Below, one piece after another: positions 1-64,000 of a stretch of DNA of 64,000 nucleotides (positions are counted from its first letter, which is position 1; every line of letters starts with the position of its first letter). Both the position numbers and the translations under genes were made by a program. The notes under the pieces were generated by a model. The model searched no databases. It saw only the letters and a list, made by a program, of their open reading frames with translations, and was not told the DNA's origin. Location of the stretch: the NCBI GenBank assembly GCA_045544195.1, contig JAZPYO010000033.1, positions 21,650 through 85,649 on the forward strand, given 5' to 3'. This DNA comes from Eubacteriales bacterium (GTDB taxonomy: Bacteria; Bacillota; Clostridia; Oscillospirales; CAG-272).

Positions 1-306
1 TTTTTGCTTGCAGCAGAAAACGGAGATTATAGTGCTATAGAGAGAATAAAAGGCGTCCAAAAAGTTCTCGTATTGGATACATACATTGATATTCAATGTG
101 GTGGAGCGGGCTTTGGTCCCAGCACTCACTATTATGGGATTTTTTACTCCGCTGATGATAATTTATGTACAATCGATGTGGCGGGACCAAGAGATAAACT
201 GGTTGAGCACGGTGAAGGCTATTTGTATCAAGAGAAAAGTGGCGATAATCGCTATTATGTAGAGCCGATTGAAAACCACTTCTACTATTATGAAGCACAT
301 TTCTAA
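1..306 (+). CDS. hypothetical protein, C-terminal fragment (gene begins upstream of window)
   Basis: The ORF is open to the window edge, stops at 304-306 and is followed by a strong hairpin terminator. The C-terminus is Tyr/Gly-rich (NRYYVEPIENHFYYYEAHF). I cannot name a family from sequence alone. Confidence 0.45.
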   Translation, partial: FLLAAENGDYSAIERIKGVQKVLVLDTYIDIQCGGAGFGPSTHYYGIFYSADDNLCTIDVAGPRDKLVEHGEGYLYQEKSGDNRYYVEPIENHFYYYEAHF

Positions 307-333
307 CCGACAAATTCCAATTTATCAAACAAT

Positions 334-380
334 ACAAAAATCCCCGACAGACTTTGAAAATCTGTCGGGGTTAATTATTT
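334..380. terminator. bidirectional rho-independent terminator between convergent genes
   Basis: Perfect 10-bp stem CCCCGACAGA (342-351) / TCTGTCGGGG (361-370) with a 9-nt loop. A-run upstream and T-rich run downstream. Confidence 0.8.
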
Positions 381-408
381 GTTTTCTGCGGAGCAAATTT
401 GTTTATCC

Positions 409-456
409 GTAGGGGCGACCATTGGTCGCCCGCGGGCGTTCGATGAACGCCCCTAC
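409..456. other. 48-nt GC-rich element predicted to fold as a perfect three-way junction
   Basis: GTAG-[GGGCGACC ATT GGTCGCCC]-GC-[GGGCGTT CGATG AACGCCC]-CTAC: two GGGCG...CGCCC hairpins closed by GTAG/CTAC. Intergenic, between the GH43 stop (480) and the terminator at 342-370. Confidence 0.5.
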
Positions 457-479
457 AAAACGGTGTTTTTTTATGTGTC

Positions 480-1364
480 TCAGATAGGCTCTAAGCCGTC
501 CTCGGTTTCTCTTATGGGAATAAGCGTTGCTCTTTCGTTAGGGCGAACGTTTGTATGGTGAAGCACCAGACACAATTCGCCGTTGAACTTTTTGAATATC
601 ATACCGTGTCCGCCGTCATTCGTATAAAGCAGTCTGTGATCGTGATGCCATGGACCGAGTATATTACCGCTTTCGCTTACAGCAACCGCCTGAACGTAAA
701 AGCAATGATCGGAAAAGCTCGACCAGAGCATAAGCAGCTTGCCTGAGCTGTGCTTATACAAAAACGGACCGTCGGTTACATAGTTACCGTCTTTACTGTT
801 ATCCTCACCGCCTTGAAGCGTGAACTTCCAATCAACCTCTCCTGCCTTGAAAAGCGTTACAGGCTCAGTTATTACCTCTTTAAGATCATCGGAAAGCTGA
901 ACTGCCTCCATCGTGCCGTCCTTCACCTGCGTCCATTCGTGGCAGTATACTGACCAGGGCTTGCCGTTTTCGTCAACGTAAAACGTAGCATCAAGGCAAT
1001 TCCAATCTTCAGGTGTTAAAGGTTCATTTGTAAGAGGAGCAAAAGGCCCTTTGGGGCTGTCAGCCACAAGAATGTGCGATGCACGGCGGCGGGTCGCACT
1101 TCTGAAGCTCGCAAACATATAATATTTGCCGTTATATTTATGAACCTCGGGAGCGAAAAAGTCCCAATTTGCCCAGAAATCATCGGGACGTGTAAAGCAT
1201 TCAAACGGATCGCTCCACTGCTCAAGATCAACGCTTGTGTAAACATCAAGACCTGTGCAGGGCTTCGGCACACCGTTCACCCCGATCCTTGTACCGTAAA
1301 GATAGTAAACACCGTCCTCGGCAAATATATAAGGGTCTCTTATATGTATATCTGACAATTTCAT
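480..1364 (-). CDS. glycoside hydrolase family 43 protein (beta-xylosidase/alpha-L-arabinofuranosidase type)
   Basis: 294 aa. N-terminal IRDPYI motif, then FAPEV, LDATF and TDGPF blocks typical of the GH43 five-bladed propeller. No signal peptide. Confidence 0.8.
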   Translation of the reverse strand: MKLSDIHIRDPYIFAEDGVYYLYGTRIGVNGVPKPCTGLDVYTSVDLEQWSDPFECFTRPDDFWANWDFFAPEVHKYNGKYYMFASFRSATRRRASHILVADSPKGPFAPLTNEPLTPEDWNCLDATFYVDENGKPWSVYCHEWTQVKDGTMEAVQLSDDLKEVITEPVTLFKAGEVDWKFTLQGGEDNSKDGNYVTDGPFLYKHSSGKLLMLWSSFSDHCFYVQAVAVSESGNILGPWHHDHRLLYTNDGGHGMIFKKFNGELCLVLHHTNVRPNERATLIPIRETEDGLEPI

Positions 1365-1377
1365 TTTTCTTTCTCCT

Positions 1378-2364
1378 TTACAGTAATGTTGAAATAAGCT
1401 CTTCGTAAGATCTCAGGCTTAAATATGCAGGCGGAATATCAAAAACTGTTTTACATCCGATATCGCCCTTTTGTGCCATTCTGTACGCCGCTCTTGCAAA
1501 GGCAATTATTGCAGATGATGTAAATTCGGGATTCGAATCCAGCTTTAAGCTGTATTCAATAACGTGCTTATTCTCACCGTTAAGTCCCGTGCAGCCGCTT
1601 CTGATAACGAATCCGCCGTGCGGCATCGCGCTGTGCTTTTCACGCAGCTCGTCAAGAGAGATGAATGTCACGCTTGTATCATAATCGGCGAAGTAATTCG
1701 GCATTTCCTTAATTTCTTTTTCAATTCTCGCCTTGTCTGCCCCCTCTGATGCTACAACAAAGCATTCGCGTGTGTGCTTTTGTCTTGTTGTAAGGGAAGG
1801 CTCCGTACCGGATCTTACCGCATTAAGTGCAGATTCAACGGGAACTGTGTACTGCTTTGCATCAATTACGCCGTCTATTCTGCGGATGGCATCCGAATGT
1901 CCCTGGCTTACTCCCTTTCCCCAAAATGTATAATCGCTTCCGCACGGCAAAACCGCCTCGCCATACAATCTGTTCAAGGAAAACATACCCGGATCCCAGC
2001 CTGCTGAAATAACTGCGATCTTTTTTCCTTCCTTCGATGCTTTATCCACGTTCGCAAAATGAACGGGGATATTTGCGTGAGTATCAAAGCTGTCAACTAT
2101 ATTGAAAAGCCTTGCAAGCTGAACCGATTGAACGGGCAGATCCTTTGCGCTGCCGCCGCACAGTATCATAACATCTATAAGATCCGTATACTCTGCAACA
2201 CTCTCAGCACTGATGACAGGCACACCGGGTGTTGATATTTTTACGCTTTTCGGATCACGTCTTGTAAACACGGCAGCTAACTGCATATCGGGGTTTTGTC
2301 TTATTGCGCTTTCTATTCCGCGCCCGAGATTGCCGTATCCGTATATTCCTATTCTTATGCTCAT
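1378..2364 (-). CDS. ddh: meso-diaminopimelate D-dehydrogenase
   Basis: 328 aa. N-terminal Rossmann motif IGIYGYGNLGRG. Length and overall sequence match Ddh. Only 13 nt separate it from the downstream GH43 gene. Confidence 0.85.
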   Translation of the reverse strand: MSIRIGIYGYGNLGRGIESAIRQNPDMQLAAVFTRRDPKSVKISTPGVPVISAESVAEYTDLIDVMILCGGSAKDLPVQSVQLARLFNIVDSFDTHANIPVHFANVDKASKEGKKIAVISAGWDPGMFSLNRLYGEAVLPCGSDYTFWGKGVSQGHSDAIRRIDGVIDAKQYTVPVESALNAVRSGTEPSLTTRQKHTRECFVVASEGADKARIEKEIKEMPNYFADYDTSVTFISLDELREKHSAMPHGGFVIRSGCTGLNGENKHVIEYSLKLDSNPEFTSSAIIAFARAAYRMAQKGDIGCKTVFDIPPAYLSLRSYEELISTLL

Positions 2365-2429
2365 ATAAAACTCCGTTTTGTATTTTTCATTATTATATCA
2401 CAGTATTATTCCTTTTTCAATACCGATAA

Positions 2430-2460
2430 CAAAAATTGCCGCAAATAAATTGCGGCAATT
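2430..2460 (-). terminator. rho-independent terminator after ispH-S1 gene
   Basis: Hairpin ATTGCCGC...GCGGCAAT (2435-2459), followed on the minus strand by TTTTTGT. Confidence 0.7.
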
Positions 2461-2476
2461 TTAATGTTAATACTGA

Positions 2477-4537
2477 TTATTCAGCGTCATTCTGACCTTC
2501 AATGGGAGCCTCGTCCGAATATACGAGTGTTTCGCCATCTTCCTGTTCTTCCTCCTCAACAGCTTCCTCAGCGGGAGCTATGAGAGCGCGGATGGAAAGA
2601 CCGATCTGATGCTTTTCCTCGTCTACGGAAACGATCTTGGCTTCAACCTCTTCGCCTACCGTAAGTACATCGCCGGGCTTGTCTATCTTTCTGTCAGCGA
2701 TCTGAGAGATGTGGATAAGACCGTCAGCGCCCGGAAGTATCTGTGCAAATGCGCCGAAGGGCATAAGGCTTACTATCTTAACCTTAACAACATCGCCTAC
2801 ATTGTACTGATTGGTGAACAGTGTCCAGGGATTTGATTCCTCTGTCTTGTATCCGAGGGCAATGCGTCTTTTTTCAGCATCGAATTCCTTAACGAAAACT
2901 TCGATCTTCTGACCTACAGCAACTACCTGTGCAGGATTCTTTATTCTCTGCCAGGAAAGCTCTGTAACGTGTACCATACCGTCGATGCCGCATCCGAGAT
3001 CAACAAATGCACCGTATGATGTAAGAGACTTGATCTCACCTACATAGTGCTTACCAACCTCAATGTTTGCCCAGAATTCAGCCTCAGCCTTCTTTCTTTC
3101 CTCACGCACAACAACACGCTCAGACGCCTTTGCTCTGTGCTTTGCTTCATCGATCTCAATGATCTTGACCTTTGCACGCTTGCCGTTAACTGTTGTAAGG
3201 TCGCCGTCGCGGGGAACAGTCGTGTGTGATGCGGGAACGAACACTCTCACGCCGTCAATGGACATAATAACGCCGCCCTTAACGACTTCGACATATCTTC
3301 CTTCAAGTATTTCGCCGCTTTCATATGCAGCAACGATAGATGACCACTTGTTCTTTGCGTCGATCTTCTTTTTGGAAAGAACAGCAACACCGTCAACATC
3401 AGATACTCTTACTGCTATTGCCTGCACCGTGTCGCCAACCTTGAAAACCTCTTCCAGCTTGATGCCGGGCTCATCGGTAATATCGTCATATGACAATATA
3501 CCTGTAACTTTTGCACCAAGATCGACATGTATCTCATTGCTGGATACCGCTATAACAGTACCCGTTACGACATCTCCTGTATTTAAAGTTTTGAAAGATT
3601 CCTCCAGCATTTGTGCGAAATTTTCTTCGCCTACATTTTTGAGTTCCTCGCTCATTTTTCTTCTTACCTCCTGTATTATACTATCCGGCGTTGAAGCACC
3701 GGCAGTTATTCCTATATTATTGTATTCTGAAAAATCATACTCATCAAGCTCTGACACTCGTTCGATCATAATAGCATGACGGCAGTTTTCCTTTGCTATA
3801 TGAAAAAGTTTGTTCGTATTTGAGCTATCAGCACCGCCAATTATCACCATTATGTCAACTTTTGATGAAAGTTCTTCGGTTTCTTTTTGTCTGTTTTCAG
3901 TTACACTGCATATTGTATCAAAAATTTTTGTATTAGTATATAGTTTTTTGAGTTTTTTTTGTGACTTTTTACACTCAAACAAATTTTGTGTTGTTTGAGA
4001 TACCATTATTGTCTTTGCAGGCTCAATTTTTCTCCTGCTTGCCATTTTTTCAATATCCTCTTCGAATAATACTGTTTCAACATCACCGTTCGCGTAGCTT
4101 TTTATACCCTCTACCTCGGGATGCTTACTGTCACCGAATACGACTGTAAGCGTATCAGCATCGGAATTATCGTTTACGATATTATGAATTTTTTTAACAT
4201 ATGGGCATGTACAGTCTACGAAAGAAAAATACGGATTGTCCTCTGCGCTCTTTGCGAGCTTTTCGGAAATATCCCTCGTCACCCCGTGAGTTCTTACTAT
4301 TATCACCGCAGGATTATCCTTTTCGGCGCTTTTGACTATGGAATCTATATCGTCAATGGATATTATCCTTACGCCCTTTGCTTCAAGCTCCTCTGTAACT
4401 ATCGGGTTATGAATGATCTTTCCGAGTGTATATATACGCGAGCCGCTTTGCTCCTTTATTATATCGTATACCGTCTTTATTGCTCTTTCAACTCCAAAGC
4501 AAAATCCCGCGTATTTTGCAACTGTTACGTTTTTCAT
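2477..4537 (-). CDS. ispH: bifunctional 4-hydroxy-3-methylbut-2-enyl diphosphate reductase (IspH/LytB) fused to ribosomal-protein-S1-like RNA-binding repeats
   Basis: 686 aa. N-terminal AKYAGFCFGVERAI and later IspH blocks, followed by four S1-domain repeats (for example GxVxxxxxxGAFVDLG-like segments). This fusion is well known in Clostridia. Confidence 0.9.
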   Translation of the reverse strand: MKNVTVAKYAGFCFGVERAIKTVYDIIKEQSGSRIYTLGKIIHNPIVTEELEAKGVRIISIDDIDSIVKSAEKDNPAVIIVRTHGVTRDISEKLAKSAEDNPYFSFVDCTCPYVKKIHNIVNDNSDADTLTVVFGDSKHPEVEGIKSYANGDVETVLFEEDIEKMASRRKIEPAKTIMVSQTTQNLFECKKSQKKLKKLYTNTKIFDTICSVTENRQKETEELSSKVDIMVIIGGADSSNTNKLFHIAKENCRHAIMIERVSELDEYDFSEYNNIGITAGASTPDSIIQEVRRKMSEELKNVGEENFAQMLEESFKTLNTGDVVTGTVIAVSSNEIHVDLGAKVTGILSYDDITDEPGIKLEEVFKVGDTVQAIAVRVSDVDGVAVLSKKKIDAKNKWSSIVAAYESGEILEGRYVEVVKGGVIMSIDGVRVFVPASHTTVPRDGDLTTVNGKRAKVKIIEIDEAKHRAKASERVVVREERKKAEAEFWANIEVGKHYVGEIKSLTSYGAFVDLGCGIDGMVHVTELSWQRIKNPAQVVAVGQKIEVFVKEFDAEKRRIALGYKTEESNPWTLFTNQYNVGDVVKVKIVSLMPFGAFAQILPGADGLIHISQIADRKIDKPGDVLTVGEEVEAKIVSVDEEKHQIGLSIRALIAPAEEAVEEEEQEDGETLVYSDEAPIEGQNDAE

Positions 4538-5148
4538 TTATCCGCCTTTTCCTTATCAAGCTCGCATATCGTTTTGAATATTTTGTTCGACGCTTCCTCA
4601 TACTCACGCTTGATCCCTTCGGTTATTCCCAAAGATGAATATTCTATCGGCTTTCCTATGATGACCGTCGTTCTTTTGAAAAATCCCGCTTTATTATTCT
4701 TTGTTTTGATATACACGGGAATAACATCACATTCAGCGCGGCTGAGTATAAGTCCTGCTCCGCTTTTAACCGATGTTGTTTCAGGTGCTACATGAGGGCA
4801 TCTTGTTCCCTGCGGAAACATTCCGACAAATTCTCCGTCCTTCAAAAGCTTTACCGTTGTTTTAAGAGATGTAACATCTGTTCCGCCTCTGGTCACAGGG
4901 AAAGCGCCGAAGCTCCTTATAACGAAGCTCAGAACGGGTATTTTGAACAGCTCCGCCTTGCCCATAAATTTTATAGGAAGTTCCATAGCCGCTGCAAGAA
5001 TAATGGGATCAACAAATGCAGTATGGTTCGCACACACAAGCGCGGGGCCTGTTTTGGGTATATTCTCAAGTCCCTGTACACTTTTTATACCGAGTATGAA
5101 GCGCACAAAGCCGCCAAGCGTTTTGATCGCGCCCGTATAAAAGCTCAT
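4534..5148 (-). CDS. plsC: 1-acyl-sn-glycerol-3-phosphate acyltransferase
   Basis: HX4D acyltransferase motif NHTAFVDP, then FPQGTR. I place the start at the ATG at 5148, which forms an ATGA overlap with the cmk stop. The longer ORF to 5193 would run into cmk. Confidence 0.85.
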   Translation of the reverse strand: MSFYTGAIKTLGGFVRFILGIKSVQGLENIPKTGPALVCANHTAFVDPIILAAAMELPIKFMGKAELFKIPVLSFVIRSFGAFPVTRGGTDVTSLKTTVKLLKDGEFVGMFPQGTRCPHVAPETTSVKSGAGLILSRAECDVIPVYIKTKNNKAGFFKRTTVIIGKPIEYSSLGITEGIKREYEEASNKIFKTICELDKEKADK

Positions 5149-5816
5149 ATCGAAAACCTTTCCTTCGCAAGCGATATAATGTAATCTACACACTGCTGAA
5201 GATCGTATTCCGTATTGTCAAATATTACTGCATCGTCCGCAGGAACAGCAGGAGCTATCTTTCTGCCCTTATCGTTTTCATCACGCTTTTTCATAAGAGT
5301 CAGGACCTCTTCAAACGTAACACTTTCGCCCTTTTCCGTAAGCTCCTTATATCTGCGGCGCGCCCTTGCCTCATCATTTGCAACGAGGAATACCTTAAGG
5401 CCTGCATTCGGCAGTATTACCGTACCGATGTCACGTCCGTCCATGATCACATCCTGCTTTGCGGCGATCTGCCGCTGTGTATTCAAAAGAAAATCTCTTA
5501 CCGCCTGTATTGCAGAAACGGCTGAGGCATACATTGAAGCCTCATTCGATCTTATCAAGGAATCCACGCATCTGCCGTTGAGATATATATGCTGAACGCC
5601 GTCCTGAAATTCAAGCCCTACGTTTACATTCTTCAGTGCATCAGCAACCGCTGACGGATCCTTTGGATCTATACCGTTTTCAAGCATATAAAGACCTACT
5701 GTGCGGTACATTGCACCCGTATCAACGTGAATAAGCCCGAGTGCTTTGGCAACCGCCTTTGCAAGTGAGCTTTTTCCTGCCCCCGAAGGACCGTCTATAG
5801 CAATATTAATACGCAT
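5145..5816 (-). CDS. cmk: cytidylate kinase
   Basis: 223 aa. P-loop IAIDGPSGAGKSS and the typical Cmk sequence DTGAMYR. Confidence 0.95.
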   Translation of the reverse strand: MRINIAIDGPSGAGKSSLAKAVAKALGLIHVDTGAMYRTVGLYMLENGIDPKDPSAVADALKNVNVGLEFQDGVQHIYLNGRCVDSLIRSNEASMYASAVSAIQAVRDFLLNTQRQIAAKQDVIMDGRDIGTVILPNAGLKVFLVANDEARARRRYKELTEKGESVTFEEVLTLMKKRDENDKGRKIAPAVPADDAVIFDNTEYDLQQCVDYIISLAKERFSI

Positions 5817-5831
5817 TTTAGTGAAATCCTT

Positions 5832-7061
5832 TCAGATATCTTGTATTATTGAGCTTGCCGCCGCATACGCGGTAGAAAATGCTATCTGTAAATTAAATCC
5901 GCCCGTAAAGCCATCGCAGTCAATGACCTCTCCTGCAAAATACAATCCCGCAATCAGCTTTGAGCACATAGTTTTCTGATTTATCTCCTTGACGCTGACA
6001 CCGCCCGAGGTGATTATCGCGTCGTTTATATCGGAAAAGCCGTCAACCGTAAGCGGAAAAGCCTTAAGAAGCGAAAGCAACTCTCTGCGTTGCTGCTTTG
6101 TGATCTCATTGACCTTTTTGTGCGGATCTATGCCTGACAGACGTATGACAGGCTCTATCATCTTCTGCGGAAGCAATGCCCCGAGAGAATTTGAAAAATT
6201 CTTGTTCAGATTTTTGCCGAAGTCGGATATAAGACGCTTATCAAGCTCAGATTCGTCAAGCGCCGGCTTTAAGTCAATATACAGCTTATATCTGCCCTTT
6301 TCCATCTGCCTTATCGCGCTTGATGCGCTCAGCACAACAGGACCGCTTACACCGAAATGCGTGAACAGCATTTCACCGAATTGGCGGTATACCGTTTTTC
6401 CGTTCTGTGTGTCTACTACCTTAAGCTCGATATTCTTCAGCGAAAGTCCCATCATTTCAGCACATACTCTTTCACGGCAGACAAGCGGCACAAGCGACGG
6501 CTTTATCTCCGTTACCGTATGACCGAGCGATCTTGCAAAAGCGTATCCGTCGCCTGTTGAGCCTGTTCCCCTGTAAGATGCTCCGCCGGTTGCGATAAGA
6601 ACCTTGTCGTATTCAGCCGTTCCGCCGTCATAGCTTACAGTAAAGATGCCGTCACAGCTTTTAATATCCGTAACACGCTTCGTTATGAGTCTTGCGCCGC
6701 TTTTACGGCAATTATCGACAAGTGCGTTTGCTATATCGTGGGCGCTGTCTGACACGGGGAACACTCTGTTTCCCCTTTCCGTTTTCAACGGAACTCCGAG
6801 CTGCTCAAAAAACTGCATCGTATCATTGCAGTCAAACGCTGAATAAGCTGAATAAAGAAACTTCGGATTTGTTATGATATTTGAAAAAAACTCGTCCCTT
6901 GTACAATTATTGGTGACATTGCATCTGCCCTTGCCCGTGATACGCAGTTTTTTTCCGAAAAGTGTATTTTTATCGTATATATCGGTCTGCACTCCGTTTT
7001 TCGCGCACATACCGCCCGCGAAAAGCCCCGCAGCGCCGCCGCCTATTATTGCAAGCTTCAT
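5832..7061 (-). CDS. NAD(P)/FAD-dependent oxidoreductase, HI0933/BaiN family
   Basis: Dinucleotide fold IIGGGAAGLFAG and the family block LRITGKGRCNVTN. Start chosen at MKLAIIGGG (7061) rather than the upstream in-frame ATG at 7121. Confidence 0.85.
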   Translation of the reverse strand: MKLAIIGGGAAGLFAGGMCAKNGVQTDIYDKNTLFGKKLRITGKGRCNVTNNCTRDEFFSNIITNPKFLYSAYSAFDCNDTMQFFEQLGVPLKTERGNRVFPVSDSAHDIANALVDNCRKSGARLITKRVTDIKSCDGIFTVSYDGGTAEYDKVLIATGGASYRGTGSTGDGYAFARSLGHTVTEIKPSLVPLVCRERVCAEMMGLSLKNIELKVVDTQNGKTVYRQFGEMLFTHFGVSGPVVLSASSAIRQMEKGRYKLYIDLKPALDESELDKRLISDFGKNLNKNFSNSLGALLPQKMIEPVIRLSGIDPHKKVNEITKQQRRELLSLLKAFPLTVDGFSDINDAIITSGGVSVKEINQKTMCSKLIAGLYFAGEVIDCDGFTGGFNLQIAFSTAYAAASSIIQDI

Positions 7062-7081
7062 ATTCAAGGCTGAAGACACCG

Positions 7082-7957
7082 TCAATTGCCGGATTTGGCG
7101 TAAACGTCGTACTTGCCCCACACGTCCTCAAGCTCGTTGAAAACGTCCATAAGCTCTTTTTCCTTTTTTCTTCCGATAGCTACCGTCATAGCATTTATGA
7201 TACTGAGCGGAGCTACAAGGCTGTCAACAAACGATGCCATATCGCTTCTTGCTGTAAGAACGCAATCGGATATTTCGGCAATAGGAGAATCGTTGGTATC
7301 CGTTATTGCGATCGTTCTTGCGCCCTTTGATCTTGCGAACTCCATAGCGTTCACAATACGCTTTGAATAGCGCGGAAAACTGATGCCGATTATAACATCG
7401 TCAGGACCTATCCTGAACAGCTGCTCGAATATTTCCGAGCGGCTTTGTGTATTTACGAGCTTTACGTCATCAAACATCATCGTGAAATAAAAATTCATAA
7501 ACTGCGCAAGAGATGCAGACGAGCGTACGCCCATAATGTATATACGGCGTGATGAAATGACCGTGTCAACTGCCTTATTGAAATCATCTTTATTTATGCA
7601 GTCAAGGGTTATCTTCATCTTTTCTATGTCGAAATTGACTACCTTTTCAAGAATGTCTCCGTCGCCTATTCTGTCATTCGCGATCTCTATACGCTGAAGC
7701 GTTGTAAGACGGGTGCGGATAAGCTCCCTCAAGGATCTTTGCAATGCGGGATATCCGTCAAACCCAAGCTCAATGGCAAATCTTACGACGGTAGACTCCG
7801 ACACGTTGACCTCCGAGCCCAGCTTCAGAGCAGTCATATACGCCGCCTTGTCATAATGCTCAAGCATATAGCGCGCAATAGCTCTCTGCCCCTTGGAAAA
7901 GCTGTCCATCGAATTTTCTATAACGTTTAAAATATCCATATTTACCGTCCGAATCAA
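7082..7957 (-). CDS. MurR/RpiR family transcriptional regulator (HTH + SIS domain)
   Basis: 291 aa. N-terminal RpiR-type HTH (SKGQRAIARYMLEHY...VSESTVVRF) and a C-terminal SIS sugar-phosphate-binding domain. 4-nt overlap with the asd stop. Confidence 0.85.
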   Translation of the reverse strand: MIRTVNMDILNVIENSMDSFSKGQRAIARYMLEHYDKAAYMTALKLGSEVNVSESTVVRFAIELGFDGYPALQRSLRELIRTRLTTLQRIEIANDRIGDGDILEKVVNFDIEKMKITLDCINKDDFNKAVDTVISSRRIYIMGVRSSASLAQFMNFYFTMMFDDVKLVNTQSRSEIFEQLFRIGPDDVIIGISFPRYSKRIVNAMEFARSKGARTIAITDTNDSPIAEISDCVLTARSDMASFVDSLVAPLSIINAMTVAIGRKKEKELMDVFNELEDVWGKYDVYAKSGN

Positions 7958-9030
7958 TAAATGAATCCTTCGGATGCAAGAAGCTCAGCTATAAGAACTG
8001 CACCGCCTGCCGCACCGCGCAAAGTATTGTGCGAAAGACCTACGAATTTGTAATCGTATACTGTATCCTCACGCAGTCTGCCCGCTGTGATGCCCATTCC
8101 CTTGTGTATATCTCTGTCGAGCTTCGTCTGAGGACGGTTATCCTCTTCAAAATATGTTATGAACTGCTCGGGAGCTGAGGGGAGCTTGAGCGCCTGAGGC
8201 TTACCTGAATATTCCTTCCACGCGTTGAGTATCTCTTCCTTTGTGGGCTTCTGCTCAAAGCTGATGAAAACTGCCGCCATATGACCGTCGGAAACGGGAA
8301 CACGGATGCACTGTGTTGTTATAGTGGGAGTTGATGCGGGAACGATCTTTCCGTCCTTCACCTGACCCCATACACGAAGCGGCTCCTTCTCGCTTTTTTC
8401 TTCCTCGCCGCCGATATAGGGAATTACGTTATCTATCATTTCAGGCCACTGAGCAAACGTTTTGCCTGCACCGGATATTGCCTGATACGTCGTTGCAACA
8501 ACAGTCGTGGGCTTGAACTTCAAAAGGGGAGTTATAAGCGGAACGTATGACTGGATAGAGCAGTTAGGCTTAACTGCGATGAAGCCCTTCTTTGTGCCAA
8601 GACGCTCCTTCTGGTATTTTATTACCTCAACATGATCGTCATTGATCTCGGGTATCATCATGGGAACATCCTCTGTCCAGCGGTTAGCGGAGTTATTTGA
8701 AACTACAACTACCTCTGCCTTTGCGTACGCTTCCTCAAGAGCCTTGTTCTCATCCTTCTTCATATCAACAGCGCAGAATACGAAATCGACCATAGATGCA
8801 ACCTTTTCAACCTCTGCTGCATCGTATACTGTCATATTCTTTGCGTATTCGGGAATATCTCCGTCGAGCTTCCATCTGCCCTCTACCGCTTTTTCATAGG
8901 GTACGCCTGCGCTTCTCGAGCTTGCCGCCAATGCACAGACCTCAAACATAGGGTGTCCGTCAAGAAGCTTTATAAATCTCTGACCTACCATACCGGTCGC
9001 GCCGATTATACCGGCTTTTATCTTACTCAT
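7954..9030 (-). CDS. asd: aspartate-semialdehyde dehydrogenase
   Basis: 358 aa. N-terminal IIGATGMVGQRF, an active-site region with NCSIQ, and a C-terminal SHNTLRGAAGGAV block. Confidence 0.95.
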   Translation of the reverse strand: MSKIKAGIIGATGMVGQRFIKLLDGHPMFEVCALAASSRSAGVPYEKAVEGRWKLDGDIPEYAKNMTVYDAAEVEKVASMVDFVFCAVDMKKDENKALEEAYAKAEVVVVSNNSANRWTEDVPMMIPEINDDHVEVIKYQKERLGTKKGFIAVKPNCSIQSYVPLITPLLKFKPTTVVATTYQAISGAGKTFAQWPEMIDNVIPYIGGEEEKSEKEPLRVWGQVKDGKIVPASTPTITTQCIRVPVSDGHMAAVFISFEQKPTKEEILNAWKEYSGKPQALKLPSAPEQFITYFEEDNRPQTKLDRDIHKGMGITAGRLREDTVYDYKFVGLSHNTLRGAAGGAVLIAELLASEGFIY

Positions 9031-9132
9031 ACAAATATCCTTTCTGCAAGACGGAATACCAAGCCGCTGACGACTTTGAAAGATTGCATCCTTTAATCTT
9101 GCACCAAATTAATAATTACATAATCGGCTAAT

Positions 9133-9161
9133 ATTATATCAGCACTAAAAGAATTTGTCAA
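9133..9161 (-). promoter_or_regulatory. consensus sigma-A promoter for asd operon
   Basis: On the minus strand: TTGACA (9161-9156), a 17-nt spacer, then TATAAT (9138-9133). About 95-nt leader to the ATG at 9030. Confidence 0.7.
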
Positions 9162-9290
9162 TATATCAAATGTAAAGATAATAATTTATTTTATTAATAT
9201 TAATACTATTGCGCTATAAGATCACATAAAGCAGCATACGTATGCTTTAAAAGTATATGATAAAAACGCAAGGGCTGACATTGTATATTT

Positions 9291-9331
9291 CAAAAAAAGC
9301 AACAAGGCACAGGTTTTGCGTATCCTGTGCC
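9291..9331 (-). terminator. rho-independent terminator after ybaK-like gene
   Basis: Stem GGCACAGG (9306-9313) / CCTGTGCC (9324-9331), followed on the minus strand by TTGTTGCTTTTTTTG. Confidence 0.8.
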
Positions 9332-9337
9332 TGTATT

Positions 9338-9892
9338 TTATTCATCTTCCTTAAGCTGTATAAACGTTGCGCTGTGAGAAATATGCGGCAGTAAAATGTC
9401 AAATATATCCGATGTCCTTATACGCAGACTGCTCGTAGAAACGCACGGATGGCAGCCGATATATTCACAGCTTAAAAGGTCCTTGTCAACGATAAGGCGA
9501 ACGTTTGACTCCTTATCGTTCATCAGTCCCATAACACTTACCGCACCGGGCCTTATGCAAAGGTATTCCTGCATTTTTTCCGCAGATGCAAACGAAAGCC
9601 TTGCAACACCGAGCTGCTTTGAAAGCAGCTTCGTTTTAAATGGCTTATCTCCCGGCATCATCAAAAGATAATGATCTGTCATTTGTCTGTTGCACAAAAA
9701 CAGGTTTTTGCACATTGATGCTCCCATCACCTCATCGATCCTGCGGCAAAGCTCCATATTTTCAGCAGGCTCGTGGTCTACTCTGTAATACTCAACATTC
9801 AACTCATCAAGCAGATCGTAGCATGCCAATTCCTCAGGAAAACGGTATTCCCTCGTTACAGGTCTGCCCTTTACAAGCACTAATTCATTCAT
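9338..9892 (-). CDS. YbaK/ProX-type aminoacyl-tRNA editing (deacylase) domain protein
   Basis: 184 aa. Central KNLFL...LLMMPGDK...VSVMGL pattern typical of YbaK/prolyl-tRNA-synthetase-associated domains. Confidence 0.65.
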   Translation of the reverse strand: MNELVLVKGRPVTREYRFPEELACYDLLDELNVEYYRVDHEPAENMELCRRIDEVMGASMCKNLFLCNRQMTDHYLLMMPGDKPFKTKLLSKQLGVARLSFASAEKMQEYLCIRPGAVSVMGLMNDKESNVRLIVDKDLLSCEYIGCHPCVSTSSLRIRTSDIFDILLPHISHSATFIQLKEDE

Positions 9893-10583
9893 TTTTATTA
9901 CCGTTCCTTTTTTTGATCACCCTTGCAGGACAGCCTACGGCAACGCTGTACGGCGGTATCGGCTTTACTACGGTAGAGCCTGCCCCGACAACGCTCCCCT
10001 TGCCGATGTCGGCAGAATACATAATGCATACGCCCATTCCGATATAGCAGTCATCACCGAGTGTGACCTTGCGTGTATTTCCGCCCTGTAATGCGATCTT
10101 TTCTTCGGGATCTGTAAATATATGCGAATACGGCGTTACTGTTATGTTCTGTGCAAGAAGACAGTCTTTTCCTATCTCAAGTCCGACGTGGCCGAACAAC
10201 GTAGTTCCCGTTCCGATATATACGTTATTGCCAATATGTATGTATCCCTCATCCGCTCTTTCGGTATCAAGATATACCCTTTCGCAGAGGGTGACATTGT
10301 CCCCTATCGTTATACCGCCGCTGCCGCGCGCAATGACCGTAACATCATCGCTTATGGTTACGTTATCACCGACTGTTATATACTGCGGATTTACGAGCTT
10401 TACATTTTTGCCGATCCTGAGCCCTTTTCCGACCTTTTTCAGCTTATCAGCATAATACTCACACCTTTTCAGGTGTGAGTATTCGGAATTATCGTTCATT
10501 ATAAGCGTCAGGGCAAGGCTTTCGAGTGCCTGCCCGTCTGCATCCGGAAAGAGAGATCTTAAAAGCTCCTCTTTATTCTTCAT
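9885..10583 (-). CDS. hexapeptide-repeat (left-handed beta-helix) acyl/acetyltransferase
   Basis: 232 aa. Repeated [LIV]G-x4 hexapeptides (IGKNVKL, VGDNVTI, IGDNVTL, IGNNVYI, IGKDCLL, LGDDCYI, IGKGSVV). It overlaps both neighbours. Confidence 0.8.
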   Translation of the reverse strand: MKNKEELLRSLFPDADGQALESLALTLIMNDNSEYSHLKRCEYYADKLKKVGKGLRIGKNVKLVNPQYITVGDNVTISDDVTVIARGSGGITIGDNVTLCERVYLDTERADEGYIHIGNNVYIGTGTTLFGHVGLEIGKDCLLAQNITVTPYSHIFTDPEEKIALQGGNTRKVTLGDDCYIGMGVCIMYSADIGKGSVVGAGSTVVKPIPPYSVAVGCPARVIKKRNGNKNE

Positions 10584-11892
10584 CTTTCTTTTCTTCAGGC
10601 TTCTTGTCGCCGCCCTGAGTGAATGCCGCGCTTACGTAACCGCTGTCGCTGTTGAAGTCCTTTTCGAACAGCTCTCTCATTCTTGCGTATACCTCGTCGG
10701 GTATCTCGGGCGTTCCCTTTGAGAATGTGGGGATAAGCATATCGCCCGCAACCTCGGGTATCGTACATGTCGTATCGTTTCTGTACTGATCTCTTACTGC
10801 CTTATCTCTGAGATTGGGTATCTCAAGCGTTACACCGCCTGCAAGAACGGAACGGTATGCAAACAATCCCGTTATACCCATATCCATAGCCTCGTACACG
10901 TCGATGATGTCGGCGTTTTCGTTACCGCGTATCTTCTCAACGAAATTATACATTGAGTAGAAGTCCGAGCCGCCGTGGCCGAATGATGCATCGGCTGTCG
11001 GGAATTCCGTTTCGGGCTTGTAGCTCAGAACATTTTCAGGGCCGTATTCGCCGTCATACTCGTCAGCATTGACATATATGTGAGTCTGACCGCCCATATA
11101 CGCATCCTCTCTTGCCGTCTCCATTCTGCCCTTTGAGCCGTAAACGGTGTACCATACGGAGTTTTTGTAAAGGTCGCCGTGGATGCTCTTTGCAATACCG
11201 CCGTTTTCAAACGTTACCATTTCCATACCGAACTGACCTGCCTTGTTACCTGTACGGCGGCGGCGTTCTGTCTTTGTTCCCTCAAAGCCTACTACAGAAA
11301 CGGGACGCAGACCTGTTATGTGAATTATCGGACCGAGTGAGTGCGTGCAGTAGAAGTTTGCATGCATAAGGTTTCTCCAGTGATTCGGATCACCGTAGGA
11401 AATGCTGGGCCAGATGGATTCGCAGTTGTGGATATATTCACCCTCACCGTATTCAAATTCACCGATCTTGCCTTCCTTATACAGCTTACGCATTTCGTAA
11501 GGACCGGGCATATAGCAGTAGTTTTCGCCGTATGCGTAGATCATACCTGTTTTTTCAACTGTTTCAACAAGCTCAACTGCCTCCTTCATCGTCTGTACGG
11601 GAAGAACCTCGCTGAATACGTGAAGGCCCTTGTTCATACATCTGATAGCGAAAGGAGCGTGCTCATTTGCATAGTTTGCAAGAACGACTGCATCCATATC
11701 GTGATTGATGAATTCGTCAAAGCTCGTGTAATACGTAATATTGGCATCGGGATGCTGCTGCTTCTGCTTTTCAATACCCTCTACCCATTTGTCGCAAATA
11801 GCTACGACCTCTGCGTTATCAGCCTTCAGGCAGTAGTTTATCATGCTTGTACCGCGGAATGCGCCCATAACGCCTATTCTGACTTTTTTCAT
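10573..11892 (-). CDS. Gfo/Idh/MocA family oxidoreductase
   Basis: N-terminal Rossmann motif VRIGVMGAFRGTS...AICD. Start set to the ATG at 11892, which is preceded by GGAGG. The tracked ORF start at 11904 is a TTG lying inside that SD. Confidence 0.8.
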   Translation of the reverse strand: MKKVRIGVMGAFRGTSMINYCLKADNAEVVAICDKWVEGIEKQKQQHPDANITYYTSFDEFINHDMDAVVLANYANEHAPFAIRCMNKGLHVFSEVLPVQTMKEAVELVETVEKTGMIYAYGENYCYMPGPYEMRKLYKEGKIGEFEYGEGEYIHNCESIWPSISYGDPNHWRNLMHANFYCTHSLGPIIHITGLRPVSVVGFEGTKTERRRRTGNKAGQFGMEMVTFENGGIAKSIHGDLYKNSVWYTVYGSKGRMETAREDAYMGGQTHIYVNADEYDGEYGPENVLSYKPETEFPTADASFGHGGSDFYSMYNFVEKIRGNENADIIDVYEAMDMGITGLFAYRSVLAGGVTLEIPNLRDKAVRDQYRNDTTCTIPEVAGDMLIPTFSKGTPEIPDEVYARMRELFEKDFNSDSGYVSAAFTQGGDKKPEEKKDEE

Positions 11893-11931
11893 ATTTACCT
11901 CCAATATGATGATACGATTTTAACTTTGTCT

Positions 11932-11960
11932 ATGATACCACACTTTTTCCGATTTTTCAA
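11932..11960 (-). promoter_or_regulatory. putative sigma-A promoter (extended -10) for oxidoreductase-acyltransferase-ybaK genes
   Basis: On the minus strand: TTGAAA (11960-11955), 17 nt, then TGgTATCAT (-10 at 11937-11932). Confidence 0.5.
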
Positions 11961-12067
11961 TACCTATTTGAAACTCTTGAAACATTTAATATTTTATTCA
12001 AAACCAAAAAAGCAACAGCCGCTCTGCCCTGCTCGGCTTACAGGACATACGAGTGCTTATGTATCCG

Positions 12068-13039
12068 TCATTTCATCGACTGATGCTTTTTTCCCTGATA
12101 CGTATCGAGCGCGTACATTCTTTTATCTATTTCGTTTATTACGCACGTTTTCTTAATGCTCCAATCGGGTGCGAGAAGGTCGCTTTGCTTACCGTCGCCC
12201 GTAACTCTCGCTATAACGGTTTCGGCAGGCATTCTTTCTATTTGCTCTACCGTTATATCGACGTATTGCTCCATTGTAAGCATCGGCAGTCCGCCGTTTT
12301 TATATATTTCACCGAGGACTGTGCCGTCAATAACGTGCAAAGAGTGTATTTTGACAAATTCGGGGGCAAGCGATGCAACAAACTCCGACGTTTGTATCAT
12401 CATTTCCTTATTTTCATTCGGCAGACCGTTTATTATATGTATGCAAATACCGATTTTTTTACTGAACGATCTTAACCTTTCATACCCATTTATAAAGTCC
12501 TGCGTTGTATGACAGCGGTTTATATATCTTGCAGTTTCATCGTGCGAGGTTTGTAAACCGAGTTCAACTGTAAGCACCGTCTTTTCCGCAAGCTGTGACA
12601 AAAGCTCACACACGTCATTTGGAAGACAGTCTGCCCGTGTAGCGATATTTATTCCGACCGTATCGGGATATTCCAACGCCTGAGTATATTTTTCCGAAAG
12701 CACGCTGACAGGAGCATACGTATTCGTATGAGCCTGAAAATACGGTATTATACCGCAGTCTTTCCATTTATGCTCCATCATTTTTCTCGTTTCATCAAGC
12801 TGACTGACAACTGAAATATCCGACGATAGTGCATAATCTCCGCTTCCTCTGTCAGAGCAGTAAATGCAACCGCCATACCCTGCCCTGCCGTCTATATTCG
12901 GGCAGGTAAATCCGCAGTCAAGTGGAATTTTCGCGCATTTTTTACCGAATCTATGCTTTATATAATAATCGTATGTATGGTATCTTTTATTGCTGTCGGA
13001 GTAGATAAACGGATTACTTTCCTTTTGTGTAAGCTTCAT
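12068..13039 (-). CDS. radical SAM protein, TIGR01212/YhcC-like family
   Basis: 323 aa. N-terminal FTCPNIDGRAGYGGCIYCS cluster motif characteristic of this family. Confidence 0.8.
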   Translation of the reverse strand: MKLTQKESNPFIYSDSNKRYHTYDYYIKHRFGKKCAKIPLDCGFTCPNIDGRAGYGGCIYCSDRGSGDYALSSDISVVSQLDETRKMMEHKWKDCGIIPYFQAHTNTYAPVSVLSEKYTQALEYPDTVGINIATRADCLPNDVCELLSQLAEKTVLTVELGLQTSHDETARYINRCHTTQDFINGYERLRSFSKKIGICIHIINGLPNENKEMMIQTSEFVASLAPEFVKIHSLHVIDGTVLGEIYKNGGLPMLTMEQYVDITVEQIERMPAETVIARVTGDGKQSDLLAPDWSIKKTCVINEIDKRMYALDTYQGKKHQSMK

Positions 13040-13156
13040 TTGTTATTTCCTGTATGGTATAATTTAAAAATTGTATAAACTATTTTAACCGATAAACCGA
13101 TTTTAAGGTATATAATATTATTAAAAATATTTTATCAGAAAGCGAATTTGACAATT

Positions 13157-13981
13157 ATGGCTAACGAAGAATGCACCCATGACTGTTCGTCTTGCTCTGC
13201 AAACTGCTCGTCAAGAGAAAAGCCGCAGTTTGAAATGCAAAACAAACATTCACATGTAAAAAAAGTCATAGGCGTTGTGAGCGGCAAAGGCGGCGTAGGT
13301 AAATCGCTCGTCACCTCGATGCTTGCTACGGTTATGCAGCGCAGGGGCTACCGCACCGCCATAATGGATGCCGATATAACAGGTCCGTCTATTCCCAAGG
13401 CATTCGGACTGCACGGCATTTGCGACGGTGACGGAGAAAACATTTTCCCCTTTGTAACGAAAACAGGCATTGAAGTAATGTCCTTGAATCTTCTGCTTGA
13501 GGACGAAAGAACACCTGTCATCTGGAGAGGTCCTGTAATTGCAGGAACGGTAAAGCAGTTCTGGTCTGACGTTCTGTGGGGCGAGGTAGACTTTATGTTT
13601 GTTGATATGCCTCCGGGAACGGGCGATGTACCGTTGACCGTATTCCAATCTCTGCCCGTTGACGGTATCGTAATAGTTACATCACCCCAGGAGCTTGTTT
13701 CGCTCATCGTCGGCAAAGCAGTAAAAATGGCGGAAATGATGAACATACCGATCATAGGACTCGTTGAAAACTTCAGCTATCTTGAGTGTCCCGATTGCGG
13801 CAAAAAGATCGAGATATACGGCAAGAGCCGTGTGGACGAGGAAGCCGCCGCGCTCAACGTGCCTGTTCTGGCAAAGCTGCCCATCAAGCCCGAATTTGCA
13901 AACCAGTGCGATCTGGGACTCATAGAGCTTTTCGAGGGCGATCATATGGAAAAGGCAGCCGATGCAGTAGAAAGCATCTGA
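13157..13981 (+). CDS. Mrp/NBP35 (ApbC-type) iron-sulfur cluster carrier ATPase
   Basis: Deviant Walker A GKGGVGKS, a Cys-rich N-terminus (CTHDCSSCSANC) and a CPDCG motif. Start placed at the first ATG (13157); the tracked ORF begins at a TTG (13148). Confidence 0.85.
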   Translation: MANEECTHDCSSCSANCSSREKPQFEMQNKHSHVKKVIGVVSGKGGVGKSLVTSMLATVMQRRGYRTAIMDADITGPSIPKAFGLHGICDGDGENIFPFVTKTGIEVMSLNLLLEDERTPVIWRGPVIAGTVKQFWSDVLWGEVDFMFVDMPPGTGDVPLTVFQSLPVDGIVIVTSPQELVSLIVGKAVKMAEMMNIPIIGLVENFSYLECPDCGKKIEIYGKSRVDEEAAALNVPVLAKLPIKPEFANQCDLGLIELFEGDHMEKAADAVESI

Positions 13982-13991
13982 AACCAAAATC

Positions 13992-14020
13992 AATGCGGAA
14001 CATAAGTTCCGCATTTTTTC
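13992..14020 (+). terminator. rho-independent terminator
   Basis: AATGCGGAAC ATAA GTTCCGCATT followed by TTTTTC. Confidence 0.85.
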
Positions 14021-14030
14021 TTTATGTATG

Positions 14031-14696
14031 TTATACTTTCTCTATGACCTTATCGCACTGATCATAGAGGCATTTTTCTGCATCTGCATTTACAGCTTTC
14101 GCGTATGATGCGACTGCATATAAAAGCTCGCCTATGCCGTTTTCTCCGTCAAGCCTGCGGCTTATTTCTACTATGTCCTCGACGCTTGCGTAGGGTTCAC
14201 CGTATTTATGCAGCTTTGATGCGGTTTTTTCTGCGCGCATAAGCGACGGCAAGGATCTTGAGATGCTTTGAACAGATTCCTTCGCGCTTTTTTGCCCCTT
14301 TGTCTGCATTTTGATGGTATTCCAATTATCGAGGACCTCCTCGGTCGATGATACGGAAACGTCTGCAAACACGTGAGGATGACGCACTATCAGCTTACGG
14401 CATATTCCGTTAAGAATATCCGTAATATCAAATCTGTTATCGTCGTCTGCTATACGCGCGTGGAATACCACCTGCAAAAGAACGTCTCCCAATTCCTCCT
14501 TCATTATCTCATCGTCATTAGCGTCTATTCCCTCTATCGCCTCATAGACCTCTTCGATGAAATCAGCCCTTATTGATTGGTGCGTCTGCTCGGCATCCCA
14601 CGGACATCCGCCTGGGGCGCGAAGTATTTTGAGTATGTCAAGAAGATCGTCAAATGTATAATTCTCTTTTGCTTTAAGAAGTGCTTTTTTATCCAT
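14031..14696 (-). CDS. mazG: MazG-family nucleoside triphosphate pyrophosphohydrolase
   Basis: 221 aa. GCPWDAEQTHQS and EELGDVLLQV motifs. Confidence 0.9.
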   Translation of the reverse strand: MDKKALLKAKENYTFDDLLDILKILRAPGGCPWDAEQTHQSIRADFIEEVYEAIEGIDANDDEIMKEELGDVLLQVVFHARIADDDNRFDITDILNGICRKLIVRHPHVFADVSVSSTEEVLDNWNTIKMQTKGQKSAKESVQSISRSLPSLMRAEKTASKLHKYGEPYASVEDIVEISRRLDGENGIGELLYAVASYAKAVNADAEKCLYDQCDKVIEKV

Positions 14697-14717
14697 TTTT
14701 TTATTTTTCCTTTTTAT

Positions 14718-16304
14718 TTATATCAGCTTTAATTTTTTGAGTATGCGGCATATTTGCCGTCCCTTTGGCAAATACTCCATATCATTTTCGTCAACCGCCT
14801 TGAATTTGAATATACATATACCGTAAATGAGCGCTGCAAGCGTTATGCTTATCAAGACTGAAAGATCGGAGTCTGTAAGCGACGATAAGGCTTTGTGTGA
14901 TATATACGCGCAAAGTCCGCATATTGAAGCACATATAAACGGCAAAATGAACGTTTTAAACAGCTTCATATGTACTTTTGTTTTATTGCCTACGAATATG
15001 AAATTCATTATTACGATGGTAAGATAGCACATACACGTGCCAAGAGGTATTCCGAGTCTGCCTATTTTATCAACGCCTATGAATATATACGATGAAATGA
15101 GCTTTACCGCAATACCCGTTATCATTGATATTATCGGAAGACGCTCATTCCCCGACGCCTGAAGCACGCTGTTTGTTATAGCCATCATAGCGTAAAGGAA
15201 AACAGACGGGGAAAGCATAGTCAGCATTGCTGATGCAAGCTGTGATGAATCCTGCGGGAACAGCAGGCACAGTATCGGGTATGACAATACGCCGAGTCCG
15301 ACAGCGCACGGCATAGATATAACGCAGCACGTTTTAACGCACGAGGATATTATCGTAACACCGCTTTTTCCCTGTGACAAATGCTTTGTCAGATGTGGTA
15401 CTATGGCGCAGGCTATCGGGTATATAAGCACGCTCGGCATATTATAAAGCGATACTGCCAGCGTCGTATAATTACCGTATATTTCGGTTGCAGCCTTTGA
15501 TGCATAACCGATATCGCACAGACGCCCGACTGATATTACCGTATCAATAACGTTTGTAAGTCCCATTATAGACGAAGAAACGGTTATCGGCAGAGCTATT
15601 ATAACAAGCCTTTTTAAAACATCGGAATATTTACATGTGCTTTTCTCTTTATCGGTATCGGGCGAGAAAAAGCACTTTGATATAAGGCAGAACATCATTG
15701 ACGCAAGCGTTCCGAGCGTAACGCCGCTTATAGCATATGCGGCTGTAACGTATACAGGATCGCCCTTTTTTATTGAATGAACGGCAAGTAAAAGCCCGAA
15801 TGTGACCTTACCGAGCGATTCTATCACCTGAGATACTGCCGTTACGGTCATATTACCGAAGCCCTGAAAATATCCTCTGACCGATGACGATATACATATA
15901 AAAAACAGCGTTGGCGCGATAGCTATTGCGCAAAGATAAGCATTATCAATTTCGACACTTCTTGCTATCTGACGGGCAAATATACCCATAAACAGCGCAC
16001 TTGATGTTCCGATAAGTGCAAACAGTGTACAGGATGTGCGGAAAATAACCTTTGTATCGGCGCTTTTTCCCTGAGCTGTCGCCTTGCTTATCATCACAGA
16101 AAGCGCAACGGGCAGCCCCGCGGTAGAAACAAGATATAGCCACGAGTAAATGTTATACGCCATATTGAAGTATCCCATACCCTCATCGCCTATGAGCCGC
16201 TGGATCGGTATTTTGAACACAAGCCCTATTACCTTAACGAGCAGATTTGCCGCTGTCAGAATGACTACCCCTGAAACAAGGGAGCTTTTGTTGTCGGTCT
16301 TCAA
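14718..16304 (-). CDS. MOP-superfamily polysaccharide/lipid II flippase (SpoVB/YabM/MurJ-like)
   Basis: 528 aa, polytopic (about 14 hydrophobic segments). N-terminus GVVILTAANLLVKVIGLVFKIPIQRLIGDEGMG resembles SpoVB/MurJ. TTG start at 16304 directly abuts the mtaD stop, with GGAGGG 4 nt upstream. The yabM-yabN(mazG)-like neighbourhood resembles that in Bacillus. Confidence 0.75.
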   Translation of the reverse strand: MKTDNKSSLVSGVVILTAANLLVKVIGLVFKIPIQRLIGDEGMGYFNMAYNIYSWLYLVSTAGLPVALSVMISKATAQGKSADTKVIFRTSCTLFALIGTSSALFMGIFARQIARSVEIDNAYLCAIAIAPTLFFICISSSVRGYFQGFGNMTVTAVSQVIESLGKVTFGLLLAVHSIKKGDPVYVTAAYAISGVTLGTLASMMFCLISKCFFSPDTDKEKSTCKYSDVLKRLVIIALPITVSSSIMGLTNVIDTVISVGRLCDIGYASKAATEIYGNYTTLAVSLYNMPSVLIYPIACAIVPHLTKHLSQGKSGVTIISSCVKTCCVISMPCAVGLGVLSYPILCLLFPQDSSQLASAMLTMLSPSVFLYAMMAITNSVLQASGNERLPIISMITGIAVKLISSYIFIGVDKIGRLGIPLGTCMCYLTIVIMNFIFVGNKTKVHMKLFKTFILPFICASICGLCAYISHKALSSLTDSDLSVLISITLAALIYGICIFKFKAVDENDMEYLPKGRQICRILKKLKLI

Positions 16305-17597
16305 TTAACCCTCCGTAAAGTGAGATCGTGAGTTATTCATTTCGTATTTCAGCTTTTCTATATCTATCGTTTTGAAATCTCCGTTTTCGTAAAGAGTAAC
16401 GCCGTCGCACACCGTAAGGCATACATCCGTCGGATACACAGTATAAAGCAGTGTATTTACGGGCGAATATGACGGTATATTATGGCATTTTGTTACATCT
16501 ATCAAGGCAAAATCTGCCTTGCAGCCTGCCTTTATCATTCCGCAGTCATCTCTCATCTGCGATCTTGCCCCGTTTGCCGTTGCCATAGGCAAAAGAATGC
16601 TTGCGCCCGGAAACTCCGTATTTCCCGTAACGCCCCTGTGGATAAGTGATGCTGCATTCAATTCGTTAAGAATGCTCAGTCTGTTGTTTGATGCAGCCCC
16701 ATCGGTTCCGAGTGTTACATTTATTCCTTTATTTATCATTTTTTCAAGAGGTGCTACTCCTGAGCCGAGCTTAAGATTGCTTATGGGGTTGTGTGATACG
16801 GTAACGCCTCTTTTCGCCATTATATCAATATCGCCGTCCTCTACCCATACGCAATGCGCGGCATTTGTCACGCTATCAAAAACACCTGTTTTTTCAAACA
16901 GCTCACACGCTGTCATTCCGTGACGATGCTTTGCTTCAATATGCTCCTTTTGCGTTTCGGAAAGATGCACCTGAATGCCGCAGCCGAGTCTCTTGGCAAG
17001 ATCTGCAACATATCTGCACGAGTTTTCTGTATTTGTATATTCTGCGTGCAGTGACATATCGACCTTTATTCTTCCGTCGAAGGCATTGTTGTATGAATTG
17101 AAAAGCTCCAGCGCTTCAAGCACCCGCACGTCATTTTTCATTTCCGCATTTTCGTCAAACGATACAACACATCTTGATATATTCGCCTTCATTCCCGCCT
17201 TTCCGATAGCTTCTGCTATTTGCGGACAGAAAAAGTACATATCAGACATTGAAACAGTACCGCTTGCTATCATTTCAGCACACGAAAGAAGCGCGCCTGT
17301 GTACGCAAGACTGCCGTTCAGCTTATCCTCTGCGGGAAATATCGCTTCGTTAAGCCATCTGTCAAGCGGAAGATCCTCTGCCATACCGCGAAAATGAGTC
17401 ATAGGGCTATGTGCGTGGCAGTTGTACAGTCCCGGGATCATTATTTTGCCGCTGCCGTTTATTTTTCTTTGAAAATCGCCCGTCGGCGCGCCCTTGCCGA
17501 CGTATGTAAATCTGCCTTTGTCATAGGCAACATATATATTTTCTTCATAGCTGCCGTCGTGAAATATGACAGTTATATTTTCTATCAGAGTTTTCAT
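16305..17597 (-). CDS. mtaD: amidohydrolase, 5-methylthioadenosine/S-adenosylhomocysteine deaminase type
   Basis: 430 aa. Metal-binding NCHAHSPMT motif plus the later HLSE and TDGAASNN blocks typical of MtaD/SsnA-type deaminases. Confidence 0.8.
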   Translation of the reverse strand: MKTLIENITVIFHDGSYEENIYVAYDKGRFTYVGKGAPTGDFQRKINGSGKIMIPGLYNCHAHSPMTHFRGMAEDLPLDRWLNEAIFPAEDKLNGSLAYTGALLSCAEMIASGTVSMSDMYFFCPQIAEAIGKAGMKANISRCVVSFDENAEMKNDVRVLEALELFNSYNNAFDGRIKVDMSLHAEYTNTENSCRYVADLAKRLGCGIQVHLSETQKEHIEAKHRHGMTACELFEKTGVFDSVTNAAHCVWVEDGDIDIMAKRGVTVSHNPISNLKLGSGVAPLEKMINKGINVTLGTDGAASNNRLSILNELNAASLIHRGVTGNTEFPGASILLPMATANGARSQMRDDCGMIKAGCKADFALIDVTKCHNIPSYSPVNTLLYTVYPTDVCLTVCDGVTLYENGDFKTIDIEKLKYEMNNSRSHFTEG

Positions 17598-18391
17598 TGA
17601 TTTTCCCTTATGTAGCTTATATAATCCATGCAGTACTCATCCTTGCCCGCAACCACGTTTGCTGCCTTCAAAGCCATTTGCATAGCATCGCTCGTGCTGT
17701 CCATTATCGCGCTGTCAAGCCCCTGCCACACGGCGCACGTGAGATACGCGGCATTGACGTGTACTCTTTTGGGCAGACCGAACGAAGCGTTTGAAAGACC
17801 GCACACGGTCATAACAGTGCTCCATTTTTCCTTAAGCGCCTTTATCGTATTCAGCGACAGTATTGCCGATTCGCTGTCGGTAGCTATCGACTGTGTTGCT
17901 ATATCGAAGAATATCTTTTCTCTTGATATTCCGTTTTCGTCTGCAAACGCGACTGTTTTTTCAGCAACGGTCATTCTTTCCTCAAGCGTACTGTGATCCA
18001 GCATACAGACAAATCCCGCGCCGTACTTTTTAAGTATGGGAAGAGCTGTCGGCAATTCCTCGTATTTTACGGAATTCAGAATTATATCTCTGCCTGAAGC
18101 GTACTCTGCGCATTTCACAAGCACGTTAATATCGGGAGAGTCAATGACTATTCCACACGAGCAGTTGCTTTTGACAAGCTGTACGGTCTTTTGCATCATT
18201 GCTGTCTCATCATTGCAAAGCGCCGTATTGACATCGATATAATCAGAGCCTGACTGCGCCATATTCACGATAAGCTGCACTATCTGCTCATCGTTTCCCT
18301 CAGCACACAATTCATACGCCTTCATCGTTTTTGGAATTGAGCTGTTTAGCTTTTCACCGATAATTATCATTTGAATATCCTCATCTTTCAT
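17594..18391 (-). CDS. pterin-binding (DHPS-like) domain protein, methyltetrahydrofolate:corrinoid methyltransferase type
   Basis: 265 aa. IIGEKLN near the N-terminus, DYIDVN, and GLSNASFGLP, as in the MetH pterin module/AcsE. 4-nt overlaps with both neighbours. Confidence 0.7.
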   Translation of the reverse strand: MKDEDIQMIIIGEKLNSSIPKTMKAYELCAEGNDEQIVQLIVNMAQSGSDYIDVNTALCNDETAMMQKTVQLVKSNCSCGIVIDSPDINVLVKCAEYASGRDIILNSVKYEELPTALPILKKYGAGFVCMLDHSTLEERMTVAEKTVAFADENGISREKIFFDIATQSIATDSESAILSLNTIKALKEKWSTVMTVCGLSNASFGLPKRVHVNAAYLTCAVWQGLDSAIMDSTSDAMQMALKAANVVAGKDEYCMDYISYIRENQ

Positions 18392-19287
18392 CCAATAAAT
18401 TCTGTAAAAAACGAGTCCTCAGGAATATATTCCTTTGAAATTACAGGAACGTTTTTATATTTTTCCGCAATTTGAATAGCCTGCGGGCAGTATTTTGAAA
18501 TGTCGGGAAGCTGTGACAGCACCTCGATCACAAGCGGGGCTAAGACGTTTATTTCGTAAGGAACGAACGAGTTTATTCTTATATCCACGCAAGATGCGTA
18601 AGGCATAATATTTTTCTCTTCATTTTCAACGACGCTTGACCAGAGTCTGAACGTAAGCTCAGGGCAGGCGCCCCTGAACATCCAATCACGCACAAGACGG
18701 CGTGCAAACCGCAACGAAAGCCTTGAAAACTCGCTTCCGTATGCCTGAACGTCAGTATCGACGCACAGAAATATTTTTTTACATTCGCCGTGGAAAAGAC
18801 GTGTTATTTCAGGATATACTGCCTGTATTCCCTCAAATATGACAACCGTGTCCTCTGATATGCTTACCGTTCTGTATCCGCTTCTTCTTCCGCTCAGAAA
18901 ATCGAATATCGGTATGTCGCTTTTGCCGTCTTGTCTGAGCTGATTTACGCATTTGCAAAAGCAATCGTAATCAAGTGCATTTATAGAATCAAAGTCTATC
19001 TGTGTATCCTCGTCCGAGTCCTTAAGCTCATACGAATCCTTAAAAAAGTCATCGATCGATATTATGCTGACTCGTCTGCCGTCTTTTTCAAGAGCTTCCG
19101 TAAGGACTCTTGATGCAGACGTCTTACCTGAGCAAGACGGACCTGACAGAAGAATAAATCTTATATCTCTGTCCTTGGCAATACTTTCAGATGCTTTTAT
19201 TATTTCGCCGAAAAATTCAGCATCGCATTTTTTGACGAAATCTATTTTTTCCTCTTCGGTTTCAAAGGTCTTATCGTATTGGTACAT
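18388..19287 (-). CDS. uridine-kinase-like P-loop nucleoside kinase family protein
   Basis: 299 aa. Walker A LSGPSCSGKTSAS followed by SIDDFF and FEGIQA blocks typical of Udk-like kinases. The substrate is not determinable. Confidence 0.6.
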   Translation of the reverse strand: MYQYDKTFETEEEKIDFVKKCDAEFFGEIIKASESIAKDRDIRFILLSGPSCSGKTSASRVLTEALEKDGRRVSIISIDDFFKDSYELKDSDEDTQIDFDSINALDYDCFCKCVNQLRQDGKSDIPIFDFLSGRRSGYRTVSISEDTVVIFEGIQAVYPEITRLFHGECKKIFLCVDTDVQAYGSEFSRLSLRFARRLVRDWMFRGACPELTFRLWSSVVENEEKNIMPYASCVDIRINSFVPYEINVLAPLVIEVLSQLPDISKYCPQAIQIAEKYKNVPVISKEYIPEDSFFTEFIG

Positions 19288-19301
19288 TTATCAAACCGCC
19301 T

Positions 19302-20792
19302 TTATTGATTCTGAGCAAAGAACTGCTCCATTACCTTTTTTGTATGCTCAAATGCGAGCTGTCTGTCCTGCTCTAGATATTCATACGGATATTTAGGGTT
19401 AAATATGCGTTCTATCTTAACATTTCTTTCGCCGACGAATTTTGTGACAGCGCCTGCACCTGCGGCAAATATGGAATGGATCTCCTCCATCATAAGAATA
19501 TTGTATATTCCCTCTGTGCCCTTTTTACAGAAGCCTACGTTTTCAAAATTTCCAACGGCATTTTTTTGTCTGTACATATAGTACGGCAGATATCCTGCTT
19601 TTTTCGTCATTATCTGCGTGTAATCAACACACTTTGATATTTCGTAATTTTCCTTGTTCTCTCTTGAATATATCTGCGATCCCTCTTCCTTGAGAATGTC
19701 CGCGCTTCTTTTTACGCAGAACGTATGTGCTGTTATATTCTGAGGATCAAGCTCGATTATTTTATCAAGTGTATAGCTGTACGAATCAAAATCGTCCGTC
19801 GGCAAGCCTATTATAAGGTCGGTATTTATACACGGTATACCGCTTTTCTGCGCCATTTCATAAGCCTTAAAAAACATCTCCGCTGTGTGATGTCTGTCTA
19901 TCTCACGAAGCACGAAATTGTTGAGCGTCTGCGGATTTATGCTTATCCTCGTCACGTTGTGATCCTTTGCGCTCTGCAGCTTTTTTTCGCTTATCGTATC
20001 GGGTCTGCCCGCTTCCAGAGTAAACTCATCAAGCACCGATGTATCAAACAGCTTGTCTATGTACGATAAAAGGTCCTCAAGCTGAGATTCGTCCAGCGTT
20101 GTAGGAGTGCCGCCGCCTATATATATCGTTTTCAGCTTGAAGCCCGATTCATCTATCTGACGCTTTATCATCGAAAGCTCCAGCTTCAGTGCCTGAATAT
20201 ACGCAGGTATCAGCGCAAGGAGCTTTTTTGTAGTAAAGCTGACAAATGAACAGTATGAGCATCTTGTGGGACAAAACGGTATTGATATGTATACAGAGCA
20301 GGTATCAAGCGGGTATTTTTTGATTATCTTTGATTCGTTGCGCGCAATATCGGTTGCAAGCGTCGCCTTTTTGTGATATACGAGATAATCGTTACGCAGA
20401 GCCTTTACCGTCTGCTCCTTCGTCATTCCCGAATTAAGATAATCAAGCACGATCTTTGTAGGACGTACTCCCGTCATTATCCCCCACGACGGAGTATATC
20501 CGAAAAACTTTTTTGCAGCATCAAAGAAGGCTTTGCTTGCCGCCATATTTTCTGTTTTTTTCTTCGGTAAGGATGTATAAGGCTCTCTGTGGCTTCTCGT
20601 TACCGATCTTTCACCTATGCATACAGTAGCCTCTGCCTGCGCGCCCTCGTCATCCGTGGTAAGCTTAACGGTGACAACGGGCGTCGAGGCGGTTATCTCC
20701 TCGGATTCGGAAAATTTCGCCCCCGGGAAAAACAGCAAGCACAGCGTTTGCAGATAGTATCTGCCGAGATCTCCGTGTATTATCAGCTTCAT
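19302..20792 (-). CDS. hemZ: HemN-family radical SAM oxidoreductase (coproporphyrinogen dehydrogenase HemZ-like)
   Basis: 496 aa. [10 protein letters not shown] radical-SAM motif with the HemZ-type N-terminal extension. Confidence 0.8.
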
Positions 20793-21238
20793 TTCATCGC
20801 TTCCGTATCAAGATATATTGTAAACGGTCCGTCGTTTTCTATGCTTACCTTCATATCCGCACCGAACCGTCCTGTCTGCACATCAGGCACTAAAGACCTT
20901 GCATACTGAACAAAATATTCATACAGCCTTTCCGCCTTATCGGGTGCTGCCGATGAGAAAAACTCCGGACGGTTGCCGTGTGTGCAGTTTGCGTAAAGCG
21001 TAAACTGCGATACGACGAGCATACTGCCGCCCACCTGTGAAAGCGACAGATTTATCCTTTCGTTTTCGTCCTCGAATATTCTCATTTTTACGATCTTGTC
21101 ACACAGCTTTTTTGCGCTCTGCTCATCATCGTCCTTGCCGACACCGAGAAATACAAGGTAACCTGTGCCGCATTTGCCCGTTATGCTTCCGTCAACTCTG
21201 ACGCACGCGCTGCTGACTCTTTGAATTATTGCTCTCAT
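20789..21238 (-). CDS. dtd: D-aminoacyl-tRNA deacylase
   Basis: 149 aa. MRAIIQRV start and SQFTLYA motif. Confidence 0.95.
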
Positions 21239-21252
21239 TATATTGCCTTTCC

Positions 21253-23466
21253 TTACGCTCTCGTAACCGTCTCAACGTCCTTTATCGAGCGCATTCTTCC
21301 CATTATCTGATACAAATGCTCTGTATTGCGGCAGGCAACGCTCAGACATATCGTAATGCCGTTGTCGCTGCTTTGCATATTTATTGATATCAGCGTAACA
21401 CGCATTTCCGCAACCGCCGCCGTAAGATCCGCCATTACAGTCAGACTGTTATGAGCCATAACGCATATCGCTGCCTCGAATTCACCGTTGGGGCTTTCCT
21501 GCGCCCATTCGGCACTGACTATCCTGTTTTTGTTTTCGGGATTTTTCAGCTGCGATTTTATATTATCACAATCCGCTCTGTGAATAGATATTCCGAAGCC
21601 CTTCGTTATAAAGCCGATCACCGCATCGCCGTGAACGGGATTGCAGCATTTTGAAAACTTTACAACGCAGCCGTCAACACCGTCAACGATAACGCCGCTT
21701 GTGGATTTTTTGAGCTTCTTTTTGCCTGCCTGTGCAAGATCGTCAAGCGTGGGCTTTTCCGTTACAGAGGACGGCTTTACTATTCTTTCAAACTCGTCCT
21801 TCAGCTTTGCTGATATCTTGGATACGGTAAGACCGCCGTATCCTATTATGTTATACGCATCGTCAACGTCCTGGATGCCCACACGCTTTGCGACTGTAAG
21901 CATTACCTCGTTTCTCTGCGCTTCCGTGAACGTAAATCCGAAGCGGCGAAGCTCCTTTTCGACCTCTGCCTTACCCATAACGATATTTTCGTTACGCTGC
22001 TCCTTTTTGAACCACTGACGTATCTTGTTGCGGGCATCGCCCGTTTTTACTATCTTAAGCCAGTCGCGGCTCGGCCCTTTTGACTGTGTTGACGTAAGTA
22101 TCTCAACGATCTCACCGTTTGAAAGAACGTGATCTATCGGCACTATCATACCGTTGACCTTTGCCCCGACCATCTTATTTCCGACCGCGGAGTGTATTGC
22201 ATAGGCAAAATCAATTACAGTCGCCCCGAACGGCAAAGCTATAACATCGCCCTTGGGAGTAAATGCGAATACCTCATCCTGAAAAACATCTATCTTCAGA
22301 GCGTTGAAAAACTCGTCGGGATCCTTTGTGTCATTTTCTGTTTCAACAAATTCCGCGATCCACTTGAGCTTTCTGTCGATGTCGGCATTTGCCGATGCGC
22401 CCGTTTTGTATTTCCAGTTTGCCGCAACGCCGTATTCTGCTATCTGATGCATCTCGTGTGTTCTGATCTGTACCTCAAACGGAATACCGTCTCTGCCTAT
22501 TACCGTTGTATGCAGGCTTCGGTACATATTCGTCTTCGGAGTCGATATATAATCCTTGAAGCGTCCGGGCATAGACTTGAACATATCGTGTATTATACCG
22601 AGAACGGTATAGCACTCCAGCTCCGTATCGACTATTATTCTTATTGCATAAAAGTCATATATCTCATCAAAGCTCTTGTTCTGGTTATACATTTTCTTGT
22701 ATATGCTGTATACCGACTTTACCCTGCCCTGCAGCTTGAATTTGATGCCGTTTTCCACGAGCTTTTCGGAAACGAGATCCTTTGCCTTTTGCAAAAAGTC
22801 CTTATTTTCACCGAACTTTTTGCGTATATCCATACGCACCTCCTCGTAGCCGATCGGGTCAAGGTACGAAAGCGAACGCTTTTCAAGCTCCTGCTTCATT
22901 TTCTGTATTCCGAGTCTGTGAGCAAGCGGCGCGTACACGTACATCGTTTCAAGAGCGATCACACGGCGTTTTTCCTCGCTTTTGGCATCAAGCGTACGCA
23001 TATTATGCACCCTGTCGCACAGCTTGATAAACAGAACTCTTATATCCTTTGACATTGCAAGGAACATTTTACGCAGGTTTTCAATATGCGCCTCTTCCTT
23101 GTCTACAAACGGTATGTCAACGAGCTTTGTCAAGCCGTCAACAAGCTCCGCAACGGGCTGACCGAACATTTTTCTGATCTTCGCAAGGTCAGTTTTGTCA
23201 GAGCAGTCCTCTACGGTATCGTGAAGCAGCGCCGCGCATATGGAATCCGTATCAAGACCAAGCCCCGCGGCGATCTTTGCCACGGCTATGGGGTGTGATA
23301 TATACGGCTCTCCGCTTTGTCGGAACTGCCCTTCGTGAAGCATATCTGCATACTCGTAAGCACGCATTATCTTCTCATTATCGTATTTCTTCCCTGTAAG
23401 CTCCAATTCCGTCATTAACTGCTCGACGGTATTCGGGGTGTTCATTTCTTCTCTGTTTTCGTCCAT
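21253..23466 (-). CDS. relA: bifunctional (p)ppGpp synthetase/hydrolase RelA/SpoT (Rel)
   Basis: 737 aa. HD hydrolase domain (HPIAV...LHDTVED), synthetase block (YRSLHTTV...EVQIRT), then TGS and ACT regions. Confidence 0.95.
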
Positions 23467-23478
23467 ATATCCAATATC

Positions 23479-25590
23479 TCATCTCACATTAAGTTTGTTG
23501 TATAAGACCGATGTTTCAAGCGGTCTTTTTTCTGTTTGCGGCAAAAGCGTAAAATTGAACTGCAGCGGTGTATTCCACGTTCCCTTTATAAATCCGAGCT
23601 CTGTAAAAACGTCAGTTATCAAACGGAGCTTTACGTAGCTTATGCCGAGCCGATCTGTGATATGCAGGGCATATACAACACCGTCAGGTGCGTTTTTCAA
23701 ATATTTGAACACGTTTATACACTCATCTCTGTTCGGCACGTGCAGTGCTGAGGGAAGTATTCTGTCGTTCAAAATATCCTCATATAAAAGCACATCGCTT
23801 TGTATTTCACACTGCTGCTCATTTGAAAGCTCTATATCACGCACGATCATCTGACGTTTTTTTGCGCCTCTGAACTCGTTTATACCGAGATTGAAAAGTA
23901 TATCGACGGTATTGCCGCTGCAAACGCCTATGCTTTCGGGGCTTCTGCCGAACATCACACACTGAAATCTTTCCTTTCCCTTTTTCAGCGTCAGCCTCGT
24001 ATGCTTGTTCGTAGAGGTTGAGGCGATGCTTTCCACACTCGCTTCACGCAAAACGAAAAGCGGAGTAGGATTCGACGTTCCGTAAGGCTCAAGCAATGAA
24101 AGCTCGCTTGCCAGCTCCAGCGTTATCTCATCCTCGGAAAGCTCCATATCAGCGTATATCTTTTTGACAGTATCCTCATCTGTTATATTCTTTTCTGCGT
24201 ATTCCTCTATACTGCGTTTGAAGTTTGGAAGCCCGTCAGCGCTTACAGTAAGTCCTGCCGCCAGAGCGTGACCGCCGAACCGTTCAAGAAATTCAGAGCA
24301 TTCGCAAAGAGCGCCGTGAAGATTAAAGCCCTCAATGCTTCTGCCTGAGCCCTTGCCGACTGCTTTGTCCTCGCCCTCGAATGATATAAGTATCGATGGC
24401 ACATTATACTTTTCCGTCAGCTTCGATGCAACTATACCTATAACGCCGTGATGCCAATCGCTGTGATCGAGCACGAGTATCTTCTTGCCGAACGCAAGAT
24501 CGTTTTGGGCTATCATGGATTCTGCCTGCTCCATGATCTTCTGCTCCTCGTTCTGACGGTCCACATTGGCATCGCAAAGCTGTCGGGCAATATTATTTGC
24601 ACATTCCTCATCATCAGTCAAAAGCAGCTCGACTGCTATCTGGGCAGTCCCCATTCTTCCTGCGGCATTTATCCTCGGCGCTATCGTGAAGCTGATAGTA
24701 GATGAGGTTATTTTCTTATTATCGTCTGATGATATTCCGCACGCCTTGATAAGTGCGGCAAGACCTGTGTTTTCGCTTTCGGACAGTCTGATCAGACCGT
24801 AGCTTACTATAAGACGGTTTTCATCCGTAAGCGGCATAACATCGGCAACCGTGCCTATCGCCGTAAGATCGGAATAGGTGTTGCACACACGGCTCAAAGC
24901 CTCTATATTCTTTTCGGCATCCTGATGCTTTGTTGAAAGGCTGCCTGTCGCCCTGTATTGCTCGCATGCGGATATGAGCTTGAATACAACGCCGACACCT
25001 GCCAGCTCCTTGAAGGGATATGCGCTGTCAGGGCGCTTTGGATTTACTATCGCCGCGGCGTTCGGAAGAGTCTGTCCGCATTCGTGGTGATCTGTAACGA
25101 TAACGTCAATTCCTCTTTCGTTTGCAAATTCCACCTCGACTGTTGCCGTAATGCCCGTATCCACCGTAACTATAAGCTGTGTTCCGCCGTTTATCAGCTT
25201 TTCTATTGCGTCCGTATTCAGACCGTAGCCCTCTGTTCCTCTGTTCGGTATGTAATAATCAACATTTCCGCCAAGAGACTTTATGTATTTATAAAGCGAG
25301 CAAACGCTTGTAATACCGTCAACGTCATAGTCGCCGTATATCGTTATTTTCTCGTGTTTTTCTATTCCTTGCATCAGACGCTGCACCGCTTTTGCCATAT
25401 CGGACAGTAAAAACGGGTCGTGCAGTACCGATGTATCCTTCGTTATATAGTGCCTTGCCTGTGCAGCATCGGTGTATCCTCTGCCTGCCAGAAGCGCACC
25501 CATGGGGTATTGTAAGCCGAGATCCTCAGCAAGCTCTTTTGCGCAGGAATCGTCATACGGCTTTATGATCCACTTATTCTTACTTAACAT
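23479..25590 (-). CDS. recJ: single-stranded-DNA-specific exonuclease RecJ
   Basis: 703 aa. DHH motifs (GDYDVDGITS, DTGI, DHH) and a DHHA1 domain (GGHALAAG). Confidence 0.95.
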   Translation of the reverse strand: MLSKNKWIIKPYDDSCAKELAEDLGLQYPMGALLAGRGYTDAAQARHYITKDTSVLHDPFLLSDMAKAVQRLMQGIEKHEKITIYGDYDVDGITSVCSLYKYIKSLGGNVDYYIPNRGTEGYGLNTDAIEKLINGGTQLIVTVDTGITATVEVEFANERGIDVIVTDHHECGQTLPNAAAIVNPKRPDSAYPFKELAGVGVVFKLISACEQYRATGSLSTKHQDAEKNIEALSRVCNTYSDLTAIGTVADVMPLTDENRLIVSYGLIRLSESENTGLAALIKACGISSDDNKKITSSTISFTIAPRINAAGRMGTAQIAVELLLTDDEECANNIARQLCDANVDRQNEEQKIMEQAESMIAQNDLAFGKKILVLDHSDWHHGVIGIVASKLTEKYNVPSILISFEGEDKAVGKGSGRSIEGFNLHGALCECSEFLERFGGHALAAGLTVSADGLPNFKRSIEEYAEKNITDEDTVKKIYADMELSEDEITLELASELSLLEPYGTSNPTPLFVLREASVESIASTSTNKHTRLTLKKGKERFQCVMFGRSPESIGVCSGNTVDILFNLGINEFRGAKKRQMIVRDIELSNEQQCEIQSDVLLYEDILNDRILPSALHVPNRDECINVFKYLKNAPDGVVYALHITDRLGISYVKLRLITDVFTELGFIKGTWNTPLQFNFTLLPQTEKRPLETSVLYNKLNVR

Positions 25591-25609
25591 TTATCTGCAA
25601 TCTTTCTTG

Positions 25610-26029
25610 TTATTTTACGATCTCGGTTATCTTCATTCTGTGCTTTTTTTTCTTTACGCTTTTTTCGATCAAAAGAATGGCGATATACGATACTGCAATT
25701 CCACCCAATGCTCCGAGCGGGGCGTAATTACTGAAATTCAAAATGCACATTATACCATAGCAAAGCGCCGCAACTATAAGGGGCAATATAAACAGCAGCG
25801 CAGCAGAGGCTATAACATATTCGGACGATGCCTGCACTATAACAGTATCGCCCACCTGCGCTGAGATCGGATTGTCAACTGAGCATTCAAATCTGTCGTC
25901 TCCCAAAAACAGATCGCACGCACCGCACGCCTTTTCCGATGCGTGACATTCCGCACAGGCGCTTTTTCTTTCCACTCTGACGGTCGCCTCTTTTCCGCTG
26001 ACCGCTATTACCGTACATTTTGCCGTCAT
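25610..26029 (-). CDS. RseC/MucC-family (SoxR-reducing-system) membrane protein
   Basis: 139 aa. N-terminal Cys-rich beta domain (CAECHASEKACGAC) followed by two TM helices. Confidence 0.7.
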   Translation of the reverse strand: MTAKCTVIAVSGKEATVRVERKSACAECHASEKACGACDLFLGDDRFECSVDNPISAQVGDTVIVQASSEYVIASAALLFILPLIVAALCYGIMCILNFSNYAPLGALGGIAVSYIAILLIEKSVKKKKHRMKITEIVK

Positions 26030-26051
26030 TTACAAAAGCCTTTCATTCAGT

Positions 26052-27632
26052 TTACGATTCCATTATCGCCTTAGCGACCTTTATTCCGTCTATCGCGGCG
26101 CTCGTTATGCCGCCTGCGTATCCTGCGCCCTCGCCGCACGGATAAACGTTTTTCACGCTTATGCTTTGAAAAGCGTCATTACGTACTATACGGACGGGTG
26201 ATGACGTTCTCGTTTCAACGCCCGTGAGCGGTACATCACACCTTGCAAAGCCCTTGATCCTTCTGTCAAAGGAGTTAAGACCGTCCTTCAGCGACTGTAC
26301 TATGAATTCGGGGAATATCTGCTTTATATCGCAAAGGGTATATTTACCGTTCATATAAGACGGAGTATATCCGGGCGCGCTTCCGAAAGCGCCATTCATA
26401 AGATCTCCAACGGTTGTAACGGGGGCAGAATAGTCGCCCCCCGCCTTGATGAATGCGTTTTTCTCAAGACCTCTTTGGAAATCTATGGCTGTCTGCGGAG
26501 TATTGCCGTAATCGGACGGAAACACCGACACGCATACTGCGCAGTTTGCATAAACACCGTCTCTTGCGCTGTAGCTCATACCGTTGGTGCATATTTCTCC
26601 GCCCTCGGATGATGACGGCACGACAACGCCGCCGGGACACATACAAAACGTATACGCCCCTCTGCCGCCTGCCTTTTTATCTGCAAGAGCATACTCGCCC
26701 TTCGGCAAAAGATGTGCGTATTTATCACAAAGATCGCCGTAAAGCCCCTCGTCGATATCCCTTTGCAGATGCTCTATACGGACGCCCACCGAATAAGGCT
26801 TTGCGATCATATCAAAGCCGTTTTTCATAAGCATACCGTACGTATCACGGGCACTATGGCCTATTGCAAGGATCACCCTGTCAAACTCTTGTGCCGAGCC
26901 GTTTGAAAGTGTAACCGTCACCCTGCCGTTTTTTTCATCTATTCTGTCAACTCTCGTGTTGTAATGAACGCTTCCGCCATTTGAAACAACGGCATCGGAT
27001 ATCCCCTTTACAACACTTCTTAAAATATCTGTGCCGATGTGAGGCTTTGCGCTCGTCAGAACGCTTTTCGGCGCGCCGAAGCGTACAAGCTTTTTCAGAA
27101 CGTAATTGCACATAGGATCATTTATTCTTGTATACAGCTTACCGTCAGAAAACGTTCCTGCACCGCCTGCGCCGAACTGCACATTGGTTTCAGTATCAAG
27201 CACTCCTGTGCTTATAAATCTGTCAACGGCATTCACTCTTTGCTCTACATTGCCGCCCCGCTCATACACAACGGGAGCAAATCCGTATTCTGAAAGCAGG
27301 AGCGATGCAAACATTCCGCACGGACCGAAGCCGACGACACACACACTTTTTTTGCCGTTCGGGCGAACTGTAACATCAATATCATCCGCAGGCTCAGCGC
27401 CCTTTATATGCGAAAGCCTTGCGCCGTTCGGCACAGACACCGAAACGGAATAAACGTACATAGGCTCGCTTCTTTTACGCATATCCAATGAACGCTTGTA
27501 TACAGCAGCATCACAAGCATCCGATGCACCTGCACGCTTGCGTGCGATGTCTGTTGCCGCTTTATCAAGCTCGCTGACCGTCTTGCCGACCGACAGCGGT
27601 ATCTTTATGTCCTTTATTATCAGCTTTTTCAC
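26052..27632 (-). CDS. FAD-dependent oxidoreductase (COG2509-like uncharacterized flavoprotein)
   Basis: 526 aa. Dinucleotide-binding VVGFGPCGMFASL...YERG and a C-terminal GEGAGYAGGI block. Its start overlaps the cdaR stop by 4 nt. Confidence 0.7.
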   Translation of the reverse strand: MKKLIIKDIKIPLSVGKTVSELDKAATDIARKRAGASDACDAAVYKRSLDMRKRSEPMYVYSVSVSVPNGARLSHIKGAEPADDIDVTVRPNGKKSVCVVGFGPCGMFASLLLSEYGFAPVVYERGGNVEQRVNAVDRFISTGVLDTETNVQFGAGGAGTFSDGKLYTRINDPMCNYVLKKLVRFGAPKSVLTSAKPHIGTDILRSVVKGISDAVVSNGGSVHYNTRVDRIDEKNGRVTVTLSNGSAQEFDRVILAIGHSARDTYGMLMKNGFDMIAKPYSVGVRIEHLQRDIDEGLYGDLCDKYAHLLPKGEYALADKKAGGRGAYTFCMCPGGVVVPSSSEGGEICTNGMSYSARDGVYANCAVCVSVFPSDYGNTPQTAIDFQRGLEKNAFIKAGGDYSAPVTTVGDLMNGAFGSAPGYTPSYMNGKYTLCDIKQIFPEFIVQSLKDGLNSFDRRIKGFARCDVPLTGVETRTSSPVRIVRNDAFQSISVKNVYPCGEGAGYAGGITSAAIDGIKVAKAIMES

Positions 27633-28909
27633 GAGAACACCACGGGAATTGAATAATCGCCTATAACGTATACGGGAGATGCGGGATTTGACGGAGTCCT
27701 CAGCACTATGCTGAGCGGCACGTTATGTCTGCCCGTTACATCGCCGTATTCAGACAGATCAAGCGTGACTGCAATGTCGTCCGACGTCATATATGCGGAA
27801 TACGAGCTGTTCTTATCCATTCTGACAAGAACGTTTACAACCGATTCGCCTATTTCGTACATTTTGTCTGCAGGGGCGTTTATGACGAACATCTTTTCAG
27901 CGCCGACTGCAAATTTTTTCGTAACAGTACCCGTGTGCTTTATATCGACCGTGACATTTTCGTACCCGCTGAGATTTTCGACACCGTCGGGCAAAACGAT
28001 CTTTGCGTTGATAACGGTATCGTCTGTTATCTGAGTTTCATCAACGGTCGAAACAACTATGCTCGTGATTGCATCGACCGCGCTTGCCTCGCCTCTGACC
28101 GTGATCTTTGACGGAGTGACCGTCACGGTCGTGTTGTTACTGTTATAATAGCCGTTCTTTGACGATATTTCAAGCGGTATCTCCTTTTCCTTAAGGACAG
28201 TTATATATACCGTTACCTCGCTTTTGTCAACGGTAACGTACGGGCTTGAAAACTCCTTTCCGTCGGTATCGTAAAGAACGACGGGGGCAACTATCGTGAC
28301 CGAATCGGATATTACGCCGGGCGATACCGTAACGCCTGCGTGAGAGATCCTTTCAAGAACATCGACCGGGCCCTCTACGGATATATATCCCTTGCCCTTT
28401 ATCTCGGTGCTTATCGTACTGCCTGACGGGATCTGATAATCGGTTGCTGTGACCTTTATAGGAATCTGATTTTTCTGGTTTACGGATATGTATACCGTTA
28501 TTTTTTCAGGGTATACGCTCGACAAGGTGATACCGTTTTCAAGTCTTACATTCACGGGCAGAGAATACTGACCTGCCTGTGTAAGACCGCTTGCATCAAC
28601 ATATACTGAAATATCGCCTTTTTTCAGGGCATTTATATCTGCATATCTGCCCGAAACGGTAACATCTGCCATCTCGCCGCTTCCGTAAAGAACGGAAAGC
28701 TCGCTTGACACTCCCGTAATTTCAATTTCATTTGACGAAAACGTTTTTTCCTCAAGCCTTGTATCTGTGCCTACGGCGTAAAACCATATAAATAAAGCTA
28801 CCACCACGGCAAGCACCTTGGCAATATGATCCGCTATTCTGTTCGGCTTCACCTTAAGCTCGCCGTTGTTTTCACCGTTGTCCTGCGTGTTATTGAACTG
28901 CTCTGTCAT
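27629..28909 (-). CDS. cdaR: YbbR-domain protein (CdaR, regulator of diadenylate cyclase)
   Basis: 426 aa. One N-terminal TM helix then repeated beta-rich YbbR-like modules. Located immediately downstream of cdaA, as in other Firmicutes. Confidence 0.8.
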   Translation of the reverse strand: MTEQFNNTQDNGENNGELKVKPNRIADHIAKVLAVVVALFIWFYAVGTDTRLEEKTFSSNEIEITGVSSELSVLYGSGEMADVTVSGRYADINALKKGDISVYVDASGLTQAGQYSLPVNVRLENGITLSSVYPEKITVYISVNQKNQIPIKVTATDYQIPSGSTISTEIKGKGYISVEGPVDVLERISHAGVTVSPGVISDSVTIVAPVVLYDTDGKEFSSPYVTVDKSEVTVYITVLKEKEIPLEISSKNGYYNSNNTTVTVTPSKITVRGEASAVDAITSIVVSTVDETQITDDTVINAKIVLPDGVENLSGYENVTVDIKHTGTVTKKFAVGAEKMFVINAPADKMYEIGESVVNVLVRMDKNSSYSAYMTSDDIAVTLDLSEYGDVTGRHNVPLSIVLRTPSNPASPVYVIGDYSIPVVFS

Positions 28910-28923
28910 CGTGCTTACCTCCT

Positions 28924-29823
28924 TCAGTTTTCGCCGCCGTCATTCTTCTTTGCTTTTTTTCTGTTTTTTCTGCCGTTTTTGAACATTTCCCTGTCTATTG
29001 TTTTTTTCACATTTGTAACGAGGAGCGACGCAAGCTGATTTGACAGTGAATTGTAATCAAGATTTCTTTTCAATTCTCCGTTGAGAGCCATGGATATCGT
29101 GCCTGTTTCTTCACTTACTACTATTATTATGGCATCGCTGTTTTCGCTCATTCCGATAGCCGCCCTGTGACGTGTTCCGAGATCGGCAACTATGTCCTCT
29201 CTCGTAGAAAGAGGCAAAAAGCAGCCCGCGGCACATATTCTTGTGCCTGTTATCACCATTGCTCCGTCGTGAAGCGATGCCTTATTGAAGAATATGTTCT
29301 TTATAAGCATTGAGTTGATATTTGCGTTTATGACAGTACCCGTCTTTATTATGTCGCCGAGCTTTGTCGTTCTTTCTATAACGATAAGCGCGCCCGTTTT
29401 TGTCTTAGCCATATCGCACACAGCATCGCAAATGTTCTTTATCGCCGAATATATTTCTGTATTAGTCTTCGTTTCGGTAATGTTCTTAAGGCTTTTCAGC
29501 GGCTCGCCACCAACCTTCTCAAGCGCTGAGCGTATCTCAGGCTGAAACAGTATCATAAGCGCGATTATTCCGACCTGGAATATATTTGACAAAACGAACC
29601 GCAATGCGTTCATATTGGCAAATTCACTGACGAGAAACACGAGCAGTAAGAACAGCACGCCTGCCGCCAGCTTACCTGCCCTGCGTCCTCTTATAAATTT
29701 GTAGAGCTGGTAAAGCAAAAACGCCACAAGAGCGACATCTATGTAATCCACGACCGACATTGAACGAACCTGTGCCCATAATGCAGAAACGCCTTGATTG
29801 AATGCATCGATAAAATCTGTCAT
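28924..29823 (-). CDS. cdaA: diadenylate cyclase CdaA (c-di-AMP synthase)
   Basis: 299 aa. Three N-terminal TM helices, then a DAC domain with DGAMVI and TRHRAA motifs. Confidence 0.95.
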   Translation of the reverse strand: MTDFIDAFNQGVSALWAQVRSMSVVDYIDVALVAFLLYQLYKFIRGRRAGKLAAGVLFLLLVFLVSEFANMNALRFVLSNIFQVGIIALMILFQPEIRSALEKVGGEPLKSLKNITETKTNTEIYSAIKNICDAVCDMAKTKTGALIVIERTTKLGDIIKTGTVINANINSMLIKNIFFNKASLHDGAMVITGTRICAAGCFLPLSTREDIVADLGTRHRAAIGMSENSDAIIIVVSEETGTISMALNGELKRNLDYNSLSNQLASLLVTNVKKTIDREMFKNGRKNRKKAKKNDGGEN

Positions 29824-29855
29824 ATAGCCTCCGAAATAAAACAGTAGTATATTTT

Positions 29856-29884
29856 ATAATATCACATATAGAAATTCAAATCAA
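29856..29884 (-). promoter_or_regulatory. putative sigma-A promoter for cdaA array
   Basis: On the minus strand: TTGATT (29884-29879), 17 nt, then TATTAT (29861-29856). The context is AT-rich, so specificity is low. Confidence 0.35.
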
Positions 29885-29990
29885 TTAATAAATAATAAAT
29901 ATTCTAATAATTAATGTATAACCGCATTTTTTTCGCATTCGGTTGATTTTTTTAAGAATTTGTGATATTATATCCGTAATATCAACGATA

Positions 29991-30044
29991 TTCAATAAAA
30001 ATTGACGGACAGTTGAGCTTTTGTTGAAGATAGCGATCTATAAT
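29991..30044 (+). promoter_or_regulatory. operator/promoter copy A: three 11-bp-phased TTGAn direct repeats plus -10 TATAAT, upstream of response regulator
   Basis: TTCAATAAAAATTGACGGACAGTTGAGCTTTTGTTGAAGATAGCGATCTATAAT. Repeats start at 30002, 30013 and 30024; the -10 is at 30039. It aligns without gaps to copy B at 31882-31935. Confidence 0.6.
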
Positions 30045-30158
30045 TCTTCTTGAAGATGTTCGTCTTTTTATGATAAAATAACATTTCAACAACATTATTT
30101 CAACAAGATCTAAAAATTCAAGGTGTAGTATTTTGGTGACAGGCAAGGAGGAATACTG

Positions 30159-30830
30159 ATGTTTCAGATACTGATCGCAGAGGATGACCGCGAGCTTCGC
30201 CAGCTTTTCGGTCACGTGCTTATAAAAAACGGTTATTCCGTAACGGGCGTTTCAAACGGAAAGGAAGCCCTTGACGCAATTGACCGTGAAAGATTTGATC
30301 TAATAATATCGGACATTATGATGCCGATAATAGACGGGTATGAGCTTGTTCGCATGCTCAGGGAATGCAACGATACAACACCCGTTTTAATGATAACGGC
30401 AAAGGACGCATTTGACGATATGCAGAAGGGCTTTTTATCGGGCAGCGACGACTATATGATAAAGCCCGTAAATGTCAACGAGATGCTTCTGAGGGTCAGC
30501 GCCCTGCTCCGCAGAGCAAAAATGATAAGCGAACGGAAGCAAACAATAGGAAACACCACAATGGAATACGATTCGCTCACGGTAATAACCGGAAACGAAA
30601 GGACTGTGCTTCCGCAAAAGGAATTTATGCTCTTATACAAAATGTCCTCTTATCCGGGCAAGATATTCACACGTCAGCAGCTTATGGACGATATATGGGG
30701 GTACGATTCCGAAACGGATACTCACACAGTTGAGGTACATATAGGCAGGCTCAGGGAAAAATTCAAAAACAACAACGATTTCAAGATCGTAACCATGCGC
30801 GGAGTCGGATACAAGGTGGTAAAGATGTAA
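30159..30830 (+). CDS. OmpR/PhoB-family response regulator
   Basis: 223 aa. Receiver domain (DDRELR...DLIISDIMMP...KP) plus a winged-helix C-terminus (HTVEVHIGRLREK...RGVGY). SD AAGGAGG precedes it. Confidence 0.95.
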   Translation: MFQILIAEDDRELRQLFGHVLIKNGYSVTGVSNGKEALDAIDRERFDLIISDIMMPIIDGYELVRMLRECNDTTPVLMITAKDAFDDMQKGFLSGSDDYMIKPVNVNEMLLRVSALLRRAKMISERKQTIGNTTMEYDSLTVITGNERTVLPQKEFMLLYKMSSYPGKIFTRQQLMDDIWGYDSETDTHTVEVHIGRLREKFKNNNDFKIVTMRGVGYKVVKM

Positions 30831-31876
30831 TGCCGAAGAATAAAACGAAGAAAAAGAAGGAAAAACGAACGCCGGGACTAAGAATAACGCTGTGGTTCAC
30901 GCTCATAGTAATGCTTGAAATACTTGCAACGGTATGGATGGCAGCGCCTTTGTCAGAGTTTCTCGGAGAAAAATCGGACGTTAACTATTCTGTATGGCTG
31001 TGCTTGATAAGCATCTCCGTCGGATTTGTTTTTGCGTATTTCGTTAACGGCGCTATATTGCGCCCTATCAGCCGCTTGAGCGATGCTATGTCAAAGGTGG
31101 CATCGGGTGATTTCGGCATACGGCTTGAAGCTCCGAAAACCATAAAGATCAAGGAGATAAAAAATACATACGAAAGCTTTAATCTGATGTCAGCAGAGCT
31201 GAGTGCGACAGAAATTCTGCAAACGGATTTCGTGTCGAATGTTTCACACGAAATCAAGACCCCTGTTAACGCTATAGAGGGATATGCCGCTTTACTGCAA
31301 AACGAGGATAATACCCAACAGATGCAAAAGGAATATATTGATAAGATACTGTTCAACACGCGCCGTTTATCCGAGCTTGTCGGCAACATTCTCCTTTTGT
31401 CAAAGCTCGAAAACAGCGCAATACAGACAAGCTGCACACACTTTCGCTTAGATGAACAGATCCGCCGTTCAATAATGCTTTTAGAGCCGAAATGGACAGA
31501 AAAGGAAACGGAATTTGATGTGGAGATGGACAGCATTACCGTATATGCAAACGACGGGCTTCTTTTTCACGTATGGAACAATCTTATAGATAATGCGATA
31601 AAATTTTCTCCCTCGGGAGAGCTTATCACAATTCGTCTGACACGTACAGAGCAGTATGCAGTTTTCACTATAGAGGACAACGGAGACGGAATTTCAGAGG
31701 AAGCAAAAAAGCATATTTTCGATAAATTCTATCAAGGCGACAGCTCTCACAAGGATAACGGAAACGGTCTTGGGCTTGCATTGGTGAAGAAAATACTGTC
31801 GGTTGCAAACGGTGAGATAACAGTTGAAAATCTCTCGCCAAAAGGGTGCAGATTTACGGTAAATCTGCCGCTTTGA
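30830..31876 (+). CDS. sensor histidine kinase with minimal extracytoplasmic loop (intramembrane-sensing type)
   Basis: 348 aa. Two TM helices are separated by only about a dozen residues (PLSEFLGEKSDVNYS). HAMP-like linker, H-box SHEIKTP, then N/G boxes (DNAIKF, DNGDGI, GLGLA). The ATG overlaps the RR stop. Confidence 0.9.
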   Translation: MPKNKTKKKKEKRTPGLRITLWFTLIVMLEILATVWMAAPLSEFLGEKSDVNYSVWLCLISISVGFVFAYFVNGAILRPISRLSDAMSKVASGDFGIRLEAPKTIKIKEIKNTYESFNLMSAELSATEILQTDFVSNVSHEIKTPVNAIEGYAALLQNEDNTQQMQKEYIDKILFNTRRLSELVGNILLLSKLENSAIQTSCTHFRLDEQIRRSIMLLEPKWTEKETEFDVEMDSITVYANDGLLFHVWNNLIDNAIKFSPSGELITIRLTRTEQYAVFTIEDNGDGISEEAKKHIFDKFYQGDSSHKDNGNGLGLALVKKILSVANGEITVENLSPKGCRFTVNLPL

Positions 31877-31881
31877 CATTT

Positions 31882-31935
31882 TTCAACAAAAATTGAGCTT
31901 TAATTGAGGTTAGGTTGAGGTTGCGGATATATACT
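31882..31935 (+). promoter_or_regulatory. operator/promoter copy B: three 11-bp-phased TTGAG direct repeats plus -10 TATACT, upstream of lipid kinase-plsY
   Basis: TTCAACAAAAATTGAGCTTTAATTGAGGTTAGGTTGAGGTTGCGGATATATACT. Repeats start at 31893, 31904 and 31915; the -10 is at 31930. The geometry is the same as copy A. Confidence 0.6.
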
Positions 31936-31967
31936 TATTCGATATTTTTAATAAGGTGGGGACTGCC

Positions 31968-32861
31968 GTGAATAAGTACTATATAATCTACAATCCCTTA
32001 GCATGCGGAAATACCGCTTACGAAAAGGCGCTTGCTCTGTGTGACGAGCTTAAAGCAGAGGGCATTGCCGATATGACCAAAATAACGAATTACGAGGCAT
32101 TTCTTTCAGACAAGACCGACTGCAGCATCGTTGTGTGCGGCGGCGACGGCACTTTGCATCGCTTTGCGAACGATATATGTCACATCAACTTTCCGAATGA
32201 TATTTACTACTGCGCATCCGGCACGGGAAACGATTTTTACAGAGAATTTGAAAGCGATGAAAAGCTACTCTGTGTAACGCAGTATCTGTGCGATCTTCCC
32301 GTTTGTCACGTCAACGGCACTGTGCGTCATTTTATAAACGGAGTAGGATACGGCATTGACGGCTACTGCTGTGAGGTCGGAGACAAGCTCCGCGCCCTTT
32401 CAAAGCCCGTAAACTACGGAAAAATAGCGATAAAGGGTCTGCTGTATGCCTTCAGGCCCGTCAGCGCAACCGTCACCGTTGACGGTGAAAAATACGAATT
32501 CAGGAACGTATGGATAGCCCCGACTATGCACGGAAAATACTATGGGGGCGGTATGATACCTACGCCTGAGCAATCACGCACAGATCCTGACAATATGCTT
32601 TCCGTGTGCGTTTTTCATCGCAGAAGCAGGATCAAAACGCTTATGATGTTCCCTTCTATTTTCAAGGGAGAGCACATAAAATACAAAAAGAATGTACAGG
32701 TCCTGAAGGGCAAATGCATCAACGTTAAATTCAACAGATCGTGCTCTATGCAGATAGACGGAGAAACTTATCTGAATATCAACGAGTACGATGCATACGG
32801 AAGCGGCTGTGCTGAATATAAAGCGTCGGTAGTGAATAAAAACATGGTCTTCACAAAATAA
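31968..32861 (+). CDS. diacylglycerol/lipid kinase family protein (DagK/YegS/DgkB-like)
   Basis: GGDGTL motif (VVCGGDGTLHRF) and a C-terminal lipid-kinase fold. Start uncertain: I prefer the GTG at 31968, 7 nt after AAGGTGGGG, over the GTG at 31956 that lies inside that SD. Confidence 0.8.
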   Translation: MNKYYIIYNPLACGNTAYEKALALCDELKAEGIADMTKITNYEAFLSDKTDCSIVVCGGDGTLHRFANDICHINFPNDIYYCASGTGNDFYREFESDEKLLCVTQYLCDLPVCHVNGTVRHFINGVGYGIDGYCCEVGDKLRALSKPVNYGKIAIKGLLYAFRPVSATVTVDGEKYEFRNVWIAPTMHGKYYGGGMIPTPEQSRTDPDNMLSVCVFHRRSRIKTLMMFPSIFKGEHIKYKKNVQVLKGKCINVKFNRSCSMQIDGETYLNINEYDAYGSGCAEYKASVVNKNMVFTK

Positions 32862-32922
32862 TGATATTATGGCAGCCGCGATCGAAGGCGCAAAAAACAC
32901 GAAAGGAGAAATAACAGCTATG

Positions 32923-33543
32923 CAATATGCGCTCTGCATTCTTTCTGGATATATTATAGGATCGTTCAATCCGTCATACATCGTTGGAATGCTCAAGGGA
33001 AAGGATATTCGCTTCTCAGGCTCAGGCAATGCAGGCGCATCAAACGCCCTGCTGCATTTCGGCAAGGGGATAGGCATTTTATGCGCAATATGCGATATCT
33101 TGAAAGCGTGTCTTGTTGTATGGCTGTGCAGATATATTTTCTCTGATATAAGCTCTGCCGGCATAATAGGCGGATGCGCTTGTATTCTCGGTCACATTTT
33201 CCCGTTTTATATGGGCTTTAAAGGCGGAAAGGGACTTGCCTGCTACGGAGGACTCGTTTTAATGTTCGACTGGCGTGTATTTCTTATTTTCCTGTCACTT
33301 GAGCTGATCGTCGTATTCATAACTGACTATATATGCTTTGTTCCGATAACAGCGTGTGTTACATTTCCGATCGTATACGCCGTTATGACACATAACATTG
33401 TCGGAGCTGCGTTTCTTTTTGCCGTAGCGCCCGTTATACTTTACAAGCATCTCATAAACATAAAAAGAATAAAAAACGGAACAGAAGCAAAATTCAGGGA
33501 ATCGCTTTTCAAAAAAGGCTCTAAAGGTCAAAGCACCGAATAA
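32923..33543 (+). CDS. plsY: glycerol-3-phosphate acyltransferase PlsY (acyl-phosphate dependent)
   Basis: YIIGSFNPSY...SGNAGASNA and later GGKG motifs. Start at the ATG at 32923, preceded by AAAGGAGAA. The tracked ORF's 18-aa extension has no SD. Confidence 0.9.
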   Translation, partial: QYALCILSGYIIGSFNPSYIVGMLKGKDIRFSGSGNAGASNALLHFGKGIGILCAICDILKACLVVWLCRYIFSDISSAGIIGGCACILGHIFPFYMGFKGGKGLACYGGLVLMFDWRVFLIFLSLELIVVFITDYICFVPITACVTFPIVYAVMTHNIVGAAFLFAVAPVILYKHLINIKRIKNGTEAKFRESLFKKGSKGQSTE

Positions 33544-33575
33544 AAACGCATTTCATATGCGTTTTTTCTTTTTAT
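33543..33575 (+). terminator. rho-independent terminator after plsY
   Basis: 9-bp stem AAAACGCAT / ATGCGTTTT followed by a T-run. Confidence 0.8.
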
Positions 33576-33601
33576 AAAAGGTATTATTCATAATCTACGG
33601 C

Positions 33602-33630
33602 TTGAAATATTTCATTTCATATGTTATAAT
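33602..33630 (+). promoter_or_regulatory. sigma-A promoter (extended -10) for rimM-trmD array
   Basis: TTGAAA (33602-33607), 17 nt, then TGtTATAAT (-10 at 33625-33630). Confidence 0.65.
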
Positions 33631-33678
33631 GCTTTTAATTACGGTCTTAAGCGACTTCTGAAAGGAGTACCGTTTTCA

Positions 33679-34182
33679 ATGAGAAAGCTATCTGAATATA
33701 TACAGATCGGCAGAATTACAAATACACACGGAATAAAGGGTGAAATGAAGGTCGAATACTGGATGGATTCACCACAGGACTTTTTATCTCTCCGCACAGT
33801 ATATCTTGAGGACGGATGTGCCTTGAATATACTTTCGTCAAGAAATGCCAACAAATTCGCAGTTGTATTATTTGAAGGGATAACCGATCCTGAAAAGGGC
33901 GCACATCTCAAGGGAAGATCACTTTATGCAAAGCGGTCTGATCTGAGGCTTGAGCAAGGCAGCTATTTTCTGTGCGATCTTATCGGTCTGCCCGTTTTTG
34001 ATGTTGACACAGAAGAGCGCGTCGGATGTGTGACGGACATTCTTGAAAAGCCGTCGTCATACGTTTATACCGTCAAAACGGAAAACGGTGAATTTCTCGT
34101 TCCCGCAATTGACGAGTTCATCAAAAGAGTCGATATAGAAAACGGCGTTTACATAAAGGTAATACCGGGGTTATTGGAATGA
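33679..34182 (+). CDS. rimM: 16S rRNA processing protein RimM
   Basis: 167 aa. IGRITNTHGIKGEMKV N-terminus and a PRC-barrel C-terminus. Adjacent to trmD. Confidence 0.9.
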   Translation: MRKLSEYIQIGRITNTHGIKGEMKVEYWMDSPQDFLSLRTVYLEDGCALNILSSRNANKFAVVLFEGITDPEKGAHLKGRSLYAKRSDLRLEQGSYFLCDLIGLPVFDVDTEERVGCVTDILEKPSSYVYTVKTENGEFLVPAIDEFIKRVDIENGVYIKVIPGLLE

Positions 34183-34892
34183 GAATAGATATAATGACGC
34201 TGTTCCCCGAGGCGCTTGATGCGTTTATGTCAGAAAGCATAATCGGCAGGGCAAGGCAGTCGGGAAAGGTGCAGATGCATTTTCATAACATCCGCGATCA
34301 TTCGCAGGATAAGCACCGCCGCGTTGACGATACGCCGTATGGCGGCGGAATGGGTATGCTTATGGCTGCCCCGCCGATATACAACTGCTACAATGCAATA
34401 TGCAGTCAGATGCCGAAGGACATAAATCGGAGAGTCGTTTATATGTCTCCGGGCGGAAAAACACTTGATCACAAAAAGGTAAAGCAATTATCCGAATACG
34501 AAAACCTCATAATACTGTGCGGTCATTACGAGGGCGTTGACGAAAGGATCATACAGACGATAGTTGACGAGGAGATATCAATAGGCGATTACGTGCTTAC
34601 GGGCGGCGAATTGCCTGCATGCGTTCTTGCCGATTGCGTTTGTCGGCTTCTTCCCGGAGTGCTGTCTGACAAGGAATGCTATGAGGATGAAAGCTTTGCA
34701 AGCGGTTTGTTGGAGTATCCGCAATATACAAGGCCTTATGAATTTCTCGGGATGAAGGTTCCCGACGTTCTCATATCGGGAAATCACGCAAAAATAGCTG
34801 AATTCAGATACAATGCATCGTACGAAAAAACATTGAAGGTACGTCCTGATCTGATACAGCAGCTCAACGAAAAGAAAGAAGACGATCAATGA
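34179..34892 (+). CDS. trmD: tRNA (guanine37-N1)-methyltransferase TrmD
   Basis: 237 aa. Blocks MRIDIMTLFPE, DDTPYGGGMGM, CGHYEGVDERI and SIGDYVLTGGELPA. Confidence 0.95.
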   Translation: MRIDIMTLFPEALDAFMSESIIGRARQSGKVQMHFHNIRDHSQDKHRRVDDTPYGGGMGMLMAAPPIYNCYNAICSQMPKDINRRVVYMSPGGKTLDHKKVKQLSEYENLIILCGHYEGVDERIIQTIVDEEISIGDYVLTGGELPACVLADCVCRLLPGVLSDKECYEDESFASGLLEYPQYTRPYEFLGMKVPDVLISGNHAKIAEFRYNASYEKTLKVRPDLIQQLNEKKEDDQ

Positions 34893-36733
34893 ACAACGCA
34901 AGGGTTCAGAAGAAAAAACAGCGAAATGCGGGACCTGGCATCATATTCACTCTTTTGTATTCGCTGTACGCATATCTTTATAAAAAAGCAAAAACCTCTC
35001 TTGCCTCGGGAATAATGTGCACATACGATAAAACCGAGGAACGCTTTTCCGCAGGTGCGATAAAAGCGCTGAAGGACCGTTTTTTGCCGAGTGACAAGAT
35101 ACTTTCCGCAAGACGAAAAATTTCCAAGCATCTGTGCCGCAATATCTTATCAGGCTTTACCACACGAATTATCGGAAGTATCGTTGCCTGCCGATGCCGC
35201 GACATCGGAATATTTATGCTTTCGTTCGGTATATATTCAGTCTTATCGTGCGCTATCAAGCCGTATATATTTTCCGCGCCGTTTGACTACATATCATTGG
35301 CGTTAAGCATTCTTTGCATTTTGCTTTCAGTGCCGATGATATGTCAGAAGGTATCCTTCGGTGATTTTGCAACGCATAACAGACCGCTGAGATTTGTCGT
35401 TTTTGATATGTTCGGCGCAAGAGATTACGAAATATACAGCGCGCGCGCAAAGCAAGCCCCGTCGGGCGTTTCCATAATACTCGGTATGCTTTTGGGGCTT
35501 TGCAGTCTGTTTACAGCAACGCATACGGTCATCGGTATATTCTTATCACTTCTTGCAGCTGTCGCCATTTTACGCATGCCTGAGGTGGGAGTCGTTATAC
35601 TGCTTTTGATATTTCCCTTCGTAAGATCTGAAATACTGTTTTTAGCAGCTTCTTTGTCGCTTGTCTCATACGTATTCAAGGTATTACAGCTCAAGCGCAC
35701 CTTGAAATTCACATACAGCGATTTCTGGGTGCTTTTGCTTGCATTGTGCGTTCTGTTCGGAGGCATCGTATCTCCCGGCGGCTCAACAGGTCTTTCTTAC
35801 GCTTTGTATATGTGCGTGGGCATACTTTGTCTGTTTCTTTCAAAAAATCTTATGCGTAGCTTTGAGTGGATAAAGCGATGCTTTATGACGTGCATTTTAT
35901 CATTGACTTTAACATGCCTTTATTCTGTTGTGTCGATCATAACGGCAGGAGAGCACGGTATAATACGCTCGGTGATCGCATGTGCCGTAACGGGTGTAAG
36001 CTCTGTATTTCAGACTAACGCCCAATTTGCAGTGTATATTGCTGCTATTCTTCCGTTTGTTATGCTGATTTCGACGCTTAACAAAAAAGGTAAAAACGTA
36101 TACTACACAGTTATACTTCTTGCCGTTATTTCGCTTATATTTACATTTTCGGCAGGCGGATATATAACAGCGGGAGCGATCATATGCCTGTTTCTGTTCA
36201 CAAGAAACGAAAGAACATTTGCGCGGGGTATTATCGGTTTTTTCCCCGTTGTTGCCTGCATTACAATATTTGCGCAGTTCAAGGGTACGAGCCTTTTTCA
36301 AACATTTCTCAGCGGCATAGATCTTGCAAGCGCCAATGCCGATGCAATTAAAAATATACTGTCATATCCGCTCGGAGGTACAGGAATAACCGACGCGAGC
36401 GTTACCGATGCGTCATTTTATCTTATATTCGCTGAAGCGCTCGGTATTCCGTGTCTTATTCTTTTCATCTCTGTTGCATTCAGATTTTTCAGAATATGCT
36501 TAACATCGCTTCACGGCGGCTTCACGGGATTTGCAACATCCGACGTTTCGCCGTATATAATCGCGCCGATAATGTCAATAATCTCTATGCTGATATACGG
36601 AGCACTGTCGGGCATCATATTCAGCGGAGATCACCTTATGCTTATGTTTCTCATCATGGGACTCGGCGAGGGGATAGCCGATTTTTCAAAGGAAGACGCC
36701 CTTCTGGCATCGGGCTTCGGTCTTTCGGTGTAA
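34889..36733 (+). CDS. large polytopic membrane protein, O-antigen ligase/polymerase-like (Wzy_C-type) by weak motif resemblance
   Basis: 614 aa with at least 12 hydrophobic segments. The distal segment PLGGTGITDAS...FYLIFAEALGIPCLILF resembles the GxGxG...(H)NxYLxxxxExGxxG region of WaaL/Wzy-like proteins. ATGA overlap with the trmD stop. Confidence 0.4.
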   Translation: MNNARVQKKKQRNAGPGIIFTLLYSLYAYLYKKAKTSLASGIMCTYDKTEERFSAGAIKALKDRFLPSDKILSARRKISKHLCRNILSGFTTRIIGSIVACRCRDIGIFMLSFGIYSVLSCAIKPYIFSAPFDYISLALSILCILLSVPMICQKVSFGDFATHNRPLRFVVFDMFGARDYEIYSARAKQAPSGVSIILGMLLGLCSLFTATHTVIGIFLSLLAAVAILRMPEVGVVILLLIFPFVRSEILFLAASLSLVSYVFKVLQLKRTLKFTYSDFWVLLLALCVLFGGIVSPGGSTGLSYALYMCVGILCLFLSKNLMRSFEWIKRCFMTCILSLTLTCLYSVVSIITAGEHGIIRSVIACAVTGVSSVFQTNAQFAVYIAAILPFVMLISTLNKKGKNVYYTVILLAVISLIFTFSAGGYITAGAIICLFLFTRNERTFARGIIGFFPVVACITIFAQFKGTSLFQTFLSGIDLASANADAIKNILSYPLGGTGITDASVTDASFYLIFAEALGIPCLILFISVAFRFFRICLTSLHGGFTGFATSDVSPYIIAPIMSIISMLIYGALSGIIFSGDHLMLMFLIMGLGEGIADFSKEDALLASGFGLSV

Positions 36734-36744
36734 TGGGGGATACT

Positions 36745-37173
36745 ATGAAAAAATACAGATTTAACTGCTTCGATGCAATTATAATTTTATCAGTGCTTCT
36801 TACTGCATTTGCCGCATCTGCTCTTTCGCTCGCTTATCAAAGCACTACGAAAACAGTTCCGATAGAATATACGCTGGTAATTGAAAATGCGCCCGATTAC
36901 CTTTCCGATACATTTGTTTGCGGAGAGGAGCTGTACGGCGCTCAGGGCGAGCTTATAGGCAGGCTCACAAGAGTTTCGATGTCCGATCTGTCAAACGGGA
37001 ACGGAAGCATCGTTCTGTGTGTTGAGGCGGATGCCGTTGACAAGACAGACCGGCTCACCGTTGGAAAATCGTCAATAGCCGTCGGAAAAAGCATAAAAAT
37101 AAACACACGCACATCAAAAGCCGACGCACTTTGTGTGGAGCTTAAAACCGAAACGCAGGAGGCAGCAGAATGA
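36745..37173 (+). CDS. DUF4330-like small membrane-anchored protein (copy 1)
   Basis: 142 aa. MKKYRFNCFDAIIILSVLL N-terminal anchor plus a beta-rich domain. Start at the ATG at 36745 after GGGGGA. The tracked ORF's long N-terminal extension overlaps the upstream gene in another frame. Confidence 0.55.
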   Translation: MKKYRFNCFDAIIILSVLLTAFAASALSLAYQSTTKTVPIEYTLVIENAPDYLSDTFVCGEELYGAQGELIGRLTRVSMSDLSNGNGSIVLCVEADAVDKTDRLTVGKSSIAVGKSIKINTRTSKADALCVELKTETQEAAE

Positions 37174-37661
37174 AGCAAAGGATCAAATTCAACGTATACG
37201 ACATTCTCATCATACTCTTTATACTTTTATGCATTACAGGGATAATATTCAGAAGCTCTATTGCAGGCGCGGTATCGTCTGCCGTATATGACGATGAGGT
37301 AAGAATACATTTTACCGTTTCACAGGCTGACGACAGCATTATTTCATCTATAAACGCCGGTGACATATTTTATCTTGAAAACGGTGCAAAATTCGGTATG
37401 CTGATGGAGGGATATACATACAGCAATGCCTTAACGCATACGTTTGACAAAAACGGCAAGCTGTCAACAGATCAGTCAAATGCTCTTTACGAAATAAGCG
37501 GAGTCTTCAGCGTAACGGGCAGAGTGACCGAAAACGGTTTTATATGCTCAACGGAAAAGCTCTATATCAATTCCGAGCTTACAGTGCATTCAAAGCTCGC
37601 CTCATTCACTCTGACAGTAACAGAAATTGAGAACATTTCAGCGCCCGACACCGTACAATAA
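37170..37661 (+). CDS. DUF4330-like small membrane-anchored protein (copy 2, paralog of preceding gene)
   Basis: 163 aa. MKQRIKFNVYDILIILFILL anchor and the same architecture as copy 1. 4-nt overlap with copy 1. Confidence 0.55.
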   Translation: MKQRIKFNVYDILIILFILLCITGIIFRSSIAGAVSSAVYDDEVRIHFTVSQADDSIISSINAGDIFYLENGAKFGMLMEGYTYSNALTHTFDKNGKLSTDQSNALYEISGVFSVTGRVTENGFICSTEKLYINSELTVHSKLASFTLTVTEIENISAPDTVQ

Positions 37662-37777
37662 AGTATAAACGGTGCTTTGCGTATGTAAAACACCGATGTA
37701 TACTTCCACAATATGTCGTTTTCTAAATCTAAAGGCTGATTTTTTTCAAAAAAATCAAAGAAAATGCAATTTACCTA

Positions 37778-37806
37778 TTGATTTTTTCGATATTATTTGA
37801 TATAAT
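37778..37806 (+). promoter_or_regulatory. sigma-A promoter for ptsH
   Basis: TTGATT (37778-37783), 17 nt, then TATAAT (37801-37806). SD AGGAGGG sits before the ATG at 37867. Confidence 0.65.
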
Positions 37807-37866
37807 TATACCAAGTTGTTTGATTAATATGGGCATAAACTAATACAGTATTCAGGAGGGTAAGTT

Positions 37867-38130
37867 ATGATTTCCCGTAATATAACAGTTCGTATATGCG
37901 TAGGCTTGCACGCGCGCCCCGCTACATTTTTCATCCAGAAGGCTAACTCTTACAAGTGCTCTATATGGGTAGAAAAGGATGACCGCCGTGTTAACGCAAA
38001 GAGCTTGCTCGGCGTTCTTTCGCTCGGCATCACAAAGGATTCCGTTATAACTCTCATTGCTGACGGCGTAGACGAGATCGAAGCCCTCAACGGTCTTGAG
38101 GAGCTTGTTGAAAGCGGTCTTACGGAATAA
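37867..38130 (+). CDS. ptsH: phosphocarrier protein HPr
   Basis: 87 aa. Active-site GLHARPA (His15) and regulatory-Ser context NAKSLLGV (Ser46). Confidence 0.9.
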   Translation: MISRNITVRICVGLHARPATFFIQKANSYKCSIWVEKDDRRVNAKSLLGVLSLGITKDSVITLIADGVDEIEALNGLEELVESGLTE

Positions 38131-38153
38131 TTACGTTTTAAAATGACTTTTCA

Positions 38154-38233
38154 GGCGAAAACCGTGTTTTTGCCGTATTGCCGTGCCTTTTCGGTACGCT
38201 GTGCGGTTGGTACGGTTTTTCGCCTTTTGTTTT
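38154..38233 (+). terminator. long compound hairpin and T-run after ptsH (probable terminator)
   Basis: Outer arms GGCGAAAACCGT (38154-38165) / ACGGTTTTTCGCC (38212-38224) enclose an inner CGTGCC...GGTACG hairpin. Followed by TTTTGTTTT. Confidence 0.55.
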
Positions 38234-38267
38234 AATAAAAATCTTCCCTACGGAAAGGAAAGATGAA

Positions 38268-40106
38268 ATGATAAAAAACAAACACCTTGACCGTTTAAGG
38301 CAGAAGGCTTCCCTTTTGCCGAAGCGTCCCGGAGTATATCTTATGAAGGATGCCGACGGTCAGATCATATACGTTGGAAAATCCAAGGCTCTTAAAAACA
38401 GAGTCAGCCAATATTTTCAAGCTACGTTTCACGGGGTAAAGACCGACAGAATGGTATCTAATGTGTTTGATTTCGATTATATTCTGTGTGACACGGAGAT
38501 CGAAGCACTCGCCCTTGAAAACAGCAAGATAAAGCAGCTTGAACCAAGGTATAATATAAAGCTCAAGGATGACAAAAGCTATCCTTATATTCTATTGACA
38601 AACGAAGAATATCCGACTCTTGTCATCACACGCAGCAAAGTCAAGGGCAAGGGCGTATATTTCGGCCCGTATTCAAGCGGACAGACTGCACGGCAGATCG
38701 TAAAGACGGTTGGCAGGATATACGGTATTCCGTCATGCAAAAAGAGCTTCCCGAGGGATATAGGAAAAAGCCGTCCGTGTCTTAACAGTCAGATCGGCAG
38801 ATGCTGCGGAGTTTGCACAGGCAGGCTTTCACCGGATGAATACAGATCATTGATAGACGGCGTTCAGTCTGTGCTGAAGGGCGATATATCCGAAGCCAAA
38901 AAAATGCTGAGAGAAAAAATGCTCAGTGCATCGGAAAGCCTTGCATTTGAAGCTGCGGCAAAATACCGTGACAGAATATCAGCCCTTGAAGCATTGTACA
39001 AAAACCAGAAGGTCGTAGCATCAAGCGATGTAAACTGTGATGTTATCGGTATTCACAGATCAGATGCAGTAAGCATTATTGCGTTTTTCTTCATACGCGG
39101 CGGAATAATCTTTGATACGCAAAGCTACAGCATAGGCGCTTACGCGCTTGACGGCGATGAGGAGCTTGAATCGTTCATCTGCGGAATATACGAGCAGCGC
39201 GGGCAGATACCGAAGGAGATACTCATAAGCGATCAGCTTTTTTCTGATAATAATTCCGAGAATATAAAGGAATACCTCTCTTCGTTAAAGGGCGGTAATG
39301 TGAATGTCATTTATCCTATGAGGGGAGAAAAGGCGCAGCTTTGCCGTCTTGTGTGCGATAACGCAAGACAGAAGGCGCTTCAATATGAAAGCGAGGCCTT
39401 GAAGAGCGACAGGGTGCTTGTTTCGCTTGCAAAGGCGCTTGCCCTTGAGATAATTCCCGAAAGGATAGAAGCGTACGATATTTCCAACTACGGCAACGAT
39501 AATATCACCGCAGGCATGATAGTAAGTGAAAATGCAACCCTTAAAAAAAGCGCATACCGCATATTCAATATCAAAAGCACAGATATTCAGGATGATTACG
39601 CATCTATGCAGGAGGTGCTTTCACGCAGGCTTGACAGCTACGAGGCAAAAAGCGGCGGCTTTGAAAAGCTTCCCGACCTTATACTGCTCGACGGCGGAAG
39701 CACTCACACAAGGATCATAAGACGCTTATTTGATGAGCGCGGATATAACGTGCCGATATTCGGTATGGTAAAGGACGATTATCACAAAACGCGCGCTTTG
39801 ACGAACGGATATGAAGAAATATCCCTTTCAAGAACAGATGAGCTTTTCATTTTTCTTTACAAGCTGCAGGAGGAGGTACACCGCTTCACCATCGGCAAAA
39901 TGAAGCAGGCGAAGCGGAAGAGCCTGAAAACATCGTCGCTTACCGCCATAAACGGCATAGGAGAAAAAAAAGCTCTTGCTCTGCTTGAGCATTTTGAAAG
40001 CCTTGAGGCGCTCAAAAACGCAACGCCTGAACAGCTTGAGCAGGTCAAGGGTATAAACCGAAAGATCGCTGAAAGCATTGTCGCATATTTTTCCGAAAAT
40101 AAATGA
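38268..40106 (+). CDS. uvrC: excinuclease ABC subunit C
   Basis: GIY-YIG N-terminus (PGVYLMKDADGQIIYVGKS), UvrBC-interaction region, and a C-terminal (HhH)2 domain. Start at the ATG at 38268 after GGAAAGGAAAG. The tracked 30-aa extension covers the upstream terminator. Confidence 0.95.
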   Translation: MIKNKHLDRLRQKASLLPKRPGVYLMKDADGQIIYVGKSKALKNRVSQYFQATFHGVKTDRMVSNVFDFDYILCDTEIEALALENSKIKQLEPRYNIKLKDDKSYPYILLTNEEYPTLVITRSKVKGKGVYFGPYSSGQTARQIVKTVGRIYGIPSCKKSFPRDIGKSRPCLNSQIGRCCGVCTGRLSPDEYRSLIDGVQSVLKGDISEAKKMLREKMLSASESLAFEAAAKYRDRISALEALYKNQKVVASSDVNCDVIGIHRSDAVSIIAFFFIRGGIIFDTQSYSIGAYALDGDEELESFICGIYEQRGQIPKEILISDQLFSDNNSENIKEYLSSLKGGNVNVIYPMRGEKAQLCRLVCDNARQKALQYESEALKSDRVLVSLAKALALEIIPERIEAYDISNYGNDNITAGMIVSENATLKKSAYRIFNIKSTDIQDDYASMQEVLSRRLDSYEAKSGGFEKLPDLILLDGGSTHTRIIRRLFDERGYNVPIFGMVKDDYHKTRALTNGYEEISLSRTDELFIFLYKLQEEVHRFTIGKMKQAKRKSLKTSSLTAINGIGEKKALALLEHFESLEALKNATPEQLEQVKGINRKIAESIVAYFSENK

Positions 40107-40117
40107 AAGGAGACGCC

Positions 40118-50260: not shown

Positions 50261-51097
50261 TTGAAAACTACCGTATACGGCGATGTTTTATTCTTGATAA
50301 ATCTTTCCATGGATTTTCTGTCGCTTTTCATAAGCGGGAGAATACTTCATCTTGAGTGTAAAAGCAGATATCTTTTGATAGCATCGGTCATAGGCGGTGT
50401 GTACGGAGTTCTTGCGCTGCTTATTAAAAGCACTCTTCTGGGTGTTATACTGAACACATCGGTATACATAGCTATGTGCCTTATTGCGTATCCGAAGGTA
50501 TCTATGAGAGTTTTTTTAAAGCTTTGCGTATTGTTTTATGGTGTTTCTCTTTTGTGCGGGGGAGCGGTTACCGCCTTTTATTCATTTTTCGATAAGATAC
50601 TGCACAATATTCCGCTAAGCTCTCAAAGCGCGGGTAAAGCAAAAATACCGATATGGCTGTTTTTTGCTTTGATCGCGCTGTGCGGTGTGCTTTCTTATGT
50701 AACGGGCAGGATCTTCGCAGGCGGAAAAAACGAAAAATACGTTGATTTTTCAATAACCGTAAACGGAAAAACGAGCCGTCTGCACACTCTGTGCGACAGC
50801 GGAAACCTGCTTACAGAGCCTATCACATCGACACCTGTTATAGTCGTGTGCGAAAAATGGTTCAGGGAAAATATCGGCTTTCGTCAAGAGGACATACTTA
50901 AAGTACCTTATCTTATGTCAAAGCTGAGATACATACCGTCGTCAACCCCGACGGGCGAGTGTATGCTCATCGGAATACTGCCCGACAGAATAATACTCAC
51001 AAAAGAAAAAACCGCCGTAAAGGCGGTGATCGCAATAGCTCAAAGCGGTGAATTTACGGATTTTGACGGTATAGCCCCAATATGTCTTATACCGTAG
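50261..51097 (+). CDS. spoIIGA: sporulation sigma-E processing aspartic protease SpoIIGA
   Basis: TTG start at 50261, 7 nt after AAGGAGA. The membrane N-terminal half (VYGDVLFLINLSMDFLSLF) and the catalytic DSGN motif (LCDSGNLLTEP) fit SpoIIGA. It lies immediately upstream of sigE. The tracked ORF's 85-aa extension lacks an SD. Confidence 0.85.
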   Translation: MKTTVYGDVLFLINLSMDFLSLFISGRILHLECKSRYLLIASVIGGVYGVLALLIKSTLLGVILNTSVYIAMCLIAYPKVSMRVFLKLCVLFYGVSLLCGGAVTAFYSFFDKILHNIPLSSQSAGKAKIPIWLFFALIALCGVLSYVTGRIFAGGKNEKYVDFSITVNGKTSRLHTLCDSGNLLTEPITSTPVIVVCEKWFRENIGFRQEDILKVPYLMSKLRYIPSSTPTGECMLIGILPDRIILTKEKTAVKAVIAIAQSGEFTDFDGIAPICLIP

Positions 51098-51114
51098 AGC
51101 AGAAAGGAAAGAAT

Positions 51115-51813
51115 ATGATAATAACTCACTTTATTGAAAAAATATTCGGACTTAAGGCAAAAAGAACGTCCGTTTTTTACATAAACGGATCACAGACGCT
51201 TCCCCCTCCGCTATCGCCTGAGGAAGAAAACGAAATACTTCAAAGGCTTGCAAGCGAGCCTCAGCTTAAGGGCGTGCTGATAGAACGAAATCTCCGCCTT
51301 GTAGTATACATAGCCAAAAAATTTGAAAGCACGGGCATCGGTATTGAGGATCTTATTTCAATAGGCACGATAGGTCTTATAAAGTCGGTAAACACGTATA
51401 ACGTTGAAAAAAACATAAAGCTCGCCACGTATTCCTCACGGTGCATCGAAAATGAAATACTGATGTATATACGGAAAAACAATGCCTCGCGTAACGAAAT
51501 GTCGCTTGATGAGCCGTTGAACGTGGATCATGACGGAAACGAGCTTTTGGTGTGCGATGTTATAGGAAGCGATACTGACACGGTTTCCGGCGGTATTGAG
51601 CAGGACGAAGAAAGAGATATGATAAACAAAATGGTAAACTCGTTAGCCCCCCGTGAGCGTGAGATAATCCGTTTAAGGTTCGGGCTTGACGGCAAAAAGG
51701 AGCTGACGCAAAAGGAAACGGCGGACGCTCTGGGAATATCGCAATCTTATATTTCACGGCTTGAAAAAAAGATAATCAAAAAGCTGAAGCGTGAGCTTGA
51801 AAGCACGCTTTAA
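51115..51813 (+). CDS. sigE: RNA polymerase sporulation sigma factor SigE (pro-sigma-E)
   Basis: Pro-sequence then YINGSQTLPPPLSPEEE, region 2 (RLVVYIAKKF...DLISIGTIGLIKSV) and a region 4 HTH (TQKETADALGISQSYISRLEK). Start at the ATG at 51115 after GAAAGGAAAG. Confidence 0.9.
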   Translation: MIITHFIEKIFGLKAKRTSVFYINGSQTLPPPLSPEEENEILQRLASEPQLKGVLIERNLRLVVYIAKKFESTGIGIEDLISIGTIGLIKSVNTYNVEKNIKLATYSSRCIENEILMYIRKNNASRNEMSLDEPLNVDHDGNELLVCDVIGSDTDTVSGGIEQDEERDMINKMVNSLAPREREIIRLRFGLDGKKELTQKETADALGISQSYISRLEKKIIKKLKRELESTL

Positions 51814-52769
51814 TCCTCACAGGGATAATGCAGACCCCACTTTTCTCTCATATAAGTCATACTTTTCATAACGCTGTACGTATTTTCAAAATGCATATTA
51901 CTTCCGTTTTCAAATGCCTGTATCTCATACAGAAGGGCATCTGATGCTTTTCCTGATGAAAATACCTCTGTTTTTCCGTCATTGTATACGATAAGTGCCT
52001 TGTCTGCTCTCGGATAATCCTGTATTTCTATATACGCATCATCACACGATATGACGGCTCTTTTCGGCAGCTTCGAATGAAGCGATACGGTAACTGTGCT
52101 TATCTGCCCGCCGCAACGCTTTATAACTGCGCCGAATGACTCGTCAACTGCGCTCGGAGCTTTTGTTACATTTGAATCGATACTGCATATTTCACCCGTC
52201 GAATACATACTTTCAAGTGCTAAAGCGTACACGCCGATATCAAGCATAGCTCCGCCCGCGTATTCCATACTGAAAAATCTGTTTGACATATCGTACGGCT
52301 TTGTACTTCCGAAATTCACCTGTATGAGATTGACCTTGCCGAATGCGCCGCCCTTCACCCTTTCGGAAAGCTGACGGTGCAGGGGCATATTGTATACGGT
52401 CATCGCCTCCGCAAGCCTTAACGAGCGTTCGTTTGCAATACCACACAAATCGTCAAGCTGTGATATGTTCATAACGATAGCCTTTTCGCACAGTACGTTT
52501 TTTCCGCTTAAAAGGCACGCTTTTATGTGCTGTGCGTGAACGCTGTGAGGCGTTGCGATATATACGTTTTCAATGCTTTCATCACGGCAAAGAGCATCAA
52601 ATCTTTCGTATACCGTATCTATTCCGTATTTTTTCGCAAATTCGGATGCCCTTTCAAAATTACGGCTGTAAAGTCCGTTTATTCTTCTTCCGCTTTCAAC
52701 GAGCTTTTGCGCCATATCGCCGCCTGCCCATCCGCAGCCGATAAATGCCCACGTTTTATTTTTCATCAT
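51810..52769 (-). CDS. Gfo/Idh/MocA family oxidoreductase
   Basis: N-terminal WAFIGCGWAGGDMA Rossmann fold and an EKA motif (LCEKAI). Start at the ATG at 52769 (MMKNKTW). Confidence 0.8.
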   Translation of the reverse strand: MMKNKTWAFIGCGWAGGDMAQKLVESGRRINGLYSRNFERASEFAKKYGIDTVYERFDALCRDESIENVYIATPHSVHAQHIKACLLSGKNVLCEKAIVMNISQLDDLCGIANERSLRLAEAMTVYNMPLHRQLSERVKGGAFGKVNLIQVNFGSTKPYDMSNRFFSMEYAGGAMLDIGVYALALESMYSTGEICSIDSNVTKAPSAVDESFGAVIKRCGGQISTVTVSLHSKLPKRAVISCDDAYIEIQDYPRADKALIVYNDGKTEVFSSGKASDALLYEIQAFENGSNMHFENTYSVMKSMTYMREKWGLHYPCED

Positions 52770-52804
52770 TTTGCCTTTCAAAATAAGTTTTTTTAAAAAA
52801 GCAC

Positions 52805-52833
52805 TTGACAAATGCTCTTTTTTTTGGTATTAT
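52805..52833 (+). promoter_or_regulatory. sigma-A promoter for tRNA-Thr
   Basis: TTGACA (52805-52810), 17 nt, then TATTAT (52828-52833). The tRNA 5' end is about 12 nt downstream. Confidence 0.7.
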
Positions 52834-52844
52834 ACAGGTGTTGT

Positions 52845-52920
52845 GCTGCTATGGCTCAGCTGGCAGAGCACATCCTTGGTAAGGATGAGGTCGACAGTTC
52901 GACTCTGTCTAGCAGCTCCA
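52845..52920 (+). tRNA. tRNA-Thr (anticodon GGU)
   Basis: Manual cloverleaf. Acceptor GCTGCTA/TAGCAGC, D arm GCTC-AGCTGGCA-GAGC, anticodon arm CATCC-TTGGTAA-GGATG, variable loop AGGTC, T arm GACAG-TTCGACT-CTGTC, discriminator T, encoded CCA. 76 nt. Confidence 0.9.
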
Positions 52921-52959
52921 AAGCATCGGATCTTAACTGATCTGATGCTTTTTGTTTTT
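52921..52959 (+). terminator. rho-independent terminator after tRNA-Thr
   Basis: 12-bp stem AAGCATCGGATC / GATCTGATGCTT (one G-U pair), loop TTAACT, followed by TTTGTTTTT. Confidence 0.85.
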
Positions 52960-52983
52960 AAAAGCAAGTATATCGATTCTGAT

Positions 52984-53020
52984 TTATAAAAAAAGACGGT
53001 TTTTTTCAAAATCGTCTTTT
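52984..53020 (-). terminator. rho-independent terminator after ychF
   Basis: Stem AAAAGACG (52991-52998) / CGTCTTTT (53013-53020), flanked by A/T runs on both sides. Confidence 0.65.
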
Positions 53021-53032
53021 TTCTGTTGATAT

Positions 53033-54130
53033 TTATACGTTAAATCTGAACAAAGTAACATCGCCGTCACGCATTACGTATTCCTTGCCCTCACTGCGTA
53101 TCAAGCCCTTTTCTCTTGCAACGGTCATATTTTTGCCGCACTGAACAAGATCGTCAAAGCCGATTATCTCCGCGCGGATAAAGCCGCGTTCAAAGTCGGA
53201 ATGTATCTTGCCTGCCGCCCCGGGAGCTTTAGTTCCCTGCTTTATCGTCCACGCTCTTACCTCCTGAGGACCTGCCGTTAAGAAGCTGATAAGACCGAGC
53301 AGCTTATAGCTTGCCTTGATAAGTCTGTCAAGGCCGCTTTGTCCCATTCCAAGCTCCTGCAAAAACGCCTTTGCTTCCTCATCGTCAAGCGCTGCGATCT
53401 CAAATTCAAGCTCTGCGCAAACGGGGATTATTTCAGAGCCTTCCTCAGATGCGTATTTCTTAAGCTCTGCATAATTGCTGTTGTCAACGGGCTCGGACGA
53501 TACCTCATCCTCTGAAACGTTGGCTGCGTAAATTACGGGCTTTGCGGAAAGCAGAGGAAGAGTTGCGAGTATTTCACGCTCATCATCGTCCATTTGCATA
53601 CAGCGCGCAGTCTTGCCGCTGTCAAGATGTGCGGAGAGCTTTTTAAGAAACTCTATTTCGGGCAGTATCGACTTATCTGCCTTAAGGAGCTTTTCGTCCT
53701 TATCAATACGCTTCTGAACTATCTCCATATCGGACAGAACGAGCTCTGTATTTATCGTTTCAACGTCACGAAGAGAGTTAACGTCGCCCTCAACGTGAAT
53801 GATATTTTCATTTTCAAAGCATCTTACAACGTGTACTATTGCATCGACCTCACGAATGTGGGACAAAAATTTATTGCCCAAGCCCTCGCCGTGCGAGGCG
53901 CCCTTTACAAGACCTGCAATATCGACAAACTCTATAACTGCGGGGGTGTACTTTTGCGGTGAATACATTTCAGCAAGCACGTCAAGACGGTGATCGGGCA
54001 CGGGAACGACGCCCACGTTCGGCTCTATCGTACAGAAGGGGTAGTTTGCACATTCTGCCCCTGCTTTTGTTATTGCATTAAAAAGCGTACTTTTTCCAAC
54101 GTTAGGAAGACCTACTATACCAAGCTTCAT
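53033..54130 (-). CDS. ychF: redox-regulated ribosome-binding ATPase YchF
   Basis: 365 aa. [17 protein letters not shown]-loop, [12 protein letters not shown], and a C-terminal TGS-like block (RAWTI..G..AP.AAG.IHSDFE.GFIRAE). Confidence 0.95.
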
Positions 54131-54170
54131 AAATAATAATTCCTTATCTTTAATAAATATTTCCTGCTTG

Positions 54171-54199
54171 ATTATATCACCTTAAAACGAATTTGTCAA
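54171..54199 (-). promoter_or_regulatory. consensus sigma-A promoter for ychF
   Basis: On the minus strand: TTGACA (54199-54194), 17 nt, then TATAAT (54176-54171). Confidence 0.7.
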
Positions 54200-54323
54200 T
54201 ACAAAACGGGCTGTTGCATCAAGGAATAGTAAAAAGTAAACGCCTCGTCCCCGTTTTCAAAGTAAGATCAGTTGCAACGATTCTTTATGCAGAATTGACA
54301 GGCGTAAGAGCGTTCGCACAACA

Positions 54324-54364
54324 CAGAAAACGCCTCGTCCCGTTGGGGGGGACGGGCGAGGCGT
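54324..54364 (-). terminator. rho-independent terminator after lipoprotein gene
   Basis: GC-rich stem ACGCCTCGTCCCG (54330-54342) / CGGGCGAGGCGT (54353-54364), followed on the minus strand by TTTTCTG. A second small hairpin GTAACACC-TTCG-GTGTTAT lies next to the stop codon. Confidence 0.85.
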
Positions 54365-54380
54365 AACACCTTCGGTGTTA

Positions 54381-55151
54381 TTAAAGAAATAACATTTCGA
54401 TGGAGACATAACCGTGGGCGCTGCACGTGAATGTAAAGAGTTCCGTTTCGGAATATACCATGAAAACGTATTTTTCAAATTCAGGAGTATATCCGAGTGC
54501 TACATATCTTTCCGCATATTCCCTTATAGCACTTACAAAATCGTCATTATCTTCAAAGTATATCATTTTATAATTTTTGACTTTAAAATAAGTTGAATCT
54601 TCTTTTTTACTTTTCCAATTCGCTTCCTCATCGCTGAAAGGCAAAGGTATGGGGAGCAGGTTTTCAAATCCGTGCTTGCCCCACTCTGAATAGTCTACGT
54701 TCGGGTCTTGTCCCGGGGCGGTGGTTGCAGGGGCTTTTGTGTCCTCTTCGGGCTTTGTCGTTACCTCTGATGTCGTATCTTCAACGGGTGCTTCCGTCTC
54801 GGGTGCTTTAGTTGTATCCTCTGCTGGAGCTGACGTTTCGGGGGCTTTCGTCGTTTGCACGATTATCTGCGGCTGTTTTGTTTCAGGTGCGTCTGTTACC
54901 GTTACCTCTGTAACGATGGCATTTGTCGCACTGTCCTCAATAGGCTCGCTTTCGTCGGGTGTGTCTGTCTGACGGTCTGTTGCCTTTTCCGTCTCTCCTT
55001 CGGTTGCTTGGGGTGCATTTGTCTGTGTTGCCTCAGTTGCCGCACTTGTGTTTTCTTTCGTTGCATCATCATCGCCCTCACAGGAAGCAAATGACAACGC
55101 CATAGAGAAAACAAGTGCCAATGAAACAGTTGAAATAAACGCTTTTTTCAT
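54381..55151 (-). CDS. putative lipoprotein with Thr/Glu/Pro/Ala-rich repeat linker and uncharacterized C-terminal domain
   Basis: 256 aa. Signal peptide ending LSFASC (probable lipobox Cys24). Low-complexity linker of about aa 25-147 includes the tandem TTKAPETSAPAEDTTKAPETEAPVEDTT (54771-54854). SD AAAAGGAGAG. Confidence 0.65.
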   Translation of the reverse strand: MKKAFISTVSLALVFSMALSFASCEGDDDATKENTSAATEATQTNAPQATEGETEKATDRQTDTPDESEPIEDSATNAIVTEVTVTDAPETKQPQIIVQTTKAPETSAPAEDTTKAPETEAPVEDTTSEVTTKPEEDTKAPATTAPGQDPNVDYSEWGKHGFENLLPIPLPFSDEEANWKSKKEDSTYFKVKNYKMIYFEDNDDFVSAIREYAERYVALGYTPEFEKYVFMVYSETELFTFTCSAHGYVSIEMLFL

Positions 55152-55373
55152 ATTTGGCTCTCCTTTTTAGTAATGATTTTTTATCAGTGATAAAAAACAG
55201 TATACCACAAGATATGCCAAAAACAAGACGTTAATAAAGTCTTAATATGTAAAAAAAAAAAAAACGAAATGTTAACGATTTAATAACAAGTGCGAGTGTC
55301 TCAACACAACATATAGTGTTTGCCCCACCCGCGCCGTTTCGTTTTTATATACTGTGCGCAAGAACGGATATAA

Positions 55374-55418
55374 GGAAAAATCTGCTGCAAGCACGCTTTT
55401 CGCACTTGCAGCAGATCA
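55374..55418 (-). terminator. rho-independent terminator after acyl-CoA synthetase fusion gene
   Basis: On the minus strand: ATCTGCTGCAAGTGCG AAAA GCGTGCTTGCAGCAGAT followed by TTTTTCC. Confidence 0.85.
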
Positions 55419-55425
55419 TTTATTT

Positions 55426-57714
55426 TTATCTTAACTCGTTTCTCTTTATCTTACCGCTGATGGTTTTGGGTAATTCGGTCATAAACTGTACGACTCTGGG
55501 GTATTTATACGGAGCTGTATGCTCTTTTACGTAGTTCTGAATTTCCTTCTTCAATTCGTCAGTTCCCTCTTTGCCCTTTACCAGAACGATAGACGCCTTG
55601 ATCGCCTGACCTCTGATCGGATCGGGTACTGCTGTGACCGCGCACTCCAAAACGTAGGGTAATTCCATAATTACGCTTTCGATCTCAAACGGACCTATGC
55701 GGTAGCCTGATGATTTGATAACATCGTCAGTTCTTCCGACATACCAGAAATATCCGTCCTCATCACGCCATGCAGTATCACCCGTATGATACAGTCCGTC
55801 GTGCCATACCTCTTTCGTTTTTTCTTCATTTCGGTAATAGCCCTTGAAAAGTCCGCACGGTGTGCTCTTGTCAACGTGGATAACGATCTCGCCCGTTTCG
55901 CCGACGGGAACGCTGTTGCCGTCCTCGTCAACAAGGTCAACATCATATTGAGGACTCGGTCTGCCCATTGCTCCCGGCTTCGGAGTCGTGCCTACGAGAT
56001 TGCATATAGAAAGCGTTGTTTCCGTCTGTCCGAAGCCTTCCATTATGGTAAGGCCCGTTGCCTTACGCCACTGGTCGAACACCTCAGGGTTCAAGGCTTC
56101 GCCTGCCGTTGTTGAATACTCGATTCCCGACAGATCGAACTTAGAAAGATCCTCCTTTATGAAGAAGCGGTACATCGTGGGGGGAGCGCAGAACGTAGTT
56201 ATATTGTACTTTGCGAACATCGGAAGTATTTCGTTAGCATCAAATCTGTCAAAATCATATGTGAATACTGCCGCCTCGCAAAGCCACTGGCCGTACAGCT
56301 TGCCCCATACTGCCTTGCCCCAGCCCGTATCGGATATTGTAAAGTGAAGTCCCTCGGGATTTACGTTATGCCAATATCTTGCCGTGATATAGTGGCCGAT
56401 AGCATATCTGTAATCGTGCATTGCGATCTTCGGATAGCCCGTAGTACCTGATGTAAAGTACATCAGCATCGGGTCTGTTCCGCACGGAGAATCGGGGCGT
56501 CTGTCGTAAACGTCCGACATTTCCGCAAATTCCGTATTGAAATCGTGCCAGCCGTCTTTTTTTTCACCGACTATGATCTTTACCATCGGCTTGCCGTACG
56601 TTTCTGATGCCTGCTGCGCCTGATTTGACACATCGCCGTCAGATGTGCAGACGATAGCGCTTACGCCTGCCGCCTCATAGCGATACTCAAAATCATGCTT
56701 CATAAGCTGATTTGTAGCAGGGATCGCTATTGCGCCTATCTTATGAAGCGCAACGATGGAGAACCAGAACTGATAGTGACGCTTTAAAACGAGCATTACT
56801 CTGTCGCCCTTTTTAATTCCCAATGACTCAAAATAATTTGCCGTCATAGCGGAATACTTTTTCATATCGGCAAATGTAAAGCGTCTTTCCGTTTTATCGT
56901 TTGAGATGTGAAGCATTGCCAGCTTATCGGGACATTTTTCAGCCAATGCATCAACCGTGTCAAATCCGAAATTGTACTTATCTTCGTTTTTGAATGATAT
57001 TTTTTTCAATACGCCGTTTTCGTCACATTCCGTGTCGATGAAGTTGGCGGCGATGCTTGTTGCGTGAGCATCACGTCTTCCCTTTCTTTGAGAAACGATC
57101 TGATCGAATTTATCCTTTTCTTCATCGCCGTCCGTCTTTTTCAGAACGATAGCGTAAAACTTCGTTCCCTCAGGGTCGAGGGCAATCATTCCGTGAGGCG
57201 CAGATGAATTATAGTAAATGGAGTCGCCGGGGCCGAGTACTTCGGTATGATTTCCGATCTGTACCTTCATTCTGCCCGAAATAACGACGTCGAACTCCTG
57301 ACCCTCGTGTGTTGAAAGCTTTATGGGACTGTCAACATCAGCGGCATTATACGGCATTTCGACCATAAACGGCTCTGCCGTTTTTTGCTTGAAAAGCGGC
57401 GCCATATTAAAATACTTGAAGCCCGCTCTGCGTGTTATGGGCAAGCCCTCACCGCTTCTTGTAAGGTTATAGTTTGAAAGCGTGGGGCTTTCACCCTTTA
57501 TAAGATCGGTCGGATCTACGTTAAGATTGTTTGCACACTTGTAAATAAAAGTAAAGCTGAAATCCATTTCACCGGATTCATACTTGAGATAATTCTCCGT
57601 TGTAACGCCCGTTTTCTGTGCCATTTCCTCCGGAGAAATACCCATTATTTCACGCAAGGTCCTGATTCTTTGAGCAACTTCGCACAATTGATGTTTCAAA
57701 TCTGTTTTTTCCAT
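55426..57714 (-). CDS. three-domain fusion: XRE-family HTH + cupin + AMP-forming medium-chain-type acyl-CoA synthetase
   Basis: 762 aa from the ATG at 57714. HTH region at about aa 10-65 (RIRTLREIMGISPEEMAQKTGVTTENYLKYESG). Cupin at about aa 120-230 (HEGQEFDVVISG...GDSIYYNSSAPHGM). ANL-superfamily core with YFTSGTTGYPK, ISDTGWGKAVWG, GFGQTET, YHTGD, GRTDDVIKSSGYRIGPFEIES and a terminal SGKIKR. The tracked ORF's 39-aa extension runs into the leader terminator. Confidence 0.85.
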   Translation of the reverse strand: MEKTDLKHQLCEVAQRIRTLREIMGISPEEMAQKTGVTTENYLKYESGEMDFSFTFIYKCANNLNVDPTDLIKGESPTLSNYNLTRSGEGLPITRRAGFKYFNMAPLFKQKTAEPFMVEMPYNAADVDSPIKLSTHEGQEFDVVISGRMKVQIGNHTEVLGPGDSIYYNSSAPHGMIALDPEGTKFYAIVLKKTDGDEEKDKFDQIVSQRKGRRDAHATSIAANFIDTECDENGVLKKISFKNEDKYNFGFDTVDALAEKCPDKLAMLHISNDKTERRFTFADMKKYSAMTANYFESLGIKKGDRVMLVLKRHYQFWFSIVALHKIGAIAIPATNQLMKHDFEYRYEAAGVSAIVCTSDGDVSNQAQQASETYGKPMVKIIVGEKKDGWHDFNTEFAEMSDVYDRRPDSPCGTDPMLMYFTSGTTGYPKIAMHDYRYAIGHYITARYWHNVNPEGLHFTISDTGWGKAVWGKLYGQWLCEAAVFTYDFDRFDANEILPMFAKYNITTFCAPPTMYRFFIKEDLSKFDLSGIEYSTTAGEALNPEVFDQWRKATGLTIMEGFGQTETTLSICNLVGTTPKPGAMGRPSPQYDVDLVDEDGNSVPVGETGEIVIHVDKSTPCGLFKGYYRNEEKTKEVWHDGLYHTGDTAWRDEDGYFWYVGRTDDVIKSSGYRIGPFEIESVIMELPYVLECAVTAVPDPIRGQAIKASIVLVKGKEGTDELKKEIQNYVKEHTAPYKYPRVVQFMTELPKTISGKIKRNELR

Positions 57715-57777
57715 TGTTTTTAAACCTTTCTTAAAATAATTCGGTTTGTTTTTGTTCAAAGCGGCTTGAGTGAAAAT

Positions 57778-58023
57778 AAAAAACGCCCCAATGTCCACTG
57801 ACATTGAGACGGATAAATACCGCGGTACCACTCAATTTGCATAATATATGCCACTTCGGACTCATCACAAAGCCCTTCGCCTTAACGCGGCTAATCGTGA
57901 GAAGCTACTGCAGTTCACCTCTCCCACTCAGAAATGATATGGCTTTTTGGAAATTGACTCTATCGGCTCGCACCAAACGCCGACTCTCTGTAAAAATCTT
58001 TCTCCGCCGTTTTCTTCACTGTG
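57778..58023 (-). promoter_or_regulatory. T-box riboswitch leader (tRNA-sensing transcription antiterminator)
   Basis: On the minus strand. Stem I base with K-turn: CAC-AGTGA-AGAAA (58023-58011) pairs with TTTCT-GA-GTG (57934-57925). AG bulge AGAGAG (57989-57984) and distal loop GGTGCGA (57974-57968). F-box-like CGCGTTA. Stem III GCATATATTATGC (57851-57839). T-box sequence AAATTGAGTGGTACCGCGG (57838-57820), giving an antiterminator ATTGAG/CTCAAT with the 7-nt bulge UGGUACC. A competing 12-bp terminator (57811-57800 / 57795-57784) is followed by U6 (57783-57778). Confidence 0.85.
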
Positions 58024-58035
58024 TTTGATGTTGCT

Positions 58036-58064
58036 ATCTTACACCAATTTTTTGCATTTGTCAA
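58036..58064 (-). promoter_or_regulatory. sigma-A promoter driving the T-box leader
   Basis: On the minus strand: TTGACA (58064-58059), 17 nt, then TAAGAT (58041-58036). Confidence 0.65.
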
Positions 58065-58192
58065 TACCATTTTTTTAGTTTTATCAATTTTATTGATTAT
58101 GCACAAAATCGTTAATTACAAAAAAACTCTTTTGTTTAATATGACGGCGAAAATGCATATAATTGCAATTTCGCCGCCTTTAAAGCATTAAT

Positions 58193-61168
58193 TTAATTGA
58201 TCACCGCTTCGCTGATAGTTACGATTTCCTCAAGTGAAATCTCCCCGTCAAGATCAAGGTCACAGGCATCAAAATATATATCCTTTGATGAGTCATCCTC
58301 TCTGAACTTTTTCGCTCTTATGCAGTCCTTTGCGTTAACTGTGCCGTCGCCGTTTATATCGTAGCTGACTATGATATAAGCAGTATCGCATAACAGCGAA
58401 TCTACCGTAAGGTTTATTCTGCTTCCTGTTGCAAGCTCTCCGTCGATCGTGCATCCCTTGTTAAGCACCGACAAAAGCATATCGCTTGTATATCCGCACG
58501 GAACTCTTACGTATGTTACGTTATCGCCGCGCTGAACCGTTACATCACCGTCAGTTGAAGATATCCACACCTCATCTGAGCTTATAAGCGTAAGATCTGC
58601 GCACAGAATGCTTCCGCTCGTTGTTTTCGCATATACTTTTACGTTATTCTTGCCTTCGTTAAGGTCTTCGCTTGCAAGGTCGAGCTTGTACGTATTGATA
58701 CCGTTACAGCCCGGCATATACGCAAGTACACGCTCGGGAATACTGCTGTCCTTTTCGGATGTTATATCAAACAAAGAGCCGCCGTTTACGCTGCACTGAA
58801 ATCCGCTTACGCTTCTGCTGGATGCAAACCAGCCGCTGATATGAGCATTCTCATTTTCGCCTGCTGTCACCAAGCACTTAACAGCACCGTTTCTGTGAGT
58901 TGTTGCACCGGAATCGTATACACCCGTTGTATAATTCACGCTGTCAACAGATGTGTCCACCTTGCCCTTGAATTTTTTTATCTGCTCCTTAAGTATATCA
59001 AGATAGAATGTTCCGTACGTAACGCACGGCTCGATATCCTTACTTACCTCAAGTGAATTCTGCTCGCCCGTTGTCCATTCGTTAAACGAAACGACGAGCG
59101 ATATTTTAACGCCTATATCGTTGGCTCTTTGCCACTGGGTACGGAACGTCTGACCGTTATTTCTGCCGCCCGGTGCAATATATCCGCTGCTGCCGGGTGA
59201 GCTCTGTCCTCTGTACGCTGCAACGACAGTCATACATTCGGGAATATTGTTATATACGGTGTACGTCTGCTTTACACGCTCCTCCCAGCTCCAATGCAGG
59301 TAAGAAAGGTATGTTTTCGTGTTATAAAGTCCGGACTGCTGACCTATAAATCCCGTTACCCAGCGTTCTGTAAAGCGGCTGTCGGTATACGGTGCGGTAT
59401 TGTTTTTTATAAACGACGGCGTTGCCGCATAGCAAAGCAAAAGCGGCTTTCCCTCGTAATAGAAATACATATCGTTATAGGCGCTGTTTGCTATAAACTC
59501 ATTGTATATCTGATTATTTTTGCGTGCCATCTGACCGTCGGTAAACGTACCTGTACCAACGTGTCCCGGGCCTGTCATAATGCATATCTTAGGAGCATTT
59601 TCAACCGTTGCAAAGACCTCAAATATCGCATATGTTGCATTTTCGATCATCGCAAAGTCCTCACGGTACATGGTTTTCGGATCATATCCGACGTTGTTTG
59701 ACCAGTCTACCACGATAAAATCCACTCCCGCATCTGCAAGCCAGATAGCGTGCTGTCTTATTGCGTTTCTGTTGTCTGATGCATAAGGGCCTATGAGAGG
59801 CATATCCCAGGTATGTCCATCGCCCCACGATGAATTAGGTCTTAACCACGTCGTATACGCAACGCCGACGAGTCTTTCATCCTGCGGGCACTGCTTATAC
59901 TTGCCAACTCCCGTCTGATCGCATGAAACGTCGCTGTAATTGAACACTACCTGATCGTATAAAGCAAATCTTTCCTTGTAAAGCTGAAGCGATGCGGATG
60001 CATCGCTTTGAGGCGAATGCATTATCATAATACCGCTTGCATCCTTTACCGTCTTATAGCCTATGAACGATGCAAATTCATCAGCGCAGATAAAATACGT
60101 ATCCTTGTACATTATCGGCATATTTGCATCTACTTCATTACCGAGAAGGTTTACCTTATCCTTGCCGAAGAAATATTCAATAACGTTTGAGCCGTATGTG
60201 AATTTCAGTCCTTTGGCATCCTCTGAATATTCCATTCCGACCATCTGCGCAAGAACGGATGCGGAAATATAATATCCGCCCGTGTATTCAAAGCACGGTG
60301 CGTTCTGCTGCTTGTTCAGATCGTATTTGACAAGATCTGCAAAGCAGTATTTTTTATTCTTTGCTATTGCGATTATCGGCTTGTTTTCGTAAAATGACGA
60401 TGCATGCTGAACATCAAGCGTCATATTTGAGATATATCCTTCAACATAGTGGGACATTATTCTGCAATAGCCGCCGTCTCTTATGCTTTCTCTGTGCTTA
60501 TAGCTTGAGATGTAATCTCCGTTTTCATCGTATGCATTTATCGAAGCACCGGTTATTGTAAGTCTGCCTATATACGTTTTTTCAAGTGACGATGATGATA
60601 TGTAATATTCAATATCGCCGTTTCCGCCCTTATCCTTAACTGTCAGAGTAGCACCGTTTTTAAACGAGGCGGGCAATGAATCAAACTTAATATTCGTATT
60701 CACGCCGTCACAGTAAAATGTTATCCCGTCATCATAGCAAAGCGCCCATATGCCCGTGTCGATATAAAGATGAAGAGTACCGTTGCATCTTACACCGACC
60801 ATTACCGCCTGATTTCCCGCGCTTGAATCAATATCGCCGTGACGTAAAAAGGAGCTGAAGGTATAGCCGTTCGTCTTCGTATGGTAATTTATACCAACCG
60901 AATCCCAGCCGCTGTTGGCAACGTATAGACCGTATGTACTTTTCTGAACATTTTCACCGAGCTGAAAGGAGATCATACTGTCATTTTTCAGCCTTTCAAG
61001 GTCGGCTGAAACAAAATCATAGCTGAACGTTTCCGTAACGTAAGCATCATCCTTTATCGTTCCCTGCGCGAACGACTGTGTTACAACGTCACCCGATACG
61101 CATATTGCTACTGCAAGCGTCAAGATAGACAGCACTGTGATAAGGCTTACCGCTTTTACCAATTTCAT
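58193..61168 (-). CDS. secreted multidomain dockerin-containing protein with putative TIM-barrel glycoside-hydrolase-like core
   Basis: 991 aa. Signal peptide MKLVKAVSLITVLSILTLAVAI. Copper-amine-oxidase-N-like 'stalk' segment (aa ~270-385). Central region with PLIGPYASDNRNAIRQHAIWLADAGVDFIVVDWSN, resembling GH99/GH71/WbsX-like TIM barrels. C-terminal type I dockerin with two Ca-binding loops, DINGDGTVNAKD and DLDLDGEISLEE. Confidence 0.7.
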   Translation of the reverse strand: MKLVKAVSLITVLSILTLAVAICVSGDVVTQSFAQGTIKDDAYVTETFSYDFVSADLERLKNDSMISFQLGENVQKSTYGLYVANSGWDSVGINYHTKTNGYTFSSFLRHGDIDSSAGNQAVMVGVRCNGTLHLYIDTGIWALCYDDGITFYCDGVNTNIKFDSLPASFKNGATLTVKDKGGNGDIEYYISSSSLEKTYIGRLTITGASINAYDENGDYISSYKHRESIRDGGYCRIMSHYVEGYISNMTLDVQHASSFYENKPIIAIAKNKKYCFADLVKYDLNKQQNAPCFEYTGGYYISASVLAQMVGMEYSEDAKGLKFTYGSNVIEYFFGKDKVNLLGNEVDANMPIMYKDTYFICADEFASFIGYKTVKDASGIMIMHSPQSDASASLQLYKERFALYDQVVFNYSDVSCDQTGVGKYKQCPQDERLVGVAYTTWLRPNSSWGDGHTWDMPLIGPYASDNRNAIRQHAIWLADAGVDFIVVDWSNNVGYDPKTMYREDFAMIENATYAIFEVFATVENAPKICIMTGPGHVGTGTFTDGQMARKNNQIYNEFIANSAYNDMYFYYEGKPLLLCYAATPSFIKNNTAPYTDSRFTERWVTGFIGQQSGLYNTKTYLSYLHWSWEERVKQTYTVYNNIPECMTVVAAYRGQSSPGSSGYIAPGGRNNGQTFRTQWQRANDIGVKISLVVSFNEWTTGEQNSLEVSKDIEPCVTYGTFYLDILKEQIKKFKGKVDTSVDSVNYTTGVYDSGATTHRNGAVKCLVTAGENENAHISGWFASSRSVSGFQCSVNGGSLFDITSEKDSSIPERVLAYMPGCNGINTYKLDLASEDLNEGKNNVKVYAKTTSGSILCADLTLISSDEVWISSTDGDVTVQRGDNVTYVRVPCGYTSDMLLSVLNKGCTIDGELATGSRINLTVDSLLCDTAYIIVSYDINGDGTVNAKDCIRAKKFREDDSSKDIYFDACDLDLDGEISLEEIVTISEAVIN

Positions 61169-61186
61169 TGTTTTGCTCCGTTTCGT

Positions 61187-62464
61187 TTATTTTACGTAAT
61201 CAAATTCAAAATCGTAGAGATTTACAGTATCTCCGTCCTTTATTCCGTTTGCCTCCATCTGATCGAAAATGCCGTATTTGCGAAGCATTTTATCAAAATA
61301 CGCCATTGATTCTCTATCGTCAAAATTAATCCTGCCCATAAGCTTATACAGCCATTTTCCTTCAACGAAATAAACTCCGTCATCGTATCTTACGCTTATC
61401 GTCTTATCGTCATCATCAGCCATTATCTCCTCGTCGGATATTTCAGGCTCGTATATCGTTAAGGGAGGAAGCTGTTCAAGCATTGATGACGTTTGTCTTA
61501 CAAGCTCGTCAAGCCCCTTTCCCGTGACTGCCGAAACGTATATAAGGCCGTATCCCATATCGCTGACGAACTGCTCAAATTCCTTGATATATTCCGCATT
61601 GAAATCTATCATATCGCTTTTGTTTGCGGCAATTATCTGAGGACGTGATGCAAGCTCCTCGCTGTACTTCTTAAGCTCGTAATTAATGAGCTTTATATCC
61701 TCGATAACGTCTCTGCCCTCACATTGAGAAGCATCAACAACATGCACGAGCATACGGCATCTGTCAACATGGCGCAAAAATGCATGTCCGAGACCTGCGC
61801 CCTCTGATGCGCCCTCTATTATACCGGGAATATCAGCCATTACAAAGCCCTTTTCGCCGTCCGCCTTAACTATTCCCAAGCTTGGTGACAGGGTCGTAAA
61901 ATGGTAATTTGCGATTTTCGGTCTTGCCGCGCTTACGCGTGAGAGAATTGACGATTTGCCAACGTTAGGCAGACCTACAAGTCCGACATCAGCCAGCATC
62001 TTCAATTCGAGCAGTACCTCTCTTTCCTCTCCGTCAATGCCGTTTTTGGCAAATCTGGGTATCTGACGTGTGGGTGTTGCAAAATGCTTGTTTCCCCAGC
62101 CGCCTTTGCCGCCCTTAAGGCAAACAAAGTCGCCGCCGGGACCCATATCGTGTATTATTCTGCCCGTTTCAGCATCCTTTATAAGAGTTCCCGGGGGAAC
62201 CTGAATAACAAGGTCAGCGCCGTTTTTGCCGTGGAATTTATCGCCCTTTCCGTCGCCGCCGTTTTCGGCAACGAATTTCTTTCTGTATCTGAAGGCAAGA
62301 AGGGTGTTTGTGCCCTCATCAACAGTAAATACGATATTACCGCCCTTACCGCCGTCGCCGCCGTCGGGTCCGCCCTTTGCAACGTATTTTTCACGGCGGA
62401 AGGATACACAGCCGTTGCCGCCGTTGCCCGCCTTAATGTATATTTTTACATGATCTATAAGCAT
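61187..62464 (-). CDS. obg: GTPase Obg/CgtA
   Basis: 425 aa. Gly-rich Obg fold (GGNGCVSFRREKY...GGPDGGDGGKGG), G domain ([22 protein letters not shown]) and a C-terminal OCT domain. Confidence 0.95.
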   Translation of the reverse strand: MLIDHVKIYIKAGNGGNGCVSFRREKYVAKGGPDGGDGGKGGNIVFTVDEGTNTLLAFRYRKKFVAENGGDGKGDKFHGKNGADLVIQVPPGTLIKDAETGRIIHDMGPGGDFVCLKGGKGGWGNKHFATPTRQIPRFAKNGIDGEEREVLLELKMLADVGLVGLPNVGKSSILSRVSAARPKIANYHFTTLSPSLGIVKADGEKGFVMADIPGIIEGASEGAGLGHAFLRHVDRCRMLVHVVDASQCEGRDVIEDIKLINYELKKYSEELASRPQIIAANKSDMIDFNAEYIKEFEQFVSDMGYGLIYVSAVTGKGLDELVRQTSSMLEQLPPLTIYEPEISDEEIMADDDDKTISVRYDDGVYFVEGKWLYKLMGRINFDDRESMAYFDKMLRKYGIFDQMEANGIKDGDTVNLYDFEFDYVK

Positions 62465-62476
62465 ATCTGTCCTGAA

Positions 62477-64000
<1,524 letters not shown>

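Follow-up and report, generated by a model that had tools for sequence, protein, structure and literature searches.

A repeated operator-promoter predicted to connect an OmpR/PhoB-type two-component system with a lipid-kinase/plsY unit in uncultured Clostridia

The locus described here lies in a 64-kb stretch of DNA, the whole of which is referred to as the window. It comprises, in order, the genes for a response regulator, a histidine kinase, a lipid kinase and PlsY, with cdaA located upstream in divergent orientation (Table 1). The gene calls of an earlier note on this DNA were upheld at the family level (OmpR-type regulator, HAMP histidine kinase, lipid kinase, PlsY). The response regulator has a receiver domain (PF00072, 9.7e-28) and a winged-helix Trans_reg_C domain (PF00486, 7.9e-22) with the recognition helix DTHTV(E/D)VHIGRLR, and scored under every cutoff of the named NCBIfam equivalogs. 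The hydropathy profile of the histidine kinase placed two helices at residues ~19-41 and ~55-77, joined by a loop of ~12-13 residues, with the HAMP domain at residues 72-125; this predicted layout is of the intramembrane-sensing type.

Table 1. Features of the locus, in window coordinates.
Feature	Coordinates	Strand	Details
Sigma-70-type canonical promoter	29943..29971	+	TTGATT-17-TATTAT with TG; promoter scan; just upstream of operator A
Operator/promoter A (predicted)	29991..30044	+	inverted half-site TCAATAA 29992-29998; direct TTGA at 30002, 30013, 30024; -10 TATAAT 30039-30044
Two extra TTTCAACAA copies	30084..30106 (30084-30092, 30098-30106)	+	in regulator leader
OmpR/PhoB-family response regulator, 223 aa	30159..30830	+	Response_reg + Trans_reg_C
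Histidine kinase, 348 aa	30830..31876	+	Pfam HAMP, HisKA, HATPase_c after two transmembrane helices
Operator/promoter B (predicted)	31882..31935	+	inverted TCAACAA 31883-31889; TTGA at 31893, 31904, 31915; -10 TATACT 31930-31935
DAGK_cat/YegS_C lipid kinase, 297 aa	31968..32861	+	Pfam, NCBIfam; likely start GTG 31968
PlsY-type acyl-phosphate:glycerol-3-phosphate acyltransferase, 207 aa	32921..33543	+	G3P_acyltransf; ATG 32921
Intrinsic-terminator-like hairpin closing kinase-PlsY unit	33542..33566	+	10-pair stem then T run

The longest open reading frame of the lipid kinase opens at 31956, and an 88%-identical homologue (P0001) is 297 aa long. The best model for the protein was TIGR00147 (YegS/Rv2252/BmrU; 79.3 bits, cutoff 118.65), the score with PRK13337 (DgkB) was 35.6 bits (cutoff 385), and the sequence matches in the PDB, to BmrU and DgkB, were weak (E 1e-6 to 1e-4). 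Assignment as a DgkB or YegS equivalog was rejected, with scores under all cutoffs. The protein, called dagK-like in the earlier note, therefore kept its place in the DAGK_cat/YegS_C family but missed the DgkB score, and is, by sequence, a divergent YegS/BmrU-type paralogue, not DgkB. Because of this divergence, a diacylglycerol kinase that supplies phosphatidic acid is an assumption. PlsY was barely over the cutoff of TIGR00023 (137.6 bits, cutoff 137.2), with a PF02660 match of 5e-42, and its counterpart in L201 was likewise called as 207 aa. The scan found no terminator between the lipid-kinase gene and plsY, and the two are probably co-transcribed. A search of positions 29500-34000 with Rfam (E up to 1) matched no RNA family; the conserved blocks between genes described below are therefore not a known riboswitch or sRNA.

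Two 54-nt segments, A ahead of the regulator gene and B ahead of the lipid-kinase gene, had been noted as related. They align without gaps, and the same identity was counted (37/54). Each segment was slid along both strands of the whole window, and no third match to either at 30/54 or above was obtained. The pattern TTGA-N7-TTGA-N7-TTGA occurred twice in the 64 kb, at A and B only, with a shuffle mean of 0.02 and 0/100 shuffles reaching 2 or more. The core motif scored 47.3 bits at B and 40.6 bits at A, the best other position in the window scoring 11.8 bits. The three TTGA half-sites spaced 11 bp apart lie where they had been placed, but the operator has four half-sites when TCAACAA is counted; this first half-site has the opposite orientation and is palindromic with the second. 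Such an inversion at the first position is unusual among OmpR/PhoB regulators, and the half-site could belong to another dimeric factor.

The -10 hexamers of A and B begin exactly 15 bp past the start of the third TTGA, and no TTGACA-like hexamer was present 16-18 bp upstream of either, both as previously described. The hexamer GTTGAA ends 10 bp ahead of the -10, and neither -10 was called as a canonical promoter in the promoter scan. The general form of the operator is TCAACAA-N3-TTGA-N7-TTGA-N7-TTG-N12-TAnnnT, without a -35. Transcription would be expected to start near 30051 for A and near 31942 for B. With only two copies in the window, the similarity might have arisen when a promoter fragment was recently duplicated nearby, or be a chance resemblance between AT-rich intergenic regions, and so carry no regulatory meaning; the common start TTCAAYAAAAATTGA, confirmed as exact in both segments, was not significant by itself when two mismatches were permitted. 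The identity between A and B, however, is borne mainly by the half-sites and the -10, with differing spacers, no other pair of 54-mers in the window reaches 30/54, and the same pattern occurs in distant genomes before functionally related genes. As the conservation data already contradict it, this explanation is extremely improbable.

The 11-bp phasing, proposed as a feature to look for at orthologous loci, and the 15-bp offset to the -10 were found in all of the 11 aligned sites from 8 genomes, and were also preserved in the syntenic relatives L201 and L202. In these two (88% and 63% kinase identity, respectively) both sites were kept while nearby intergenic DNA had diverged. Site A was conserved in both; site B hardly varies in L001/L201 and is also conserved in L202/L203, with changes in the spacers. 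Across the aligned sites, the invariant columns were the half-sites and TAT..T, and the spacers were variable. The motif was located before the lipid-kinase gene or its operon in L001, L002, L004, L005, L006, L041, L076 and L079, which had been fetched by lipid-kinase homology only; L076 also has it before its regulator and before a RelA_SpoT/CDP-OH operon. The regulator operon is preceded by a site in the window and in L201, L202, L076, L082, L125, L132 and L152, and by a site farther upstream in L088, L090 and L153. Since sites precede this operon in the window and in relatives, the autoregulation that had been predicted for the two-component system is supported at the sequence level. At 66 of 80 lipid-kinase orthologue loci neither motif nor an adjacent two-component system was present, which would confine control by the two-component system to a subclade, and PlsY is a predicted target only in the window lineage and in L034.

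Metagenome sequences were scanned with the full pattern, which returned >120 stretches among the matches listed. These matches comprised 128 sites, at least 87 of them distinct, for a chance expectation of <1 (a composition-based estimate); as the pattern demanded all elements, the scan cannot show that the elements co-occur by necessity. Among the matches listed, the distance from the -10 to the first open reading frame had a median of 33 nt. The first downstream gene at the 87 distinct sites listed was DGK-like in 14 cases, ABC_tran(+FtsX) in 13, a regulator in 7, CDP-OH_P_transf in 7, DegV in 7, MGDG_synth in 6, FtsH in 3 and FakA in 2, the lipid kinase being the commonest first gene after a site among the matches listed. 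PlsC-type acyltransferases, PAP2 and a RelA_SpoT synthetase were also found in site-led operons among these matches. Lipid and envelope genes thus formed the majority downstream, with DAGK-like kinases, PgsA/ClsA-like transferases, FakA, DegV (FakB) and PlsC-type acyltransferases, and further with an MGDG-synthase-like glycosyltransferase, PAP2, FtsH and a fused ABC-FtsX transporter. The role in membrane-lipid homeostasis suggested earlier from the kinase-PlsY pair would fit this wider set of genes.

A sister lineage of the regulator, 52-53% identical, has the recognition helix GWETVTVHIGRLR in place of DTHTV(E/D)VHIGRLR. The kinase loci of this lineage carry AGTTTATTTTCAGTTTA, 16 bp before the -10, in place of the TTGA repeat; the repeat is GTTTA-N6-GTTTA and its distance to the -10 is that of the TTGA-type sites. 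In L034, where the regulator and kinase genes diverge, AGTTTATTTTCAGTTTA was present on each side of the intergenic region between them. The switch of motif type with regulator lineage and recognition helix ties the motif to the regulator. One exception was L012, with a type-1 regulator beside a type-2 site, and adjacency is therefore an imperfect guide.

These data also bear on whether another transcription factor, for instance a dimeric helix-turn-helix protein, binds a TCAACAA/TTGTTGA palindrome and has the two-component operon as one target among others. The first two half-sites are indeed palindromic, perfectly so (14 bp) in L006 and L079, which is atypical for OmpR/PhoB, and the L005 site has no two-component system inside 5 kb. 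However, among unbiased 3xTTGA matches the palindrome was never without the two downstream repeats, a change of motif type accompanies a change in the neighbouring regulator's lineage and recognition helix, and the two-component system adjoins predicted targets in several arrangements, both co-directional and divergent. The 11-bp direct-repeat period and the replacement of the -35 are, moreover, hallmarks of the OmpR/PhoB family (PMC1906773). A separate factor of this kind is very unlikely.

The canonical promoter upstream of site A is at a distance of 20 bp, and both hexamers, the spacing and the TG were all kept in L201 and L202. It may provide basal transcription of the regulator operon, and because of its position a bound regulator could also block read-through at site A. 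The sites might accordingly be operators of the regulator that act chiefly in repression or as a roadblock, occupying the -35/spacer region for shut-off and negative autoregulation. The conserved promoter (29943-29971) immediately upstream of operator A would suit such an arrangement, as would half-sites that reach to ~10 bp from the -10. Against this, most target sites, site B included, have no upstream canonical promoter to block, and the -10 stands at a fixed distance without a -35 in 11/11 aligned sites and in the 87 distinct metagenome sites listed, which is the signature of activator-dependent promoters (PMC1906773). A mainly repressive role is thus unlikely. A minus-strand TTGAAT-17-TATAAT (29995-29967), overlapping site A, was rejected as the cdaA promoter as it was not conserved in L202; a better conserved candidate was found at 29884-29856. 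The two extra TTTCAACAA copies previously reported are both present in the window but not conserved in relatives: the second copy is mutated in L201, L202 lacks the entire leader segment, and no counterpart occurs in other regulator leaders. They were rejected as part of the operator and probably stand outside the conserved system.

A and B are likely to be operator-promoters of the adjacent OmpR/PhoB-type regulator, controlling a membrane-lipid/envelope stress regulon, the latter because the same operator precedes lipid and envelope genes across related Clostridia. We infer activation rather than repression, and binding by the regulator encoded in the window. Under this proposal the histidine kinase, with two membrane helices joined by ~12 residues and a HAMP domain, would respond to a disturbance within or at the membrane by phosphorylating the regulator. 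The four half-sites, related to TTGTTGA, lie on one helix face, with the inverted TCAACAA followed by three direct (r)TTGA at an 11-bp period, and the last ends ~10 bp upstream of the -10, in the usual place of the -35. The phosphorylated regulator would oligomerise on the repeats and recruit RNA polymerase, and more transcript would be made from both sites, A serving the regulator's own operon and B the lipid-kinase/PlsY pair.

The PhoB/OmpR activation geometry put forward in the earlier note corresponds in the window and in 11/11 orthologous sites to the layout known for PhoB, SphR and SaeR, judging from the motifs. The repeats bound by PhoB have an 11-bp period and are set 10 bp in front of TAN3T/A, and SphR works with at least three repeats (PMC1906773). 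As in PhoB/PhoR of E. coli and SphR of Synechocystis, tandem direct repeats of 11 bp are found ~10 bp before a TAN3T -10, replacing the -35, and the two-component operon is autoregulated (here a prediction). Unlike those systems, the repeat sequence is another one, an inverted upstream half-site is present, and the regulon would concern lipids and the envelope rather than phosphate; a PAS or periplasmic sensing module like that of PhoR is missing from the kinase.

In Staphylococcus aureus, SaeS is an intramembrane-sensing kinase with two membrane helices, a 9-aa linker and HAMP, and SaeR recognises GTTAA-N6-GTTAA, with three half-sites at six Sae promoters and TTAA reported as required (PMC5083920). 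Cellular free fatty acids and FakA influence the activity of SaeS (PMC5539427). The window system resembles SaeRS in its two helices, short linker (9 aa in SaeS, ~12-13 here), HAMP and kinase core, its OmpR-type regulator, and a 5-base direct repeat with N6 that is one base apart (GTTGA-N6-GTTGA). Sae also has an autoregulated and a constitutive promoter, and just as SaeS is tied to fatty acids and FakA, fakA, degV and plsY are among the predicted targets here. It differs in the repeat, (G/A)TTGA-N6-(G)TTGA with an invariant G at the fourth position, in the fourth, inverted half-site, in the lack of saeP/saeQ, and in having lipid/envelope targets instead of virulence factors; the Fak/fatty-acid link is an input in Sae, whereas Fak genes are predicted outputs here. 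SaeR scored 55 bits over the DNA-binding domain only, as compared with 64 bits for VicR/WalR and 57 bits for RegX3. Membership of SaeRS was rejected on the differing required base, the absence of saePQ and a DNA-binding domain that scored no closer to SaeR than to VicR/WalR or RegX3.

HexRK of Clostridioides difficile controls a small membrane-lipid regulon that includes an MGDG-synthase-family glycosyltransferase, and HexK has an extracytoplasmic domain of ~120 aa (PMC10128005). HexRK-hexSDF (YrkPQ family) is likewise clostridial and shares the MGDG-synthase family among its targets, but the other targets differ and the kinase loop here is ~12-13 aa; this kinase architecture ruled it out as a characterised homologue. 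We know of no operator common to HexRK and the window system. A paper on the ColRS regulon of Pseudomonas reportedly mentions diacylglycerol kinase. In Enterococcus, LiaFSR and SapRS control daptomycin-induced lipid remodelling (PMC13123819). ColRS, LiaFSR and SapRS couple two-component envelope sensing to lipid-related genes, as proposed here, but they differ in phylum or regulator family (LiaR is NarL-type), motifs and targets, and the analogy is functional only.

A literature search for two-component control of DAG kinase, fakA or plsY in Clostridia returned nothing specific. In Firmicutes, FapR and FabT are the main regulators known to control phospholipid synthesis at the level of transcription; to our knowledge Fak, PlsY, PlsC and head-group enzymes have not been reported to be under the control of a two-component system, and the literature searches likewise returned nothing on this. 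Bile and toxic free fatty acids abound in the gut and rumen habitats of these Clostridia. It is possible, although doubtful, that the system senses free fatty acids or membrane lipids in these bacteria. The SaeS-like kinase would then detect fatty-acid, bile or lipid perturbation of the bilayer and, via the four-half-site operator, turn on an entire pathway running from FakA/FakB via acyl-phosphate to PlsY and PlsC, together with remodelling of head groups (DAGK-like kinase, PgsA/ClsA-like transferase, glycolipid synthase, PAP2), the ABC-FtsX exporter, FtsH and a small alarmone synthetase. If true, this route would serve the uptake and detoxification of exogenous fatty acids, would amount to a two-component regulon devoted to membrane-lipid homeostasis in Firmicutes, and would be the reverse of the situation in staphylococci, in which SaeRS is downstream of Fak and fatty acids.

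The regulatory principle is textbook, and what is new is a specific uncharacterised system and not a mechanism. For this two-component family, which on sequence grounds occurs widely among uncultured Clostridia of the gut and rumen, a precise operator (sequence, phasing and promoter geometry) and a predicted regulon are provided, with a route to asking which membrane signal short-loop (SaeS-like) kinases read. The divergent DAGK-like kinase family is also flagged, as the commonest predicted target among the matches listed.

The probable operator-promoter in front of the response-regulator gene (site A) and that in front of the lipid-kinase gene (site B) were identical at 37 of 54 positions in a gapless alignment, as the earlier note had counted, and each was the sole match of the other at 30 or more of 54 positions in a comparison with all positions of the 64-kb window on either strand. 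Both sites carried three TTGA half-sites with an 11-bp period, and the pattern TTGA-N7-TTGA-N7-TTGA was confined in the 64-kb window to 30002-30027 and 31893-31918. The mean number of matches expected by chance was 0.02, and none of 100 dinucleotide shuffles contained two. The common start TTCAAYAAAAATTGA was exact in A and B; taken alone, with two mismatches tolerated, it was too short for significance. The -10 hexamers proposed at 15 bp past the start of the third TTGA were found at both sites, and no -35-like hexamer was present 16-18 bp upstream of either, matching the description of promoters with "no proper -35". A consensus promoter scan called neither -10, and no Rfam family matched the region around the operators. 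The extra copies of TTTCAACAA pointed out in the regulator leader were present, but they were not conserved in relatives.

Features of the two-component system and lipid-kinase locus in the window
Feature	Position	Strand	Description
cdaA, with ybbR behind	upstream of regulator	-	divergent
Segment A, probable operator-promoter	29991-30044	+	TTGA triple; TATAAT 30039-30044
Response regulator	30159-30830	+	Response_reg + Trans_reg_C
Histidine kinase	30830-31876	+	HAMP + HisKA + HATPase_c
Segment B, probable operator-promoter	31882-31935	+	TTGA triple; TATACT 31930-31935
Lipid kinase	likely start GTG 31968	+	297 aa; DAGK_cat/YegS_C
PlsY	likely start ATG 32921	+	207 aa; G3P_acyltransf
Terminator-like hairpin	33542-33566		closes kinase-PlsY unit

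The likely start of the lipid kinase gives it the length of its 88%-identical homologue P0001, and that of PlsY gives the 207 aa called in the syntenic relative L201. No terminator-like hairpin was found between these two genes. The families of the proposed lipid kinase-PlsY pair were borne out, and PlsY just passed TIGR00023 (137.6 bits, cutoff 137.2), but the lipid kinase fell far below the cutoff for DgkB (35.6 bits against 385). Its PDB sequence matches were weak only, to BmrU and DgkB, and on sequence grounds it may be described as DAGK-like by family. None of the regulator, histidine kinase and lipid kinase reached a named NCBIfam equivalog. Hydropathy placed two membrane helices in the histidine kinase at approximately residues 19-41 and 55-77, with a loop of about 12-13 residues, the predicted layout being that of an intramembrane-sensing kinase.

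A canonical promoter (TTGATT-17-TATTAT with the TG of an extended -10) was located at 29943-29971 on the plus strand, some 20 bp before operator A, and was kept in both syntenic relatives, L201 and L202. It probably provides basal expression of the regulator operon, which would combine basal and inducible transcription as sae does. An AT-rich block at 29840-29920, upstream of cdaA (minus strand), was nearly invariant even in L202 (63% identity); it had no Rfam match, and within it TTGATT-17-TATTAT(TG) is found on the minus strand at 29884-29856. This block could be the cdaA promoter plus a further control element.

With an alignment of lipid-kinase homologues, 80 loci were retrieved from species-representative genomes, almost all being gut or rumen Clostridia MAGs. 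By tblastn, a related two-component system adjoined the kinase on the same strand in L001, L002, L004, L012, L041 and L079, and was divergent from it in L034, L060, L061, L076 and L080. The bare TTGA-N7-TTGA-N7-TTGA pattern was present in six of the 80 loci, each time directly 5' of the kinase or regulator, with TCAACAA before it and a -10 after it at the distances seen in the window. A weight matrix added sites in L041 and L079, plus two more places in L076, a locus with back-to-back sites for the divergent regulator and kinase genes and a third site 5' of a RelA_SpoT synthetase/CDP-alcohol phosphatidyltransferase operon. Comparison of orthologous loci, as the earlier note had suggested, showed that the 11-bp phasing was kept in 11 aligned sites with varying spacers. 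Their consensus was tTCAACAAwwrTTGA-N5-A-N-TTGA-N7-TTGaa-N12-TATnnT, with invariant columns TCAA, TTGA, A-N-TTGA, TTG and TAT..T. The three direct TTGA half-sites stand, but an inverted half-site (TCAACAA) precedes them and makes a palindrome with the first of them, TCAACAA/TTGTTGA (perfect in both L006 and L079); the operator therefore has four half-sites. In L201 (88% kinase identity) and L202 (63%), in which the order cdaA, regulator, kinase, lipid kinase, PlsY, rimM, trmD is found, sites A and B were both kept while other intergenic positions had changed; the site-A -10 of L202 was TACCAT, at an unchanged +15 offset.

In L034, L061 and L080 the adjacent regulator was just 52-53% identical to that of the window and this operator (motif 1) was absent; L060, with a truncated regulator match (45% identical), showed the same pattern. 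These four loci carry in its place AGTTTATTTTCAGTTTA (GTTTA-N6-GTTTA; type-2), with the -10 placed exactly 16 bp past the second G, which is the geometry of motif 1; in L034 a copy stands at either side of the divergent intergenic region. The regulators also differ where the recognition helix begins, with DTHTV(E/D)VHIGRLR in the window lineage versus GWETVTVHIGRLR in the type-2 lineage. Of the arguments available that the adjacent regulator, and no other factor, would read the repeats, this covariation is the strongest. An exception was L012, with a type-1 regulator, a variant self-site TTGAC-N6-TTGAC and a type-2 GTTTA site before a CDP-OH transferase/kinase operon (926-985 and 4348-4380), which implies cross-regulation or the presence of two related systems in the same organism. 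In at least two thirds of the loci with a kinase orthologue, both motifs and an adjacent two-component system were absent.

In motif-bearing L002, L005, L006, L012, L028, L076 and L079, the DAGK-like kinase was paired with a PgsA/ClsA-like CDP-alcohol phosphatidyltransferase, below the PgsA cutoff and absent from the other kinase loci; from gene content the pair looks like a conserved lipid module of two enzymes. The MAGs of L010, L018, L021, L022, L027, L040, L071 and L075 were labelled Spirochaetales, Sphaerochaetaceae, Staphylococcaceae or Escherichia coli. These labels, on contigs with a typically clostridial kinase gene, probably reflect mis-binning or mislabelling.

The geometry attributed by the earlier note to PhoB/OmpR-family activation was upheld: an 11-bp period, about 10 bp between the end of the last repeat and TAnnnT, and no -35. 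In E. coli, the repeats bound by PhoB are 8 bp long, in tandem with 3-bp linkers, and lie 10 bp upstream of TAN3T/A; SphR requires three repeats or more (PMC1906773). SaeR recognises GTTAA-N6-GTTAA, with three half-sites at six Sae promoters (PMC5083920). From this likeness, we infer that the phosphorylated regulator would oligomerise on the four half-sites and recruit RNA polymerase, with predicted starts near 30051 and 31942. The histidine kinase resembles SaeS, but membership of SaeRS was rejected because the repeat has an invariant G where that of SaeR requires A, saeP and saeQ are both lacking, and the regulator's DNA-binding domain showed no preferential similarity to SaeR. HexRK of C. 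difficile, which controls an MGDG-synthase-family lipid gene, is a functional analogue, although its kinase has a 120-aa external domain, unlike the short loop seen here. A literature search found no paper describing this two-component family, its motif or its regulon. The system is a new, uncharacterised example of a circuit type that is well understood; ordinary in principle, it is new in its specific operator and its lipid-centred regulon, both directly testable. As for the signal, a perturbation of the membrane itself is suggested by the short loop of the kinase and by the targets. As SaeRS in S. aureus is inhibited by free fatty acids, and FakA relieves this inhibition (PMC5539427), fatty acids are, by analogy, a reasonable but unproven candidate.

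A scan of metagenome contigs with the exact pattern TCAAYMANNNTTGANNNNNANTTGANNNNNNNTTG-N12-TATNNT returned more than 120 stretches, a lower bound, against fewer than one chance match by our own calculation from base composition with an assumed collection size. The pattern demanded every motif element, so the scan cannot prove their mutual dependence. Among the matches listed, 128 sites gave 87 distinct sequences, with a median of 33 nt from the -10 to the first ORF, as expected for promoters. The first gene at these 87 distinct sites was most often a DAGK-like kinase (14) or an ABC_tran ATPase, usually an FtsX-permease fusion of about 1000 aa (13), followed by the regulator/kinase operon itself, a CDP-alcohol phosphatidyltransferase (PgsA/ClsA-like, below the PgsA cutoff) and DegV of the FakB family (7 each), an MGDG-synthase-like glycosyltransferase (6), FtsH (3), and FakA and a CrtO-like acyltransferase (2 each). 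The same operons or single sites, again among the matches listed, included PlsC-type acyltransferases, PAP2, a RelA_SpoT synthetase, GT8-VTT (DedA) and DUF368-acyltransferase fusions, ABC exporters, a P-type ATPase, MntP, rhomboid and choloylglycine hydrolase. PlsY stood behind a site in no lineage but that of the window; in L034, a type-2 locus, it lay behind the regulator and kinase. The scan does show that the operator architecture is widespread and goes with genes for lipid and envelope functions.

A motif-1 site lay directly 5' of a choloylglycine (bile salt) hydrolase family gene in the metagenome stretch L083 (2051-3103), which hints that bile may be relevant to the regulon. In Bce/MacB-type systems the ABC ATPase and FtsX-type permease are usually separate proteins; in L149 (1111-4128) and 35 related ORFs they were fused into one protein of about 1000 aa, which was among the two most frequent predicted targets in the matches listed. 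In three metagenome loci, L088 (8266-9360), L090 (2334-2690) and L153 (minus strand, 2400-2726), a helix-turn-helix-like ORF of 67-68 aa (MDYISVREAAERWGVSERWVQKFC...) with its own TTGACA...TACAAT promoter was present between the operator and the regulator gene.

What the first reader, a model, noticed from the sequence alone, without database searches (positions are those of the whole stretch)
57715..58064. Canonical T-box riboswitch controlling an acyl-CoA synthetase fusion: a possible tRNA-sensed branched-chain fatty acid salvage route
All hallmark T-box elements are readable on the minus strand downstream of a TTGACA-17-TAAGAT promoter. They are a K-turn at the stem I base, the AG bulge (AGAGAG) with distal loop (GGTGCGA), an F-box-like CGCGTTA, stem III, the T-box sequence AAATTGAGTGGTACCGCGG forming an antiterminator with the 7-nt UGGUACC bulge, and a competing 12-bp terminator with a U6 tract that ends about 65 nt before the ATG. 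T-boxes are established regulators of aminoacyl-tRNA synthetases and of amino-acid biosynthesis and transport genes. An acyl-CoA synthetase target is not a recognised class to my knowledge. By the usual rule (codon, then one purine, immediately 5' of the lower stem I helix), the specifier would be AUC (Ile; 57938-57936, followed by A and then TTTCT). GCC (57943-57941, Ala) is a weaker alternative. The UGGU bulge pairs with an ACCA 3' end (discriminator A), which is compatible with either. Two pieces of established knowledge matter here. Rumen and gut anaerobes, including ruminococci, can make isoleucine, valine and leucine by reductive carboxylation of 2-methylbutyrate, isobutyrate and isovalerate after activation to the CoA thioester. 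Also, a MacS-type archaeal ligase prefers 2-methylbutyrate. My inference is that uncharged tRNA (probably tRNA-Ile) induces a ligase that activates the cognate branched-chain fatty acid for amino-acid synthesis.
Basis: partly seen in the sequence, partly recalled or inferred. Interest (0 to 1): 0.85.

Follow-up and report, generated by a model that had tools for sequence, protein, structure and literature searches.

The report
Isoleucine T-box controlling branched-acid CoA ligase
A textbook tRNA-sensing T-box riboswitch carrying an isoleucine codon switches on a fused acyl-CoA ligase, and related gut and rumen bacteria carry valine-coded versions and operons with a ketoacid:ferredoxin oxidoreductase and a branched-chain aminotransferase, so these are probably the genes for making branched-chain amino acids from fermentation acids.

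Summary
Rfam calls a full-length T-box at 57802-58028 (-) with 99.1 bits (threshold 93), between a TTGACA-17-TAAGAT promoter and a 12-bp terminator, 64 nt before the ATG of a 762-aa HTH-cupin-acyl-CoA-ligase fusion.

The specifier is AUC (Ile). It is invariant in 69 aligned orthologous leaders, and the helices covary.

- The T-box precedes 75 of 79 orthologues in genomes and 56 of 69 more distant fusions in metagenomes.
- A paralogous clade carries Val specifiers (GUA/GUC). The specifier tracks one residue next to the acyl-pocket tryptophan: Gly466 with Ile, Ala with Val.
- In at least 16 loci, with either specifier, the ligase is followed by VorB/TPP subunits of 2-oxoisovalerate:ferredoxin oxidoreductase. 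In 4 loci it is followed by IlvE.
- The ligase domain is 51% identical to the 2-methylbutyrate-preferring M. acetivorans Macs, and the known key residues are kept.
- The same genomes have Phe T-boxes before PaaK-like ligases and Leu T-boxes before another ligase fusion.

Still untested: substrate, tRNA dependence, the role of the HTH-cupin module, and whether the window's own genome has VOR. The RNA is a new member of a known family. The target class appears unreported in the literature I could search.

The parts
58036..58064 (-). Sigma-70-type promoter: TTGACA (58064-58059), 17-nt spacer, TAAGAT (58041-58036)
   Evidence: 10 of 12 matches. Orthologues have TTGACA-17-TATAAT at the same place.
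57802..58028 (-). T-box leader (Rfam RF00230), full-length match
   Evidence: 99.1 bits against a gathering score of 93, E = 1.3e-20. Covariation on 69 leaders.
57926..58022 (-). Stem I: K-turn (GTGAAG 58019-58014 with CTGAG 57931-57927), specifier loop, AG bulge AGAGAG 57989-57984, distal loop GGTGCGA 57974-57968
   Evidence: Helices 1-5 pair in 72-100% of cells with many double changes. AGAGA and GGTG..A are invariant or nearly so.
57936..57938 (-). Specifier codon AUC (Ile), followed by A57935 and the lower helix TTTC
   Evidence: The Rfam alignment places AUC+A at the model's codon+purine positions. A100, T101 and C102 are invariant in all 69 leaders while the flanks vary.
57899..57925 (-). 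Stem II with S-turn (GAA ... AGTA)
   Evidence: Helix 6: 6 of 7 pairs with double changes.
57883..57889 (-). F-box CGCGTTA (stem IIA/B region)
   Evidence: alignment to the consensus CGUUA. C151, G152 and T153 invariant.
57839..57851 (-). Stem III hairpin GCATA-TAT-TATGC
   Evidence: Helix 9: 6 of 6 pairs with double changes, 94.8% of cells paired.
57803..57838 (-). T-box sequence and antiterminator. The bulge TGGTACC (57830-57824) includes UGGU, which would pair with the tRNA 3' end ACCA (discriminator A).
   Evidence: The sequence is invariant in 69 leaders. The canonical antiterminator is -5.8 kcal/mol.
57778..57811 (-). Intrinsic terminator that competes with the antiterminator: 12-bp stem 57811-57784 plus T6 57783-57778
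   Evidence: -16.6 kcal/mol. 95.2% of cells paired, 6 of 12 pairs with double changes.
55426..57714 (-). Regulated gene, 762 aa: HTH_XRE - Cupin_2 - AMP-binding - AMP-binding_C fusion. RBS AAAGG at 57729-57725.
   Evidence: Pfam. Start fixed by the orthologue alignment. The 801-aa ORF and the 792-aa database protein run into the leader and are artefacts.
57487..57672 (-). HTH_19/HTH_3 domain (residues 15-76)
   Evidence: E = 1e-10 and 6e-9. Five-helix bundle in the model.
57148..57318 (-). Cupin_2 domain (residues 133-189). H136, E140 and H174 are invariant.
   Evidence: Foldseek best hits are HppE and 1y9q.
55450..56943 (-). Acyl-CoA ligase domains (AMP-binding 258-627, AMP-binding_C 677-755)
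   Evidence: 51% identity to M. acetivorans Macs, 3etc_A, E = 3e-195.
56305..56319 (-). Pocket motif G466-K-A-V-W470. W470 corresponds to Macs Trp259. G466 is the one position that separates Ile-type (Gly) from Val-type (Ala) ligases.
55379..55417 (-). Terminator of the ligase gene (17-bp stem). The transcription unit is monocistronic.

Best explanation
This is a canonical transcriptional T-box riboswitch specific for tRNA-Ile.

Mechanism. Transcription starts about 7 nt after the -10 box. By default the leader folds into the 12-bp terminator and transcription stops before the gene. When isoleucine is scarce, uncharged tRNA-Ile(GAU) binds in three places. Its anticodon pairs with the AUC specifier in stem I. 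Its elbow stacks on the AG-bulge/distal-loop platform. Its free ACCA 3' end pairs with the UGGU of the T-box bulge. This stabilises the weak antiterminator, and RNA polymerase reads into the gene.

Product. The gene encodes a 762-aa acyl-CoA ligase of the Macs/MbcS type fused to an N-terminal HTH-cupin module. It most likely converts exogenous 2-methylbutyrate into 2-methylbutyryl-CoA. A 2-oxoisovalerate-type ferredoxin oxidoreductase (VOR) then reductively carboxylates this to 2-oxo-3-methylvalerate, and IlvE transaminates that to isoleucine.

What is shown and what is inferred. Shown by computation: the T-box, its Ile specifier and its conservation; the Val-specifier paralogues; and the VorB/IlvE operon context in relatives. 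Inferred: tRNA dependence, the substrate, the flow into isoleucine in this organism, and any role of the HTH-cupin module.
For: T-box
- Rfam 99.1 bits against a threshold of 93.
- Promoter and terminator found.
- Terminator -16.6 against antiterminator -5.8 kcal/mol.
- Covariation in stems I, II, III and the terminator, with 0 of 500 shuffles reaching the observed values.

Specifier
- AUC plus a purine by the Rfam alignment.
- AUC is invariant in 69 leaders. The -1 frame and the GCC position vary.

Conservation of the pairing
- The T-box core lies 80-210 nt upstream in 75 of 80 species-representative loci. Four truly lack it and one has no upstream DNA.
- It is present in 56 of 69 more distant metagenome loci.

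Specifier covariation
- 25 leaders of a sister clade read GUA or GUC plus G (Val). This was confirmed by the Rfam alignment of L083.
- The Val-type ligases form one neighbour-joining clade.
- L119 and L114 carry the two paralogues in tandem.
- The only column separating the two types is G466 (Ile) against Ala (Val), four residues before the pocket Trp. The counts are 99:1 and 21:1.
- Macs, which prefers 2-methylbutyrate, has the Gly form.

Pathway context
- The ligase is followed on the same strand by IlvE (PRK13357, 488 bits, cutoff 307), VorB (PRK07119, 545 bits, cutoff 399) and a TPP subunit.
- This holds for loci with AUC leaders (L097, L107, L111, L125, L127) and with GUA leaders (L081, L084, L095, L103, L104, L110, L118, L121).

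Enzyme
- The best solved relative is 3etc_A, Macs of M. acetivorans, at 51% identity. Its preferred substrate is 2-methylbutyrate (PMC10455477).
- Trp259, the Gly that replaces the Acs tryptophan, Tyr460, Arg490, Lys519, Tyr525 and Tyr527 are conserved.
- The best NCBIfam model is MbcS, which activates 2-methylbutyrate and isobutyrate (PMC10026030).

Parallels in the same genomes
- Phe T-boxes (UUC) lie before PaaK-family ligases.
- Leu T-boxes (CUC) lie before a LeuA-like gene plus another ligase fusion.

Pathway background
- 2-methylbutyrate is converted to Ile by reductive carboxylation in rumen organisms (PMC2812497, PMC10658910).
Against: - No experiment supports tRNA binding or the substrate.
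- In the window the gene is monocistronic, with its own terminator at 55417-55379. No VOR, ilvE, ilv gene or tRNA-Ile lies within the 64 kb. Whether this genome can complete the pathway is therefore unknown.
- In the 80 closest loci the neighbourhood is not conserved and has no VOR. The VOR/IlvE operons occur in relatives whose ligase domain is 68-71% identical to the window's.
- The MbcS model scores 437 bits, below its equivalog cutoff of 850.
- Two exceptions to the specifier/residue rule exist: L102 and L096.
- 4 of 79 and 13 of 69 loci have no T-box.
- The base after the codon is a pyrimidine in about a quarter of the leaders.
- The conserved HTH-cupin module has no role in this explanation.
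Confidence: 0.72

Rival explanations
1. Same Ile T-box and same ligase chemistry, but the 2-methylbutyryl-CoA mainly primes anteiso branched-chain fatty acid synthesis, as with S. aureus MbcS. Ile starvation would then trigger salvage of the lipid primer that is normally derived from Ile.
For: The best NCBIfam model is MbcS. MbcS supplies FabH primers from 2-methylbutyrate and isobutyrate (PMC10026030). From established knowledge, rumen ruminococci use branched acids for both lipids and amino acids. The window gene has no VOR neighbour.
Against: Known T-box regulons serve the supply of the cognate aminoacyl-tRNA. In relatives the operon partners are VorB and IlvE, not fab genes. The parallel Phe T-box before a PaaK-like ligase fits amino-acid synthesis, not lipids. 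The two fates are not mutually exclusive.
Confidence: 0.12
2. The ligase activates propionate. Propionyl-CoA is reductively carboxylated to 2-oxobutyrate, which feeds the ordinary IlvBCDE route to isoleucine.
For: This route is also Ile-specific and known in anaerobes (established knowledge). Macs adenylates C3-C8 acids (PMC10455477). A VOR-type enzyme would also be needed.
Against: Macs completes the thioester reaction with 2-methylbutyrate, not with most other acids. A propionate model does not explain the Val-specifier paralogue, whereas isobutyrate and 2-methylbutyrate differ by exactly the kind of size change that Gly466/Ala suggests. IlvE directly downstream fits a one-step finish.
Confidence: 0.07
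3. The protein is mainly a transcription factor or sensor. The HTH binds DNA, and the cupin and ligase domains sense an acid. The T-box would then control a regulator rather than a metabolic enzyme.
For: The HTH and cupin domains are as conserved as the catalytic core. A distant fused relative, P0153, has lost the P-loop and the A10 lysine but keeps the HTH-cupin. A conserved 12-mer lies at the transcription start in 44 of 68 orthologues. The ligase FadD1 of P. aeruginosa is reported to regulate transcription.
Against: All catalytic motifs are intact in the window protein and its orthologues. The HTH-cupin architecture also matches non-DNA-binding enzymes such as HppE. The 12-mer is absent from the window's own leader. 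No DNA-binding evidence exists.
Confidence: 0.06
4. The specifier is read one base later as UCN (Ser), so the element senses tRNA-Ser.
For: In all 69 leaders the +1 frame reads UCA, UCC, UCG or UCU, which are all Ser codons.
Against: That reading puts the third codon base at the last unpaired position, with no following purine. This goes against the Rfam alignment and the usual rule (PMC7778990). It would not explain why the preceding A is invariant, and it would need four different isoacceptors. In the sister clade the same position reads GUA/GUC, which is Val in the canonical frame.
Confidence: 0.02

Closest known systems
Ile-specific T-box leaders of ileS and ilv-leu operons in Firmicutes (Rfam RF00230)
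   Same: Same architecture and presumed mechanism: K-turn, specifier loop with AUC plus a purine, AG bulge and distal loop, stem II with S-turn, F-box, stem III, a UGGN bulge in the antiterminator, and a competing terminator.
   Different: The regulated gene is an acyl-CoA ligase fusion, not an aminoacyl-tRNA synthetase, a classical biosynthetic operon or a transporter. No such target appears in the surveys I could read.
Macs of Methanosarcina acetivorans (PDB 3etc), a 2-methylbutyrate-preferring medium-chain acyl-CoA synthetase
   Same: 51% identity over 548 residues. Trp259, the Gly at the Acs-Trp position and the CoA-site residues are conserved. It has the same GWGK.VW pocket motif as the Ile-type ligases.
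   Different: Macs is archaeal, lacks the HTH-cupin extension and has no T-box. Lys461 is Arg here. The physiological role of Macs is not established.
MbcS of Staphylococcus aureus (methylbutyryl-CoA synthetase)
   Same: It is the best-scoring NCBIfam model. It activates 2-methylbutyrate and isobutyrate, the two substrates implied by the Ile and Val specifiers.
   Different: The score of 437 bits is well below the equivalog cutoff of 850. MbcS feeds lipid synthesis, is unfused, and no riboswitch is mentioned for it.
Reductive carboxylation of branched-chain and aromatic acids to amino acids in rumen anaerobes (2-methylbutyrate to Ile, isobutyrate to Val, isovalerate to Leu, phenylacetate to Phe)
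   Same: The set of T-box specifiers found before CoA ligases in these genomes (Ile, Val, Leu, Phe) matches the classical acid/amino-acid pairs. VorB and IlvE follow the ligase in operons (PMC2812497, PMC10658910).
   Different: The classical work is physiological. Gene assignment and tRNA-level regulation are what this locus would add. The Leu case rests on an uncharacterised ligase fusion.
BirA (biotin protein ligase and repressor) and other trigger enzymes
   Same: An adenylate-forming enzyme fused to an N-terminal helix-turn-helix domain.
   Different: There is no sequence relationship. DNA binding here is untested, and the module equally resembles the HTH-like plus cupin enzymes HppE and HEPD.

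Membership tests
T-box leader (RF00230) | Covariance-model score at or above Rfam's gathering threshold | tested here: met
   99.1 bits against 93, full model 1-219.
T-box leader (RF00230) | Stem I with a K-turn, a specifier loop (codon plus purine next to the lower helix), an AG bulge and a distal loop | tested here: met
   Helices covary. AGAGA, GGTG..A and ATC are invariant.
T-box leader (RF00230) | Conserved T-box sequence forming an antiterminator with a UGGN bulge | tested here: met
   AAATTGAGTGGTACCGCGG at 57838-57820, invariant in 69 leaders.
T-box leader (RF00230) | A mutually exclusive, more stable intrinsic terminator with a U tract | tested here: met
   12 bp plus T6. -16.6 against -5.8 kcal/mol. 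It shares the strand CGTCTCAAT with the antiterminator.
T-box leader (RF00230) | A cognate tRNA in the genome with a matching anticodon (GAU) and discriminator (A73) | not testable with these tools
   The only tRNA in the window is tRNA-Thr(GGU). No tRNA-Ile was found in 60 related loci. The whole genome is not available.
T-box leader (RF00230) | Antitermination dependent on uncharged tRNA | not testable with these tools
   Needs in vitro transcription.
Macs/MbcS-type short branched-chain acyl-CoA synthetase | AMP-binding and AMP-binding_C domains with intact catalytic motifs | tested here: met
   Pfam E = 2e-60 and 5e-22. TSGTTGYPK, GQTET and the SGK lysine are invariant.
Macs/MbcS-type short branched-chain acyl-CoA synthetase | Macs pocket and CoA-site residues: Trp259, Gly in place of Acs Trp416, Tyr460, Arg490, Lys519, Tyr525, Tyr527 | tested here: met
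   All are conserved. Lys461 is Arg.
Macs/MbcS-type short branched-chain acyl-CoA synthetase | NCBIfam MbcS equivalog cutoff | tested here: not met
   436.9 bits against a cutoff of 850. The protein is a relative, not an MbcS orthologue.
Macs/MbcS-type short branched-chain acyl-CoA synthetase | Kinetic preference for 2-methylbutyrate | not testable with these tools
   Needs an enzyme assay. The indirect support is the Ile/Val specifier against Gly/Ala466.
XRE-cupin transcription regulators | HTH_3/HTH_19 plus Cupin_2 domains above Pfam thresholds | tested here: met
   HTH_19 41.8 bits (cutoff 30.2) and Cupin_2 43.8 bits (cutoff 27.2). Weak sequence match to 1y9q.
XRE-cupin transcription regulators | Sequence-specific DNA binding | not testable with these tools
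   The fold search cannot separate regulators (1y9q) from HppE-type enzymes.
Reductive-carboxylation pathway operon (ligase + VOR + BCAT) | 2-oxoisovalerate:ferredoxin oxidoreductase and branched-chain aminotransferase genes linked to the ligase | tested here: inconclusive
   Met in at least 16 (VorB) and 4 (IlvE) related metagenome loci. Not met in the window or in the 80 closest genome loci.

The most novel reading that the evidence does not exclude
The fusion is a trigger enzyme inside a wider tRNA-sensed regulon. Under this reading, T-boxes for Ile, Val, Leu and Phe each switch on the CoA ligase for the matching fermentation acid. In addition, the Ile/Val ligases use their conserved HTH plus metal-cupin module to bind DNA, for example the TTTGAATATCAC element at the transcription start in many orthologues. 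Acid availability, sensed at the protein, and amino-acid demand, sensed by the T-box, would then jointly set expression of the reductive-carboxylation genes.
Probability: 0.12. Interest if true: 0.85.

Novelty: new member of a known kind. Interest (0 to 1): 0.68.

Why it matters
Rumen and gut anaerobes have been known since the 1960s to build isoleucine, valine, leucine and phenylalanine from 2-methylbutyrate, isobutyrate, isovalerate and phenylacetate. The genes for the activation step in gut Firmicutes, and their regulation, are poorly defined.

Here the specifier codon of a riboswitch acts as a built-in label of function. It assigns an abundant, unnamed protein family to isoleucine (AUC) or valine (GUA/GUC) supply. 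Clusters in this family hold up to 3,113 and 1,160 member sequences, and databases call them only 'AMP-binding protein' or 'cupin domain-containing protein'.

Operon partners (VorB, a TPP subunit, IlvE) give the rest of the pathway. A single Gly/Ala switch beside the pocket tryptophan gives a testable determinant of specificity.

The finding also extends the recognised T-box regulon from synthetases, classical biosynthetic operons and transporters to organic-acid CoA ligases. That matters for annotating gut metagenomes, for understanding cross-feeding on branched-chain volatile fatty acids (used as ruminant feed additives), and for using T-box specifiers in function prediction.

Tried and rejected
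1. GCC (Ala) as the specifier. Rejected: that position varies among orthologues (GCC, ACC, ACT, ATC, AGC and others).
2. The -1 frame (NAU). Rejected: it is not conserved.
3. The +1 frame (UCN, Ser). Always a Ser codon, but rejected on geometry and on the Val-clade comparison.
4. A conserved neighbourhood around the 80 closest orthologues. None was found apart from the Leu T-box operon in 11-13 loci. There is no VOR there.
5. VOR or ilv genes in the window. None found; the genes scanned with Pfam are mostly housekeeping.
6. tRNA-Ile in the window or in 60 loci. None found.
7. The source organism by exact protein look-up. No name and no contig on record. The closest locus is L001, a 'Eubacteriales bacterium' faecal MAG, at 88%.
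8. An extra hairpin between the F-box and stem III. Mapped from the window row, it paired in only 33% of cells. This is an alignment register problem, and I did not pursue it.
9. The Macs structure papers (PMC2767475, PMC2976453) and two T-box surveys (PMC2271356, PMC2650889). Not held, so the full list of pocket-lining residues and the older target tables could not be checked.
10. A CodY-box reading of the conserved 12-mer. By eye it matches about 8 of 15 positions, so I did not adopt it.
11. Building my own covariance model. Alignment A2 has 419 columns, above the 400-column limit, so I used pattern search plus Rfam on subsets instead.
Full report
**1. What is in the sequence**

On the minus strand, Rfam's T-box model (RF00230) matches 58028-57802 over its full length. 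The score is 99.1 bits against a gathering score of 93, with E = 1.3e-20 for the whole window. It is the only cis-regulatory RNA found in the 64 kb.

A sigma-70-type promoter lies just upstream: TTGACA 58064-58059, 17 nt, TAAGAT 58041-58036. A 12-bp terminator with a T6 tract (57811-57778) closes the leader.

- K-turn, AG bulge AGAGAG and distal loop GGTGCGA;
- S-turn stem II, F-box CGCGTTA and stem III;
- T-box sequence AAATTGAGTGGTACCGCGG with the UGGUACC bulge.

The terminator (-16.6 kcal/mol) shares its 5' arm with the 3' arm of the much weaker canonical antiterminator (-5.8 kcal/mol). The default state is therefore 'off'.

The ATG at 57714 follows 64 nt later and is preceded by AAAGG. The longer ORF from GTG 57831 and the 792-aa database protein that starts at ATG 57804 run through the riboswitch. 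They are annotation artefacts. Orthologues align from residue 1 or 2 of the 762-aa reading.

**2. The regulated gene**

The 762-aa product has four Pfam domains: HTH_19/HTH_3 (residues 15-76), Cupin_2 (133-189), AMP-binding (258-627) and AMP-binding_C (677-755).

[quoted passage not shown] The match is E = 3e-195 with 51% identity over 548 residues. The preferred substrate of Macs is 2-methylbutyrate (PMC10455477).

The residues that paper singles out are conserved: Trp259, the Gly that replaces the acetate-pocket Trp of Acs, Gly459/Tyr460, Arg490, Lys519, Tyr525 and Tyr527. Lys461 is Arg here (chain index = native + 23).

The best NCBIfam model is MbcS, the S. aureus enzyme that activates 2-methylbutyrate and isobutyrate (PMC10026030). 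The score, 437 bits, is far below the equivalog cutoff of 850, so this is a relative and not an orthologue.

A 17-bp terminator follows the stop codon, so the unit is monocistronic. The genes I scanned with Pfam in the rest of the window are mostly housekeeping genes such as RelA, RecJ, UvrC, asd and IspH-S1. Several others, such as LigA, Obg, YchF, SpoIIGA and SigE, I identified only by eye from their translations. No VOR, ilv gene or tRNA-Ile is present.

**3. Conservation of the T-box/ligase pair**

The four-domain fusion is abundant in Oscillospiraceae, Acutalibacteraceae and Ruminococcus-type genomes and gut metagenomes. Some 90%-identity clusters hold 1,160 and 3,113 member sequences. 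Sources annotate it only as 'AMP-binding protein' or 'cupin domain-containing protein'.

I fetched 80 species-representative loci at 65-88% identity. Of these, 75 have the T-box core TGGTACCGCG 80-210 nt upstream of the start. One has no upstream DNA. Four genuinely lack a T-box and have plain promoters.

In an alignment of 69 full leaders, the triplet ATC at the specifier position is invariant while its flanks vary.

On that alignment the Rfam-derived structure pairs in 85.7% of cells, against 37-52% when the partners are slid. 29 of 50 pairs show compensatory changes, and no shuffle out of 500 reaches the observed values. Stems I, II and III all covary. The antiterminator is invariant. The terminator pairs in 95.2% of cells.

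**4. Reading the specifier**

The Rfam alignment places AUC, then A, then the lower helix UUUC, exactly where the consensus has codon, purine and helix. This is also the TBDB rule (PMC7778990).

The +1 frame always reads a Ser codon (UCN). However, it violates the loop geometry and does not explain the invariant A.

UGGU in the bulge implies a discriminator A. This is compatible with tRNA-Ile (established knowledge; not testable here).

**5. Specifier covariation**

A search of the 50%-identity representative library showed more distant fused relatives. A metagenome scan seeded with them returned 80 further fusion loci. 56 of the 69 with enough upstream DNA carry a T-box.

The specifiers split into two groups:
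- about 100 leaders read AUC;
- 25 read GUA (23) or GUC (2) followed by G, that is, valine. The Rfam alignment of L083 puts GUA+G at the codon+purine positions.

The Val-type ligases form one neighbour-joining clade. In contigs L119 and L114 two fusion genes lie in tandem, the second behind a Val T-box. In L119 the first is behind an Ile T-box; in L114 the first gene's leader is cut off by the contig end.

Only one alignment column cleanly separates the two types: Gly466 in the window numbering against Ala. It lies in the motif GWGKAVW (Ile type) or GWAKAMW (Val type), four residues before the pocket Trp470, which corresponds to Macs Trp259. The counts are:
- AUC with Gly, 99; AUC with Ala, 1;
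- GUA/GUC with Ala, 21; GUA/GUC with Gly, 1.

Macs has the Gly/Val form. A bulkier pocket wall in the Val type is what one would expect for isobutyrate (C4) against 2-methylbutyrate (C5). That last step is inference.

The exception L102 has an Ile-type leader on a ligase 92% identical to a Val-type one. This suggests leader exchange, overlapping substrate range, or both, as in MbcS.

**6. Pathway context**

In the closest 80 loci the gene stands alone. In the metagenome set, however, the ligase is followed on the same strand, with gaps of about 25 nt, by the following genes:
- a branched-chain aminotransferase (IlvE; PRK13357, 488 bits against cutoff 307; 4 loci);
- a small CbiA/ParA-like P-loop protein (18 loci);
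- VorB (PRK07119, '3-methyl-2-oxobutanoate dehydrogenase subunit VorB', 545 bits against cutoff 399; 16 loci);
- a TPP-binding subunit (11 loci).

These operons occur behind AUC leaders (L097, L107, L111, L125, L127) and behind GUA leaders (L081, L084, L095, L103, L104, L110, L118, L121).

Ligase, then 2-oxoacid:ferredoxin oxidoreductase, then transaminase is exactly the reductive-carboxylation route known from rumen physiology (PMC2812497, PMC10658910).

**7. A wider pattern**

The same genomes hold two further T-box/ligase pairs.
- A Leu T-box (CUC+A; 119-131 bits) precedes a LeuA-like gene, a TIM-barrel/FadD-like ligase fusion and an amidohydrolase in 11-13 loci.
- A Phe T-box (UUC; 98-113 bits) lies directly before a PaaK-family phenylacetate-CoA ligase in L024, L037, L038 and L064.

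Ile, Val, Leu and Phe are the amino acids classically made from 2-methylbutyrate, isobutyrate, isovalerate and phenylacetate.

**8. The HTH-cupin module**

This module is as conserved as the catalytic core, and His136, Glu140 and His174 are invariant.

An AlphaFold model (pLDDT 72; both domains confident, linker poor) matches two groups about equally. One is the HTH-like plus cupin iron enzymes HppE, HEPD and MPnS. The other is the V. cholerae HTH_3 regulator 1y9q. E-values are about 1e-9 and TM-scores about 0.3.

It may therefore be a DNA-binding module, a metal or ligand sensor, or a structural or catalytic domain. I could not decide between these.

Two hints point towards a regulatory role:
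- a distant fused relative (P0153) has a degenerate P-loop and has lost the catalytic lysine, but keeps the module;
- a 12-mer, TTTGAATATCAC, sits at the transcription start in 44 of 68 orthologous leaders, though not in the window.

**9. Literature**

Full-text searches found no paper that links a T-box to an acyl-CoA ligase.

Wels et al. 2008 and Sun et al. 2013, including its supplements, list none. The TBDB paper does not mention CoA. The MbcS papers mention no riboswitch.

Vitreschak 2008 and Gutierrez-Preciado 2009 were not available. Databases such as TBDB could hold unremarked instances.

**10. Verdict**

The RNA is an ordinary member of a well-known family. What is new is the target class and the pathway logic it exposes.

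Confidence:
- above 0.95 that this is a functional Ile T-box controlling the ligase gene;
- about 0.7 that the ligase supplies 2-methylbutyryl-CoA for isoleucine synthesis.

The main open points are biochemical proof, the completeness of the pathway in this particular genome, and the function of the HTH-cupin module.

Noticed in passing
L081-L096, L103, L104, L110, L113, L118, L121, L128, L130 (leaders about 100-380 nt upstream of the fusion gene): A sister clade of the same HTH-cupin-ligase fusion carries T-boxes with Val specifiers (GUA in 23, GUC in 2, each followed by G). In L119 (cores at 1039 and 3672) an Ile-type and a Val-type gene are tandem neighbours. L114 has the same tandem layout, but its first leader is cut off.
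   Followed up: yes
L024:8515-8764(+), L037:10173-10416(-), L038:11572-11823(+), L064:12566-12816(+): T-boxes with a UUC (Phe) specifier lie directly upstream of a PaaK-family phenylacetate-CoA ligase (TIGR02155, 536 bits, cutoff 646). This parallels the phenylacetate-to-phenylalanine route of rumen bacteria.
   Followed up: partly
L016, L017 (1420-1668), L018, L026, L029, L038, L040, L045, L050, L051, L057: about 4.3 kb upstream of the Ile T-box: A Leu T-box (CUC+A, 119-131 bits) precedes an operon of three genes: a divergent LeuA-like gene, a fusion of a xylose-isomerase-like TIM barrel with a FadD-like acyl-CoA ligase (about 820-831 aa, only 26% identical to the window ligase), and an Amidohydro_2 protein. 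The function of this operon is unknown. L045 reads CCC at the specifier.
   Followed up: partly
L050:246-485: The Leu T-box of L050 is more similar to Ile-type leaders (63%) than to the other Leu leaders (51-53%). Its specifier context is CTCACTTCTGAG, against ATCACTTCTGAG in the Ile type. This looks like a duplicated Ile leader retargeted by one base change.
   Followed up: partly
Orthologous loci, e.g. L009:5668-5690. Absent from the window (58035-58020).: The 12-mer TTTGAATATCAC (fuller form AAATTTGAATATCACAAA) sits about 7 nt after the -10 box in 44 of 68 leaders, at a fixed distance from the T-box core, while the neighbouring bases vary. It is a possible operator or 5' RNA element.
   Followed up: partly
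window 57148-57318 (cupin domain, residues 133-189): His136, Glu140 and His174 are invariant and spaced like a 2-His-1-Glu cupin metal site. Foldseek's best PDB hits for residues 1-230 are HppE, HEPD and MPnS (HTH-like plus cupin iron enzymes), alongside the regulator 1y9q.
   Followed up: partly
P0153 (library representative, 758 aa): A fused relative at 42% identity has a degenerate P-loop (QSYSYGMAKP), GLAET in place of GQTET, and no A10 lysine. It keeps the HTH-cupin module. It may be a catalytically dead sensor or regulator derivative.
   Followed up: no
window 57802-57831: The database protein P0001 (792 aa) starts at ATG 57804 inside the terminator stem, and the mechanical ORF starts at GTG 57831 inside the T-box sequence. 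Both over-extend the gene into the riboswitch.
   Followed up: yes
L081:4671-5342, L111:4776-5444 and 16 other loci: A protein of about 224 aa with a weak CbiA/ParA P-loop match lies between the ligase (or IlvE) and VorB in the operons. Its role is unknown; it might be a maturation factor or an accessory subunit.
   Followed up: no
L021:8372-9841 and 7 other loci, just downstream of the ligase: A gene for a protein of about 480 aa with an ACT domain and a metallo-beta-lactamase fold recurs next to the ligase in 8 genome loci. A MaoC-like dehydratase recurs in 5 and an SSF-family transporter in 5.
   Followed up: no
L120:893-1134(-) and L037:888-1132(-): Two further T-boxes lie near the fusion gene on the opposite strand. 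The L120 one aligns with CUG+A at the specifier. Their target genes were not examined.
   Followed up: no
L001:10213-10289(-): In the closest related locus (88% identity), Rfam finds a Gut-1 RNA next to tRNA-Thr(GGU). The window has the syntenic tRNA-Thr (52845-52920) but no Gut-1 hit at the gathering threshold.
   Followed up: no
window 43226-50101(-) and 58193-61168(-): There are two very large ORFs. The 2,291-aa ORF was not analysed. The 991-aa ORF just upstream of the T-box promoter has no Pfam match and ends in what looks, by eye, like a dockerin-type sequence.
   Followed up: no
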